A stretch of 57,952 nt of DNA from Promethearchaeota archaeon (GCA_048938005.1 JBHLMQ010000014.1:1-57952); one strand, 5' to 3'; positions 1 to 57,952 are shown, numbered from the stretch's first letter. The notes: generated by a model not told the origin, from the sequence alone. Program-made: numbers and translations.

Positions 1-36
1 TTGTTTTATGAAATACTATAATAAATAGTTGTAAAT

Positions 37-2910
37 ATGAGTCAGAATTCAATTATTATTAAAGGAGCAAGGCAGAATAACCTTAAAAACATTGATGTTG
101 TAATTCCACGAAATAAATTAGTGGTTATTACTGGGATTAGTGGGAGTGGAAAGAGCAGTTTAGCGATGGACACGTTGTATGCTGAAGGACAGCGAAGATT
201 TCTGGAATCATTATCAAGTTATGCTAGACAATTTCTAGGTGAAATGGATAAACCTGATGTTGATTCAATTGATGGATTATCTCCTGCTATAGCAATCGAG
301 CAAAAGCCACTATCGAAAAATCCCCGAAGTACAGTAGGGACAGTAACCGAAATATATGATTATTATCGATTACTTTTTGCAAATATTGGGACTCCACATT
401 GTCCTAATTGTGGGAAAGAAATAAAGCCTCAAACCCCACAGCAAATTGTTGAGCAAGTTTTAAATTCTATTAAAGAAAATCAAAAATTTCTAATTAAAGC
501 GCCCGTTATAAGAGATAGGAAAGGAGAGTATAAAGAGCTTTTACAAGATCTAAAAAAGCAAGGATATGTGAGGGTCGAGATAGATGGCATCCAATATACA
601 TTAGATGAAGATATCTCCATGGAAAAGAATGTAAAACATAATATCAATGTCATTATAGATAGATTGATAATGAAAAAGGATATAAAAACAAGGTTAGCTG
701 ATTCTATTGAGATTGCTTTAGATTTAACAGATGGCTTAATTATTGTTGAGATTATTGGGAAAGAGGAGCAAACTTATTCAGAACATCTTGCTTGTGTTGA
801 TTGTGAAATATCGTTTCCTCCATTAGATCATAAAATGTTTTCATTTAATATACCTCACGGAAGCTGTAAGTATTGTAGTGGTTTAGGTACTGTCATGGAA
901 TTTGATTATGGTTTATTATTAGGAAATGATTTAGATGTTCCACTGCAAGAAACACCTATTAGAGATATACCTGGGTTTGGTTCTGAAAATGGGTATTCTT
1001 GGCAAACAATAGTTCAAGTTGCTAAGCATTTTGGATTCGACACTGATAGGACTCCAATTAAAGATATAGACCCAAAAAATCTTCATAAAATATTGTTTGG
1101 ATCTGAAAATGAATCAATTGATTTTCATTTTCAAAGCGATTATAATGATTATAAAAATCATAATAGTGAATTTAAATCTTCTTGGCAAGTTGTAAAGCCT
1201 TTTGAGGGCATAATTCCAATACTACATAGAAGGTATATGGAAACTCGTTCAGAATGGGCACGTGATATATACGAAAGTTTTATGAATCGGATAGATTGTC
1301 CACAGTGTAAAGGAAAAAGGTTAAAACCAGAGAGTCTAGCAGTAACTATAAATAATCTTAACATAGCTGAATTATCTACCTTATCAGTCAAGGATTCTTT
1401 AAAGTTTTTTAAAGAATTACAATTAAACGAAACTGAGAAAAAAATAGTAAAAGAAGTGTTAAAAGAGATATTAGATCGGTTATCTTTCCTTGAAAATGTT
1501 GGACTTGATTATATTTCATTAAACCGCCGTTCAGATACTTTATCTGTAGGAGAAGCAGAAAGAATTCGACTAGCTACTCAATTAGGCTCTAGTCTAGTAG
1601 GAGTATTATACGTTTTAGATGAGCCAAGCGTAGGATTACATCAAAGAGATATTCATCGTCTTATTGATATGTTAAAAAAGCTGAGGGACTTAGGAAATAC
1701 TGTTATTGTGGTTGAACATGATGAGGCAATAATGCGTAATGCGGATCATATTATCGATTTAGGACCATTAGCAGGTGAAAGAGGAGGTGAAATAGTAGCT
1801 GAAGGCCCAATAGAAGTTATTATTAATTCAAATACTTTAACAGGGGCATATTTATCAGGCAAAAAAAAAATCGAAATTCCAAAAAGTAGACGTAAAATCA
1901 GTAAAGAATTTGTTGAAATAAAAGGAGCAGAAGAAAATAATTTAAAAAATATTAATGTAAGAATACCTTTAGGATTATTCACTTGTATTACCGGAGTTTC
2001 AGGAGCTGGAAAAACTAGCTTAATTATTGATTGTTTATATAAAGGGCTTCATAATTTAGTTAATACACGGAGTTCAAAAATAAAGGAAGGTAAATTTAAT
2101 ACAATTTTAAACTATGAGAAAATTGATAAAATCATTAATATCGATCAGTCTCCAATAGGGAGAACTCCTCGATCAGTTCCAGCTACATATACTAAAGCTT
2201 TAGATTATATTAGAGAAATTTTTGCTGAAATACCAGAATCAAGAGAAAGAGGTTATAAGAAGGGAAGATTTAGCTTTAATACAAAAGCGGGACATTGTAA
2301 AAAGTGTAGAGGTACAGGATATATCCTTAAAGAAATGTATTTCTTACCAGATGTATATATAAAGTGCGATTTATGCAAAGGAAAACGATATAATGCTGAA
2401 ACATTAAACATCAAATATCATGGAAAATCAATCTATGATGTTTTAAAAATGACTTTCCATCAAGCTTTGGAATTCTTTGATAAAATTCCAAATTTAAAAA
2501 GAACTATAAAAACAGTTATTGATGTTGGATTAGGTTATTTAGAATTGGGACAATCTTCAACTACACTTAGTGGAGGGGAATCACAACGTCTAAAAATCGC
2601 AAGAGAATTGAGAAAAACAAGCACCGGAAACACACTTTATATTTTAGACGAGCCAACAACTGGTTTACACATGTATGATATTACATATTTACTTAAAGTT
2701 CTTCAAAAATTAGTAGATAAAGGTAATACTGTAATTATAATTGAACACAATATGGATATTATAAAATCTGTTGATTATATTATCGATCTTGGACCTGAAG
2801 GTGGAGAAAAAGGTGGGAATATTGTTGTAAGAGGAGCTCCAGAAGAAATTATTAAAAATAATTCATCTTTCACTGCTCAATACTTAAAAAAATATCTAAA
2901 CAATAATTAA
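37..2910 (+). CDS. uvrA: Excinuclease ABC subunit A
   Basis: N-terminal GARQNNLKN, two Walker A motifs (GISGSGKSS, GVSGAGKT), CxxC zinc fingers, LSGGESQR signature, LDEPTTGLH and DLGPEGGEKGG; 957 aa. Confidence 0.97.
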   Translation: MSQNSIIIKGARQNNLKNIDVVIPRNKLVVITGISGSGKSSLAMDTLYAEGQRRFLESLSSYARQFLGEMDKPDVDSIDGLSPAIAIEQKPLSKNPRSTVGTVTEIYDYYRLLFANIGTPHCPNCGKEIKPQTPQQIVEQVLNSIKENQKFLIKAPVIRDRKGEYKELLQDLKKQGYVRVEIDGIQYTLDEDISMEKNVKHNINVIIDRLIMKKDIKTRLADSIEIALDLTDGLIIVEIIGKEEQTYSEHLACVDCEISFPPLDHKMFSFNIPHGSCKYCSGLGTVMEFDYGLLLGNDLDVPLQETPIRDIPGFGSENGYSWQTIVQVAKHFGFDTDRTPIKDIDPKNLHKILFGSENESIDFHFQSDYNDYKNHNSEFKSSWQVVKPFEGIIPILHRRYMETRSEWARDIYESFMNRIDCPQCKGKRLKPESLAVTINNLNIAELSTLSVKDSLKFFKELQLNETEKKIVKEVLKEILDRLSFLENVGLDYISLNRRSDTLSVGEAERIRLATQLGSSLVGVLYVLDEPSVGLHQRDIHRLIDMLKKLRDLGNTVIVVEHDEAIMRNADHIIDLGPLAGERGGEIVAEGPIEVIINSNTLTGAYLSGKKKIEIPKSRRKISKEFVEIKGAEENNLKNINVRIPLGLFTCITGVSGAGKTSLIIDCLYKGLHNLVNTRSSKIKEGKFNTILNYEKIDKIINIDQSPIGRTPRSVPATYTKALDYIREIFAEIPESRERGYKKGRFSFNTKAGHCKKCRGTGYILKEMYFLPDVYIKCDLCKGKRYNAETLNIKYHGKSIYDVLKMTFHQALEFFDKIPNLKRTIKTVIDVGLGYLELGQSSTTLSGGESQRLKIARELRKTSTGNTLYILDEPTTGLHMYDITYLLKVLQKLVDKGNTVIIIEHNMDIIKSVDYIIDLGPEGGEKGGNIVVRGAPEEIIKNNSSFTAQYLKKYLNNN

Positions 2911-3031
2911 TTCTCAATTTGTATTTAATTATTTCTAAAATTTTAAAATAAACTTCTAAACTAATGGAAAATAACTTTATATTATAACTAATAATTAGAT
3001 TGTTAAAAACACAATTGGAGATTCGTGATAT

Positions 3032-4840
3032 ATGATGGGTGAAGTCGAAAGTAAAATAATCAGAGCCCCAATTGTTTGTATTTTAGGTCATATAGACCAT
3101 GGAAAAACAACTATATTAGATTATATAAGAGGTACAGTCGTTCAGAAAAGAGAAGCTGCAGGAATTACTCAACATATAGGTGCTTCTTATTTTCCAACTG
3201 CAGACATTAAAGAATTTTTAAGAAAATCTAAACAAGAATTTGCTGAAAAAAAAATAAATCTTCCTGGTATTTTAGTTGTAGATACGCCAGGTCATGCTGC
3301 TTTCCTAAATCTGAGAAAGCGTGGAGGTGCTGTTGCTGATATTGCAATTTTAGTTATAGATGTCACAGCAGGAACTATGCCAATAACATGGGAATCTGTT
3401 CGAATCTTAAGAGAGAGAAAAACACCCTTTGTTATCGCGGCTAATAAAATAGACAGAATTTCAGGTTGGAAATCTATAAAAGACGCAGATTTTCTCGATT
3501 CATATAATTCTCAAAAACCACATACTAAAGATTTCTTGGATGAAAAAGTTTTACAGATTATGGGAAATTTCCTGGAAGAAGGATTCAAAGGAATAGATCG
3601 ATATGATAAAATAAAAGATTTTACTAAAAAAATTGCAATTGTACCTACCAGTGGAAAGACAGGAGAAGGTATATCAACACTATTACTGATTTTGATGGGA
3701 TTAGTTCAACAATATTTAACAACAAATCTTAGATTTTCTGAAGGCGCAGCTAAAGGAGTTGTTCTAGAAGTTAAAAAAGAAAAAGGACAGGGAAAAACCA
3801 TAGATGTACTCATCTATGATGGAATAATTAAAAAAGGTGATGAATTTATTGTTGGGGGTTTAGAAAAACCTATTAAATCGAAAGCAAGAGCATTACTTAC
3901 TCCTAAACCATTAGATGAAATACGGGATCCTAGACAAAAATTTGATTCTGTTGATGTTATAAGTGCTGCTGCTGGTATTAAAATCCTAGCTCCTAATATC
4001 GATGATGTGGTAGCTGGTTCTCCATTTCGAAGTATTATGGATCCTTCTGAAGAGGAATTAGTATATAAAGAAATTGAATCCGAAGTAGAGAGCATTAGGA
4101 TAAAAACTGACAAAGCTGGAGTAGTCTTAAAAGCAGATACTTTAGGCTCGCTTGAGGCTTTAGAAAATTTTTTTACTAAAAATGGAGTTAAAATTAGCGT
4201 TGCTGATGTTGGGCCAATAAAAAAAGAAGATATAATTAATGCTAATATAGTAAAACAATTAGATCCATATTCTGCAACAGTATTAGGGTTTAATGTTCCG
4301 ATATTACCTGAAGCTAATGAACAAGCTATTAATGATAATATAAGAATCTTCACAAATAATGTAATTTATCGATTATTAGAAGAGTATATTGAATATGCTG
4401 AAACGAGAAAAGCTGAAGATACAGCTAAAGGATTAAGTGAATTAATTTTGCCTGCGAAGATAAAAATGTTCCCAGAATTTATATTTAGAAATTCAGATCC
4501 CGCGGTATTCGGCGTACATGTCGAAGCTGGAATTTTGTATCCAAAAGTCCCTTTAATAACCGATAATGGTAAAAAAGTCAGAAGAGTTCATCAAATTCAA
4601 GATAAAGGTCAAACAATAGAAAAAGCACCTAAAGATTCTGAGGTAGCAATCTCTATCCGCGGTATTGAAATAGGTAAAGATATAGGAAAAGATGAAACTC
4701 TATATGTTAATGTCCCTGAATCTCATGTTAGGCAATTAATGGGAAAATTTATTGATGAGTTAACCACAGATCAAAAACAAGCTTTAAGAGAATTTATAAC
4801 TCTTATGCGAAGCGTAAATCATCCTTGGTGGGGGATGTAA
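3032..4840 (+). CDS. infB: Translation initiation factor aIF5B (archaeal IF-2)
   Basis: RAPIVCILGHIDHGKTT, GITQHIGA, DTPGH, NKID, KADTLGSLEAL; about 600 aa, archaeal length. Confidence 0.97.
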   Translation: MMGEVESKIIRAPIVCILGHIDHGKTTILDYIRGTVVQKREAAGITQHIGASYFPTADIKEFLRKSKQEFAEKKINLPGILVVDTPGHAAFLNLRKRGGAVADIAILVIDVTAGTMPITWESVRILRERKTPFVIAANKIDRISGWKSIKDADFLDSYNSQKPHTKDFLDEKVLQIMGNFLEEGFKGIDRYDKIKDFTKKIAIVPTSGKTGEGISTLLLILMGLVQQYLTTNLRFSEGAAKGVVLEVKKEKGQGKTIDVLIYDGIIKKGDEFIVGGLEKPIKSKARALLTPKPLDEIRDPRQKFDSVDVISAAAGIKILAPNIDDVVAGSPFRSIMDPSEEELVYKEIESEVESIRIKTDKAGVVLKADTLGSLEALENFFTKNGVKISVADVGPIKKEDIINANIVKQLDPYSATVLGFNVPILPEANEQAINDNIRIFTNNVIYRLLEEYIEYAETRKAEDTAKGLSELILPAKIKMFPEFIFRNSDPAVFGVHVEAGILYPKVPLITDNGKKVRRVHQIQDKGQTIEKAPKDSEVAISIRGIEIGKDIGKDETLYVNVPESHVRQLMGKFIDELTTDQKQALREFITLMRSVNHPWWGM

Positions 4841-4848
4841 TCAGCTTT

Positions 4849-6330
4849 ATGTCCGAAATTGATGAAATTTTTACAAAAATCTTAAAGGAAATTACTCCAT
4901 CTAAAAAAGAAATCGCTTTAATTAAGGAGATAAATGAGAAACTAATAGACTTATTGGATAAAAAGGCAAAAGAATTAGATTTTCTTTATTCAAAAATAGA
5001 ACCTCAAGGTTCAACCGGGATAAAACAAACCCAACTAAAAAACGATTTTGATATCGACCTTTTTATAGGACTAGATTATAATCAATTTAAGCCAAAGTAT
5101 AAAGGTTTAAGTAAAAACAAATTAAAAAAAGAGTCTAAGAAAGATTTTTTGGCATTATGTAATAATTGGATTCTTCAAAGCCTAACTTTGGACGAATTTC
5201 ACAACCCTCGTCTTTTATATGCTGAACATCCCTATGTTACAGTAGAATATCTCTTAGATGATATAAAAGTAAAGATTGATATCGTATTATATTTTGAATT
5301 AGACTTAGAATACATTAAAAAGAATGGACCCGTAACTGCAGTTGATAGGTCTCCTTGGCATGGTAGTTTTGTTAGAGATAAGTTGACCCCTAAACAAAAA
5401 AATGATGTGAGGCTTTTAAAGCAATTCTTTAAATCTTGTTATAGTTATGGCGATAAAAGCCCAGTAGGAAAAGTTGGATTCATAGGCTATAGTGCTGAGT
5501 TATTGATTTACTACTTTGAAGATATTACGAATCTTTTTTATAATTTTAATGAGTTATATAAGAAACCACTCGACTATTACAACAGAAATAAGGAAGAATT
5601 GGCTAATATTCCTCATTTTCAAAATGATTATCTCATTATCATAGATCCTGTTGATAAAAATCGGAATGTTGCTTCAGCCATTTCTGAAAGAGCATATAAA
5701 TATTGTAATCATAAAATTGGCGAATTTTTAAAAAAACCAAGCCTGGATTTTTTTAATATTATACCAATTCAGGAAGCAAATTTATCTGATAAAAAAGATC
5801 CAATTCTTTCACATATAAATATCATCGAATTACAAAATACAAACAAGGAGATACATTACACAATTAATAGGGATAAATTGTATTCCTTAGGAGAAAGTAT
5901 TAAAGCTAATGGAGAAAAAGAATTTTCTCATGTTGAACGTTTTGGCAAGATAATTTTCGAAGTTTATTTCGAGGATGATAAAGAACAATACAACTTAGCT
6001 ATTTATTGCGAAAAACCACACATTACAAATACATATATTCGAAAAGGACCCCCAATTAGAGAAACAAAACATGCTATTAACTTTAAAAAGAAAAATCCTG
6101 GATACTTCGAAAAAGAAGGCTATCTATGGGTCGAGACTTCAAGGGAATTTAACAAATTCTTTGATTTTTTAAATGATTTTGTTAAAAATAAAATTCCTGA
6201 TAATTTTGAAGTGATCAATATTTCAACAGCATATAATACTAAGAGATCTTCAGGGAAAAAAGCTATAACTATTTTGAAAAATATGGTTTTACCTTTCTTT
6301 ATTGAAGATTCCATGTGCTTCAGGGATTAA
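4849..6330 (+). CDS. cca: Class I (archaeal) CCA-adding tRNA nucleotidyltransferase
   Basis: GS...DIDLF nucleotidyltransferase motif, YAEHPYV, TAVDRSPWH, GFIGYSAELL, DPVDKNRNVASA. ATG at 4849 preferred over the overlapping TTG at 4825. Confidence 0.92.
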   Translation: MSEIDEIFTKILKEITPSKKEIALIKEINEKLIDLLDKKAKELDFLYSKIEPQGSTGIKQTQLKNDFDIDLFIGLDYNQFKPKYKGLSKNKLKKESKKDFLALCNNWILQSLTLDEFHNPRLLYAEHPYVTVEYLLDDIKVKIDIVLYFELDLEYIKKNGPVTAVDRSPWHGSFVRDKLTPKQKNDVRLLKQFFKSCYSYGDKSPVGKVGFIGYSAELLIYYFEDITNLFYNFNELYKKPLDYYNRNKEELANIPHFQNDYLIIIDPVDKNRNVASAISERAYKYCNHKIGEFLKKPSLDFFNIIPIQEANLSDKKDPILSHINIIELQNTNKEIHYTINRDKLYSLGESIKANGEKEFSHVERFGKIIFEVYFEDDKEQYNLAIYCEKPHITNTYIRKGPPIRETKHAINFKKKNPGYFEKEGYLWVETSREFNKFFDFLNDFVKNKIPDNFEVINISTAYNTKRSSGKKAITILKNMVLPFFIEDSMCFRD

Positions 6331-6547
6331 GATTATGACCTTATTATACAAATATCTTATGGCAATTAAAAATATAATAAAATTATATCTTTTTATATAA
6401 ATTTGAATTTATTGTATTCTCTATAATCTGTTTATACTGAAATTATTAATTTATTTAATAGAATCATAAAACTTTTATGATTTCTCGTATTCATTTCTTC
6501 AATTATAACATGAGAATTTAACATAATTCGTACAATGTGAACAAATA

Positions 6548-8800
6548 ATGGTTAAAGTTAAAAATCCAGACGAAATCGCCAAACTAGTCACTTCTGGTTC
6601 ATATGAAAAGAAAAGGATTTTCAGTATCACTGCTCACATTGACCACGGAAAAACTACTGCTACAGATTACTTATTACGTAGAGCTGGACTTATGAGACCT
6701 GAAGATGCAGGTCAACTTCAGATGACCGATTCAGATGATGAAGAACAAGAAAGAGGAATTACTATATTCACTTCTGTAGTGCTCCTTGCATTCAATGACC
6801 CACGAAAGCCTGATGATGAGGAATCTTATATTATACAACTTAACGATACTCCTGGCCATATAAGTTTTACAGGAGAAGTCTCACGAGCACTTAGAGGTAG
6901 TGATGGAGCTATAATATTAGTAGATGCTCTTGAAGGAGTTATGACTCAGACTGAAACTAATATTAGACTATCTGTTGGTGAAGAGTATTGTAAACCGGTT
7001 CTTTTTATTAATAAAGTTGATAGATTAATTAGCGAATTGAAACTAAGTCCCGAAGAAACCTTTGCAAAAATTGATAAAATTACAAGAGAAGTCAATGATT
7101 TAATTAGAAAGGTCAGGCCAGAAGGTTCCGATTGGGGAATAGATTTTGCTAAGAATTCAGTGGCTGTGGGTTCTGCTAAGCATGGATGGGGTTTTACGTA
7201 TGAAATCCTTCTTGAAAAAGGTATGAAACCTCAAGATGTTTTTGCGAAATACAATGAAGGAGATATTCAGTGGCTAAGAGATAACCTACCATTAGATGAA
7301 CCTATGTTGAGAATGATTGTAGACCATCTTCCTGACCCTATTACCGCTGCTAAATATAGAATCCCACATATTTGGGGAGGTGATCCAAATTCTAATTTAG
7401 GACAAGCTCTCGTTAAGAGTGACCCAAATGGACCACTATATGGTATGATTACTAAGATTTTCTTGGATCCGAGAAGAAACTATCAAGCTACATTGATAGG
7501 CAGAGTATTCAGTGGCACGTTTGATCAAACAGATTCAATTTACCTTGTAAATAGTGATACAAGTAATCGAGTGAAAAGACTGGGTGTCATGGAAATAACA
7601 GATATTTTAGACATTCCTAAGATTCCTGCAGGAAATTTATTTGCCCTCTTTGGGTTTATTTGTCCTTCTGGTGAAACTTTTATGTCTCCAAACGATGTTC
7701 CGAAGGACAAAGAAGAAAAGAAGAGAATCCCCTCCTTCGAAAAAATTCATTATGCATGTGAAGCTGTCGTCTCAAGAAGTATAAAATCTAAGGATCCACA
7801 TGAAATTGATAAATTAGATGATGTTGTAGATAAATGGCTTAAGGCAGATCCAACAGCGGAATATAGAAGGGATGAAGAATCTGGTGAATTCATACTTTCT
7901 GGGATAGATCCACTCCAAATCGAGATTTTGGTTAAAAGGATTAACAATCAAGTGAAAATCGACATCGGTGAACCAATTATCGTCTATCGAGAAAAAATTA
8001 CTAAAAAGAGTCCAGATTATTATACAAAATCAGCAAATACACATAACCGTATTTTATTATACATTGAGCCATTGGATGAAACAACTGAAAGATTAATTGA
8101 AACTGGAAAAGTTAATGATCTACAGAATGAAAAGGATAGAGCTCAGATACTTAGAGAAGAAGCAGGGTGGGATGCCAAGGAGGCAAGACGTATCGTTGAT
8201 GTATATCTAGGAAGTGTTCTTGTAAATGGGACTTCTGGATTACAGAGATTTGATCGTGTTAGATCTTATTTGAGCGCTGCGTTTAGAGATTGGCTTGGTA
8301 ATTGTATTTTAGCTAAAGAACCTGCTACGGGAATTAAAGTTGTATTTACAGATATGACCATCCATGAAGATCCTCGCCATACTCAATATGGACAGATTGC
8401 AGGAATGGCATTCTCTGCTTTATCGCTATCTATGCTAGAAGCAGAGCCTCATCTCTTTGAGCCAATCCAGAGAATAGATGTAAAAACACCACAGGGAACT
8501 GAAGGAGGAGTAACTTCAATTATAACAAAGCGAAGAGGACGCATAACTAATGTTATTCCTGAAGGAGAATATGTAAGAATCCAAGGTCAAATTCCAGCTG
8601 CTGAAACGATTGGGATTGCTGATGACATTAGAGGTTCAACTCAGGGAAGAGCATTTTTCGGATATGAGTTCAAGGGTTTCGAGAAAGTACCTTCAAGTTT
8701 GGAAGAAAGCATTATTATGGAGATTCGAAAACGCAAAAATATGCCATTAGAATTACCAAACAGAAAAAGCTGGGAGCGATTTATTTATAAAAGGACCTAA
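6548..8800 (+). CDS. fusA: Translation elongation factor 2 (aEF-2), diphthamide loop reads HEDPRHTQ
   Basis: AHIDHGKTT, EQERGITI, DTPGH, NKVD, GSAK, IRGSTQGRA; 750 aa. Confidence 0.95.
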   Translation: MVKVKNPDEIAKLVTSGSYEKKRIFSITAHIDHGKTTATDYLLRRAGLMRPEDAGQLQMTDSDDEEQERGITIFTSVVLLAFNDPRKPDDEESYIIQLNDTPGHISFTGEVSRALRGSDGAIILVDALEGVMTQTETNIRLSVGEEYCKPVLFINKVDRLISELKLSPEETFAKIDKITREVNDLIRKVRPEGSDWGIDFAKNSVAVGSAKHGWGFTYEILLEKGMKPQDVFAKYNEGDIQWLRDNLPLDEPMLRMIVDHLPDPITAAKYRIPHIWGGDPNSNLGQALVKSDPNGPLYGMITKIFLDPRRNYQATLIGRVFSGTFDQTDSIYLVNSDTSNRVKRLGVMEITDILDIPKIPAGNLFALFGFICPSGETFMSPNDVPKDKEEKKRIPSFEKIHYACEAVVSRSIKSKDPHEIDKLDDVVDKWLKADPTAEYRRDEESGEFILSGIDPLQIEILVKRINNQVKIDIGEPIIVYREKITKKSPDYYTKSANTHNRILLYIEPLDETTERLIETGKVNDLQNEKDRAQILREEAGWDAKEARRIVDVYLGSVLVNGTSGLQRFDRVRSYLSAAFRDWLGNCILAKEPATGIKVVFTDMTIHEDPRHTQYGQIAGMAFSALSLSMLEAEPHLFEPIQRIDVKTPQGTEGGVTSIITKRRGRITNVIPEGEYVRIQGQIPAAETIGIADDIRGSTQGRAFFGYEFKGFEKVPSSLEESIIMEIRKRKNMPLELPNRKSWERFIYKRT

Positions 8801-8943
8801 CATTTCTTAAAACTTTTCTTTAACAAAAATCGTATTGATATTCAGAATTAAAGCGCGTTTATTATCTCTATATTCTTAAATTGAATGAAGACTATGATTA
8901 ATTAATAAAGAGATTAGATTATTATAAGTAGAGATATTGATTT

Positions 8944-9498
8944 TTATATCGTAGCTCGTTGATATAATTTAAATACTAAAGTCTGAAAAGCTTCTTTAAC
9001 ACCTTGTCCTGTTAAAGCACTCGTTCTGAAATATTTAATAATATTGTGGTCTTGGGCAAATTTGTTAACATGAACATCTGAAGTTTCATAATTTGGACTA
9101 AAAGCTATTGCATTTTGATCGACTAAATCAGCTTTATTTCCAAATAATAAAATGGGTATATTCCCACAAGCCTCTTTAATATTTGATAGCCATTTATTAA
9201 TATTACGGTAAGTTTCAATTTCTTCAGGGGCAAGAGAAAACACTATAATTGCGCCGCTACTTCCTTTATAAAATCTATCACGTAGGGTACTGAATGATTC
9301 TTGACCGGCTAAATCCCACAAAAATAACTCTACCATTTCTCCACCTACATTTTCTTCATATCTCGAGAATTGCATACCTAGGGTTGAAATATAATCTTTT
9401 TCAAATGTATTTGTCGTATATCTTTTAATTAGCGAAGTTTTCCCTACAGCAGCATCTCCAACTACAGTTATTTTAAAACCAAAAGCTTTTTCACTCAT
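8944..9498 (-). CDS. Rab-like small GTPase (Ras superfamily)
   Basis: G1 GDAAVGKT, G2 YISTLG, G3 WDLAGQ, G4 NKAD, G5 TSAL; no C-terminal prenylation cysteine. Confidence 0.93.
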   Translation of the reverse strand: MSEKAFGFKITVVGDAAVGKTSLIKRYTTNTFEKDYISTLGMQFSRYEENVGGEMVELFLWDLAGQESFSTLRDRFYKGSSGAIIVFSLAPEEIETYRNINKWLSNIKEACGNIPILLFGNKADLVDQNAIAFSPNYETSDVHVNKFAQDHNIIKYFRTSALTGQGVKEAFQTLVFKLYQRATI

Positions 9499-9649
9499 CT
9501 TTTATATTTAAATATAATTTTCTTATTTATTTTACTAATAGTATAAATAAGATTTTTTAAGCCTTGCTAACACAATATTAATAGCGTAATCTTATTGGAT
9601 CCTTACTTATTAAAAATCATAATTTATGGGATAAATAGCCTATAGTTAT

Positions 9650-10357
9650 TTAAATATTGAAGAGATTAATTAATTGCTCAGTATTATCTACTAGAATATC
9701 GGGTTTATGTTCAAGTAATGTTTCCTTTTGGGCAAGTCCACTTGCAACACATATCATTCGAGTTTTAGCAGCCTTTCCAGCCTCAATATCAGTCGACATG
9801 TCACCAATAAAAATAGCTTCTGAGGGTTTAATTTTCCATTCATCAAGAATTTTGAGGATTCCTTCAGGGTTAGGTTTTACTTCTGTTACTTCATTAAAAC
9901 CTATTATTGTTCCAAAATAATTAGTTAAATTAAATTTCTCTAATACTTCTTCAGCATATTGACTCTTGTTATTTGTCAATATTGCTAATTTTAATCTTTT
10001 TGATAACTTAGAAATTAAACCATCTATACCATTAAATATAATAGCTTCTTCTCTATATTTATTAAATTGATTGAATAAGAAAATAGCTATACGCAATTTT
10101 TTGAAAAAACTTAATCCTTCTAAAGATTTTATTTTTAATAATTCAAAGGAATTAAGGAGAATTTTAGGTACAGGATAATTTTGGATCTCTTCGATTAGAT
10201 GAGCGATTTCCTCCATAACAGCATCGCGGTTAACCTTTAATTCATATTTTTCTATCCCATCATCAACTGCTTTTTTTATCGCATCTGTAATATCATAAAT
10301 CACACCATCTAGGTCAAAAATTATACCTTTATAATTTTCTAAGTTTATTTTATCCAT
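9650..10357 (-). CDS. HAD-superfamily hydrolase, subfamily IA (phosphoglycolate phosphatase-like)
   Basis: IIFDLDGV, ILTNN, KPNP, FIGDMSTDIEAG motifs. Confidence 0.9.
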   Translation of the reverse strand: MDKINLENYKGIIFDLDGVIYDITDAIKKAVDDGIEKYELKVNRDAVMEEIAHLIEEIQNYPVPKILLNSFELLKIKSLEGLSFFKKLRIAIFLFNQFNKYREEAIIFNGIDGLISKLSKRLKLAILTNNKSQYAEEVLEKFNLTNYFGTIIGFNEVTEVKPNPEGILKILDEWKIKPSEAIFIGDMSTDIEAGKAAKTRMICVASGLAQKETLLEHKPDILVDNTEQLINLFNI

Positions 10358-10479
10358 ATTAATGTGAATTAATATTTAGCATAATTTTAATTATACGAAT
10401 CTCAAAATTTATAGAATCAAAGAACTATTATTTATATTAAGTTTAAAAACTAATGTTTACTTCTTAAAATCTGTAGCTT

Positions 10480-11370
10480 ATGAATGAAAATCAAGGAGAA
10501 GAAAACGAAAAACAACGAATAGAAGAAAAACAAGGAAAAGAAGATGATTTAGAAACCTATTTAAGAGACATGAAGGCCCTTGAAACCGATTTTTCAGATT
10601 TAGAAGATTTAGATATGGAAGAGCTTAAAGAAATACAAGATGCAATTGCTAAGGTTAAGGAAGGAGAAGAATTACCTGAAGATGAAATATTTGGTGAACA
10701 AATCTCTGCTGAAGAAGAAATCGTGGATGAACTTAAAAAAGAAAAAGAGCTTAAGGAAGTCATGATTTCAGATTTTTCGGATATGGACGAGATTGATTTT
10801 GATGAATTAAGAGAAATGCAAGAAGCTATTGAAACTGTAAAACATGAAGAAATTGAGATCTCACCTGAACAAGAAGTTGAAATCCAGTCAACTCAAGAAG
10901 TTTCTAAAGAATTAGAAGATAGGATTAAACAAGAGCTTTTAAAAAGGAAAGAATTAGAAGTAGAGGAATTTATTACACCTGAAAAGTTTTTAGACTATGT
11001 TCGCAATAAACGCGATAAAATATGGTATCATGCACTGTATTATTTAGTTTTCAACGTTGAGGACCATATTGCTTCAAAGCCATTATTATATGATGTTTTA
11101 AAAGAGGTAACAAGTAAATCTCCTATTGATCCTATTCCTGAGAACCAATTTTATTTTGGTCTTGGGTATATATTGAGGTTAACCTTAAATAACAAACAGG
11201 TTGTAAGGTTTTTGCGAGATGGCAAGTTTAAAATTAATGTAAACGTTGATAACTTAAAAGAGATTTTGGAAGAAGCTGGCGAACCCATAAGCACTAGACC
11301 TGTTATAAAAGAAGAAGATAAAAAAAGGATGTTTAAAGATTTTCTTGATGAGGAATTTCTTGACATCTAA
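10480..11370 (+). CDS. Hypothetical protein with acidic repeat-containing N-terminus and globular (possibly winged-helix) C-terminal domain
   Basis: 296-aa ORF with an E/D-rich N-half containing two copies of DFSD.....D..EL.E.Q.AI..VK..E; the C-half is compositionally globular. Confidence 0.75.
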   Translation: MNENQGEENEKQRIEEKQGKEDDLETYLRDMKALETDFSDLEDLDMEELKEIQDAIAKVKEGEELPEDEIFGEQISAEEEIVDELKKEKELKEVMISDFSDMDEIDFDELREMQEAIETVKHEEIEISPEQEVEIQSTQEVSKELEDRIKQELLKRKELEVEEFITPEKFLDYVRNKRDKIWYHALYYLVFNVEDHIASKPLLYDVLKEVTSKSPIDPIPENQFYFGLGYILRLTLNNKQVVRFLRDGKFKINVNVDNLKEILEEAGEPISTRPVIKEEDKKRMFKDFLDEEFLDI

Positions 11371-11437
11371 GTTATTTATAATTAAGTTAAATAATCAATA
11401 ATTTTGGCAAAAAATATAAACAGATAAACGGAAAAAT

Positions 11438-11935
11438 TTAGTTTATTAATTTTGTACCACATTGTTTACAATAGTTATCAGAAATCTGGTTCTCATAGCC
11501 ACAGTTATGACAATATTTTTTTAATGAACTAACTTGTGGTTGTATAGATGAGTTTTTTATATCATTTAAAATTTCATAGAACTTCTTATCTGCAGATCTT
11601 ACTAACTTCATGGGAGATGTCCCAATTTCAAGTGCCCATTTCTTCATTATACCCTGTGGTTTTAGCCACGCCATTCCATACCCTAAACTAAGTGAAATTT
11701 CTACACTCACATAAGTCATAGATTCTTTAGGATTGTAACCAAAATTCATTTGATAAGTTTCACCATAAGAAGTTGCTGATATTCCTCGTTGTATAGCTAA
11801 TGTGCGGAAAAAATTGTTATTCTCAAATTGTTGATCCTTTATTTTGCCTCTATTATTCGTCCAAAAGGTTAATGTTCTATTCCATACTTCATCCAATGGT
11901 AAAGGAATCGAATAATAACCAAATTTGTGCCCCAT
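11438..11935 (-). CDS. Hypothetical protein with C-terminal zinc ribbon
   Basis: C-terminal YCHNCG...YCKQCG. Confidence 0.75.
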   Translation of the reverse strand: MGHKFGYYSIPLPLDEVWNRTLTFWTNNRGKIKDQQFENNNFFRTLAIQRGISATSYGETYQMNFGYNPKESMTYVSVEISLSLGYGMAWLKPQGIMKKWALEIGTSPMKLVRSADKKFYEILNDIKNSSIQPQVSSLKKYCHNCGYENQISDNYCKQCGTKLIN

Positions 11936-12069
11936 AAAATCTCTCGCCTTAATTCTATTGAATTAATTACATAAAATTTTTGGATTTTAATATATCAAAT
12001 TTATTAGGAATACTTAAATTAAAAAATTTGCAGTTAAATTTTTTATAGCTCATAATAATTTTGAAGAAA

Positions 12070-12696
12070 ATGAATGAAAAACCTTCTTTATTAATTATAG
12101 GAAATTCGAATGTAGGAAAAAGTTCAATAACTCGATTATTAATGCCTAATCCTAGGAAATTTAAGGGTAAAGTTGGTAAAACTCCAGGTAGTACATTATT
12201 GATAAAATCTACAACTCAAGATAATTTACCCTATAATATAGTTGATCTTCCTGGATTTGGATATATTAGTCGCTCTAGTCGTAGAAGAGGAGAACATATA
12301 AAAAAACAAATTGTTATTCATATCGAAAAGCATTACAATGAATATTTTTTTGCATTAATCGTATTGAATATTTTAAGAATCGAGGATGAAATCCAGAAGT
12401 ATTACATTCAAAATAAAAATACAATCCCTTTAAGTTTTGAATTAATTCAATTTCTAAGCGAATTTAAAATTCCGCTTCTAATACTTTTTAATAAAATCGA
12501 TAAAGTTTCCAATCTAGATAAAATAAAAATAATAAACCTTTTTATTGAATCAGCTAAAGATTATGGTTTGAATTTGATTCATTTAGATAATTATTTAACC
12601 ACAAAAAGTTTAAAAATACCATACTTGGAATTTTCAGCATTAAAAAAAATTAATTTAACAAAGTTAAAACAATCAATTCAAGAATATTTACGATAG
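12070..12696 (+). CDS. engB: EngB/YihA-family GTP-binding protein
   Basis: GNSNVGKSS, PGST, DLPGFG, NKID, FSA. ATG at 12070; the ORF track starts at TTG 12061. Confidence 0.82.
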   Translation: MNEKPSLLIIGNSNVGKSSITRLLMPNPRKFKGKVGKTPGSTLLIKSTTQDNLPYNIVDLPGFGYISRSSRRRGEHIKKQIVIHIEKHYNEYFFALIVLNILRIEDEIQKYYIQNKNTIPLSFELIQFLSEFKIPLLILFNKIDKVSNLDKIKIINLFIESAKDYGLNLIHLDNYLTTKSLKIPYLEFSALKKINLTKLKQSIQEYLR

Positions 12697-12713
12697 GTTT
12701 TTAATTATGAAAA

Positions 12714-14006
12714 TTAGATGCTACTTAGTTTAGGATCTTTGTTTTCATCCCAATTTACAGCAAATAAGAAGTCTCTACTTGCTTCATTTTTATAGATTAA
12801 TGGAAAACCGCTTATTTTCTCAAATTTTAAAGCAAGATTTTTTAAATAATCATATTCTGGAAAAAATTCCTGTACTGATTTTTCACTTTTCAATCTTTGC
12901 TTAATTAATAGAGCTTTTGCTTGCAAAGTAAAACCTTTTATCTCAAAAAAATTAGGGTTCACCCCTTCTATAATTCTAGTATATTCATTAATTAAATTTT
13001 CATTGAAATTCAAGTCTTTAATAGCAGTTAGTCTTATAACAGACCTACAGGATAAAGAATTAACTAAATCTAAACTACCTATAATTTTATTCCACCCATT
13101 TTTAATCATGGGGCGACATATTTTCTTATAAATTTGTTCATTTGGAGCAGGTAAAGTGATATATAACTGAGAGGGTAAAGGATCTAGCTTTTCAATATTT
13201 TCTGGTAAAGTACCATTGGTAACAATAAAAGTAGTCATATGACGATTCTTAAATTCCTGTACATATTCAGAAATCTTTGGATATAGAAGAGGTTCTCCAT
13301 CAAGGGAAATAGCAGCATGGTTAGGTGTCATTGCTTCACTATGTGCTTGCATTATCTCATCAGGTGTAGTTAATGATCGATTAATTAATACTTCTAATTC
13401 CTTTCTAGAACCGATACAGTATTTAATATCATTATCTAATTCGAACTTATCAAGGCTACGATTAGTTGATTGAATAAATTCCTGATTCTTTAAAAGAGTT
13501 AAAGCGCGCTCAATTTTATTTTTTGATACATGAATTTTATTAGCTAGAGAACTTATATCATAATCCTGATAACTATTTAAAAGCATATAATAAAGAATAT
13601 CAATCATTATTTCATAATTATCAAGATAACGTCTCAGTGGTAGGTGATTTTCAATAATATCTTTATGATGTCGTAACATTTCATCAATAAGAAATTTAGG
13701 ATTATCTGGTTCAACAATAAATTCAGTTCCAAGTGATCCAGATTCAATATCTCTCCAACAAAACACACATTGATGATTACAAAATGGTAGTGAAGGAGTA
13801 TTTTGTAAACATCTATGACTTTGTATCCCAAATACACCTTTATAGCAATTACGATTATCTCTTCCAGTCATTAATCTTTGTTCAAGCCAATAGCAAGGTT
13901 TGATAGATGAATGCTTATTTTCTCCAATAATCCTATAAGTCGTTTTCGTATAAGCTTCAACATACTCATTTGTTATTTTGTTATCAATGATAAATCTGTT
14001 TTTCAT
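12714..14006 (-). CDS. taw1: tRNA 4-demethylwyosine synthase Taw1/TYW1 (radical SAM) with internal HTH-like insertion
   Basis: KHSSIKPCYW, CYK, GIQSHRCLQNTP, CNHQCVFCWR (CxxxCxxC), AISLDGEP, TFIVTNGT, QLYITL. Confidence 0.9.
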   Translation of the reverse strand: MKNRFIIDNKITNEYVEAYTKTTYRIIGENKHSSIKPCYWLEQRLMTGRDNRNCYKGVFGIQSHRCLQNTPSLPFCNHQCVFCWRDIESGSLGTEFIVEPDNPKFLIDEMLRHHKDIIENHLPLRRYLDNYEIMIDILYYMLLNSYQDYDISSLANKIHVSKNKIERALTLLKNQEFIQSTNRSLDKFELDNDIKYCIGSRKELEVLINRSLTTPDEIMQAHSEAMTPNHAAISLDGEPLLYPKISEYVQEFKNRHMTTFIVTNGTLPENIEKLDPLPSQLYITLPAPNEQIYKKICRPMIKNGWNKIIGSLDLVNSLSCRSVIRLTAIKDLNFNENLINEYTRIIEGVNPNFFEIKGFTLQAKALLIKQRLKSEKSVQEFFPEYDYLKNLALKFEKISGFPLIYKNEASRDFLFAVNWDENKDPKLSSI

Positions 14007-14183
14007 TAAAGAACCACTTTGAACGCGAAATTCTCACTAATTTATATAAATAAATGTATTTTATTAAGATATTAAATTATATTCTTAAAAATTATAAGTA
14101 CATAAATAATTAGAGTAGTACTTTTAGATTATAATTAAAATTATGGTTTTGGTTAATTTGGATAAATAAAAAAGGGTGTAGAA

Positions 14184-15065
14184 ATGTTAAATAGAATAAG
14201 AATTGAGTTGTTAAATCTTGGATTAAAATTTATCAGTGTTGATGATAAAATTGTACGGATGTTTCTAGAAACTAGTGCTTCAAATATAAATGAAATTGTC
14301 ATTCTTCCAGCAGTAAAAATAGTTATGCAAAAATTACTAAAAAAACTACAAAATAAACGGAATTATGGTAGAGTTTATAATGGAGAATTGAATAATGTTA
14401 GAGTCAGTATAATTCGCTCTTTAATGGGTGCTCCGAATTGCGCAATGACTGTAGAAGCCCTTAAGCGATGTAAAACAAAAATAATAATTAGAATTGACTT
14501 TTGCGGAGGAATTGGAAGTGAAGTTTTTCCAATTAATATTGGAGATATATTAATACCTAAGTTGGCTTATTGTGATGATGGGACTAGCCCTCAATATCTT
14601 AGAGAGAATACTTCTCTTGTAAATGAATTAGAGTCCATCCCTAATCCAATGGGAAAATTTCAAACCATATTTACGGGGAATCAAACTATTTTTATATCTA
14701 AACCTAATGAAATGCTAAGAGAATTGTTTTTAAGGAAAGCTACTGAGCTTTTGCCGAATAATGTCAAAGAAACTAATTTATGGACAACAGATGCGCTTTT
14801 TTGCGAAAGTTTAGATTTTGTAAGAGCATTGAGCTCAATAAATGTACAAAGCGTAGATATGGAATCGTCTATTTTATTCTTATTAGGTAAAATCTATAAT
14901 TTAAAAACTGTTTCCGTCCTCTCTGTTTCAGATTTACCGGGGAATCCAAAGTATGATTTATTTCGCTCAAATGAAATACATCCTGATATGTTAAATGGAA
15001 TTGATAATGCAATAAAACTATTAATTAATGCATTACCTAAAGTTAAATTAGTTCTTAAAACATAA
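14184..15065 (+). CDS. Nucleoside phosphorylase family (PNP/UDP) protein, divergent
   Basis: MGAPN, IIRIDFCGGI, GDILIP, WTTDALF, VDMESS, VSD. Confidence 0.75.
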   Translation: MLNRIRIELLNLGLKFISVDDKIVRMFLETSASNINEIVILPAVKIVMQKLLKKLQNKRNYGRVYNGELNNVRVSIIRSLMGAPNCAMTVEALKRCKTKIIIRIDFCGGIGSEVFPINIGDILIPKLAYCDDGTSPQYLRENTSLVNELESIPNPMGKFQTIFTGNQTIFISKPNEMLRELFLRKATELLPNNVKETNLWTTDALFCESLDFVRALSSINVQSVDMESSILFLLGKIYNLKTVSVLSVSDLPGNPKYDLFRSNEIHPDMLNGIDNAIKLLINALPKVKLVLKT

Positions 15066-15117
15066 CTATAAATTTTAAATTGAATTTGAATTCAATTATT
15101 GACAACACCATAATTAA

Positions 15118-16011
15118 TTAAAGCCCTTTAAGGAGTTGAGAAAAATCAGGTTCATCAAAAAATTCATTATATTTCTTTAAAAGTTCAATATTTATCAAAA
15201 ATATTTTACTGCCAGATTTATTTTTCGCAGATCTTACAAGATTAAGTTCTTTCAATTTTTTAATATGGTATAAGATTGTTCCTGAATACATATCAAGAAT
15301 TTCTGCTATTTTTGAGATTCTTACTGATTCATCCTTAAATATTTCCTCTATTAATTTAGGGATCAATGGATTTAAAAAGATAATTTTGTATTTATCATGG
15401 TCTTCAGGCATATCGCTGAGAAAATAATGAAGGGTTTTTCCAATTTTCTTAGATCTTATTAGTTTAAATCGTTCAAGGGTCATAACATGTTTTAAAAACG
15501 GAGTTCTTGTTATATTTAATTCTTTTTCGATTTTTTCATCTCTAGCATGGATTCCTGGATTTTGTTTTATGAAATCAAGTATCTTTACCAACTTTTTATT
15601 AGAAAGTATCTCTAACTTAGTGCGTCTTTCATTGGTTACTATCCAATTCTTCTCTTCTAAACTTCGAATCGCTAGAAAAATTTCTTCTTTACTATATCCT
15701 TTTCTGTATGAAAGTTTAGCAATACATTTAGCGTATAATTTTTCAATTATTGGATATTTTTGAATTTGGATTTCTGATTCAATTTCAAATTCAGCGTCAT
15801 AACGTTTTAGTTTTAATATTTCTTTTGCAATTTCTAGTACATCTTTTTCAATTTCATTTAATTCTTCAATTATTTCTGGTTTTTTTCTCTCTTTTTCTTC
15901 TATTTCCTCTACTTCTTGTAAAGGTCTAAAATCAAGGCGCCTAAATGAGCTTTCCTGTAAATTTTTTTCTTCTTTATTTCCTTTGGGTTCTCTTTTTCTT
16001 TCGAGTGACAT
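15118..16011 (-). CDS. Multi-winged-helix DNA-binding protein (putative transcription regulator)
   Basis: ILDFIKQNPGIH...KHVMTLERFKLIRSKKIGKTLHYF and ISKIAEILDMYSGTILYHIKKLKELNLV; a third wHTH-like unit ends in LAIRSLEEKNWI. Confidence 0.8.
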   Translation of the reverse strand: MSLERKREPKGNKEEKNLQESSFRRLDFRPLQEVEEIEEKERKKPEIIEELNEIEKDVLEIAKEILKLKRYDAEFEIESEIQIQKYPIIEKLYAKCIAKLSYRKGYSKEEIFLAIRSLEEKNWIVTNERRTKLEILSNKKLVKILDFIKQNPGIHARDEKIEKELNITRTPFLKHVMTLERFKLIRSKKIGKTLHYFLSDMPEDHDKYKIIFLNPLIPKLIEEIFKDESVRISKIAEILDMYSGTILYHIKKLKELNLVRSAKNKSGSKIFLINIELLKKYNEFFDEPDFSQLLKGL

Positions 16012-16013
16012 CT

Positions 16014-17603
16014 TTAAGCGTTTTCTTCTAAGAATTGGACAAATTTTATTTGTTCTTCAACATCCATATATTTTAACTGTTCTACAATCTTATCATAATG
16101 CTCAGGCTTTACGTTCGGGAGCTTGCGAATTCTATTAATTAGTTTCTTGGGAATTTCCTTATATAAACTAATTATCGATTCAATGTATTTTACTTGTTCC
16201 TCTTTAGTTAAGAATACAAGTTCTTCTAATAGTTCTCTTTTTTCTTTTTTAGAGATTTTTAAGCCAATTATTTGCTCTCTTAAGTCTTTTGATAAAACAG
16301 CAAATATTTTTGAGAAGTATTCTTTAACCAATTTCTTATCTTTTTCATCTTTAACAGGTAAAAGAGAATCATGTAATTTTAATTCAAATTCTTCTTCTCT
16401 TTTTACCTTTTCTTTTTTATCAATTTTATGAGGGATTTCTTCTAGTTCTTTAAGCTTTATTTTTTCTTCCTTTTTTTCTTGTTCAATTTTAATTGGTTTT
16501 TCCACTGGTTTTAATTCAATCTCTTTCTCCTCATGAATCAATTTCTCTGGGCGTTCTATTTTTATATCGGGAGGAGTTGGAAGCATTGGAGGCGCTGGAG
16601 GAGTCGGAGGGGTTGGAGGATAGTATGTTGGTTTCTCTTCTAAGGCTACTTCTTGGATTTTTTCTGATGGTTTCCCTAGGCTTAAGAAAAATATTAATAT
16701 TCCTTTTAATAGTATAAAGATCCCCGCAGCATAAAATATCGTTCCAATAACTCCCAGAATAAATATCTTGATTGCATCTTTAATTTCAAATTTTTGTTTC
16801 TCTCTGATTTTATTTTTTGATTTACTATCTATAAGTAAAATTACTAATGCGATAAGTAGAAAACCTAGATAAATTAAAAAAATTAAAGGTATTTCGATGT
16901 TAAAAGGAAAATGTATTATAATTTTATCAGCTGTAGGGATGTAAATTCCATCTAAATATGCTTTATATATCCCATATAGGACAATCAACAAACCTGCTTT
17001 AACAGAAAAATAATTTATCGAATTCTTTGCAAGCAGACCATAATCATATGTTTTAAGATCTTTATTTTTAATATCAGTAATTACATAGATTATAATAAAA
17101 AAACCTTTAATGAGTATTATTACCCCAAGACCATATAAAACACAACCTAATATCCCCCAGCAGAATGAATCTAAAAATATCTCATTATAATTTTTTTCCC
17201 TTATTTTAGGGGCTATACGTGTCCGATCATATATCAAGAGAAATAGACTAATCAAACCAAGTGAAATTCGCTCAAACAGGATAAAAACAAATTCATCCGG
17301 ATTAACCAATATTTCTGCAATTAATCCAAAAGATATACATGTATAAATAAGTAGGGGTATAAAGGATATTTTATTAAGAAACTGAATTAGGTTCTCCAAA
17401 CTAGAAGATTTCCTCTCAGATAATGTATAAAATGGCTTCTTTTTCCTTAAATACGGAGTTGGAGCGGGTTTAAATTTAACTCCTTCAAGAATAAAAGGGG
17501 AACCACATCTTTCACAATAAACTTGAATATTACTTTCAATTAAATGTGAAAGTTCATCAGGGAACGCATAATTGCATTCCCGACATATATAAACTTTTGG
17601 CAT
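16014..17603 (-). CDS. Polytopic membrane protein with N-terminal zinc ribbon, proline-rich linker and charged helical C-terminal domain
   Basis: CREC-x19-CERCG, several hydrophobic segments, PPTPPTPPAPPMLPTPP, K/E-rich tail. Confidence 0.8.
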   Translation of the reverse strand: MPKVYICRECNYAFPDELSHLIESNIQVYCERCGSPFILEGVKFKPAPTPYLRKKKPFYTLSERKSSSLENLIQFLNKISFIPLLIYTCISFGLIAEILVNPDEFVFILFERISLGLISLFLLIYDRTRIAPKIREKNYNEIFLDSFCWGILGCVLYGLGVIILIKGFFIIIYVITDIKNKDLKTYDYGLLAKNSINYFSVKAGLLIVLYGIYKAYLDGIYIPTADKIIIHFPFNIEIPLIFLIYLGFLLIALVILLIDSKSKNKIREKQKFEIKDAIKIFILGVIGTIFYAAGIFILLKGILIFFLSLGKPSEKIQEVALEEKPTYYPPTPPTPPAPPMLPTPPDIKIERPEKLIHEEKEIELKPVEKPIKIEQEKKEEKIKLKELEEIPHKIDKKEKVKREEEFELKLHDSLLPVKDEKDKKLVKEYFSKIFAVLSKDLREQIIGLKISKKEKRELLEELVFLTKEEQVKYIESIISLYKEIPKKLINRIRKLPNVKPEHYDKIVEQLKYMDVEEQIKFVQFLEENA

Positions 17604-17680
17604 GTTGTTTAACTACACCTTAATAATTATATTCTTGTTCGTTTACTTTAAAATTTTGTTTATAAAGATATGAAAATTAA

Positions 17681-18166
17681 TTAATGAGAGAGAGTTAGAG
17701 TTTTAAAAGCATAATTTAATCGAAATTCTTTACCGCAATTCACACAAAAAGCCATTCCATTTTTTACCAAGTGCTTTCTCATCTTTTCAGTAAACTTTCT
17801 TCCACATTCACTACAATATTCTATATTAAACTGATACTGATATGGAGAATTATTCTGAATATCAATTTGGTTATTTTTTTGTTTTGAAGATTTTGATTTC
17901 CCTGAAACTAACAAATAAAATCCTTCGAATAACTTAAAAAATCCATAACCAATACCTTTTAGAAGATAATACACCCCTTTGATTATATAATATACCAAAT
18001 ACCCAATTCCTTTGATAATATAATAAACAAGAGTTATTACTAAAGCTAAAAGTGCAATTATGCCAATAAGAACTAATATCTGACCATATAGAGGTTGCTG
18101 TACATACCATTCGATAAATAAATTATACCATACGCCAATAATTTCTAAAAAATCTCTCCAATCCAT
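17681..18166 (-). CDS. Membrane protein with C-terminal zinc ribbon
   Basis: Hydrophobic N-half with repeated (L)VYYIIKG units; CSEC-x19-CVNCG. Confidence 0.75.
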   Translation of the reverse strand: MDWRDFLEIIGVWYNLFIEWYVQQPLYGQILVLIGIIALLALVITLVYYIIKGIGYLVYYIIKGVYYLLKGIGYGFFKLFEGFYLLVSGKSKSSKQKNNQIDIQNNSPYQYQFNIEYCSECGRKFTEKMRKHLVKNGMAFCVNCGKEFRLNYAFKTLTLSH

Positions 18167-18277
18167 AATTAATCAACTATTTTTTTAATAAAATTCTTAA
18201 TAAAAAGAAGTCAAGATTAGATTTTAAAAAAATTGGAGTCCAATTTTTGAAATATTAATGAATGAGATTAGGTAAAA

Positions 18278-18784
18278 TTAAATGGTTTTAATTAATTTTT
18301 TCCAATCTAGCGATTTAACTGTTTTATGAAGGAAATGATCATCATCTACTATATTATATGTGAGGTTGGTAAAGAGTTTTTCAGCACAAACCCTAGATAG
18401 CTTTATTGAAACAACTTTATCATTTTTACCATGAAAAACAATAACGGGAACATTTACAGGAGAATACATTTTAGGACTTAATTCAGGAGTAGATAAATAT
18501 GGAGCGAGTAAAATCAATTTAGATACATTTTTAGGATTCTGACATGTATAAAGAGCGCCCATAAGGGCTCCAAAACTAGAACCGATAATGATCCAAGGGT
18601 GCTTATTCTTTAAAATTAAATATAACTGCTTCATGCGTTTCTCCAATAACATTTTAATTGAGAGTTCAGGATTATATTCTTCAAAATCAGGAGTAAGACA
18701 TTCAGGTAGCTCCTCTCGAAAAAATCGACCTTTATATCCTTTTCCAGAACTTTCGAGCCCATGAATGAAAATTATATTTTGCAT
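18278..18784 (-). CDS. Alpha/beta hydrolase (YqiA-like esterase)
   Basis: IFIHGLES, nucleophile elbow GSSFG, HGKNDKVV, DDHFL. Confidence 0.88.
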   Translation of the reverse strand: MQNIIFIHGLESSGKGYKGRFFREELPECLTPDFEEYNPELSIKMLLEKRMKQLYLILKNKHPWIIIGSSFGALMGALYTCQNPKNVSKLILLAPYLSTPELSPKMYSPVNVPVIVFHGKNDKVVSIKLSRVCAEKLFTNLTYNIVDDDHFLHKTVKSLDWKKLIKTI

Positions 18785-18808
18785 TTTATCTTTTAATAAA
18801 CTTATTAT

Positions 18809-19873
18809 TCAATGTTCATTTTGTTCTTGATACGAAAAATCATCAAATTCTGATTTTAATAATTTCATTTCCTTTTTGTGCCCAAAAAAAACAATAAGAA
18901 AAAATATACTAAAGTAAATAGTAAGGATAAGTAATGTAAAAAAATAGTATTTATATGTAAATTGCATGAAATGAAGGGCAGTACCTATGATAAATCCAGT
19001 AAATAATCTTGATTCTGTAGTGCTTTTTCTTAATAAAAGCCTTTGCATTCCCCAATCAATTATTCCGGGTATTGGAAGGATTATACAAAGAAATAAGGCA
19101 ACCTCTGCGCTAAATTCAACCTGAAAAATTTTTTGTATTAAGTAGGTAGAAAATAAAGCTATTAACGCTCCAATAATTACACCTGAACATCTTGAGCAGA
19201 AGTAAATTTTAGTTCTGCCAAATTTAAGATAAAAAGTATGATCACTCGCAGAAAGAGGATGGTGGGTTAAGATCATATAATATAAATGTTTTTCATCTTT
19301 AGCAAGTATTTTATCATATATAAGCAATAATATTGGAACAATGAATATGATTGAGATAAGGGCTTGTAAAAGAAATTTAACCCCATAATTGATAACAATA
19401 ACTTCAATTGTATATTGGCTTGGGTAGAAGAAAAATTGAAAACCAATAATGAGACCAAAAATAATAAAAGAAACAATGGTAAGTGCTAGATAAGTATAAT
19501 ATAGCTTTGTCATATCATCATATTTTAAAGGTTGATATTTATAGATTCCAGATAAAAATCCCAATATTGCGACTATAAAACACCATTCCACATATAACGT
19601 GTTATAAAAAGCTAATTGAAAAAGTAATTCTCCCAAAAATCCTGTGATTAATCCATGTATTGGGCCTGCTAATACACAGAAAAAAGTAAAAATTAGCAAT
19701 GTTATACCAAATTGAATTGAAAACTGTTGATTTCTAATAAAAATACTTGAAATTGAGCCGAAAGGTTCAGAAATATATACATAAGAGATTATTATAAAAG
19801 CAGCAATGAATAAATTTAAAAAAATAATCCTTAAAATATTGCTTTGCTCTTTTATTTGAGCAGGTTCAGTCAA
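18809..19873 (-). CDS. Membrane protein: ECF S-component-like N-terminal part fused to DUF2085-like C-terminal part
   Basis: LAGPIHGLITGFLGELL (S-component-like); HH...CSRCSG...P.IIDWG.Q...ST..SRLFTG (DUF2085-like). Confidence 0.65.
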   Translation of the reverse strand: MTEPAQIKEQSNILRIIFLNLFIAAFIIISYVYISEPFGSISSIFIRNQQFSIQFGITLLIFTFFCVLAGPIHGLITGFLGELLFQLAFYNTLYVEWCFIVAILGFLSGIYKYQPLKYDDMTKLYYTYLALTIVSFIIFGLIIGFQFFFYPSQYTIEVIVINYGVKFLLQALISIIFIVPILLLIYDKILAKDEKHLYYMILTHHPLSASDHTFYLKFGRTKIYFCSRCSGVIIGALIALFSTYLIQKIFQVEFSAEVALFLCIILPIPGIIDWGMQRLLLRKSTTESRLFTGFIIGTALHFMQFTYKYYFFTLLILTIYFSIFFLIVFFGHKKEMKLLKSEFDDFSYQEQNEH

Positions 19874-19928
19874 GATATATTCATACTTCTTTATAATTTA
19901 GTCTATTAATATTCAATTTGAAGAAAGA

Positions 19929-20588
19929 CTAATTAAAACTCTGATCAAGCTCTTCGATTAAATTCTTTTTTGTAAGTTCAAATCCTGCTCTGAGAACTTT
20001 CACAATCGTGTTTCTTCCGAGAAGAACTTTTAGGATTGAATCGTCCTGTTCAACGATAGCAATTCCTTCGTCATTATAATCTAGTTGGCGTTTTAATGCT
20101 TGATATGCTTTTTCTTTTGTTTTAAATGCTGCTCTAGATAACTCGTTGTAATCTTTAATATCGTCTTTTATATTTAATAATAGGATGCTTTCTTCCACCT
20201 GGGTTACAAAACATTTTTTTGTAACTTCTTTTAACTTATTATAATTTTTGTGATCATTTCGACACTGACGGTCAGTTTGGTCATTTGCTAAGTAGATATG
20301 AAAGTTTCTATTAATAATTCTATCAAATTGTTCTTTTGAACCATCTCCACTTTTTATAAATTCTTTAGCAGAATCTAAAGTTACTCTGATTTGTTCTAAT
20401 GTTCCCACTTTAGCATCTTTATCAGACCAGTATTTATAAAAAGATTTTACTATAGGTTTCACTAAAGCATTTAAAGCACCCATATCTAATTCTGTATCAA
20501 TTATTTCTTTACCGTAATTAAGAGATGTTTCCATTTGTTCAATCATCCTTTTCTTTAAGATTTTATAGTTCCTTTCTATGTATTCCAT
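19929..20588 (-). CDS. Hypothetical alpha-helical protein, paralog of 20699..21361
   Basis: 219 aa, colinear with its neighbour (YIERNY, RMIEQM, IDTELD, GFE). Confidence 0.8.
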   Translation of the reverse strand: MEYIERNYKILKKRMIEQMETSLNYGKEIIDTELDMGALNALVKPIVKSFYKYWSDKDAKVGTLEQIRVTLDSAKEFIKSGDGSKEQFDRIINRNFHIYLANDQTDRQCRNDHKNYNKLKEVTKKCFVTQVEESILLLNIKDDIKDYNELSRAAFKTKEKAYQALKRQLDYNDEGIAIVEQDDSILKVLLGRNTIVKVLRAGFELTKKNLIEELDQSFN

Positions 20589-20698
20589 TATTAAACTCCA
20601 AACTCATTAATGCTATAATAACTTTTAAAAGCTATTATTTGATCAAATAAAACTTACAAACTTTATTGATAAAATATATTATTAAATTAATATTTTAA

Positions 20699-21361
20699 TT
20701 ATTTATTGGTATATGTGTCATTGAGTGCTTTAATAAACTCTTCCTTGGTCATTTCAAAACCCTTTCTCAGCGCTTTCACAATAATTTTCCGCCCTACTGG
20801 AAGTTTAAGTATCGAAGGATCCTCCTCAACTATTTTAATCCCTTCTTCTGTGAAACTTAGCTGTTTCATTAAATTTTTGTCAGCTATTTTTTTCGATTTA
20901 AATGCAATCCGACATAAATCGCCATAATTTTCTACATCCTCTCTTACATCTAAAAGCTTAACTACTTCTTTTACATAATTAATAAATGTTTCTTTTACAA
21001 CTTGTTTTAATCTTTCAAAATTTCTATGTCTCTTATTACCCACACGATAAGCTTGGTCATTTTTAAAATATACCGGAAAATTGGAGTTTACAACTTCATT
21101 GAAAATTTCATTAGAATTGCCATTTAACATTAATTTCTTACCAGATTCTAATGTGACTTTAATTTGTCTAATTGTACCGTCCCTAGCATCATTTTGAGCC
21201 CAAAAATCATAGAATGTTTTGATAATTGGTTTAATAAATAAATTTAATATACCCGTATCTAATTCTGTATCTATTAATGCTCTACCTAATGCTATACTAT
21301 CTTCCATTTGCTCAATCATCCTTTGTTGAATAAGACTATAATTCCTTTCAATATAATCCAA
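20699..21361 (-). CDS. Hypothetical alpha-helical protein, paralog of 19929..20588
   Basis: 220 aa; TTG start preceded by GGAG; colinear with its neighbour. Confidence 0.8.
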   Translation of the reverse strand: MDYIERNYSLIQQRMIEQMEDSIALGRALIDTELDTGILNLFIKPIIKTFYDFWAQNDARDGTIRQIKVTLESGKKLMLNGNSNEIFNEVVNSNFPVYFKNDQAYRVGNKRHRNFERLKQVVKETFINYVKEVVKLLDVREDVENYGDLCRIAFKSKKIADKNLMKQLSFTEEGIKIVEEDPSILKLPVGRKIIVKALRKGFEMTKEEFIKALNDTYTNK

Positions 21362-21567
21362 TGTTTAATCTCCGTTTAGTGTTTAAAAAAAAAATTTAAA
21401 TTCCCAAACTCAATTTATTATTATTAAAAGAGTTTTTTTCTTTTAAAACAATTTCATAAGTTTTATACTATTAATTTTATGTGTTTAAGATAAATCCAAA
21501 ATTGATTCAACAATCATTATAAAAAGGAAAAAATAATAAAACAATAAGAATCATAAAAATTAATTAA

Positions 21568-24500
21568 ATGACCACTTACTATTTTAAAATCTTAATGCTT
21601 GGTGGTGACTCTGATACCATCCATTTTTATGCTTCAAGAGTTTTCGGAGAACCAGGGGAAGATCAAAAAACATATTTTAAATGGTATAAAGAAATTAAAG
21701 TTTTTGAAGATGTTTGCGATTTAGAAATTGATGCAATTACAAGTATATCTGCGGATTTGGATGATATAATTCCTACTGTTGATGGGATCATTTATTTTTT
21801 GAATCCTATAATCCAAGTAGAGTCCGAACTATTTGAAATGGTACTTCCAGACATTTTTTCAGTAAAACGCGATATACCCACAATTGTTATATTTTATGAT
21901 CAGAGTGGAGTCCTTCCTATCTCCGTTAATGAGTTATTACAACATATATGGGTTAACTTTCCCAGTTTAGAGGCTTTTGTTAATCTTTCTCCAAGAGAAT
22001 TTCATCAAGCATTACAATCTTTATGTTTAGCTATGATTAATGGTGATACTCCATTAAATATTGAAAATGCTTGGATGAGATTTCCAATATTCATACAAAT
22101 GGCAAATATCTATTTTAATAATCAAAATTATTATTATGCAGCTCAAGCTATTAGAAAAGCCGCATTAATAGCAGACATTTACAATAAAGAAGAATTTTTT
22201 ATAATCAGTGAACAAGCAGCATTTCTTTATTCTAAAATGAATTTATATTTGGAAGCCAGTAAAATTTTAGAAAAAGTAGATAAACGGAAATCATTAAATT
22301 TCAAAAAATTGTATGCAGATGCAATATTACGAGAAGCTAATCTTCTTTTTAAAAGGAAAGAATATGAACAAGCAGCCAGAAACTATGAAAGAGCAGCTCA
22401 GTGGGCAAGTATAGAGTTATTAGATAGGAAATTAATTAATGAAGCTTTTAGATTAGCAATAAATTCATGGATTTCTGCGTGTAGAGTTGAAGATGCTTTT
22501 AGGATTCTACAAAGCTTACCTCATAAAGGAGTAATCATCATATTAAAAGAAGTTGCAGATAAAATTGGAGCTGCTGCGGATTATTTAGTGAGTATAAATA
22601 ATTTTGAGTCTGCTAGAGATCAGTTATATAGAGCAGTATATAGATATCAACGTGAAGATCTTTTTGATGAATTGAAAACCCTAACAAGCAAATTAACTGA
22701 TGTTTTAATCAGACTCTTTAAATTACAAGTTGGTGAACAAAAAAAACATGCAGCTAAAAATACTTATGATGAGCTTGAAAACATGTGGGATTCGTACAAA
22801 GTAAAAAAGAAAGATCTAGATTCAAGTTTAGAAGAACTGATAAATCAGTTTTTTGAATCTAATAATTTTGGAATGGCAACAATTTTAATTGATAAACTAA
22901 ATTCAAGAAAATTAAAACAACAATTAGCAAAAATTAGAGACGAATTTGAGGATCGTTTTAAAGCCACAAAGAAGAAAGAATTAGAGGATTATATTAATAG
23001 GGGAATAGATATCTTAATGGATTTTGTCAATGCTGAACTAGATATAGTTATAGAGATGAATACTCAAAAAATTAATGAAGCGAATGAATTAGTAAAACTG
23101 AATATGCATTCAAAAGCAGCAAGACTCTTGGAAAATCAAGCGGAGAATCTTAAAGAAATTGGAAAAGAAGAAATTAAGGACCAAATTCTCACAAAATCCT
23201 TAGATCTGTTATTAGATGGTTTATTTTTTGAAGATTTTTTTCAAATTTTTAATAAGCTTTCACATGATATGAAAACAAAGTATTTAACCAGAATATTTCC
23301 GATATACATCCAAAAATTGAAAGAACTTAAAGAGTCTGAGGAATACTTAAGAATTGAAAAAATTCTTGAGAATTCAAGTAGAATTTATAGAAATCAAATG
23401 CTATACGAAGAATCAAGAGAAATTAGTATAATATTTATAAAAGTAATTAAAAGTGAAGCACTAAGAATCTTGGAAGAAGAAGGGAATCTCTCTGCAATCC
23501 ATAAAGCGTCAGATTTGGTAAAAAAAGTTTCAAATATAACATCAGCATATTTAGAGAAGGATGAAAAAATCAAGGTTACTTTTAATAGAATCTTTAAAAA
23601 AATTGCTGAAATCTATATAGAATTGGATGATTTGCCATCTGCACATGCCTATAATGATAGAATTGAAAAGAAGATTTATAAGACAGAAATTCATGATAAA
23701 ATAGCTAAGCTTGAAGCCGAAAAAAGTGAAATATGGGCAAAAAAAGCTAAAGAAACCCGTGAAGGAGAAGAATTAAAAGAAAAACATTCTATCATTGAAA
23801 ATAAAGCACGTGAAGCGTTATTAGATAGAGATAATGGATTAAAAGAAAGGAAAGGATTAAAAAGAGCATACTTTAAAGAAGGTTTAATTGCTTTAAAAAA
23901 TCAAGAGTATGATAAAGCGCTTGAGATATATAAGACAACTACAATCCGATTAAATAGAATAAAAAAATTCAATTTAGCAGGTGTTGCTTTGGTGGTAGCA
24001 AGCTTAATATTAATGAAGCAAAACAAATTTGAAGATATTAAACAACTATTAAATGAGACTAAAAAGGAACTAGCTGGCTTAGGAAAATTATTTACAGATA
24101 CTTTTGCTGTTACTTTATTAGAATATATTATTGGTATAAAAAATATTCAAGATGAGAAGAAATTCAAAGAATCAATGCGTTTTTTCGAAGTACTCCCATT
24201 ATTTGAAGAAGAATTAACATTATTATATGACCTTTTAGGTGAAGAATATCGAAGAGAAATAGAACCTGAAGGGACTTTATTAGGTGAAGAAATCTCAGAA
24301 GAAGGAGAAATTAAAGAAATTTTATCACGAAAAGAATATGGAAAATTATCCAAATTAAGAATAGAATTTGATCAGAGATATGGGAAAATTGAATCTAAAA
24401 AGGGAGATATTAGGAGAGATAAGGAAGAGTTATTCAAAAAAAGAAAAGCAATGAGAAAAAGATATTATTCTGATATATTAGACTTGATCGAATCCCAAAA

Positions 24501-24837
24501 ATATAGAGAATCAGCACAAAAGTACTTAGAATTATCATATGCCTTGTCTAAAAGGAAAGATTTCGAAACAAGTTCGTTAATGATGCTTTTACATGGATTG
24601 TCTCTTTTGAAGGCAGTAGAGCCTTTAAGATTGATAAGAAAAAATCTAAATGATTTCTTAATTAGCTTGGGAATTAATAAGAAATTAGTCGAAGAAACAT
24701 TTTATATAATGGTTATATCATTTCTGCTTGATTTAAAACTCTATAATTTTGATAAATTTTTGCCTAAAATTAAAGAAATTTTGGAAATAATCCCTTTATT
24801 CGAAGAAGAGAAAAAATTAATTGAAATTGATGAATAA
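21568..24837 (+). CDS. Large protein: degenerate Ras-like GTPase domain plus TPR/SNAP-like alpha-solenoid with duplicated C-terminal module
   Basis: 1089 aa. N-terminal FKILMLG...VDGIIYFLN...IPTIVIF strand pattern without GK[ST]; helical repeats such as YEQAARNYERAA; two modules ending in PLFEEE. Confidence 0.75.
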   Translation: MTTYYFKILMLGGDSDTIHFYASRVFGEPGEDQKTYFKWYKEIKVFEDVCDLEIDAITSISADLDDIIPTVDGIIYFLNPIIQVESELFEMVLPDIFSVKRDIPTIVIFYDQSGVLPISVNELLQHIWVNFPSLEAFVNLSPREFHQALQSLCLAMINGDTPLNIENAWMRFPIFIQMANIYFNNQNYYYAAQAIRKAALIADIYNKEEFFIISEQAAFLYSKMNLYLEASKILEKVDKRKSLNFKKLYADAILREANLLFKRKEYEQAARNYERAAQWASIELLDRKLINEAFRLAINSWISACRVEDAFRILQSLPHKGVIIILKEVADKIGAAADYLVSINNFESARDQLYRAVYRYQREDLFDELKTLTSKLTDVLIRLFKLQVGEQKKHAAKNTYDELENMWDSYKVKKKDLDSSLEELINQFFESNNFGMATILIDKLNSRKLKQQLAKIRDEFEDRFKATKKKELEDYINRGIDILMDFVNAELDIVIEMNTQKINEANELVKLNMHSKAARLLENQAENLKEIGKEEIKDQILTKSLDLLLDGLFFEDFFQIFNKLSHDMKTKYLTRIFPIYIQKLKELKESEEYLRIEKILENSSRIYRNQMLYEESREISIIFIKVIKSEALRILEEEGNLSAIHKASDLVKKVSNITSAYLEKDEKIKVTFNRIFKKIAEIYIELDDLPSAHAYNDRIEKKIYKTEIHDKIAKLEAEKSEIWAKKAKETREGEELKEKHSIIENKAREALLDRDNGLKERKGLKRAYFKEGLIALKNQEYDKALEIYKTTTIRLNRIKKFNLAGVALVVASLILMKQNKFEDIKQLLNETKKELAGLGKLFTDTFAVTLLEYIIGIKNIQDEKKFKESMRFFEVLPLFEEELTLLYDLLGEEYRREIEPEGTLLGEEISEEGEIKEILSRKEYGKLSKLRIEFDQRYGKIESKKGDIRRDKEELFKKRKAMRKRYYSDILDLIESQKYRESAQKYLELSYALSKRKDFETSSLMMLLHGLSLLKAVEPLRLIRKNLNDFLISLGINKKLVEETFYIMVISFLLDLKLYNFDKFLPKIKEILEIIPLFEEEKKLIEIDE

Positions 24838-24846
24838 TATGTATTT

Positions 24847-25770
24847 CTAATCAACCATGTTAGCAAATTTCTGTAAATCTTTAACCCGCATACGAAGTGT
24901 GACTTCGGTCACTCTAGCTAATTTACTTATTTCTTTTTGAGTTCGGTTTTCATTACAAATTTTCGAACCAATATAAATTGCGGCTGCTGCAATTCCTTTG
25001 GGGTCTTTGCCAGCTGAATTAAATCCACTTTCTCTTGCTTTTTCTATTAGTTTGACAGCAATATTTCGACATTTCATTGAGAGCTTCAATTCTTCATTGA
25101 ATTTATCCACATATCTATCAGCAGAGAAGTGTTGGACTTTCATACCTAATTTAGGTAAAACTTCCATTAATATCAGTCGATAGCTTTTAATCACTTTTTT
25201 TTTAGGAATTTGAGCTACTTTTGTTATTTCTTCAGCTGTTCTTGGTATCCCATGGACCCTTAAAGCAGCAAAAATTGAAGCTGATAATAGTGTGTCTATA
25301 CTACGACCCATAGTTAATTTTTTTTTCACTGTTTGCGTGTAAATCCGTAGAGCATCCTCTGCAACCGCATCTGGAATTCCTAATCTTTTTTGTAAGCGTT
25401 GTAAATTTGGTAAAGCTATCCATAAATTTCTTTCATAACTAGTCGTTAAGGATCTATGGATTTTAGCTAATCGGTTGAATTTAGATTTATATTTTGGACT
25501 TAATAATGTACCTCTCGCATCTCTAGATCCTCTAATAATGGTTCTTGGACCAATAGGGCTATAAACTCTCTCGCTACTCTTTCGTTTCTGAATTTCTTCT
25601 TGAGTAAAAGCTCTACGAGGGCTATCATCAAGAATTCGCGAATAAACAAAACCACAATTTAAACAAACATACCAACCATCCTCTTCCGATACTTTTGGGT
25701 TGTCACAACAAGAGGTTCCTTCCTCTCCATTATCCTCAAAAAAGGTATCATCTTCAAAATGAGCTGGCAT
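24847..25770 (-). CDS. tfb: Transcription initiation factor IIB (TFB)
   Basis: Zinc ribbon CC...VCLNCG, two cyclin repeats (GRSIDTLLSASIF, GKDPKGIAAAAIY), C-terminal HTH RTQKEISKLARVTEVTLRMR. Confidence 0.95.
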   Translation of the reverse strand: MPAHFEDDTFFEDNGEEGTSCCDNPKVSEEDGWYVCLNCGFVYSRILDDSPRRAFTQEEIQKRKSSERVYSPIGPRTIIRGSRDARGTLLSPKYKSKFNRLAKIHRSLTTSYERNLWIALPNLQRLQKRLGIPDAVAEDALRIYTQTVKKKLTMGRSIDTLLSASIFAALRVHGIPRTAEEITKVAQIPKKKVIKSYRLILMEVLPKLGMKVQHFSADRYVDKFNEELKLSMKCRNIAVKLIEKARESGFNSAGKDPKGIAAAAIYIGSKICNENRTQKEISKLARVTEVTLRMRVKDLQKFANMVD

Positions 25771-25982
25771 AGTTTTTTGGAATGCAAAAGGATAGTTATT
25801 GAATTCTTAATTTTTTCCTTAGAAATACATAAATTCATATATATTTAAGTTTAATCTATAAAAAAATTAACTAGTGAAAATTTAAATCTAAATCTTTTTA
25901 ACTAGTTCTTAAAAGTTTAATAAATAATAATTAATAAAAGTTAAATCAACCTATTAATAATAAAGAAAAATCGTTATTTGTA

Positions 25983-27221
25983 ATGACATCAGAAGTTTCT
26001 AATTTAATAAAACTCTTTTCAAAATTCTTAGACCCAAAATCCGCTAAAATTGATAAATTAAAAGAGATAGATGATATCCTAAAATTACCTCTTCACTCCT
26101 ACAAATTCATTGACAAAGAAGAATCAACAATGATAAAGCAATTATTAGAAATTTCTACAATAGCTGATGCTTCTAAAAAAAATAAGGATAATCCCTTACA
26201 AAGTTTAATTGAGATTGAAGAAACAGATGATTCGATTGATCTAGCGATAAGTTTACAGAAAAAAATTGAAGAACTCAAGGCAAAATATCCAACTTTCGAG
26301 ACAAAATTAAAGAAAACTATAACAATTAGTTCACTTATCGCAAGCATTAAGGAAGAAAAAGAAGGAATCGAGGCTAAAGGTCAAAAAGTTCTTGTGTGCG
26401 GATTAGACGCAGCGGGTAAAACCACATTACTATCCAAATTTGGGGGACGTTTAGGAATCAGTGATATGATATCAACACATCCAACAAAAGGAGTAGTCCG
26501 GATGAAGTTTGGGAGTACGAATTTGAACTTATTTATTTGGGATTTAGGCGGTCAAGAGGAATATAGAGAACGATATTTAAATAATCCCGAGCAATATTTT
26601 ATTCAATTAGATTTACTTCTTTATGTAATTGATGTCCAAGATCCAGATAGATTTGATGAGTCTTTAGAATATTTTGATAAAATTCTTGATTCAATAATAA
26701 TGTTAGAAGAAAACCCCTATATATTAGTTTTTTTGCATAAAGTTGATCCTGAATTGAAAAATGAGCCTAAGATACTCCTAAATATTGAGCTCTTAAAGGA
26801 TCATATAACTGAACTCTTAAAAAGCAAGGATTTCAATTTTGATATAGAAATGTATCTAACATCTATATATTCCCTAATATCACGTGAACCTCAATTCGCT
26901 AAATATGTAAAAAATTTAATGAGTGCGAGTCATTCTTTAACAGATCCAACAGTTCGAAAAGTGGAAGGACTTGGAAAAACTTTAGAAGAAACGTTGAATG
27001 CTGTAATTCGCTTATCAGAGAGTATTTCTTCACAACTCAATGATCTTGATAATCGTCTTCGAGCTATTGAGTCAGGAGCATTTCAAGTTGCTCAAAGTGG
27101 AATCCCTATTGAAATTGCTAATCCAAATCAACCTTCTGCTAGACCTCAAGAAAATGCGAGACTAAATGTCCTAAATGAATTAAAAGATCTATTCAGTAAA
27201 AGGAAACGTTTAGATCTTTAA
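25983..27221 (+). CDS. Arf/Rag-like small GTPase with N-terminal extension and C-terminal coiled coil
   Basis: GLDAAGKT, PTKG, WDLGGQ, HKVD, TSIY; heptad-like LEETLNAVIRLSESISSQLNDLDNRLRAIE. Confidence 0.88.
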   Translation: MTSEVSNLIKLFSKFLDPKSAKIDKLKEIDDILKLPLHSYKFIDKEESTMIKQLLEISTIADASKKNKDNPLQSLIEIEETDDSIDLAISLQKKIEELKAKYPTFETKLKKTITISSLIASIKEEKEGIEAKGQKVLVCGLDAAGKTTLLSKFGGRLGISDMISTHPTKGVVRMKFGSTNLNLFIWDLGGQEEYRERYLNNPEQYFIQLDLLLYVIDVQDPDRFDESLEYFDKILDSIIMLEENPYILVFLHKVDPELKNEPKILLNIELLKDHITELLKSKDFNFDIEMYLTSIYSLISREPQFAKYVKNLMSASHSLTDPTVRKVEGLGKTLEETLNAVIRLSESISSQLNDLDNRLRAIESGAFQVAQSGIPIEIANPNQPSARPQENARLNVLNELKDLFSKRKRLDL

Positions 27222-27222
27222 T

Positions 27223-27963
27223 TTATTTCCTTTTTTTTAAATGATCAATAATCCTTTTATAGAAAGCGAGTAAAACAATCACAGTAAAAATTACTAAACA
27301 TATAATTAAATACCAAACATTTTCATACAACAGAGAATTTATCCGTCTATATTGGATTTCATAGATTACATTTTGTTCAATTAAAGTCAATACCTCAAGT
27401 ATCAATGGAGCTATTAAATAAGTTGAAATAAAGAAACCAGCTACTCCAAAAATATAACCACAGATAACGTCAGTAGGGTAGTGCACACCAAGTTGAATTC
27501 TTGAAAATGAGACAAAAATAGCTAATACTAAAATTAAGATTGTAATCCAAGGTGATCTTAAAAAAGTCAGCCCAATCACCAATCCTTCAGACACAACATT
27601 ATAAGAATGCCAAGAGGGGAAACTCCTTGAAGTTGGTTTTCGTTCAAAAACAATGATTTTACTATCATTAAATCTTTCAAAGGGCCTTGATCTTTTAACA
27701 ATTTGTTTAATTGATAATACTAAAATCACTCCCGTTAGAAATGTTGCCGAAATATAGGATAATAAAAATGGATCATACCAAATTAGTAAATAAAAAGCAA
27801 TTAAGAAAATCCACAATGTTTCTCTTCCAAAAAAGGAAATAAATCTAAAAAAGTATATTGTAATTTTCCCACCTAACCCATTATATCTTAAAATAATTTT
27901 CTGGTCCCAATTATCTATTCTTTTTGAGATGACTTTAAAATCCATCATATCACTATTTTTCAA
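27223..27963 (-). CDS. PAP2-family membrane phosphatase
   Basis: K..VKRSRP, SFPSWH, SRIQLGVHYPTD motifs with TM helices. Confidence 0.9.
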   Translation of the reverse strand: MKNSDMMDFKVISKRIDNWDQKIILRYNGLGGKITIYFFRFISFFGRETLWIFLIAFYLLIWYDPFLLSYISATFLTGVILVLSIKQIVKRSRPFERFNDSKIIVFERKPTSRSFPSWHSYNVVSEGLVIGLTFLRSPWITILILVLAIFVSFSRIQLGVHYPTDVICGYIFGVAGFFISTYLIAPLILEVLTLIEQNVIYEIQYRRINSLLYENVWYLIICLVIFTVIVLLAFYKRIIDHLKKRK

Positions 27964-27966
27964 TTC

Positions 27967-28761
27967 TTAGGTTAATTCAAAAAGAGAATATGCTTTTTTT
28001 ACATATGGTATTTGCTCTTCAAAATATTCTAATTGATGTGAATCAGATCCTACAAAAAATGTAGCCCCCTTCTTCTTCAATTGAAGAATTACATCTTTGG
28101 ATGGAAAAGCACGTTTTATTGGAAATCTAAATCCAGATAAATTGTACTCTATTCTAATTTTATTCTTAATACATAGACGGCCAAGGTTTAATACGCGATC
28201 ATCTGATGTATCACAATCATTTCGAGGTTTAAGATCATTTTTATTGATATAACGAAAAATAGTGTCAATATGGCATACATTTTTAAAAATTTTTGAATTA
28301 ATCATTTTTTCACTAATTTTAAAATATTCATCGATAATCAGCTTCATTGGCTTTCTTTCTAAAAATTTTATTAAACCCTCTCTTGTTGTAACAGGATATC
28401 CAATGATCCACTCATGGATCGAACCTCCTATAAAATCTAATTCTTTCTCATAATCATCCATAAACTCCATTAATTGAATTTCTTTATCCTCATAATATTC
28501 AACTTCCAAACCACTGAGTATGAAATCATAAGTCTCCTTTAATTCATCAATCTCTTCAAGATAGTCATTAATTTTACCGTTATAAAATGGATTAGTCTTA
28601 TCATTTTCCACATAATGAAGTTCATAATGATCAAGAAAACAGATATTAATTTGATGCTCTTCTGCTACTTTTATATAATCTTCAAACGTAGGACCGTCTT
28701 GTCCTACATCTACGCTCCAATATTTACTATGAAGATGAAAATCTGTAAATTTAAATCTCAT
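27967..28761 (-). CDS. PHP-family phosphoesterase (histidinol-phosphatase HisK-like)
   Basis: DFHLHS, DH, GLEVEY, GSIH, CHID, GSDSH. Confidence 0.85.
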   Translation of the reverse strand: MRFKFTDFHLHSKYWSVDVGQDGPTFEDYIKVAEEHQINICFLDHYELHYVENDKTNPFYNGKINDYLEEIDELKETYDFILSGLEVEYYEDKEIQLMEFMDDYEKELDFIGGSIHEWIIGYPVTTREGLIKFLERKPMKLIIDEYFKISEKMINSKIFKNVCHIDTIFRYINKNDLKPRNDCDTSDDRVLNLGRLCIKNKIRIEYNLSGFRFPIKRAFPSKDVILQLKKKGATFFVGSDSHQLEYFEEQIPYVKKAYSLFELT

Positions 28762-28810
28762 AAAATAATATTATTGATAATTTAAGAAGAAAAATAAAAA
28801 TTTGGATTAC

Positions 28811-30700
28811 TCAACTAATTGAATCTTCTTTATCAAAATACACTCTATAAAATAATTCCTTTTCCCCTACTTCAGGGGGAGTTATCTTAGTATAACCTCC
28901 CTTATGAATAACACGAATAGTCTCTTTGTTTTGAATATGTATATTCCCATAAAATCCTTTAATACCTTTTTCTTTAGCGATAATGATTATATGTTGATAT
29001 AGAAATGTACCTATACCCTTTCCTCTATAATCTTCCCTAACTAAAAAGCTATATTCTGCCATATTCATTTCAGGATTTAAATAATAGGTTGCACTACCTA
29101 TCATTTCTTGCTTACCAATTTCCCCTATAAATGCTCCTAGAGAGAAAACATTATCATAATCAATATTTACTTCGCTCTGAGTTTTTGAGTGCGTAAATTC
29201 TTTTCTAAGCTCAAAAAATCGTAAATATCTATCTCTCTCATTTAATGAGTAATATAATTCTTTAAGTGCTTGTTCATCTGTAGTTTTAACAGGTCGAATA
29301 TTAATTTTTTCTTTATCTCTCGTCATGTAAATAGTTTCATATTCTGAAGGGTATAAACAAATTCGACCATTCTCATCACAAGGAAGCATCTGATCAGAAA
29401 ATATATAATTTAATTTTTTCGCTTCATCCAATAATGATTGCCGGAATTTGGGGTGAGCTATACAAATCAATTCAAGCACTCTTTCACGAATTGTTTTACC
29501 ATGAAGGTATGCCACACCCCATTCAGTTACAACATAATGAACATCTCCACGGGATAACATTATTCCTGCTCCTTCATCTAAATGTGCTACAATTCGGGAT
29601 TTTTCTCCATCTCTAGATGTTGATGGCATTATTATTATAGGCTTTCCTCCTTTAGAAAATGCAGCTCCTCTCATAAAATCTATAGTTTCTCCTAATCCTG
29701 AATAAAAATGATAACCCTCAGTTGCAGCATTTACCTGTCCAGTTAAATCGATTTGTCGTGCAGAATTGATCGAGACCATTTTCTTATTCATTCCGATGTA
29801 TATAGGATTACAAATATAATCCGATGGAAAAAATTCTATATAGGGATTGTTATCTACAAAATCATATAATTTTTTCGTTCCTAAAGCAAAACTAGTAAGA
29901 ATTTTCTCTGGATGGAAATTTTTTTTTCTACAAGTTAAAATCCCTCCTTCAATAAGTGGTATTATATTATCTGTAATATAATGAGAATGCATTCCAAGAT
30001 CCTTCTTATCTTTTAGAAATTTTAAGACCACATTTGGTAAATCACCAAAACCTATATGAATGGTGGATTTATTTTCTATTAAATTTACTAGATTTTTACC
30101 AATTCGTTTAGCAATTTCATCAGGCTCATCAAAAATAAATTCTAATAACGATGTATCATTATAGACAAAAAAATCAATTTCTTTCATATGGATAAAACTA
30201 TTTCCTAAAGTTCGCGGCATTTGTGGGTTAATTTCTACAATAGTTATATAAGATGATTGAGCTATTGGCTTTGCAATATCTACATTAATCCCTAAAGAGC
30301 AAAAACCATAAGGATCAGGGGGAGTAGCCTGTATAAGGGCAACATCGACATGTTTCCTACCTGTTTTAAATAAAGATGGAATTTCACTGCTAAAAATAGG
30401 TGTATAGTCTGCTTGCCCTTTATTAATTTCCTCTCTAAGAGTTTTTCCTATAAAAAATGCATTATGCCTAAATAAGTCTTCTGCCTTATCCTTAAAGTAT
30501 TTTTCTGGTCCTATAGTTAAAAAGTGAAGTATTTCAGTATCAACTAATTTCTCTGAATGCTTAATCAATTCTGATGTTAATAACTGTGGTTCTGAACATC
30601 CAGAATCAATAAAAACTCTATTCCCAGGAATGATTTTATTAATTGCTTCCTCTGCTGTTATTTCCTTTTCCTTCCACTTTTCTCTCCAATCTTCCTTCAT
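28811..30700 (-). CDS. Acetyl-CoA hydrolase/CoA-transferase-like domains fused to C-terminal GNAT (Pat-like protein acetyltransferase)
   Basis: ADYTPIF, DVALIQATPPD.YGFCSLG, SINSARQIDLTGQV, VHYVVTEWGVAYLHGK, IAHPKFR; GNAT IRPV...D...RYLRFF and VREDYRGKGIGT. Confidence 0.9.
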   Translation of the reverse strand: MKEDWREKWKEKEITAEEAINKIIPGNRVFIDSGCSEPQLLTSELIKHSEKLVDTEILHFLTIGPEKYFKDKAEDLFRHNAFFIGKTLREEINKGQADYTPIFSSEIPSLFKTGRKHVDVALIQATPPDPYGFCSLGINVDIAKPIAQSSYITIVEINPQMPRTLGNSFIHMKEIDFFVYNDTSLLEFIFDEPDEIAKRIGKNLVNLIENKSTIHIGFGDLPNVVLKFLKDKKDLGMHSHYITDNIIPLIEGGILTCRKKNFHPEKILTSFALGTKKLYDFVDNNPYIEFFPSDYICNPIYIGMNKKMVSINSARQIDLTGQVNAATEGYHFYSGLGETIDFMRGAAFSKGGKPIIIMPSTSRDGEKSRIVAHLDEGAGIMLSRGDVHYVVTEWGVAYLHGKTIRERVLELICIAHPKFRQSLLDEAKKLNYIFSDQMLPCDENGRICLYPSEYETIYMTRDKEKINIRPVKTTDEQALKELYYSLNERDRYLRFFELRKEFTHSKTQSEVNIDYDNVFSLGAFIGEIGKQEMIGSATYYLNPEMNMAEYSFLVREDYRGKGIGTFLYQHIIIIAKEKGIKGFYGNIHIQNKETIRVIHKGGYTKITPPEVGEKELFYRVYFDKEDSIS

Positions 30701-30960
30701 AAATCAGATTTCACTATTATTTATGTTAAAATCTTTATTTTTTAATTATAAATATAATCTACAGTCTCTTTATTAATTGTATTTTCATCAATATAATGTT
30801 TTTGAAATTATAAATAAAATGTTTAAATTTTATATACATCTTTTTTGAATTAGAATTATCCGCTATGAACTAATAATTTTAAATGTAAATAATTTAAAAA
30901 AAACCAAAAATATAGATTTATAAACTTATAAAATTAAGAAATTAAAAATAGTGAAATATA

Positions 30961-32940
30961 ATGTCAAAAGAAGAAAGAATGGAAAGTATTCTTACTGAGA
31001 CCCGTATTTTTAATCCCGTCGATCTTAATCCTGATTATGCTAAAACTGGAATGACTATGAAAGAATATCAAAAACTATACAAACAATCTATAGAAGATAT
31101 GGAAAGTTTTTGGGATGAACAGGCAAAATCAATTGATTGGTTCAAACCGTATGATAAAGTCTGGGAAAAAACTGAGTTATTTCCTGGTAAATGGTTTGTT
31201 GGTGGAAAACTCAATGTTAGCTATAACGCGATCGACAGACACGTCAAAGCAGGAAAAGGAGGAAAAATTGCTTTGATTTGGGAAGCAGATGAACCTGGAA
31301 ATGTACGAACTTTTACTTATAACGAACTTTTAAAAGAAGTCAGTAGAGTTGCTAATGGAATGAAAAAGTTAGGATTGAAAAAAGGAGATCGGGTTACAAT
31401 TTGGCTACCTATGGTTCCTGAACTAGCTATAATTATGTTAGCTTGTGCTCGAATAGGTGTTATTCATTCAATTGTTTTCGGTGGATTTTCAAAAGAGGCC
31501 GTTAAAGATAGAATTGAAGACTCTAATTCTCGTCTTCTATTCACAAGCGATGAAACATTAAGAGCTGGGAAATATTATCCTAAAATGGCCGATGTCGTCC
31601 AAATTATTGATGATGTTCCTACTATTGAACATGTTATTGTTGTCAAGCGCTCTGGAAGAGAAATACCTCATACGGATAAAGATATCTGGTATCATGATTT
31701 CATAGATGGTATGAGTGAAGAATGTGAACCTGAAATAATGGATTCTGAAGATACATTGTTCATTTTATATACAAGTGGAACAACTGGAAAGCCAAAAGGA
31801 GTAAAACATACTACAGCGGGATATATACTTTATACCTCATTCACTCATAGAGTTGTATTCAATTATCATGAGGGAGATATTTGGTATTGTACTGCTGATA
31901 TTGGATGGATCACCGGGCATTCTTATATTGTTTATGGACCATTAACCAATGGAGCAACTTCCTTAATGTTTGAAGGAGTTCCAACCTATCCTGATGTTGA
32001 TCGCTTCTGGGACATTGTTGAACGTCATAAAGTTACTCATTTCTATACAGCTCCTACTGCAATACGCGCCTTAATGAGATATGGAGAAGAACCTGTGAAT
32101 AAACATGATTTAAGTTCATTAAAGGTACTTGGAACCGTTGGTGAGCCAATAAATCCAGAAGCTTGGACATGGTATCACCGCGTAATAGGTAAAGAACGTT
32201 GCCCAATAGTAGATACCTATTGGCAAACAGAAACTGGAGGCTTTATTATGACTCCAATTGCAACAGCAACTCCAACAAAGCCAGGATCCTGTTGTATGCC
32301 CTTTTTAGGTGTAAAACCAGTCATATTCGACCTAGAGGGGGATGAGGTGACAGAACCAGATGAAGGTGGATATTTTGCCATGGGACAACCATGGCCAGGT
32401 ATGTTAAGAGATGTTTGGGGCGATACAGAGAGATTTAAATCAACCTATCTCGAAAGATATCCAGGATATTATTATACTGGTGATGGAGCTCGACGAGATG
32501 AAGATGGATATTACTGGATACTTGGAAGACTAGATGATGTAATAAAAGTTTCTGGCCACAGAATCGGAACTATGGAAGTAGAATCTGCTCTTGTAAGCCA
32601 TCCTAAAGTTGCTGAGGCTGCTGTTGCTCCTTTTCCTCATAAAATTAAAGGTCAAGCAATTTGGGCATTTATTACATTAATTCAAGGCGTTGAAAAATCA
32701 GCAAAATTATCTAAGGAGATAAGAATGCATGTTAGACAAGAAATTGGTCCAGTTTTTCAACCAGATGTAATTCAATTTGCTGATGACTTACCTAAAACTC
32801 GAAGTGGAAAGATAATGCGTAGAATTTTGAAAGCAATTGCTTCTGGAACCCCTCTTGGTAATATCACTACTTTAGCTAATCCTGAAATTGTGGATAAATT
32901 GATTGAAGAACGGAAAAAAATGGATATTGAAGTAGGTTAA
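30961..32940 (+). CDS. acs: Acetyl-CoA synthetase (AMP-forming)
   Basis: YTSGTTGKPKG, TADIGWITGHSY, VGEPINP, DTYWQTETGG, SGHRIGTMEVESAL, PKTRSGKIMRR. Confidence 0.97.
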   Translation: MSKEERMESILTETRIFNPVDLNPDYAKTGMTMKEYQKLYKQSIEDMESFWDEQAKSIDWFKPYDKVWEKTELFPGKWFVGGKLNVSYNAIDRHVKAGKGGKIALIWEADEPGNVRTFTYNELLKEVSRVANGMKKLGLKKGDRVTIWLPMVPELAIIMLACARIGVIHSIVFGGFSKEAVKDRIEDSNSRLLFTSDETLRAGKYYPKMADVVQIIDDVPTIEHVIVVKRSGREIPHTDKDIWYHDFIDGMSEECEPEIMDSEDTLFILYTSGTTGKPKGVKHTTAGYILYTSFTHRVVFNYHEGDIWYCTADIGWITGHSYIVYGPLTNGATSLMFEGVPTYPDVDRFWDIVERHKVTHFYTAPTAIRALMRYGEEPVNKHDLSSLKVLGTVGEPINPEAWTWYHRVIGKERCPIVDTYWQTETGGFIMTPIATATPTKPGSCCMPFLGVKPVIFDLEGDEVTEPDEGGYFAMGQPWPGMLRDVWGDTERFKSTYLERYPGYYYTGDGARRDEDGYYWILGRLDDVIKVSGHRIGTMEVESALVSHPKVAEAAVAPFPHKIKGQAIWAFITLIQGVEKSAKLSKEIRMHVRQEIGPVFQPDVIQFADDLPKTRSGKIMRRILKAIASGTPLGNITTLANPEIVDKLIEERKKMDIEVG

Positions 32941-33004
32941 ATTCACATTTTTTTAATTTTCTAATATTTCACCATCCTTTTTTTTATAAATTTTTATAGA
33001 ATAA

Positions 33005-34894
33005 TTAATCCTTGGAAAAATCCTTATCTTCTTTTGAAAATTTCTTAGGTTTTTCTGAGATTTTAAAACCAAATTCTTGTTCTTCTTTAATAGGAATTAT
33101 GGGTTTTAAGGCATCTATCGGAGCATTACACACCCAACACGCGTTTTCTAAATTAGTTAACGTTTGGGCACAATTATTGCAGTAGATCGAATTGCATTCT
33201 GGACATATGTAAATATTAAATCGTTCAACTTCACCTTTACACACTAAACAACTTTTTTTCTCTTTATGAACTGTAACTTTTTCTTCTATCGTTTGACGGG
33301 TAAATTTTTTCTCTAGTACCTCATTTATGGCTTTTGTTACATACCTTTTTAAATTTAAAAACTCAATTTTTTCTTGTAATTTAGAATTACGAATAAATAA
33401 AGCTCTCCATTCCTCTAATTGATTGAAAAGTTGATTTTGCTGGGCTGTTAATTTTTTTGAAATCAACTCTAATCCTTTATTTTCGGCAATTTTGAGAGCT
33501 TTAGTTAATAATTTTCGTGAAAGCTCAGCATTTCCCTCAATTAGAGCCAATTTTGCTTGGAGTGAATAAGCATCAATTAAAGTGGTAATAGAACGTTGTT
33601 TAGTAGCGATATCAGAGATTTTATTAATTAAATCTTGAATTTCTAATAATATTTCTTCTTCTCCAGAATATTTTAATTCTTCTAATAATAAATCACACAG
33701 ATTTACTTGGACCATAAATTCAAATAGATAATCAAATTTTACTTCAAGTATTTCTTCTAAAATTTGCTGTGCTTGAAATCGATATTTTGCTCGCTGTTTA
33801 TTTTTTAATATTAAAGCCTTACTAAATTTCTTGAATATATTAGTCCAAGGCCACTTACGAGCAAATTTAGTAAGTTCCTCCATTGAATCATCAATTTCTT
33901 TAAAATCATCAATTTCTATGGCCGATTGAATCAATAATAAATAAAACATAAGAAGATCGTAATCAAATATGGTATTATTCAATTCACATAACGATTTATG
34001 TGCTTTTATCGCTTCTCTAAGGTATTCAATTGATTTTTTTATTTTGTTTTTATAATAGTATATCCATCCAATATTTCTAAGAGTATAGCAATAACTATGT
34101 GCTACGCTCTGTTTAATACCTAAATTTTCATTATAAATAGTCAAAACTTTACGATAATATTCTAAACTTTTATCAAATTCGCCCCTTCCACGATAAATTG
34201 AACCAAAAATAGAATACACAAATGCAAGCCCCCTTAAATGTTTCAACTTTTCATAAAGTATTAAACTCTCTTGGGCATATTCTGTTGCTTGATCTAAGTC
34301 TCCTTTATAGAAATTCATAAATGATATTAAAAATTTTGCTTGTGCGATGTATCTTTCATCGTGAATTTTTTCAGCAAGATTAAGCATTTTATGGGAATAA
34401 ATCAACGCTTCATCCAATTTACCTTGAGCTCGTTTAATCCAACAAATTGCTTCAAGCTGGTGGAATATAGATTTCTTTTTGTTCAAAGTTTCGTAAATTT
34501 CTATGCTACGATGGTAGTTAACAATAGCATCTTCAAGCTCCCCTTGAGCAGATTGAATAGCGCCTTTTATAGAAAATAATCTGCCGATTCCATCTTGTAC
34601 AAGGGAATTTTCTTTATTATTATTATCCATTTGGCTTATAATTTGTTCAGTAAGCTTAATTTCTTCATTAACTTTATCATACTTTTTTAATGCCACTAAG
34701 GCTATTAATCTTGTTATTCGTGCACCAAAATTTTGGTTTAAGTTTAATTGGGTTGTTCTTTCATCTAGAATATCGTTAGTTATTGATAGAACTTTATCAA
34801 ACGCCCTCGTTTTTAATAAAGTTAAGCACTTTAAAATTAGCTTATCAATATTCTCTAGTTGTTGAGATTGCTTATCCTTCTTCACTTTCCTCAA
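33005..34894 (-). CDS. TPR-repeat protein with C-terminal 8-Cys RING-like zinc finger
   Basis: Several TPRs (e.g. GSIYRGRGEFDKSLEYYRKVL); C-terminal CLVC-x11-CPEC-x4-CNNC-x10-CWVC. Confidence 0.85.
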   Translation of the reverse strand: MRKVKKDKQSQQLENIDKLILKCLTLLKTRAFDKVLSITNDILDERTTQLNLNQNFGARITRLIALVALKKYDKVNEEIKLTEQIISQMDNNNKENSLVQDGIGRLFSIKGAIQSAQGELEDAIVNYHRSIEIYETLNKKKSIFHQLEAICWIKRAQGKLDEALIYSHKMLNLAEKIHDERYIAQAKFLISFMNFYKGDLDQATEYAQESLILYEKLKHLRGLAFVYSIFGSIYRGRGEFDKSLEYYRKVLTIYNENLGIKQSVAHSYCYTLRNIGWIYYYKNKIKKSIEYLREAIKAHKSLCELNNTIFDYDLLMFYLLLIQSAIEIDDFKEIDDSMEELTKFARKWPWTNIFKKFSKALILKNKQRAKYRFQAQQILEEILEVKFDYLFEFMVQVNLCDLLLEELKYSGEEEILLEIQDLINKISDIATKQRSITTLIDAYSLQAKLALIEGNAELSRKLLTKALKIAENKGLELISKKLTAQQNQLFNQLEEWRALFIRNSKLQEKIEFLNLKRYVTKAINEVLEKKFTRQTIEEKVTVHKEKKSCLVCKGEVERFNIYICPECNSIYCNNCAQTLTNLENACWVCNAPIDALKPIIPIKEEQEFGFKISEKPKKFSKEDKDFSKD

Positions 34895-35100
34895 TTTGCG
34901 TTAAATACCAATTATAATAGATTTTCTATTGAATTTCAATTTTGAATATTTAATATTAAGTTCTATTAATGATTAATAAACAGTTAACTCAATTAATAAT
35001 ATTTTATATTTTTATAAGTAGAATCTTAAAAGCAAATGTATCTGGAACTCGTTTTGGCAGTGTTCCATTGTTCATTAAAAATATAATAATTCTTTTAGGA

Positions 35101-35943
35101 TTAACCTTTTGCATAAGTACTAATAGCATATAACAAATCTAATCTTTCTGAAATTATTTTTCCGTATGTCATCTTTAAGCTCCCTTGATTCTCGTGTTTG
35201 GTTAGTTTAATTGATTCAAATATTTTTTTTTGTAACTGTTGATGTTCAGCAATAATTAAATGATTAGCGCCTAATGTTATACTCTTATTAATTATCTGTA
35301 GCGCAGCATCTAAATTTGTTGCTATTAATGGGCCAAGGCGCAAATTTGAGATTAGTCCATATCCTTCATTCTCAATCGCTAAAATCTTAGCACCAAGATT
35401 AATTCTCACTTGTAAATACTTGGATCGATCAAATCCCATGGCTTTCTTATCAAGGATTAACGCCCAATCTGGAAATATGTTCAAAACCTTAATCTGTTTT
35501 ATTTCAACATTTAATTCAGGTATCTGTATTGGCAAATTATACATCGTCCCAAAAAAACTTCCTTGAAAACCGAATTTTTTATAAATTGGTTTTCCTAATT
35601 TTGAAGCATAAAGTACCATGGTTTGATAGTTTAAATCTTTTCCAATTTCAAATAGTTCATTGAAAATCTCCGCACCCACCCCCATTCCTCTGTATTCTGG
35701 CAATACTCCCATATATCCGAAGCTACAAATTCCTTTAAATAAAAAGATTCCTCCAATGCCAATAATTTTTCCTTTTAGTTCAGAAATAAGAAATTTACCT
35801 ATCTCATTTTTGATCAGAGATTTCCATACTTTCGCTTCTTTTTTAATAGTCATAGATGGAACCCTCCCAAATGCAGAGTATAGCACATTAATACATTCAG
35901 ATATTTCTTTATCTTTTGGTTCTCTGATATTATGATTTATCAT
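35101..35943 (-). CDS. GNAT-family N-acetyltransferase (YitH-like, two-domain)
   Basis: MGVLPEYRGMGVG, LYASKLGKPIYKKFGF, D...GFDRS, LGPLIA. Confidence 0.85.
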   Translation of the reverse strand: MINHNIREPKDKEISECINVLYSAFGRVPSMTIKKEAKVWKSLIKNEIGKFLISELKGKIIGIGGIFLFKGICSFGYMGVLPEYRGMGVGAEIFNELFEIGKDLNYQTMVLYASKLGKPIYKKFGFQGSFFGTMYNLPIQIPELNVEIKQIKVLNIFPDWALILDKKAMGFDRSKYLQVRINLGAKILAIENEGYGLISNLRLGPLIATNLDAALQIINKSITLGANHLIIAEHQQLQKKIFESIKLTKHENQGSLKMTYGKIISERLDLLYAISTYAKG

Positions 35944-36100
35944 ATTAATTCCATGATATTTTTTTTCAAAAATTCAGATTAATGCTACTAATTATTTTTT
36001 TTAAAAGAATAAACATAAATAAATCAAATTTTTTATAATAATTCAAGGATTCTTTAGTTTTCTATATTTTGAATTCTTTCAGGTATTTGAGGTTTTAGAA

Positions 36101-37771
36101 TTGAGTTTAAATAGTGAGCAATTAGCTAAAAAGATAAAAACATTGGATCAAAATGAAGCTATTGAAATGCTAATTACCATATTATCAACCTCTAAAGATG
36201 TAGAAGGTAAAATAAAAGCGGCTGAGCTTTTAATACAATTTGACGATAAAGAAAAAATACGCTTTCTAAATATAAAAAGAATTTTCTTGAATGATAGACA
36301 TCCTAAATTAAGGTTTCATTTAATTATTTTAATAGCAATGCATTATAATAAAGAGGGAATTGACTTCTTAAAAGAACAATATAAAAACTGTAAAGACGGT
36401 ACAGTGAGAAAAAATCTTATTGAAATGATTGGACAAGTTGATTTGAATGATTCGATACCTTTCTTTATTGAAGCTTTAAGTGATACTAATGTTGAAGTTA
36501 AAAAAGAGTCAATAATTCTCTTGGGAAAGACTAATGCTAGCGAAGCTTTAATACCCCTAATAGACATGCTTCATTTTAGAAGCGCTGAAATTTATGATCC
36601 ATTAATAAATACTATTGTAAAAATTGGAAAGAAAGGAAATTTACAAATTATTAATGATTATATCAGTACAGAAGACCCTAACATAAAAAGAGAAATTCCT
36701 GTAATTCTAGGTAAGATAAAAAGTAAAGAAAGTGAAAACAATTTAATTAATTTTTTAAGAGATAAAAATTCTATTATCCGGAAGAATTCAGTAAGAGCGT
36801 TAGAAAATATAATTGAATTAAAAAATATTAAACATATTTTAGAAGTATTAAAAGATCCAGATATTGAAGTAAGAAAGGAAGCTATTCGAGTTTTAGGCAA
36901 TGTTGGAAGTAAGAGAGCAATTACGCCACTATTAGAGTTATTAAAAGAAAATGATGTAAAAATCAGAAATCTTGCAAAAAATGCTCTTAATAAGATTTTG
37001 GGGAAAACAAAATCATCTCAACTTCTCTATGAGATAGTAAAAGGAAAAAATATTAATGCTAGAAAAGAAGCAATAAAATTATTGGGGATGTTAAAAGACG
37101 TTAATGCCATTGACCTCTTGATAGCAACTTTCACTAGTAGAGTCGCTAGTTTAAGAGGATCTGCATATCGATCCCTTTTAAAAATATTAAATAATAAAAT
37201 TGATGATAAGATTTTAAACGCATTATCAGACAGATCTTGGCAGATACGAATGTTTTGCACCAAAATTTTAGGCGAAATCAGAGATCCAAGCACTATCTAT
37301 AATATTTTCAATTTAATTGAAGATGAAAATGGAAGTGTAAGAAAAGCAGCTGTGGAAGCATTAATTAAATTTCAGGATGATAAAGTTATCGATTTAGCAA
37401 AAAAATCACTAGAGAGTCCAAATTGGAAGACTCGAAGAGCTGCAGTCAAAATATTTTTAAGAACTGGAAGTAAGGAATCATCAAACTCTTTAATTTCTTG
37501 TTTAAATGATGATGATGTTTATATAAAAAGTTGGGCAGCTATGGCATTAGGAAAACTTAAAGATATAGAATCTATCGAACCATTTATTCAATTATTAAAA
37601 GAAAATGATGACAAAATCAGAATTTCTGCCATCAAAGCTTTAGGTGAAATTGGAAATAAAGATGCAATTAAACCTCTAACTGAAGGTTTAGGAGATGATA
37701 ATTGGGAAGTAAGAAAAGAAATAGAAAATGCTCTAAGTCTGATCGATCCAGATTGGATGAACTATTTGTAA
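36101..37771 (+). CDS. HEAT-repeat (PBS lyase-like) protein
   Basis: Many ~31-aa repeats of the type L.D.D..VR..A..ALG.I across the whole ORF. Confidence 0.92.
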   Translation: MSLNSEQLAKKIKTLDQNEAIEMLITILSTSKDVEGKIKAAELLIQFDDKEKIRFLNIKRIFLNDRHPKLRFHLIILIAMHYNKEGIDFLKEQYKNCKDGTVRKNLIEMIGQVDLNDSIPFFIEALSDTNVEVKKESIILLGKTNASEALIPLIDMLHFRSAEIYDPLINTIVKIGKKGNLQIINDYISTEDPNIKREIPVILGKIKSKESENNLINFLRDKNSIIRKNSVRALENIIELKNIKHILEVLKDPDIEVRKEAIRVLGNVGSKRAITPLLELLKENDVKIRNLAKNALNKILGKTKSSQLLYEIVKGKNINARKEAIKLLGMLKDVNAIDLLIATFTSRVASLRGSAYRSLLKILNNKIDDKILNALSDRSWQIRMFCTKILGEIRDPSTIYNIFNLIEDENGSVRKAAVEALIKFQDDKVIDLAKKSLESPNWKTRRAAVKIFLRTGSKESSNSLISCLNDDDVYIKSWAAMALGKLKDIESIEPFIQLLKENDDKIRISAIKALGEIGNKDAIKPLTEGLGDDNWEVRKEIENALSLIDPDWMNYL

Positions 37772-37807
37772 AAGTAGCGTTGTATATCAAAAACAATTAT
37801 TAAGAAA

Positions 37808-38194
37808 TTAATACATTTTAATTATCTTTTGGACATTTTCATTTAGTTTGTTCAAAATTAAATTAACATTAGATTCTTTATTTACTAATATTGTTAAAAA
37901 CGTTTTTTCATCACATTCAAAAATTAGAATTGTCTTTTCTGCCACTTCAGCAATTATTTTATGAATTTCTCTGTTACCTACTGTTTCTCCAATACCTAAT
38001 GCACTTTCTAACACGGATGCGCACATAGAGATGAATTTTTTACTATCGAATTTATCTCCTATATTCTCTACTATGAGCCGTCCATCCCGATAGGCAAAAA
38101 TTATCCCATCTAACTTCCCCTGATTTTTTATATTATCAAGAATTTGATATAATTCCTCAAATTTATCTAAATTAGAATGATTCATATAATTCAT
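37808..38194 (-). CDS. Roadblock/LC7 domain protein (divergent)
   Basis: Helix, then GIIFAYRDGRLI, helix FISMCASVL, then three strands and a helix; ~125 aa. Confidence 0.8.
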   Translation of the reverse strand: MNYMNHSNLDKFEELYQILDNIKNQGKLDGIIFAYRDGRLIVENIGDKFDSKKFISMCASVLESALGIGETVGNREIHKIIAEVAEKTILIFECDEKTFLTILVNKESNVNLILNKLNENVQKIIKMY

Positions 38195-38256
38195 TAAATT
38201 ATATATTTCAGTTTCTATAAATATAGACTATTAATCAAAACTATTTAATTATTGTA

Positions 38257-39690
38257 TTGTATATGGAAAAAGCGAATTCTGATGCAGGAATAATCGATTT
38301 AATACGTAATTCAAACAAAGATTTCATTGAAAATGAATTGCGTCCATTCTTAAGAATTCCGAGTAATACTCTTAATTCTGAAGGGATAAATTCAGCTAAA
38401 AATTATTTAATCTCTTATATCTCTGAATTTTCCGAAGAAATAAATGAATTTAAAGGTGAAATTAATCCTCTAATCATTGCCAGAATAAAGGGAGAAATCG
38501 AGGAAAGTTTATTAATATATATGATGTATGATACTCAGCCTATTAGTAAAGAAAAAGAATGGATAGGCAATCCCTTTGGGGCAGAAATTAAAATTCTTCC
38601 TCCTCCACTTGATAATTTGGGTAGTTGTATCATAGCAAGGGGAGCCTATAATTCAAAAACACCACTATTATGTTTTTTGAACTTAGTGAAAATCTTGAAA
38701 AAGAAAAATAACCTACCAATCTCTTTATTACTTTTATTTGATGGTGATGAGGAAAAAGGTTCACTTTCACTATTGAAATTCCTTGAAAATAAAAATCAAA
38801 GAGAATTATTCAAAAATTGTACAGAAGCGTATTATCCCTCAACAAAACAAGACCTTAGCCAAAAATCTGTTTTAAAATTAGGATATAAAGGAATTTTATC
38901 GTTAACAATTAAAATATCATCGAGAAATAAAGAGCCTCATTCAGCTTTTAGTGGAATGATACCCAATCCCGCAGCTGATTTAATCTCCTTACTTAATACA
39001 ATTTATTCTAATAATAAATTTATCATTAATACTTTGAAAAATCCATATGTACTTAAACCTGAAGAACAAAATCTCATAAAGACTCTATTGAAAAAACTTA
39101 ATCTTGACAAAATAAAGAAAAAGGCAGGAATAGAACAAACAATTGAAGAAGACCCTCAAAAAGCATTTATTAATTATCTATATAATCCCACCTTTAATAT
39201 TTCTACCTTAAAATCGGGTTTTTTAGAAGATGGAACAAAAAATTATGTTCCTAATCAAGCAATATGTAATATTGATATTAGATTTGCTCATGATGTTTCA
39301 ACTGAAGAAATATTAAAAGTAATTAAAGAAAAAATCGATGATTTCTCAAAAAAGACTAAGAGTCAAATTACATTAATAAAAAATATAGGTTATGAGAGTT
39401 CAAGAGTTAGAGTAGATTCAGCACTCGTAAAGAGTCTTATAAAAAGTGCTGAAATATTAGGCTTTTCAACGGAACTCTGGCCCTTAAGCGCAGCAGCAGC
39501 CCCTTTGAGTAAAATTCAGAAAATGTTAGGATTAGATTTCGTTACAGGAGGTTTGGGTATAGGGGGATTTGCCCATTCTGCTAATGAATTTATTCAATAT
39601 GATTCTATAATTAATAATAGATTGGCTAACTATTATTTCCTAAAAACTTATTCAAAAATAATAAAAGAAAAGTATAATTTAATCAAATAA
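38257..39690 (+). CDS. M20/M25/M40 family metallo-amidohydrolase with altered metal ligands
   Basis: FLRIPS, YMMYDTQP, ARGAYNSK, DGDEEKGS, LGYKG, HS, DIRF, AHSANE. Confidence 0.85.
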   Translation: MYMEKANSDAGIIDLIRNSNKDFIENELRPFLRIPSNTLNSEGINSAKNYLISYISEFSEEINEFKGEINPLIIARIKGEIEESLLIYMMYDTQPISKEKEWIGNPFGAEIKILPPPLDNLGSCIIARGAYNSKTPLLCFLNLVKILKKKNNLPISLLLLFDGDEEKGSLSLLKFLENKNQRELFKNCTEAYYPSTKQDLSQKSVLKLGYKGILSLTIKISSRNKEPHSAFSGMIPNPAADLISLLNTIYSNNKFIINTLKNPYVLKPEEQNLIKTLLKKLNLDKIKKKAGIEQTIEEDPQKAFINYLYNPTFNISTLKSGFLEDGTKNYVPNQAICNIDIRFAHDVSTEEILKVIKEKIDDFSKKTKSQITLIKNIGYESSRVRVDSALVKSLIKSAEILGFSTELWPLSAAAAPLSKIQKMLGLDFVTGGLGIGGFAHSANEFIQYDSIINNRLANYYFLKTYSKIIKEKYNLIK

Positions 39691-40833
39691 TCCTATAATT
39701 CCTCTGCTTCTTGCTTTGATAGCATTTTCAGGACATAATTCCATACAACACAAACAAGAAATGCATTTTTTTCTTGAAAACATTGGATAATTACCTTCCT
39801 CAAATTTTATTGCTTCTGCAGGACAAATCTCTGCACATTGACCACATTGTGCACATCTTATTTTAATTAAATTAGGAATCTTTTTTATTACCTTATAGGC
39901 TAAATGTCCTGTCATATAACTGATAAAACTTGTCATAGTATTTCCAGGAACTTTAAATTTAGGAGTTTGTTTTTTAGCTTCTTCCAAAGTTATTCCTACA
40001 ATCTCTATATTGTCTAGATTAAAAATACCTAGGTTTCGTTCTATTGCATTTTTCACATGAGGAACATTTTTTGCTTTCACTTTACCAATTTCTAGAGCCA
40101 CAATATCAAGTGCTAACTCATCTGTCCCCGCTAAAATTAAATCCCATTTAACCATTTTTCCTGCAGCTGGGCCCATAGAGCCTTCCATTATCTCTTGTAA
40201 ATCATATACCGTTATTCTTTTTGGTATATTCTTCAAAATCCATGAGAAATTATCTGTAAGAACCTCTCCAAATCTATCAGCAGTTTTCCCTAATAAATGA
40301 TATTTAGCCTTTAATCCCCCCGGAATTATGCCCCAATAGTTTTTTATTGCTCCTGTAATCATAGCTTCAGCATGACTTTTAAGTCGGGGTAAATTTATCA
40401 AAATGTCACAATTTTTGATAGCTTTAGCAACATGAAATTTTTTCATTCGTACAGCATCTTCAATTGTTTCTACTTCGGGCACCCCACTTTCAAAATCAAT
40501 AATTTTTACGCCGTTTTCTATACAAATATCTAACATTCCAATTTGTTTTACTACATCAGAAGCATTATTTCCTTGTTGACCAGGAGAATCTCCGAGAGAG
40601 ACATTATCCATGGAGATTCCCTTCTCCTTAAGATAAAGAATAACACCCTCAACAAAATCGGGTTGAGTACATGCTTCTTTTTTAGCTCTAAGTAAATTTG
40701 GTTTTAATAAGATTTGGTTTGAATTAAAAAAGTTAAATTTTAAATCATTTTCAACTAACTTAATCGCTTCTATCACTGCTTTGGGAATGGATTCATAATC
40801 ATTTACATTTATAATACTAATTTTGGTAGACAT
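39679..40833 (-). CDS. DUF362 family protein with C-terminal 2x[4Fe-4S] ferredoxin domain
   Basis: ILLKPNLL, INLPRLKSH, TGAIKNYWG; CAQCGQCAEICP and CISCLCCMELCP. Confidence 0.9.
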   Translation of the reverse strand: MSTKISIINVNDYESIPKAVIEAIKLVENDLKFNFFNSNQILLKPNLLRAKKEACTQPDFVEGVILYLKEKGISMDNVSLGDSPGQQGNNASDVVKQIGMLDICIENGVKIIDFESGVPEVETIEDAVRMKKFHVAKAIKNCDILINLPRLKSHAEAMITGAIKNYWGIIPGGLKAKYHLLGKTADRFGEVLTDNFSWILKNIPKRITVYDLQEIMEGSMGPAAGKMVKWDLILAGTDELALDIVALEIGKVKAKNVPHVKNAIERNLGIFNLDNIEIVGITLEEAKKQTPKFKVPGNTMTSFISYMTGHLAYKVIKKIPNLIKIRCAQCGQCAEICPAEAIKFEEGNYPMFSRKKCISCLCCMELCPENAIKARSRGIIGLFD

Positions 40834-41059
40834 CCTTTAAATCGACTATGTTAATTTAGTTTTTAAAGTTTTGTTTCTTATATTGTATAAAATTTATTTT
40901 TATTTTGAGTTTATTAAGTATCTAAAACCAATTATTTTTAAAAATCAAATTCATTATAATTATAAAAATAACATTATCAAGCAAGCATAACTAATAAAAT
41001 CTTTAACAGTATTTCAAAATTAGTTCCGTTTTATATAGAAGTATCAGGGGAATTGAGAG

Positions 41060-41593
41060 ATGCAAGACGTTCTGTTCAAGGTTGTGTTTTTCGGAGATGG
41101 TGGAGTTGGAAAAACAACCTTAATTAACCGTTATCTTACTGGTGTTTTTAAGAGTGATTCTGTAATCACTATCGGTGTTGATTTCCATGTAAAAAAAGTA
41201 GAAATTGAAGGAAAGCGAGTTAGTTTACAAATCTGGGACTTTGCTGGGGAAGATAGGTTTAGATTCCTTATGCCTAGCTACGTCATTGGTGCTTCTGGAG
41301 GAATCTTTATGTTTGACATAACAAGATATACCAGTCTAAAAAATTTTAGCGATTGGATAGAGATTTTTAAAAAGGGTTATAAGGGAGAGAATCATCAAAT
41401 GCCAGTTCTCATGGTAGGAAGTAAGTTAGATCTTGAGTACAAAAGAGCGGTCTCTAGAGATGAGGCATTTGAATTGGCTAAAAATAATAATCTCTTTGGT
41501 TATATTGAGTGTTCTGCAAAAGATGGCCAAAATGTTAATGAGATTTTTCAAGAAATTAGTCGGTTATTGTTGAAAAGAGCTAATCTCCTTTAA
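41060..41593 (+). CDS. Rab-like small GTPase (Ras superfamily)
   Basis: GDGGVGKT, TIGVDF, LQIWDFAGEDRF, GSKLD, ECSAK. Confidence 0.93.
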   Translation: MQDVLFKVVFFGDGGVGKTTLINRYLTGVFKSDSVITIGVDFHVKKVEIEGKRVSLQIWDFAGEDRFRFLMPSYVIGASGGIFMFDITRYTSLKNFSDWIEIFKKGYKGENHQMPVLMVGSKLDLEYKRAVSRDEAFELAKNNNLFGYIECSAKDGQNVNEIFQEISRLLLKRANLL

Positions 41594-41617
41594 TTTAATA
41601 AAATTAAGAAATCCGAA

Positions 41618-42463
41618 CTATTTTTTATAAATATCATCCAGGAAATTAATAACTATATCAGGAATCATATTTTTATCAAGATCATTTGAGTAAATCTCTT
41701 GCATTTTTAGTTCCTCAATCATTTTTTCTGTTGTAACTCCAGTTAATACAGCAATTGTAATAATATCAGCTCGATTACCTGCTAATATGTCTGTATTTAA
41801 ACGATCACCAAAGATGCATGCCTTCTCAGGAGAAACTTGATTATCATTTAATATCATTTTAATACCAAAAGGTTCAGGTTTTCCAAAAATTCTAACTGGT
41901 TCTTTTCCTGTGCAAGTTATCAAAGCATTGACCATCACACCCGCACCAGGTTTAAGACCTCTAGAAACTGGCAAAGTTGAATCCGAATTCGTCGCATAAA
42001 ATTGAGCCTTACCCTCTAAAATGCATCTTTGAGCAAGTGCTAAGTTATTATATTTAAAATTTCTATCAAGGCCAACAATAACAAAATCTATTTCTTTGAA
42101 ATTCACAGGATCAGTAATAATTTTGTGCCCTAAGGATTGTAACTCCTCTCTTAATCCTCTTTCTCCAATTACAAAAATATTAGAATTTTTTTTTAATTTT
42201 GTAATTTCTGCAGCTGTGATCGAAGCACTAGTATAAAAATCAGATATTTCACTCTTTATGCCGAACTTCTTTAATCTTTCAACATATGTCTGCCTTGTTG
42301 CTGTAGAATTATTAGAATTATAAACTACTTTTATTGATCTTTCTTTTAGGTCGGCAATGATTTTATCTGAATTAGGGATCAAATTATCTCCCCGATAGAT
42401 TACTCCGTCTAAATCAAATATGGCGAGTTCAATGCTTTCTAAATCATCTATTAATTCACGCAT
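41618..42463 (-). CDS. HAD-superfamily subfamily IIA hydrolase (NagD-like)
   Basis: FDLDGVIY, SNNS, ATNSD, PGAG, GKPEP, GDRLNTDI. Confidence 0.92.
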   Translation of the reverse strand: MRELIDDLESIELAIFDLDGVIYRGDNLIPNSDKIIADLKERSIKVVYNSNNSTATRQTYVERLKKFGIKSEISDFYTSASITAAEITKLKKNSNIFVIGERGLREELQSLGHKIITDPVNFKEIDFVIVGLDRNFKYNNLALAQRCILEGKAQFYATNSDSTLPVSRGLKPGAGVMVNALITCTGKEPVRIFGKPEPFGIKMILNDNQVSPEKACIFGDRLNTDILAGNRADIITIAVLTGVTTEKMIEELKMQEIYSNDLDKNMIPDIVINFLDDIYKK

Positions 42464-42499
42464 AATTTTGAATAAATATTTTATTTATATGAATCTTAA

Positions 42500-43678
42500 T
42501 TACCAGCCGATTGGTAAACCTATTAAGATTACTCCAAGCTGGATTCCAATCGGAATGAATATTGGATTTAAAATGTTATCAGCGGTGTATATTGGAAAGT
42601 AGTCAGTAATAAAAAAAATTACTGCTCCTATTATTGCATAAATAGGTCCTACGAGGATTAAACCAATTAAATATGCTACGATTGTACCTGCAAAAAAACC
42701 TTCAATGGATTTAGTGTCTTTACTCCTTACTTTGACCTTGTGTTTCCCATATCTTCTTCCAATTAATGCTGCTGCTGCATCCGATAGACATGCTATAAGG
42801 ACTCCTGAAAAAAATGCTAAAATATGGATTAGTCCTTCCATATATAGCATATAAGAAAAGATAAAACCTGTAATTATATAAATTTGCGGACCTGTTGCAT
42901 TTATTTCTTTGTTTCTTAGCATTGAATGTGTTAAAAAATTGAATATTGAATATTCTGGACCCTTAAGTATTCTGATTAAATCAGATATTATCGCAAACAT
43001 TAAAGCTCCTATTAAAGCCATCATAGTAAGGTGTTTAAGTCCAAGAGGATCTCCTATAGTGTATGGAAATAAAGATATATCGCCCCATACAAATTCATAA
43101 GCCGGTTCTATATCATTAATAAGCATAACTACACCATCACTTATTAGTTGTATAAGTGGTGGCATAATAAAAAAACCAAAATATCCAATCACCAATAACA
43201 AACCCATTAAATGAAAACCTTTTCGTATTACTTCCATTTTAAATGGGATATCTTCACGATATGGGTTTTCTTTAGTTAATCTTTCTACATATCTTCTTAA
43301 GATAGGTTTTTTCTTATTATTCAATTTCAGGCTATCATTTTCTGTCTCAATTTTATTTACAACTCTTTTGATGAGCTTAAAAAAGATCGCAGCAATCAAT
43401 ATATTTATTCCAATCCACCATACCATAAATCCATTATAAGGATAATGAAAAAATCCTACCATAAGTCCATTATAAGGTTCATGAAAAAATCCTATTATAA
43501 GATTATAAAGTCCAAAAATTAAGAAGCAAACGCCACAAATAATTGTTGAAATTCCCCCATACCTATTATTTGCTTTAATTCCCTTTCGGCCGATGTGAAA
43601 CATTAAAATCATTAAGATAAAAAAGGAAAGTGACAATGTTATATTGTATATATTAGCAACAACTGTCCAATAGTCCAT
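42500..43678 (-). CDS. Polyprenol/phytol/dolichol kinase-like (cytidylyltransferase family) membrane protein with N-terminal TM extension
   Basis: RKGFH, LRNKE, SDAAAALIGRRYGKHK, KSIEG, DNILNP. Confidence 0.82.
   Translation of the reverse strand: MDYWTVVANIYNITLSLSFFILMILMFHIGRKGIKANNRYGGISTIICGVCFLIFGLYNLIIGFFHEPYNGLMVGFFHYPYNGFMVWWIGINILIAAIFFKLIKRVVNKIETENDSLKLNNKKKPILRRYVERLTKENPYREDIPFKMEVIRKGFHLMGLLLVIGYFGFFIMPPLIQLISDGVVMLINDIEPAYEFVWGDISLFPYTIGDPLGLKHLTMMALIGALMFAIISDLIRILKGPEYSIFNFLTHSMLRNKEINATGPQIYIITGFIFSYMLYMEGLIHILAFFSGVLIACLSDAAAALIGRRYGKHKVKVRSKDTKSIEGFFAGTIVAYLIGLILVGPIYAIIGAVIFFITDYFPIYTADNILNPIFIPIGIQLGVILIGLPIGW
43421..43492. repeat. In-frame 36-bp tandem duplication (2 copies) inside the kinase-like gene
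   Basis: taccataaatccattataaggataatgaaaaaatcc / taccataagtccattataaggttcatgaaaaaatcc; the protein reads GFFHEPYNGLMV GFFHYPYNGFMV. Confidence 0.9.
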
Positions 43679-43748
43679 AATTTATCTGATAAAGAATTGT
43701 ATTAATTATTGAAATAATTTATAATCTAATATTAGTTTTGTTTTAATT

Positions 43749-44798
43749 ATGCATTCCCAAAAAAATAATTTTCTTAGGGCGCTATCGAAAGAATCAGTAG
43801 CCCAAATTCCATTATACTGTACAGGATATCCAGAAGTGGAGTTCATTGATAATTATATTAAACATTATAACCTAAAACCAAAAAAAATGGATTCTATATT
43901 AAACGAAAAGAACTATTCTATTATTGAAAAAATGGGCTTTGATGCTATTTCTTTATGGGATTTTCGAAAAGGGAAAGGAGGATATACTTTAGACAATCAA
44001 AGAAGAGTAGATGGATGGGGACGTATATATAACGGAGAATGGTATTTGTGGGATGGTGTTTTTAAAAATAAAACTATTGTTAGAAATTGGAAACATCTTA
44101 ATCTACCTTCTAAAAAGAAACTAAAATTATTAAAAGATTTATTAGATAAGAAAACGGGTAAATTAGAATACGTAATATCTCTACCTGGTTTATTTGAAAA
44201 AACATGGCAATCAATGGGGCTTGCATATTTCGCCAGAAGTTTAAAAAAAAATATTAATTTTGTGGAATTTGTTATTGATTTTTTTTCAGATTATATGAAA
44301 TCATTAATTAAAGCTCTCCAAAACACAGGAGCAAATACATTTCTAATTGCAGATGATTATGGGTATAAAAACAGAACATTTATACCTAATGAAATTTGGT
44401 GCCTTCTTTTCTCTTATAAATATGGGGAAATTATTGATATTATTCACAAAAAGAAACAAAAAGTAATCATTCATTCTGATGGATACATCTCTGATATGAT
44501 TACAACATTCATAAATCTAGGTTTTGATGCTGTACAAAGTTTGGAACCAAATGCTGGAGTAAATATTTTTACACTCTTTAAAAATTATCAGAATCAGATT
44601 TGTTTTATAGGTAATTTAGATATATCTCTCTTATCTTATGGAACTCCCCAGCAAGTAAAAAATTATGTTATTAAATTAATCAAAAATGCTAATAAATATA
44701 ATTGTTCTTTAATAATTTCACCCACGCATCAAATTAATGCAAAATGTAAACTTGAAAATATTAATACAATGATACAAACGACTAAAAAATTTAAATAA
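43749..44798 (+). CDS. Uroporphyrinogen decarboxylase / MtaA-CmuA superfamily protein
   Basis: VDGWGR, ADDYG, IHSDG, GFDAVQSLEP, ICFIGNLD, GTPQQV, ENINTM. Confidence 0.82.
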   Translation: MHSQKNNFLRALSKESVAQIPLYCTGYPEVEFIDNYIKHYNLKPKKMDSILNEKNYSIIEKMGFDAISLWDFRKGKGGYTLDNQRRVDGWGRIYNGEWYLWDGVFKNKTIVRNWKHLNLPSKKKLKLLKDLLDKKTGKLEYVISLPGLFEKTWQSMGLAYFARSLKKNINFVEFVIDFFSDYMKSLIKALQNTGANTFLIADDYGYKNRTFIPNEIWCLLFSYKYGEIIDIIHKKKQKVIIHSDGYISDMITTFINLGFDAVQSLEPNAGVNIFTLFKNYQNQICFIGNLDISLLSYGTPQQVKNYVIKLIKNANKYNCSLIISPTHQINAKCKLENINTMIQTTKKFK

Positions 44799-45034
44799 TA
44801 ATTTTGATAATTACTACAAATATATATTATATAAAAATAATATCAGTGTTTAAGGGAAGATATTATAAAAATTTCTAAAGTTAATTAATAAAGAAGTAAT
44901 AATATAATTTATTAGAGAATAAGAAATAAAAAAAAATAAATAAAATTAAAATAAGTAAATTATATCTAATATAATAAGATTATTTTACTAATTATATCCT
45001 CAATAATATATCCTAATTACAAATTACTCAAAAA

Positions 45035-45412
45035 ATGACTTCTATGGAGCCTACCACTGAAAATCTTGACGATATATTAAAAAAACTTCTGGCAGCAATC
45101 CCAGAAGTGAAAGCCGCCGCAATTGTATCTGCTGAGGGTTTACCAATCGCTTCTGCGCTTCCTCAAGGTGTAGATGAAACTAGGATTGCTGCTATGACAG
45201 CTGCGCTTCTCTCATTAGCCGAAAGGTCTGTTATCGAGATGGAGAAAGGAGAGTTTGACCAGTTATATGTCAAAGGGAGTGACGGTTATCTTCTGGTGCT
45301 TCAGGCAGGCCCCAATGCAGTATTAACTGTTTCTACAACAAAAGATGTGCGATTAGGATTAATATTTTTAGATTGTAAAAGAACTTGTGAAAAAATCGCG
45401 AAATTAATATAA
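45035..45412 (+). CDS. Roadblock/LC7 (MglB-like) domain protein
   Basis: AAAIVSAEGLPIASALP...RIAAMTAALLSLAER...QLYVKGSDGY...RLGLIF. Confidence 0.93.
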   Translation: MTSMEPTTENLDDILKKLLAAIPEVKAAAIVSAEGLPIASALPQGVDETRIAAMTAALLSLAERSVIEMEKGEFDQLYVKGSDGYLLVLQAGPNAVLTVSTTKDVRLGLIFLDCKRTCEKIAKLI

Positions 45413-45650
45413 TTAGCCAATTTTACCTTCGTATTTTTTTTAGATTTCCAAAATTTCTAATCAATATTCATTATTTTCAATTTTAAATTAAAAATTTATT
45501 ATTTTATTTTTTATACATTCTCTAGATTTCTTAATTTGAAGATTTTAGACCAAGGATTTATGGTTCAATGATCTTACTCAGTGTAAGGAAAAAATAGATT
45601 TTAGATTACTTAATAAAATAAGAATAATAAAACTAATTAGTAAAAAGCAA

Positions 45651-46100
45651 ATTCAATTAATATGGTGGGGCGATATAGAAAAAAATCTAATATGTGCATT
45701 ATTATTCGGAGAAACAAAGACTGAGAAACAAGTTATAGAAATAGCAGCTTGCTACAAAAATTGCCCATATATCAACCTCATGGCAACTGTAGATAAACAT
45801 CTTTATGCAATATTTTTTATTCCAAGAAGGCAAAAATGGTGGGTTGAATATATTGAAAAAAATCCTAGTAAAACATTTGGCTTTAAAAACGCTAAAGTTA
45901 TTTTTTTAGAGAATGTGTATTACCCTAAAAAGTTAAAACTCCGAATTCCAGAAAATTTAACCAATATCAGTCCTTGTGGAGCGAATTGCAAAGAATGTCC
46001 AAGCATGAATAAGTGTAGTTGTTGTCCAGCCTCAATTTTTTATAAGAAACCTAATCAAGGAAATAACTGTAGAAATTTAGATTTAAAATTAACAAATTAA
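45651..46100 (+). CDS. Cys-rich protein resembling the C-terminal part of archaeal Lrp/AsnC-type regulators; start uncertain (ATT 45651, ATA 45660 or ATG 45780)
   Basis: Frame open from 45549; upstream of ATG 45780 it reads WWGDIEKNLICALLFGE...CYKNCPYINLM; C-terminal SPCGANCKECP...CSCCPA. Confidence 0.55.
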   Translation: MQLIWWGDIEKNLICALLFGETKTEKQVIEIAACYKNCPYINLMATVDKHLYAIFFIPRRQKWWVEYIEKNPSKTFGFKNAKVIFLENVYYPKKLKLRIPENLTNISPCGANCKECPSMNKCSCCPASIFYKKPNQGNNCRNLDLKLTN

Positions 46101-46112
46101 GGTGATAAATTT

Positions 46113-46574
46113 ATTTATAATAAAAAGTATGATGATCAAAAATCATTATTAGAAAGAGCAGGGAGAGTTATAAATTCAATTATTAATAGTTTAGAAAATC
46201 TTCCATTGGAAACAAGGAAAAAGATAATGGAAGAGAGCGGTGAAAAGTGTGCTCTAGCAGGGAGTATTAAAATAGCTAAAAAAATATTAGAAGAAACAAC
46301 TCAAATTGAAGAAATTATTGCTAAAGTTAATGATCAAGTTCCTTGGTGTGGTAAATGGATATTGAAAGGGAATAAAATCAGTTCAATATGTCTTGAATGT
46401 GGATGTCCTCTTATTAGAAATAAAGTTGTGATACCTAATGAAACATTCTGTTATTGTTCTGTAGGATGGGCAAAAAAGATTTTTGAAACTTTGCTTAAAA
46501 AGCCAGTAGAGGTTAAGCTGGAAAAATCAAAAGGAGCTGGGGATGACCTTTGTAAATTTAGCATAATTTTTTAA
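46113..46574 (+). CDS. V4R-like (DUF6144-type) Cys-containing ligand-binding protein; start probably upstream of TTG 46206
   Basis: GEKC, CGCP, FCYCSVGW..K.FE..L..PVEV......GDD.CKF; frame open from 46101 with GGTGA at 46101 and ATT at 46113. Confidence 0.65.
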   Translation: MYNKKYDDQKSLLERAGRVINSIINSLENLPLETRKKIMEESGEKCALAGSIKIAKKILEETTQIEEIIAKVNDQVPWCGKWILKGNKISSICLECGCPLIRNKVVIPNETFCYCSVGWAKKIFETLLKKPVEVKLEKSKGAGDDLCKFSIIF

Positions 46575-46611
46575 AAAGAAGTGATGTTTAATTAAATTAA
46601 AATAATAGGAG

Positions 46612-46992
46612 ATGATCAAAATCCATAATAAGAGAAGCACTTTTTTTATAAATGTTAAAGATGCCCCTAAATTTATGCAAATGAAAGGATTAGAAACAAC
46701 AATTCTCACAGGATTTCACGGTGAAAAAATGACGATGGCACTCAATGCAACACTACCAGGGCATACAGTTCCTATACATTCTCATAAGCATGAGCAAGTA
46801 GGTATGGTATATGGTGGTGAAGCAAAATTAAGAATTGGAGATGAAGAACGAATTGTTAAGAAAGGAGATTTTTATCGTATTCCATCGAATACTCCTCATG
46901 GTGATACGTGTATCAGTGACGAACCATTTATAATGCTTGATATTTTTTGTCCCTTAAGAAAAGATTTTATAAAAAATTTAGAAAGAATTTAA
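46612..46992 (+). CDS. Cupin domain protein
   Basis: PIHSHKHEQ and GDFYRIPSNTPHG, DIFCPLR. Confidence 0.9.
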   Translation: MIKIHNKRSTFFINVKDAPKFMQMKGLETTILTGFHGEKMTMALNATLPGHTVPIHSHKHEQVGMVYGGEAKLRIGDEERIVKKGDFYRIPSNTPHGDTCISDEPFIMLDIFCPLRKDFIKNLERI

Positions 46993-47774
46993 TTCAATTT
47001 AAGCAAAGCTTTTTCAATTGCTTTTCTTAGTATATTCCTCTCAATCTCTGGTCCAATTTCTATCATTTGACCATTTACATATATTCGTCGAGAAATACCA
47101 TATTGTTTTAAAATTGGTTGCTCAATTGCAGAGAATTCATTAAGAATAACATCATTTCCAAATTCTGACACTACTTCTCGCACTCTTTCTGCCTCAACAT
47201 CACTCGTTAAACAGAATCGATTCCAAAATAAATCTACAATTACTTTTCCTTTTATTGGTTTGTGTTCATAATTTTCCTCCCGGAATTGAGGCGGTTCTGC
47301 ATTTTTATCAAATTGTTTCCAAAGTAGTGCTTCTTCACCGCGTTTTTCTGCCACTTCAAAACCTAAATTTATAAAAAATTCAGCTGGCATAAACCAATAA
47401 TCCCAAAAATACCCAATGGTAGCAATTCCTTTACGATTTTGGCTATGTGTTTCTTCTTCAGCTGCTTTAATTAATTTTTTACCAACTCCTTTATGAGAAA
47501 ATTTCGAATGTGAAACTAAACATGGAAATACCATTAAGTTTTTACCCTGAATTTGCCAAGGATTAATTTCAATTGGCATAATATATAAAAATCCTGCATG
47601 ATTGCCATTAAAAAGCGCAACTTTAACTCTCAATCCATATTTTTCCATATCTCTAAGCCAGGATATTCGGCGCGGAGCAGAATTTTCATACTCAATATTA
47701 TTTTCGTTTACATGAGTGCAAGTACCGATATAATATTCATCTTCTTTGGCCATATCTCGGATATTGATTTGCAT
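46989..47774 (-). CDS. GNAT-family acetyltransferase with thioredoxin-like C-terminal domain
   Basis: CLVSHSKFSHKGVGKKLIKAAE, FFINLGF; C-terminal VDLFWNRFC...YGISRRIYVNG. Confidence 0.75.
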   Translation of the reverse strand: MQINIRDMAKEDEYYIGTCTHVNENNIEYENSAPRRISWLRDMEKYGLRVKVALFNGNHAGFLYIMPIEINPWQIQGKNLMVFPCLVSHSKFSHKGVGKKLIKAAEEETHSQNRKGIATIGYFWDYWFMPAEFFINLGFEVAEKRGEEALLWKQFDKNAEPPQFREENYEHKPIKGKVIVDLFWNRFCLTSDVEAERVREVVSEFGNDVILNEFSAIEQPILKQYGISRRIYVNGQMIEIGPEIERNILRKAIEKALLKLN

Positions 47775-47895
47775 TTATCTCCCAATCAAATTATTTCTTT
47801 ATTCTTTCCCTTTATTTAATAATATTATTATTTACATTGTTTAATAAATAAAAAGGAAATTTAAAATTTATAATAAATTAAATTTAATATTAATT

Positions 47896-48204
47896 ATGTC
47901 AAAAAAGAACCATTTTTTTGCTATAATTAGACCTTATCGTGAGGATTTCATTACAAATCCAAACGAACAAGAAAACGGAATCATGTCTGATCATTTTCAC
48001 TATTTAAAGTTGTTACTGAAACAAAAGAAATTATTACTCGCAGGTCCAACATTAACTCCTGAAGATCCTTATGGAATTATTATCCTTGAAACAGAAACTG
48101 AGGATGAAGCTAAAAAATTACTTGAAAATGATCCTTCAGTTATAGCTCGAATCCAGAAAATTGCTGATTTTAAACCTATTCGCTTATCTCTTACTAGAAA
48201 ATAG
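47896..48204 (+). CDS. YCII-related domain protein
   Basis: HFHYLK...LLLAGP...GIIIL....EA..L..NDP. Confidence 0.85.
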   Translation: MSKKNHFFAIIRPYREDFITNPNEQENGIMSDHFHYLKLLLKQKKLLLAGPTLTPEDPYGIIILETETEDEAKKLLENDPSVIARIQKIADFKPIRLSLTRK

Positions 48205-48352
48205 AAATTTTAACTTATGTTTTAAATTGGATTTATTAATACCTTATCTTTTATATTTCTACAAGTGCAAAACCGCAAACTATTAATTTTTTATTTCATT
48301 TTCATAATTACTATACTTCATTAAAGTACACTATTTCAGTAGGTACATTAAC

Positions 48353-48955
48353 ATGTTTAAACTTTTCACTATAGAAGGGAAGATTGAAATCCCACCATTT
48401 CTTTTTGATCAGGAGAAAACGGTAAGTGCAAGAATAATTTTATCAGAAGATTATGAAGGCATTATTACTAGAGATTATGGATTTATTATCGCTGTTGTAG
48501 ATGTTCTTAATGTAGGAAAAGGAATAATCATACCGGGTAATGCAAATACGTTTCATGAAGTAGAGTTTACAATTCTTACATTCAAACCAACGGTTTCAGA
48601 AGTTGTAGAGGGAACTGTTGTAGAAATTGTTGATTTCGGTTCATTCGTCCGTTTAGGCCCATTGGATGGATTAGTTCATGTGTCTCAAATATGTGATGAT
48701 TATATCTCCTACGAACAAGTTGGAAATCGATTTATTGGCAAAGAAACTGGAAAAATCCTCGAAGTAAATGATCAAGTGAGAGCTAAAATAATTGCAGTTT
48801 CTTTGGGTACTGGAAGAAGTGGAAAACTTGGCTTAACAATGAGACAAAAGTTTCTGGGAAAGGAAGAATGGATTGAAAACGATATTGAAGAAGTTTTTGC
48901 TGATGAGGAGGGAAAAAAAACCGAATCAAGTGAAGCTGAAGAGGAAACAGAATAA
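48353..48955 (+). CDS. rpoE1: DNA-directed RNA polymerase subunit E' (Rpo7)
   Basis: IPPFLF, EVVEGTVVEIVDFGSFVRLGPLDGLVHVSQI, LTMRQKFLGK; acidic tail. Confidence 0.96.
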   Translation: MFKLFTIEGKIEIPPFLFDQEKTVSARIILSEDYEGIITRDYGFIIAVVDVLNVGKGIIIPGNANTFHEVEFTILTFKPTVSEVVEGTVVEIVDFGSFVRLGPLDGLVHVSQICDDYISYEQVGNRFIGKETGKILEVNDQVRAKIIAVSLGTGRSGKLGLTMRQKFLGKEEWIENDIEEVFADEEGKKTESSEAEEETE

Positions 48956-48980
48956 AAATTAACAATATAAGTGATTAATT

Positions 48981-49169
48981 ATGAAAGAAAAAGCTTGTAA
49001 AAACTGTCATTTAATAACTAAAAATGAGACTATATGCCCAAAATGCAAGACTCACACATTAAGCGAGGACTACACAGGGGAGGTTATCATAATAAATCCT
49101 CAAGAATCAAAATTTGCAGAATACTTGAAGATACATTTTCCGGGTAAGTATGCTTTAAGAGTTAGATAA
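48981..49169 (+). CDS. spt4: Transcription elongation factor Spt4 (RpoE'')
   Basis: KACKNC...CPKC...G.VIIINP..S......PGKYALRVR; directly after rpoE1. Confidence 0.95.
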   Translation: MKEKACKNCHLITKNETICPKCKTHTLSEDYTGEVIIINPQESKFAEYLKIHFPGKYALRVR

Positions 49170-49239
49170 TTTTTTTTCCCGTTAATTAGATACTTAGTAA
49201 TTATTTTTAAAGCTTTTTTTACTTAAGATCTTGATATAA

Positions 49240-49827
49240 ATGGATTATAATTTACGAATTCCTAAAGATAAAAGACACTTATTTGCAGAACCTCTCGATA
49301 TATTAATTGCAGGTACTCGGGAGGAAACAATTGCTCAAGTTGAAAACATTTTTAAAGATTACCTAAAACCTGGTGTAAGTATAAATTTTTATATTGTTGG
49401 AGATATTGTTGCGAGAGACTTTTTAACTAGTCAATTTTTAAATTCTTTCATAAAAATTTGTATTATTGATGAAAAAACGCAAAGAAATCATATTAAATTA
49501 GAATTTGAGGAATTCTTTGATCAAATTATTGAATTTCAAAATCCTGAAGGAACAATAAGTAAGGATTGCTGGAAACTATTTAGAGAAGTTATTAAATCTG
49601 AGAGAAGAACATTAATAAAAATAACAGAAGGAGAGGAAGATTTATTAATACTTCCGCTTGTACATGAAATTCCTTTATTAAAAGGGGTAAAAAATTTTTG
49701 TTTTTATGGTCAACCTCCCATTACAGATTCGAATTATATAATTCCTGAAGGAATAGTAATTGTCAATGTTGATAAAAACACTCAAGAAAAAGTTAATAAA
49801 GTTATATCAATTATGGAAAAGTTCTAA
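49240..49827 (+). CDS. GTP-dependent dephospho-CoA kinase (DUF359 family)
   Basis: VGDIV, IIDEKTQR, NPEGTIS, EGEEDLL, YGQP; conserved position after spt4. Confidence 0.88.
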   Translation: MDYNLRIPKDKRHLFAEPLDILIAGTREETIAQVENIFKDYLKPGVSINFYIVGDIVARDFLTSQFLNSFIKICIIDEKTQRNHIKLEFEEFFDQIIEFQNPEGTISKDCWKLFREVIKSERRTLIKITEGEEDLLILPLVHEIPLLKGVKNFCFYGQPPITDSNYIIPEGIVIVNVDKNTQEKVNKVISIMEKF

Positions 49828-49970
49828 AGATTGATACTCGTCTCATGAAGTATAATCTCTCTCTCACTAATATTGAAAAGCAAAATTTTATTTTTTATCT
49901 ATTATTTTGAATGTTATAATTTACTTTAATTAATATAAACGATTTACCATAAAAAATTAGTACATTGAAA

Positions 49971-50324
49971 ATGTCATTAAATATAGAAATTACTGAAGAG
50001 AAGAAAAATCCTGTTATTGAGCGAACAGAATTAACATTTCGAGTTGATCATTTTAGCGCTGGTACGCCAAATAGATTAGAAATAAAGAAAAAAATTGCTG
50101 CAATGCAAGGCAGTGATGAAAAGCTAACAATAATTAAACATCTTAAGACTCACTTTGGAGCAACTTACACTATCGGGAAAGCCTTCATTTATGATAATAT
50201 TAAAGATCTTCAATTTTTTGAACCCTTCCATATTCAAGTGCGGAATCTCGAAAAAGAAAAAAGAGCTGAAGTCTATCAACTTAAAAAAAGAAAACAATCA
50301 TATAAACATCTATTTGAATATTAA
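49971..50324 (+). CDS. rps24e: 30S ribosomal protein S24e
   Basis: KNPVIERTE, GTPNRLEIKKKIA, KTHFG...GKAFIY; ATG at 49971. Confidence 0.93.
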   Translation: MSLNIEITEEKKNPVIERTELTFRVDHFSAGTPNRLEIKKKIAAMQGSDEKLTIIKHLKTHFGATYTIGKAFIYDNIKDLQFFEPFHIQVRNLEKEKRAEVYQLKKRKQSYKHLFEY

Positions 50325-50349
50325 AAAATAAAATAAATTTAGATTAAAT

Positions 50350-50565
50350 ATGGACTCATCAAAATATTATAAAATTGAAGGAGATAAGTTAGTAAGGACT
50401 CATCGAACATGTCCTAAATGCGGCCCAAGTTTTTTCCTCGCTAATCATTATGATAGATGGTCTTGCGGAAAATGTGGGTATACCGTATTCAAAAGAAAAG
50501 GTCCTGCAAAAAGTAAGGCTACTAGACGAACTCCTCGAAAAAGAGTAAAAAGTAGGGAAAGTTAA
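50350..50565 (+). CDS. rps27ae: 30S ribosomal protein S27ae (eS31) with basic C-terminal extension
   Basis: YYKIEGDKLVR..RTCPKCG...FLANH.DRWSCGKCGYT. Confidence 0.95.
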   Translation: MDSSKYYKIEGDKLVRTHRTCPKCGPSFFLANHYDRWSCGKCGYTVFKRKGPAKSKATRRTPRKRVKSRES

Positions 50566-50681
50566 ATTAAGTTTTATAAGCATTAAATCGCTGAAAAATA
50601 AAGTTCTGGCATAACTGATTATATAATTCTTTTTTTACCCTTAAAAAGTATTTTTGCTAATTGAAAGGTTTGGCGAAATTA

Positions 50682-51692
50682 ATGAGAGATTTATGTTTAG
50701 GTATTGAATCTACAGCTCATACGTTTTCAGTAAGCATTATAGATTTTAATGGGAAGGTGTATAGTTTAATAAATGACATCTTCATACCTGAAGAGGGGGG
50801 CCTTCATCCTGCTTTAGTTAGAGAACAGCACTTAAACAACCTTATGAGGATTATAAATAGAGCTATCTCAGAAGCTAAAATATCAATGAATAATATAACA
50901 TTAATTGCATTCAGCCAGAGTCCTGGGTTAGGACCAGTCTTAAAAATTGGTGCTTGGATTGCGCGTATGTTAAGCCAAATTTTGGAAATCCCTATAGTAG
51001 GAGTAAATCATTGTATTGCACACATAGAAATAGGACGTTTAAAATGTAAAATTGAAGATCCATTGACTCTATACGTTTCAGGAGGAAATACAATAGTTAG
51101 TGCATTTGAATCAGAAAGTTATCAAATTTTCGGAGAGACTCTAGATTTAGCAATTGGTAATATGATTGACTCTTTTGCCCGTGATGCTGGATTACAACAT
51201 CCAGGAGGTCCAAAAATAGAAAAATTAGCCTTAAATTCACAAAATTACCTGCCTTTACCCTATGTTGTAAAAGGCATGGATTTGTCATTTTCTGGACTTT
51301 ATACTGCGGCAAAGTATCTACTTCAATCTGAAGATTTTGATAAAAAATATAATTTAAAAGATATTGCATACTCTCTACAGGAAACCGCTTTTGCCATGTT
51401 AACAGAAATTACTGAAAGAGCACTAGCACATACTGAAAAGAAGGAGGTTCTTTTAACAGGGGGAGTGGCTGCAAATAAGAGATTACAATTTATGATTGAA
51501 TATATCAGTAAGGAACATGATGCTAGATTTGAAGTTGTACCATTAAAATACGCGGGTGACAATGGAGCAATGATCGGATGGACGGGGATTCTACGATATC
51601 TATCAGAGGGAGGTCATGAACTTGCTGATACGGTAATTAAACCAAAGGAGAGAATGGATAATATAAAAGTTCCATGGAGGTCTGAAAACTAG
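50682..51692 (+). CDS. kae1: KEOPS t6A threonylcarbamoyltransferase Kae1
   Basis: LGIESTAHT, SQSPGLGP, VNHCIAHIEIG, LYVSGGNT, GETLD, GGVAAN, DNGAMI. Confidence 0.96.
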   Translation: MRDLCLGIESTAHTFSVSIIDFNGKVYSLINDIFIPEEGGLHPALVREQHLNNLMRIINRAISEAKISMNNITLIAFSQSPGLGPVLKIGAWIARMLSQILEIPIVGVNHCIAHIEIGRLKCKIEDPLTLYVSGGNTIVSAFESESYQIFGETLDLAIGNMIDSFARDAGLQHPGGPKIEKLALNSQNYLPLPYVVKGMDLSFSGLYTAAKYLLQSEDFDKKYNLKDIAYSLQETAFAMLTEITERALAHTEKKEVLLTGGVAANKRLQFMIEYISKEHDARFEVVPLKYAGDNGAMIGWTGILRYLSEGGHELADTVIKPKERMDNIKVPWRSEN

Positions 51693-51694
51693 AA

Positions 51695-52372
51695 ATGAGT
51701 TCTAATATGAATAAAGAAAAATTAATTCACAAAGGTGCTGAAGCTAGTCTTTGGTATGGGCACTGGTTTGATAAAAAGGTTATTTTTAAACATAGAATTC
51801 CTAAAAAATATCGTTTAGAAGAGTTGGATAAAAGAATAAGGAGTCAACGAACATTAAATGAAGCTAGAGCATTAATTAGAGTAAAGAATTACGGTATAAA
51901 TGTCCCTCAAGTTTATGATATTGACGGAAAAAATGCCACTATTGTAATGAAATATATTGAGGGAAAAAAATTGAAAAATGTCTTAAATGACTTGGATAAT
52001 GGTAAAAAGGAGAAATTTTTCAAAAAAGTAGGGCATGATATTGCTATCTTACATAAAAATGGGCATATCCATGGGGACATTACTACTAGCAATCTTATCA
52101 TTACTCAAAATGAAAATATTTTTCTCATTGATTTTGGTCTACATGAATATTCTGATACAATAGAAGATAAGAGTGTTGATCTTCATCTTCTTAAGAGGGT
52201 ATTAGTTTCTTCTCATGGGAATGACTACAAATTCTGTTTTAATTCTTTTCTTGAAGGATATCGGTCTGAATATGAAAAGGAAAATAAAAGTGAATGCAAT
52301 ATGATTATTAAAAACATTAGTGCCATTGAAACCCGTGGTAGATATGTAAAATCGTATGAAAGAATTGCTTGA
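51695..52372 (+). CDS. bud32: KEOPS kinase/ATPase Bud32
   Basis: KGAEA, RIPKKYR, IHGDITTSN, IDFGL, EDKSVDL, RGRY. Confidence 0.95.
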   Translation: MSSNMNKEKLIHKGAEASLWYGHWFDKKVIFKHRIPKKYRLEELDKRIRSQRTLNEARALIRVKNYGINVPQVYDIDGKNATIVMKYIEGKKLKNVLNDLDNGKKEKFFKKVGHDIAILHKNGHIHGDITTSNLIITQNENIFLIDFGLHEYSDTIEDKSVDLHLLKRVLVSSHGNDYKFCFNSFLEGYRSEYEKENKSECNMIIKNISAIETRGRYVKSYERIA

Positions 52373-52652
52373 AAGGAGTTTAATCGATTCAATAAAATTT
52401 TTTCAACCAACCTATTAATTAATAATGTAAAATGTTCATCTAAATAATTAAATAATCAAAATAATGTATATCTGATATTGAATGCTTTAAATACTTTAAA
52501 TAGCCCAACAACTTTATAAAGATACTTTACTTATAATATTATATCGGAAAAGAGTGAATAATTTTAGGGCAAAGAATATATCTGCATATCTCATTCACTT
52601 TTACTATTAGCAATAAAACCTTTTTGAACATTTGGTTTCATGGAGTTAGGCA

Positions 52653-52862
52653 ATGACTGATAACGAGAAAAAGAAAAAAAAATCTAAAATGGTAAATATT
52701 ACCATAAATTTGCCTGACATTTATGATGAAAATATTAAAAAATTAATCGGGATGAAGATTGTGGCTAGCAGATCTGAAGCAATTCGTACCGCTTTACGAG
52801 ATTTTCTTCACAATGAGTATGAAAATCTTAAATTATTAGGGTATTTTGAGGAAGGTTCCTAA
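52653..52862 (+). CDS. Ribbon-helix-helix protein (CopG/CdrS-like)
   Basis: NITINLP...SRSEAIRTALRDFL; GGAG upstream. Confidence 0.88.
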   Translation: MTDNEKKKKKSKMVNITINLPDIYDENIKKLIGMKIVASRSEAIRTALRDFLHNEYENLKLLGYFEEGS

Positions 52863-52958
52863 ACAACTCTCTTTACTTATTTTCTTGCAGTCAAGATTTA
52901 TATCATTAATTTACTTACCTATACTATATTTTAATTTTTAAGAATAGCGAGTTTTGAT

Positions 52959-53549
52959 ATGCAACTATATACTGTGTATGAAAATGGAGTTTTAAGGAAA
53001 GTTGATAAGCTTAACTTCAATGAAGCCAGAGCATTTTTAATTGATGATATAAATACGATATATTTATGGTTTGGTTCCAAAACCTCAAAAAAAAAAAGGG
53101 AATTTGCTGTAAATAGAGCTAATATCTTAAATGCTAAAAGGAAAGGAATTGCGAAGATTCAGAATATCTTTCAAGGTAAGGAATTTGGAGCTTTTCTTGC
53201 CATTATGGATATTTTGAAAAAAGGGTTAAAACCAGATGCTTTTATTGATAAGAGACCCGAATTAGAAATAGAATTTGAAGGTACAATGGAACTTATTGAA
53301 GCAGGAATAGATCCTGATTTTGAGGCGGAAATAACAATAGCAGCTCATAAACTCTCTCAAGAAAAAAACTCATATGAAGATTTGTGTAGAAAACTTGCTG
53401 AATTACAAATAAGCTTCTTAAAAGGTAAAGGTAAGGCATCAGAAAAGGAAATCCAAAAAAAAACTGATGATATATATAAATCTTCATCTACTTATGATGA
53501 GCTCTGCTGGTTAATTGCTGAATTAAGCAAATTATTAGAAGAAACTTGA
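52959..53549 (+). CDS. Gelsolin-like single-domain protein with C-terminal helical repeat domain (Asgard 1DGelX-like architecture)
   Basis: AFLID....IYLWFGSKTS....A..A...QGKE...F gelsolin pattern; two C-terminal repeats SYEDLCRKLAEL / TYDELCWLIAEL. Confidence 0.8.
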   Translation: MQLYTVYENGVLRKVDKLNFNEARAFLIDDINTIYLWFGSKTSKKKREFAVNRANILNAKRKGIAKIQNIFQGKEFGAFLAIMDILKKGLKPDAFIDKRPELEIEFEGTMELIEAGIDPDFEAEITIAAHKLSQEKNSYEDLCRKLAELQISFLKGKGKASEKEIQKKTDDIYKSSSTYDELCWLIAELSKLLEET

Positions 53550-54049
53550 AGACATTTAAGTTCAATATGAGTATCTATATTATCAAAATTGATGTACTTT
53601 TTAAATAAAATATTTAAAGCTTTAATATATCTGCCACTGCGCCCAACAGCAATATGATAAGTATTTAATTCTTCTAAAAAGTAAATAGAGATTTCATACA
53701 TTCCAGTTAAATTGTTAACCTCTATCTTAATATCATATATACATAGGTCTGGGAATAAACTAAAAATTAAATCAACTAAAATATTATTTGTCCTGATTAT
53801 AGAGACTTTTTTGCCCTTAATATCATTTCTTATTGATTTTAAATGCATTCGTGCTTTAAAATAATAATCTTTATTAATAAAGAAAAAGATAAATTCTATA
53901 TTTTCGATATTGATAACTATAATATATGAAGGATCTATTTGCGTTTTATTATAAAAATAATTATGAAGTTTGAGCTCATAATTTGAATATCGTCCAATAA
54001 ACGTAAACAATCTGTAAAGTATGAAATCATCTAATATTGTGTAGAACAT
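53492..54049 (-). CDS. Divergent archaeal NusA-like KH-domain protein
   Basis: KKVSII......LIFSLFP...I..I and IAVGRSGRYIKAL (KH GxxG loop); the first KH lacks GxxG. Confidence 0.55.
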   Translation of the reverse strand: MFYTILDDFILYRLFTFIGRYSNYELKLHNYFYNKTQIDPSYIIVINIENIEFIFFFINKDYYFKARMHLKSIRNDIKGKKVSIIRTNNILVDLIFSLFPDLCIYDIKIEVNNLTGMYEISIYFLEELNTYHIAVGRSGRYIKALNILFKKYINFDNIDTHIELKCLQVSSNNLLNSAINQQSSS

Positions 54050-54098
54050 CTATTGAATATCTTTGAACAGATTTATAAAGTCCAATAAAACTGTTTTA

Positions 54099-54818
54099 TT
54101 AGATAGCCATGTTGACTCCAATTACATTTGATAATCCTTGAATAAATCTTTTAGACTGGAATGGCATCAGAAATCCAAGTATGGAAAAAAAGGAGATCCA
54201 TTCAAACAATACAATTTTTGAGACAAACCAGAGTATCACTGAAAGAAAAGGAAGGGTTAACCCGTAGATTGCAAATATTTTAGAGATATTTACTTTTAAG
54301 ACTAAAATATAAAAACTAAATATAGAAGTAGAAATAATAAGACCCCCAAATGTAACAACCGCGAATAAACCATGATATAAACCATTCGGTCCTGGGCGAT
54401 CTAAATTAAATATTCCAACAAAAGTGTACCCGACGGCTCCAATAATTCCAAAAGTTAATCCAGACTTTATCAGATTTTTAGGAATCTCCTTTTTTCTGAA
54501 AAAGTTGTCTCTTAAAGGATTAGTGTCAGCCAATTTCTTTTTAACAAGAAACACTATCGATATAAACAGGAAGCTACCTATATATGCTTTTAAATCAAAT
54601 AGGAATGGAAAAGGGGTGATATAAGAATTTCCAAGATCGCTAATTGCATTGTAATAGGGATTATATCCATTAGGACCAATGAAGATGGCAATAAGTATGC
54701 CTATTAGGAATACACTAAAATATCCTAAATTACCGAAGATTAAGCCCCACTTAGTTATTTTCGATTTTAGAATCTGTTTTTTATTTATTTTTTTTGATTT
54801 TTCTATTATTCCAATCAA
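54099..54818 (-). CDS. DUF998-like membrane protein
   Basis: GYNP..NAISDLG, VGIF.LD, H..FA...F, FEW; several TM helices. Confidence 0.75.
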   Translation of the reverse strand: MIGIIEKSKKINKKQILKSKITKWGLIFGNLGYFSVFLIGILIAIFIGPNGYNPYYNAISDLGNSYITPFPFLFDLKAYIGSFLFISIVFLVKKKLADTNPLRDNFFRKKEIPKNLIKSGLTFGIIGAVGYTFVGIFNLDRPGPNGLYHGLFAVVTFGGLIISTSIFSFYILVLKVNISKIFAIYGLTLPFLSVILWFVSKIVLFEWISFFSILGFLMPFQSKRFIQGLSNVIGVNMAI

Positions 54819-55079
54819 ATATTCTGTTTCTTCTAAAACAGTTATTTGTTTTTTTGATATAATTTTTTATCACCTATTCAAATTTCAAACATTGTGAAAC
54901 CTCCAATAAAATTAAAATAACTATCATATTTAAATGTTTTCACAAAACTTGAAATATAAAAAACTTCTATTTCTAAAAAGAAGGTTGAATAGAATGAAGT
55001 AATAAAAAAAAAAGTCTCAGTTTAAAATCAAGAGTTAGAAAAAGGCTTGAATATTGAACTTCTGTTAAGGATTAAATTA

Positions 55080-55322
55080 TCATCGTCTTCTAATTTTACG
55101 AGCTTCACGCTCAACTTCGCGAAGTATTACAATATCATTCATTTTAATTGGTCCTTTAACATTTCGAGTTAGAATTCGATTTTTGTCTGGACCTTCAAGA
55201 ATACGTACTTTTATCTGGGTTATTTCTCCTGTAAGTCCTGTTCGCCCAATAACTTGAATAACTTGGGCTGGAATAGATAGATCTTCAACTGTGACCCCTT
55301 TGGATTTGTCTAATTTAACCAA
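55080..55322 (-). CDS. rps28e: 30S ribosomal protein S28e
   Basis: [19 protein letters not shown]...[10 protein letters not shown]...D...LRE.EREAR; TTG start with GGTGA upstream. Confidence 0.96.
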
Positions 55323-55341
55323 AAAATTTCACCAATTTATA

Positions 55342-55713
55342 TTATTTTTTAATTTCCTCTATTTTCTTAATTACATCCTCTAATATACTTTCATTACCAG
55401 TTCCAACATTTTCTATAGCGATAGCACTTGAAGAGACATTGATTCTCACCGAATTTCCTAATTCTTTTTTGGTTGACATATATCCGTAAGGTATCCCCTT
55501 TTCTTCGCAAAGTAATGGGACATGGAATAATATCTCTGGAGGACTAACGTCTTCAGCCATAATGACTAACTTTGCTTGAACTCTTTCAATAGATTTGGTT
55601 ACTTCATTCATTCCTTTCCTAATCTTAGAATCGCGAGTTTCTGCAATAGTATTTAACGCATTCTTAATTTGATTTTTTAACTTATCTGGAACCTTAAATT
55701 TAACATAAGAAAT
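55342..55713 (-). CDS. rpl7ae: Ribosomal/RNA-binding protein L7Ae, apparent ATT start
   Basis: The frame extends upstream of the called ATG to read ISYVKFKVPDKL...KIRKGMNEVTKSIER...AEDVSPPEI..H.P.LCEEK; in-frame TGA three codons above ATT 55713; GGAG upstream. Confidence 0.93.
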   Translation of the reverse strand: MSYVKFKVPDKLKNQIKNALNTIAETRDSKIRKGMNEVTKSIERVQAKLVIMAEDVSPPEILFHVPLLCEEKGIPYGYMSTKKELGNSVRINVSSSAIAIENVGTGNESILEDVIKKIEEIKK

Positions 55714-55723
55714 TTTAAATCAT

Positions 55724-55771
55724 CTCCTTCAAATATATTTAATTTTAGATATATTTTCATAAATCATCGAG
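55724..55771 (-). promoter_or_regulatory. Putative kink-turn-like hairpin in the rpl7ae 5' UTR abutting the SD sequence
   Basis: Minus strand reads AUGA-AAAUAUAU-(10 nt)-AUAUAUUU-GA-AGGAG: an 8-bp stem closed by tandem GA; the outer stem is weak. Confidence 0.45.
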
Positions 55772-55865
55772 TTGTAATGAAAAATGTAATTATGGAGATT
55801 AATTAAAATTTTTCATTTATGGAAAAAATCTAAAAATTTTTTTAAAATGTTTCGTTTAATACATT

Positions 55866-56066
55866 ATGATTATACCTATTCGCTGTTTTTCATGCGGCAA
55901 GCTCATCGCTCATGTTTATAAACCATATTTAGAGTATATCGAAAGGGGAGAAAGCTCAGAAAAAGCTTTTAAAGAGTTAGGAATTGAGCGATTCTGTTGT
56001 AAAAGAATGATCGTAGGCCACGTTGATTTAATTGATGAATTGCTTAAATTTCCCAGATTACAATAG
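55866..56066 (+). CDS. rpoN: DNA-directed RNA polymerase subunit N (Rpo10)
   Basis: MIIPIRCFSCGK...LGIERFCCKRM..HVDLI. Confidence 0.96.
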   Translation: MIIPIRCFSCGKLIAHVYKPYLEYIERGESSEKAFKELGIERFCCKRMIVGHVDLIDELLKFPRLQ

Positions 56067-56113
56067 TTATATTCTTTTTTTAAATATTAGAAAAAGTAAA
56101 AAAACCAAATATG

Positions 56114-56296
56114 TTATTGCTTCCCATAGTGGGCAGTCCATCTCGTTTTTCTTGCTTTTTTTCCATAATCAAGCATCGCCTTTCTGCACTTATTTGTACA
56201 GAAGTTCAAAACTGTGCCATCTCTACGTACATACATTAAGCCCCTTCCTATGGGGATATCATATCCACAAAAACTACACTTTTTAACCTTTACCAT
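56114..56296 (-). CDS. rpl24e: 50S ribosomal protein L24e
   Basis: CSFCG.DI..G.G.MYVRRDG....FC..KC.......R...WT. Confidence 0.96.
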   Translation of the reverse strand: MVKVKKCSFCGYDIPIGRGLMYVRRDGTVLNFCTNKCRKAMLDYGKKARKTRWTAHYGKQ

Positions 56297-56324
56297 AAAT
56301 CTTCATCCTAGAATTAGTTTAGCT

Positions 56325-56723
56325 TTATTCCTTTTTAAAAAGTTCAGCCTCTCCGTATTTTACAACCTCTAAATTAATTAATGTCATGTCATGTGTTATT
56401 TCATTGCCTCTTACCATTTTCCTCCTTTTCTCTCCTTTCCTTTGGGGTTTATAGCCTATCGCTTTTCTAGAAACAAGAATCCTCTTTTTAACTGGTCCAT
56501 GTACATCTTTTCTCATCGGAAAACCACTAGAATCACTTCCCCCTGTGATTTTAAACTCATAGTTTGCGAATCCTATAAGCCCACCCTTGATAATATCCCC
56601 AATTTTCATTCCTTCAAAACGGAATTTCTTCTCATCAATCTCGATGAGTTTAGATAATCCTTTTCCAGGACCATCACTTCCACCACTAACGTTTAATTTG
56701 TATACAATTTTTTCAGAGGACAC
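56325..56723 (-). CDS. rps6e: 30S ribosomal protein S6e
   Basis: KIGD, FKITGGSDSSGFPMRKDVHG, GEKRRKMVRGNEI; GTG start. Confidence 0.95.
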   Translation of the reverse strand: MSSEKIVYKLNVSGGSDGPGKGLSKLIEIDEKKFRFEGMKIGDIIKGGLIGFANYEFKITGGSDSSGFPMRKDVHGPVKKRILVSRKAIGYKPQRKGEKRRKMVRGNEITHDMTLINLEVVKYGEAELFKKE

Positions 56724-56896
56724 GATGCATCAATATCGAACTTAAAAAAGCAAGATTAACTTCTTAAATGTATTTTTTCATAAAAATTTTATGGAAATGT
56801 AATATTTAGAATTGTTTTCTAAATAAATAAGATAATGAACTTTATTTTAATGCGTTACCTATTAAAATTATATAAGATAATAATGGACACTCCCTT

Positions 56897-57742
56897 ATGC
56901 AAATTTTTGAAGTAATTGAGCTGCAAGAATTTCCCTATATGGAAACAAGAGAAATGGTTCAAGGACAAATTGTAGGTGATATTCTAAACGAGACTAGTCT
57001 TGACAGAGTTTTCTTGCTTATCGATCATGATACTAAGAGAATTTGGACATACAATGGTCCAAAAAGCTCTTTTAAACTACAAATATATGGTGGTATTTTA
57101 GCTTATAAGTTTCGGCAGCAATTACGATTGTTTTATAGGGTTTATCCTTTAAATAGATATTTAAAAGAAGATAAAGAATTTCAGGAATTATTGGAAAAAC
57201 AAATTGGTGGAGGTCGAGCTAAAGCAATCGAAAAAGAAGATTTTCCAGAACCCACACCAGACAAGTATGTTGAAAATATTTCTATTTCAACTCCAAGAAT
57301 AAAAAAAGCATTAGAATACATAAATGAAATTCCCCGACCGCAATTCGATAATCTTATCAGAAGATTTTTGATAGTTGGAGCGGATATATATACAGACGAA
57401 GAAATTACTGAAACTTTTCTTAAAGAAGAAAAAAATATCATTAAGTCAATAAAATTGGGAAGGTTAAACAATGGTTTTACTTTCTTTCAAGATCATAATT
57501 ACTCGACTCGATTAATCATAAAAGAGCGAGAAATTCAAGGAATTGAGTTATTCATACATGAAGATGATAGATCTCCTTCTTTAAAAATTGAAATACCTGT
57601 TATTCAGGAGGAAAAATTTAGTAAATCTGGTTCTATAAACTCATTAATTAAAGCATTTCAAATTCCAAAGAAATTACAAGAAGAAGAAGGAAAAGAAGAA
57701 GAAGAAAACCAAACTGATATTCAAGATGATTCTACTAATTAA
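56897..57742 (+). CDS. Hypothetical protein with divergent gelsolin-like N-terminal domain
   Basis: L....VFLLIDHDTKRIWTYNGPKSS......E..EF..LL resembles a gelsolin repeat; C-terminal domain unrecognised, acidic tail. Confidence 0.55.
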   Translation: MQIFEVIELQEFPYMETREMVQGQIVGDILNETSLDRVFLLIDHDTKRIWTYNGPKSSFKLQIYGGILAYKFRQQLRLFYRVYPLNRYLKEDKEFQELLEKQIGGGRAKAIEKEDFPEPTPDKYVENISISTPRIKKALEYINEIPRPQFDNLIRRFLIVGADIYTDEEITETFLKEEKNIIKSIKLGRLNNGFTFFQDHNYSTRLIIKEREIQGIELFIHEDDRSPSLKIEIPVIQEEKFSKSGSINSLIKAFQIPKKLQEEEGKEEEENQTDIQDDSTN

Positions 57743-57952
57743 TCCTAGAACTTCTAAACCTTCAGAAGTTCGTTCACATTTTTTTAGAGATCCTAACTTA
57801 GGATTATTATATTTAGCGGCAATCTTAGAATTAAATGATATTTCGGTTGACATCTTAGATCTTGAGCAATTTAACGATTTAAACGAATCTGAGTTAGAAA
57901 ATATAATAAAAGACAGAATAATTGATTATAGGATTTTTGGGATAACATCACT
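57726..57952 (+). CDS. 5' part of a cobalamin-binding (probably B12-dependent radical SAM) protein, cut by the window edge
   Basis: Not in the ORF track. ATG 57726 reads MILLINP...PNLGLLYLAAIL....VDILD...IFGITS, a typical B12-binding domain start; overlaps the previous stop. Confidence 0.85.
   Translation, partial: MILLINPRTSKPSEVRSHFFRDPNLGLLYLAAILELNDISVDILDLEQFNDLNESELENIIKDRIIDYRIFGITS

Follow-up and report, generated by a model that had tools for sequence, protein, structure and literature searches.

In the Asgard archaeon considered here, a one-time CoA-transferase whose catalytic residues have been replaced is joined to an acetyltransferase of the Pat type, and the gene for this fusion stands head to head with acs, the gene for AMP-forming acetyl-CoA synthetase (Acs). 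We favour, at a probability of roughly 55%, the reading that the product is a Pat-like acetyltransferase that switches off the adjoining Acs via Lys617, with the former CoA-transferase domain as a regulatory module. The fusion gene (28811..30700, minus strand, 629 amino acids) lies in a window of 57,952 nucleotides from a Promethearchaeota archaeon, this being the whole stretch of DNA that was analysed. The C-terminal GNAT would be the working enzyme, moving acetyl from acetyl-CoA onto Lys617 of Acs. Acetylation of the motif-A10 lysine stops adenylation in bacterial Acs; Lys617 is that lysine, and acetate activation would therefore be off when acetyl-CoA is plentiful, until a sirtuin or HDAC-type deacetylase of the same genome reversed the modification. 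The N-terminal 435 residues would be a class I CoA-transferase that has become unable to form the glutamyl-CoA intermediate and that, with its fold and most family-conserved positions kept, may act as a regulatory or scaffolding module in the manner of the inactive NDP-forming acyl-CoA-synthetase-like domain of Pat/PatZ. It most likely binds CoA or an acyl-CoA, and may sense acyl-CoA and influence the GNAT allosterically.

That a 4-hydroxybutyrate-type CoA-transferase is joined to a Pat-type GNAT was confirmed by the open reading frame and by its Pfam and NCBIfam domains. AcetylCoA_hydro (PF02550, residues 5-183, 4.8e-29) and AcetylCoA_hyd_C (PF13336, 274-427, 3.9e-59) give the two-domain class I CoA-transferase fold, and the GNAT matches follow at residues 503-600 (Acetyltransf_1, PF00583, 1.4e-11) and 466-603 (Acetyltransf_3, PF13302). 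The CoA-transferase-like domain (residues 1-435; 29396..30700, minus strand) matches solved 4-hydroxybutyrate CoA-transferases in phmmer at E values of 2.6e-114 to 3.3e-96; its 252 bits on the butyryl-CoA:acetate CoA-transferase equivalog TIGR03948 (butyr_acet_CoA) do not reach the cut-off of 674.8. Homologues of the fusion (113 matches, 69-100% identity) occur once per genome and all within one Asgard family, and the 61 orthologous loci are from Promethearchaeota-type Asgard MAGs, except for one contig labelled Nanopelagicaceae.

The preliminary description had noticed that DLGMHSHYITD, with a His codon at 29981-29983, stands where family I enzymes have DLG.H[ST]E, that GLGETIDF replaces the usual G.GGQ.DF loop, and that alignment with characterised enzymes should settle the position of the Glu. 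Residue-level phmmer alignments bear it out on each count. All four solved 4-hydroxybutyrate CoA-transferases aligned (9vag, 2.6e-114; 3eh7; 2oas; 3gk7) carry dlG[iv]H[st]E and sG.GGQ.DF where the query has DLGMHSH and GLGETIDF, and His240 (29981..29983, minus strand) is aligned with a Glu that counts to residue 238 of 3gk7, which we take to be the published catalytic Glu238 of AbfT. In a clade alignment of 121 sequences (the query and its best 120 homologues) position 240 is His in 116, Tyr in four, Leu in one and Glu in none, so the loss is neither a one-off nor a sequencing error. Within the loop (29675..29698, minus strand; Glu338 and Thr339 in the query), position 338 is Glu in 62 and Asp in 59 clade members as against Gly in 59/59 active relatives, and position 339, normally the Gln of the loop, is Thr in 120 and Ser in one. 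Two more residues have changed throughout the clade: His215 (30056..30058, minus strand), present in 121/121, where 57 of the 59 active relatives have Gln, and Cys297 (29810..29812, minus strand), again 121/121, where 56 of the 59 have Asn.

The excerpts of PMC4876117 assign roles in AarC to the nucleophile Glu, to the GGQ external oxyanion loop and to a conserved Asn. The nucleophile position (AbfT Glu238, AarC Glu294) is occupied by His240, the external oxyanion-hole loop reads GLGETIDF, and Cys297 is found in place of the internal oxyanion-hole carboxamide; position 338 would correspond to AarC Gly388, going by motif order and approximate offsets as opposed to residue alignment, and Cys297, also by motif order, to AarC Asn347. 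With all three elements replaced, the comparison supports the view that canonical CoA-transferase chemistry is gone, so that the AarC-type glutamyl-CoA mechanism would be unable to run. Conservation elsewhere in the domain is high: 76 of 84 family-conserved positions (those at least 80% conserved in the 59 active relatives) are kept in the clade, the eight changed ones including the catalytic elements, and columns within the clade are on average as conserved in the CoA-transferase part (0.86) as in the GNAT (0.86). The domain remains under selection. The preliminary description spoke of an apparently dead CoA-transferase, and in respect of the canonical catalytic residues this stands; as a description of the site it does not, for an invariant His215 and Cys297 and an always acidic 338 point to a site that has been rebuilt and is not merely dead.

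The Pat-type character first ascribed to the GNAT is evident from its solved relatives. The region of residues 449-629 (28814..29356, minus strand) finds in phmmer the GNAT of S. lividans PatA (4nxy, 2.1e-15, with 4u5y second-best), PatZ (9it0/9isq, 1.7e-13), Sulfolobus Pat (3f8k) and M. tuberculosis Pat (4orf, 3.2e-06); on the mycobacterial Pat equivalog NF058543 the protein falls far short (47.3 bits, cut-off 460). Glu549 (29054-29056, minus strand) is aligned with PatZ E809 and SlPatA E123, Arg494 and Phe496 of an R494-F495-F496 motif with PatZ R754 and F756, and RGKGIG (residues 559-564; 29009-29026, minus strand), of the Q/R-x-x-G-x-G/A P-loop form, with the PatZ/PatA loop. PatZ alanine mutants R754A, F756A and E809A are inactive, and the P-loop includes G822-G824, in the excerpts of PMC12184503. 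These alignments support a Pat-like GNAT with its catalytic residues intact, which is probably competent.

A model of the complex of full-length fusion and Acs C-terminal domain (522-659) gave ipSAE values of 0.67, 0.66 and 0.66 against 0.00 for the best of three controls; 116 of 157 solved complexes attain the ipSAE mark used, as do 2 of 215 mismatched pairs. At least 87% of contacts are common to the runs, with partner pLDDT at least 86. Lys617 is modelled in the GNAT active site, in contact with residues 494-497 (R494, F495, F496), Glu549-Tyr551 and residue 586. According to the excerpts of PMC12184503, PDB 4U5Y shows S. enterica Acs in complex with the GNAT of SlPatA, and the pass may perhaps reflect mere likeness to that solved structure, so close to the GNAT in question. 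The modelled Acs interface consists of GNAT residues 488-617 only, with none from the CoA-transferase-like domain, and therefore nothing ties that domain to the choice of substrate.

The neighbour (30961..32940, plus strand, 659 amino acids) exceeds the cut-offs of NF001208 (983 bits against 657) and TIGR02188 (952 bits against 725), and is the sole full-score Acs of the genome, its next-best relative there being 31% identical. Its PKTRSGKIMRR (residues 611-621; 32791..32823, plus strand), held at the outset to be intact, is unchanged in 21/21 aligned orthologues; within it lies the P-x4-G-K motif, whose acetylatable lysine, Lys617 (32809-32811, plus strand), is the presumed target. The two genes are indeed divergent, across a 260-bp spacer (30701..30960) in which an alignment of 13 spacers reveals a conserved block (about 30746-30857) whose 37-nt core lies at 30793-30829. 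The core recurs with at most five mismatches in 17 of the 61 loci, and in each of these 93-102 nt separate it from the ATG of the fusion; an Rfam search of the spacer gave no match. How well conserved is the pair, a check that had been proposed from the start? Upstream of the fusion, on the opposite strand and within 6 kb, acs is present in 46 of the 61 orthologous loci, and since 11 of the 15 loci lacking it have less than 400 bp upstream, the informative total is 50, with acs found in 46 of these and not in four. Fewer than 500 bp separate the two genes in 26 of the 46, and 0.7-5.8 kb of variable genes intervene in 20. The orthologues spanned are 76-96% identical. The count of 46 in 50 supports a conserved acs link in the Glu-less clade.

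Beyond this clade the CoA-transferase/GNAT fusion is ancient and widely distributed. Many members still have the Glu, which is missing in 30 of 71 fusion representatives versus 13 of 64 stand-alone enzymes. Where other fusions have lost it, Asp is the most frequent substitute (14 of the 30 Glu-less representatives). The archaeon's own genome has a paralogous fusion with the Glu kept and the site intact; neither acs nor any AMP-forming ligase adjoins this paralogue or the intact-site relatives at three sister-family loci, and the acs link therefore goes with the Glu-less clade, whose particular traits are Glu loss plus the acs-adjacent position. In a bacterial branch a histone-deacetylase domain (PF00850) follows the GNAT in all 120 fusions among the matches listed, 108 of these 120 having Asp at the Glu position, and such fusion to a lysine-deacetylase domain argues that the module acts on acetyl-lysine. 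The search for a deacetylase elsewhere in the genome, also advised in the preliminary description, yielded SIR2 matches at four places and Hist_deacetyl matches at five (two in one frame), all candidate erasers.

Other readings merit weighing. Perhaps the protein is a general acetyltransferase with many targets (17 other AMP-forming ligases, other metabolic enzymes, chromatin proteins), the former CoA-transferase domain being only an oligomerisation scaffold and the position of acs historical. The 17 further ANL-family relatives in the genome, the adjacency broken in 20 of 46 loci and missing in four informative ones, and an Acs touched by the GNAT alone in the model would all suit this, as would the diverse substrates reported for PatZ in the excerpts of PMC12184503 and the acetylation of Asgard tailed histones by GNATs, though in the portion of bioRxiv 10.64898/2026.07.02.735847 concerned those studied are small and not CoA-transferase fusions. 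However, acs remains the divergent upstream neighbour in 46/50 informative loci across these orthologues, the intact-site relatives checked do not have it there, and a bare scaffold would have no need of an invariant His215 and Cys297 at the old active site; we consider such a general role unlikely. Still less probable is a small-molecule substrate, with the gene working in a lipid, CoA or nucleotide-related pathway together with the two genes downstream of it, and acs only supplying acetyl-CoA. A HisJ-like PHP-family phosphoesterase (27967..28761, minus strand, 264 amino acids; phmmer against T. thermophilus histidinol phosphatase 2yxo, 9.9e-06; no Pfam match at 0.01) begins 49 nt after the fusion, and a PAP2-family membrane phosphatase (27223..27963, minus strand, 246 amino acids; PF01569, 2.5e-18) 3 nt after that. 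This order, at 27223..30700 in the window, is tighter than acs adjacency across the 61 loci, the PHP gene following in 60 and PAP2 in 57, with the four loci lacking PAP2 lying at contig ends. GNATs are moreover diverse in function, and weak NCBIfam matches include small-molecule acetyltransferases (ArsN1, 8.6e-06). Nevertheless, the GNAT's best relatives are by a wide margin Pat-group protein acetyltransferases, it has the Pat-specific R-F-F motif, a branch of the family carries the lysine-deacetylase domain, and the Acs complex model passed its controls, all of which make this substrate highly improbable.

And the rebuilt site itself? The N-terminal domain could still be an enzyme, the new centre (Cys297, His215/His240, Glu/Asp338) running a new acyl-CoA reaction, be it thioester hydrolysis, cysteine-mediated acyl transfer or use of a relocated carboxylate nucleophile, in a protein that would then be bifunctional. 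The fixed His, Cys and acidic residue in place of Gln, Asn and Gly are in keeping with this, as is the prevalence of Asp among Glu replacements elsewhere; Mack and Buckel are said to have made an acyl-CoA hydrolase of glutaconate CoA-transferase by a Glu-to-Asp change in 1997. By homology, going by the excerpts of PMC4876117, positions 215, 297 and 338 surround the thioester, but the residue replaced at 338 is what is there termed the superfamily's strictly conserved external oxyanion-hole glycine. Nor is a nucleophile or base that has to be placed precisely usually so variable: Glu and Asp exchange freely at 338, and position 240 may be Tyr, Leu or, in a sister cluster, Phe. Such an enzyme strikes us as very unlikely. 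A distinct suggestion, doubtful in our estimation, is that the old thioester site has been converted, with Cys297, His215, the acidic 338, His238 and usually His240 combining into either a Cys-His-acid triad or a metal/thiol site, at the very spot that the CoA sulfur and the acyl carbonyl occupy in active CoA-transferases. The GNAT would then be gated by a domain that reads the acyl-CoA:CoA pool covalently, whether through self-acylation, a mixed disulfide with CoA or metal-dependent binding.

The Acs switch that we prefer has relatives among known systems. Pat/PatZ (YfiQ; S. enterica, E. coli; 9it0, 9isq) has a C-terminal GNAT of the same type, with Glu, R/F and P-loop aligned, and a large N-terminal domain that descends from a CoA-thioester enzyme and is no longer catalytic, Acs being the presumed target here; the excerpts of PMC8556138 and PMC12184503 describe acetyl-CoA binding by the Pat/PatZ domain and its allosteric control of the GNAT. 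Where the N-terminal domain of these bacterial proteins, and the regulatory domain of type I and II enzymes, is of the NDP-forming acyl-CoA-synthetase kind, the archaeal fusion has a domain of another fold and ancestry, a homologue of class I CoA-transferases (AcetylCoA_hydro family). S. lividans PatA has the closest solved GNAT, and the modelled Acs contact, in which the lysine enters the active site, resembles that of its solved complex, but its domain order is reversed and its partner domain acyl-CoA-synthetase-like. Type III Pat (cAMP-GNAT of M. tuberculosis/M. smegmatis, ACT-GNAT, NADP-GNAT), as outlined in the excerpts of PMC8556138, likewise has an N-terminal metabolite-binding domain before a Pat-type GNAT, though the sensor fold is another. 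From the 4-hydroxybutyrate CoA-transferases (AbfT of C. aminobutyricum, 3gk7/3qdq; 9vag; 3eh7) and Acetobacter aceti AarC (4eu3), alike in fold and family over residues 4-436, the fusion differs in its replaced Glu, GGQ loop and Asn and its appended GNAT. In B. subtilis, according to the excerpts of PMC11255334, acsA lies upstream of acuABC and is read the opposite way, and acuABC supplies the acetyltransferase and deacetylase that go with it; here too acs is transcribed away from the operon of its putative acetyltransferase, but AcuA is a small stand-alone GNAT and, unlike acuABC, the fusion/acs locus has no deacetylase gene, while in bacterial relatives of the fusion an AcuC-like deacetylase domain is part of one and the same protein chain. 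Among the acetyltransferase classes, as described in the excerpts of PMC8556138 and PMC12184503, the CoA-transferase/GNAT module does not feature. If the converted-site suggestion were true, then this fusion, the intact-site fusions and the bacterial deacetylase fusions would jointly define a large class of acetylation switches, as yet unrecognised, that draw on CoA-transferase chemistry and are distributed across archaea and bacteria.

Lying on the minus strand at 28811-30700, the fusion gene encodes a 629-residue protein in which both halves of the AcetylCoA hydrolase/transferase family (PF02550 at residues 5-183, PF13336 at 274-427) precede a C-terminal GNAT domain (PF00583 at 503-600, PF13302 at 466-603), and ORF calling in the window places it divergent from acs with 260 bp between them. 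The transferase-like domain aligns with four solved 4-hydroxybutyrate CoA-transferases at E-values of 2.6e-114 to 1.2e-97. At the level of single residues all four enzymes have dlG[iv]H[st]E and sG.GGQ.DF, whereas the fusion reads DLGMHSH and GLGETIDF. The preliminary description had proposed a residue other than Glu at the catalytic position together with an altered GGQ loop, and the four-structure alignment bears out both, with the His240 codon again at 29981-29983.

The fusion and its 120 closest homologues (75-91% identical, with source names in Lokiarchaeota, Promethearchaeota and Hod-, Thor- and Hermodarchaeota) were compared residue by residue with 59 relatives that keep both the Glu and GGQ. 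Of 84 positions with at least 80% conservation in the active set, this clade of 121 sequences differs at just 8. Gln215 has become His and Asn297 Cys in every member, Gln339 is Thr in 120, Gly338 is divided between Glu (62) and Asp (59), and Glu240 is replaced by His in 116, Tyr in four and Leu in one, with no Glu left; the remaining three changes are Asp210 to Asn, Gly211 to Lys and Ile221 to Leu. In the family member AarC the nucleophile is Glu294, and the carboxamide of Asn347 serves as the internal oxyanion hole and also positions the Glu (excerpts of PMC4876117). Going by motif order and approximate offsets, these two and the external oxyanion-hole loop residue Gly388 probably correspond to positions 240, 297 and 338 of the fusion, and with the changes at these three positions canonical glutamyl-CoA chemistry is gone from its transferase-like domain. 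That domain is constrained as much as the GNAT, mean column conservation within the clade being 0.86 for each, and in this genome the former active site holds the His/His/Cys/acid set of the clade alignment.

The solved structures nearest to the GNAT domain, in which Pat-type features had already been noticed, are all of Pat-group protein acetyltransferases: the S. lividans PatA GNAT (4nxy 2.1e-15, 4u5y 3.7e-15), PatZ (9it0/9isq 1.7e-13), Sulfolobus Pat (3f8k 3.4e-08) and M. tuberculosis Pat (4orf 3.2e-06). Glu549 aligns with PatZ E809 and PatA E123, Arg494 and Phe496 are the counterparts of PatZ R754 and F756, and the P-loop counterpart is RGKGIG (559-564); alanine mutants of R754, F756 and E809 of PatZ are described as without activity (PMC12184503). 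At 47 bits, against a cut-off of 460, the mycobacterial Pat equivalog is not reached, and the fusion is Pat-like but stands outside that narrow family.

The plus-strand neighbour at 30961-32940 encodes a 659-residue AMP-forming acetyl-CoA synthetase that scores 983 bits with NF001208 (cut-off 657) and 952 bits with TIGR02188 (cut-off 725). No other protein of the assembly (3.72 Mb, 101 contigs, 95% complete) reaches a full Acs score, and the best of 17 further AMP-forming relatives is 31% identical to this Acs. Its presumed target, Lys617, lies within PKTRSGKIMRR (residues 611-621), previously noted as intact and now found unchanged in 21 of 21 aligned orthologues. A complex was predicted from the full-length fusion, with an alignment of 88 rows, and residues 522-659 of Acs, its C-terminal domain, with one of 21 rows. 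It gave ipSAE values of 0.67, 0.66 and 0.66, with 0.00 for the best of three controls; among solved complexes 116 of 157 attain this ipSAE mark, among mismatched pairs 2 of 215. Contacts common to the runs amount to at least 87%, partner pLDDT is at least 86, and Lys617 is modelled in the GNAT catalytic pocket, its lowest-error pairs being with Phe496, Phe495, Arg494, Glu549-Tyr551 and residue 586; the confident interface of the model contains no residue of the transferase-like domain. Since a like complex has been solved, that of the PatA GNAT with S. enterica Acs (4U5Y; excerpts of PMC12184503), the pass may show likeness to it and not binding of this copy.

What might such a protein be for? 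The GNAT of Pat/PatZ is gated by an inactive acyl-CoA-synthetase-like domain to which acetyl-CoA binds (PMC8556138 and PMC12184503, both in part), and by analogy the fusion, with an apparently inactive domain derived from a CoA enzyme joined to a GNAT, would mirror that switch. The pairing of acs and fusion likewise mirrors B. subtilis, in which acuABC is preceded by acsA in the reverse orientation (excerpts of PMC11255334). We favour a Pat-like switch, to which as a whole we give a probability of roughly 0.55, and the biochemical steps that we infer for it, beside the architecture, residue states, conservation, synteny and model obtained here, run as follows: at high levels of acetyl-CoA, or of some other CoA species to which the N-terminal domain responds, the GNAT would acetylate Lys617 of Acs, acetate activation would stop, and a SIR2 or HDAC homologue encoded in the genome would reverse the modification. 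Such homologues are indeed present, the preliminary description having proposed a look for a deacetylase elsewhere in the genome. Within this scheme, that the fusion acetylates Acs is more likely than that it senses acyl-CoA. Bacterial acetyltransferases of Types I to IV carry regulatory domains that are acyl-CoA-synthetase-like, cAMP-binding, ACT (amino-acid-binding) or NADP-binding, or have none (PMC8556138, in part), the same representative types being used in the PatZ work (PMC12184503, likewise); that of the fusion, in contrast, is CoA-transferase-derived. In the available text of those two papers 'CoA-transferase' is absent, and 'CoA transferase' occurs once in PMC8556138 and not in PMC12184503.

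Conservation of the divergent pair was scored by tblastn with the window's genes across 61 orthologous loci (76-96% identity) from a scan with one genome per species. As the earlier proposal would have it, in 46 of them acs is on the opposite strand, no more than 6 kb upstream; 11 of the 15 misses have less than 400 bp of upstream sequence and are uninformative, and at the other four (L020, L021, L034 and L059) acs was not found in the 1.1-5.2 kb available upstream. The gap is below 500 bp in 26 loci, 0.7-1.5 kb in 11 and 1.8-5.8 kb in nine, and at the two wider ones inspected (L028 and L035) small unrelated genes are inserted. Five fusion orthologues had been flagged as containing a TAA, which in the three inspected is the ordinary terminal stop codon. 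Downstream, genes for a HisJ-like PHP phosphoesterase (2yxo 9.9e-06) and a PAP2 phosphatase occupy 27223-28761 on the minus strand, 49 nt separating the fusion from the PHP gene and 3 nt the latter from PAP2. This order is kept, with PHP in 60 and PAP2 in 57 of the 61 loci and every miss at a contig end, and as it is a tighter linkage than that of acs it speaks against a function devoted to Acs alone. A plus-strand gene (25983-27221) that converges on the PAP2 gene, with synteny in 54 of the 61 loci, encodes a 412-aa Arf/RagA-like small GTPase (Gtr1/RagA 2.9e-22, Arf 1.2e-21), extended by about 130 aa at its N terminus and also at its C terminus. Just past acs, with patchy synteny, are minus-strand genes for a 629-aa TPR protein (33005-34894) with a weak C-terminal RING/C1-like cysteine-rich finger below Pfam cut-offs, and for a 280-aa two-domain GNAT (35101-35943; Acetyltransf_7 plus Acetyltransf_18).

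The divergent spacer is AT-rich and contains a conserved block (30746-30857) whose 37-nt core (30793-30829) has a TATA-like TTATAAATA between two AATGTTT repeats. The core is identical in 14 loci and present with at most five mismatches in 17 of the 61, always 93-102 nt from the fusion ATG and at a variable 96-163 nt from that of acs, and may be a shared regulator site. The spacer has no Rfam match at E up to 1, and the sequencing runs listed for the source (20 DNA holders, eight studies) include none of RNA. A phylum sample of 400 genomes yielded 113 fusion matches (69-100% identity, one per genome), all within the window's own family, of whose 134 other genomes 112 are represented; the remaining families in the sample have only relatives of about 50% identity. 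One 85% identical orthologue with the same PHP-PAP2-GTPase synteny (L031) is on a contig whose title names Candidatus Nanopelagicaceae bacterium and which probably comes from an Asgard archaeon and was put in the wrong bin.

The same assembly encodes two more homologues, a stand-alone 429-aa CoA-transferase (L005:1483-2772) and a second CoA-transferase-GNAT fusion of 638 aa (minus strand of contig 17, L006:913-2829) that is about 50% identical to the window's, and in both DLG.HSE and G.GGQVDF are intact. No acyl-CoA ligase lies beside the 638-aa paralogue, its neighbours being an uninformative mix that includes an HhH-GPD glycosylase, TatD, radical SAM and TetR, nor was an AMP-forming ligase seen in the neighbourhoods of three intact-site sister-family relatives, which have histidine kinases, an MFS transporter, a small GNAT and a NOG1-like GTPase nearby. 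Compared with the own-genome paralogue and these three loci, the acs link is restricted to the Glu-less clade. A Thermus CoA-transferase is regulated by acetylation (10.1101/2025.10.31.685773, in part), and by analogy the GNAT of intact-site fusions might act on the transferase domain of its own chain.

An exhaustive search without profiles, covering 1.8 billion cluster representatives and with taxonomy from the few names given by sequence sources, found many fusions of 600-650 aa at 30-52% identity. Among the 150 matches listed, minus 15 truncated or gapped at the site, the Glu is absent from 30 of 71 fusion representatives (Asp in 14, others in 16) and from 13 of 64 stand-alone enzymes, ten of the 13 forming one Gly clade. 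These ten, of about 425 aa (P0223, P0226, P0234, P0239, P0244, P0246, P0249, P0250, P0261 and P0271), all retain the GG of the GGQ loop, and eight the full GGQ. In a FastTree phylogeny of the transferase domain, a Phe-containing cluster is the sister group of the window's clade, the next branch being of Glu-containing fusions, own-genome paralogue included, and parsimony counts at least 17 Glu-state changes across the family, a rough figure from one midpoint-rooted tree without support values. The pattern is one of catalytic constraint relaxing in an enzyme domain after its attachment to a GNAT. Two relatives of about 960 aa, P0125 and P0128, have an extra N-terminal region with 4Fe-4S ferredoxin-type motifs and Val and Gln, respectively, in place of the Glu.

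Two long representatives, P0157 and P0171, have a histone-deacetylase domain C-terminal to the GNAT (PF00850 1.1e-79 and 2.7e-85), and a search from one of them gave at least 120 such proteins, with PF00850 in all those listed. They and 119 relatives are bacterial proteins of about 1000 aa combining CoA-transferase-like, GNAT and AcuC-like histone-deacetylase domains, the few named ones being from Deltaproteobacteria, Myxococcota, Aminicenantes, Planctomycetes and one Thermoplasmatota bin. Among the 120 listed, 108 have Asp at the Glu position and 116 have His at position 215; their GGQ loop is degenerate, and the GNAT Glu survives in 107 and is replaced by Asp in 13. Because writer and eraser of acetyl-lysine here share one chain, these proteins offer the strongest indirect argument that the CoA-transferase-GNAT module acts on proteins.

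No description of a CoA-transferase-GNAT (AcetylCoA_hydro + GNAT) protein was found in the open-access literature to which the search was confined. The principle, a GNAT with a metabolite-related domain adjoining acs, is already known; within that literature the CoA-transferase module, its pseudo-enzyme origin and its spread were not. Reversible acetylation of Acs is textbook metabolic control by lysine acetylation in bacteria; to our knowledge archaeal reports of it are very few, and there are none for the Asgard lineage, the presumed ancestral stock of eukaryotes. With a CoA-transferase-derived module, the regulatory domains of acetyltransferases would gain one more class. With both forms of the paralogue, intact-site and Glu-less, in a single genome, Glu-state changes throughout the family and a bacterial writer-eraser branch, nature has provided an experiment by which a few recombinant proteins would suffice to test directly how an enzyme becomes a sensor.
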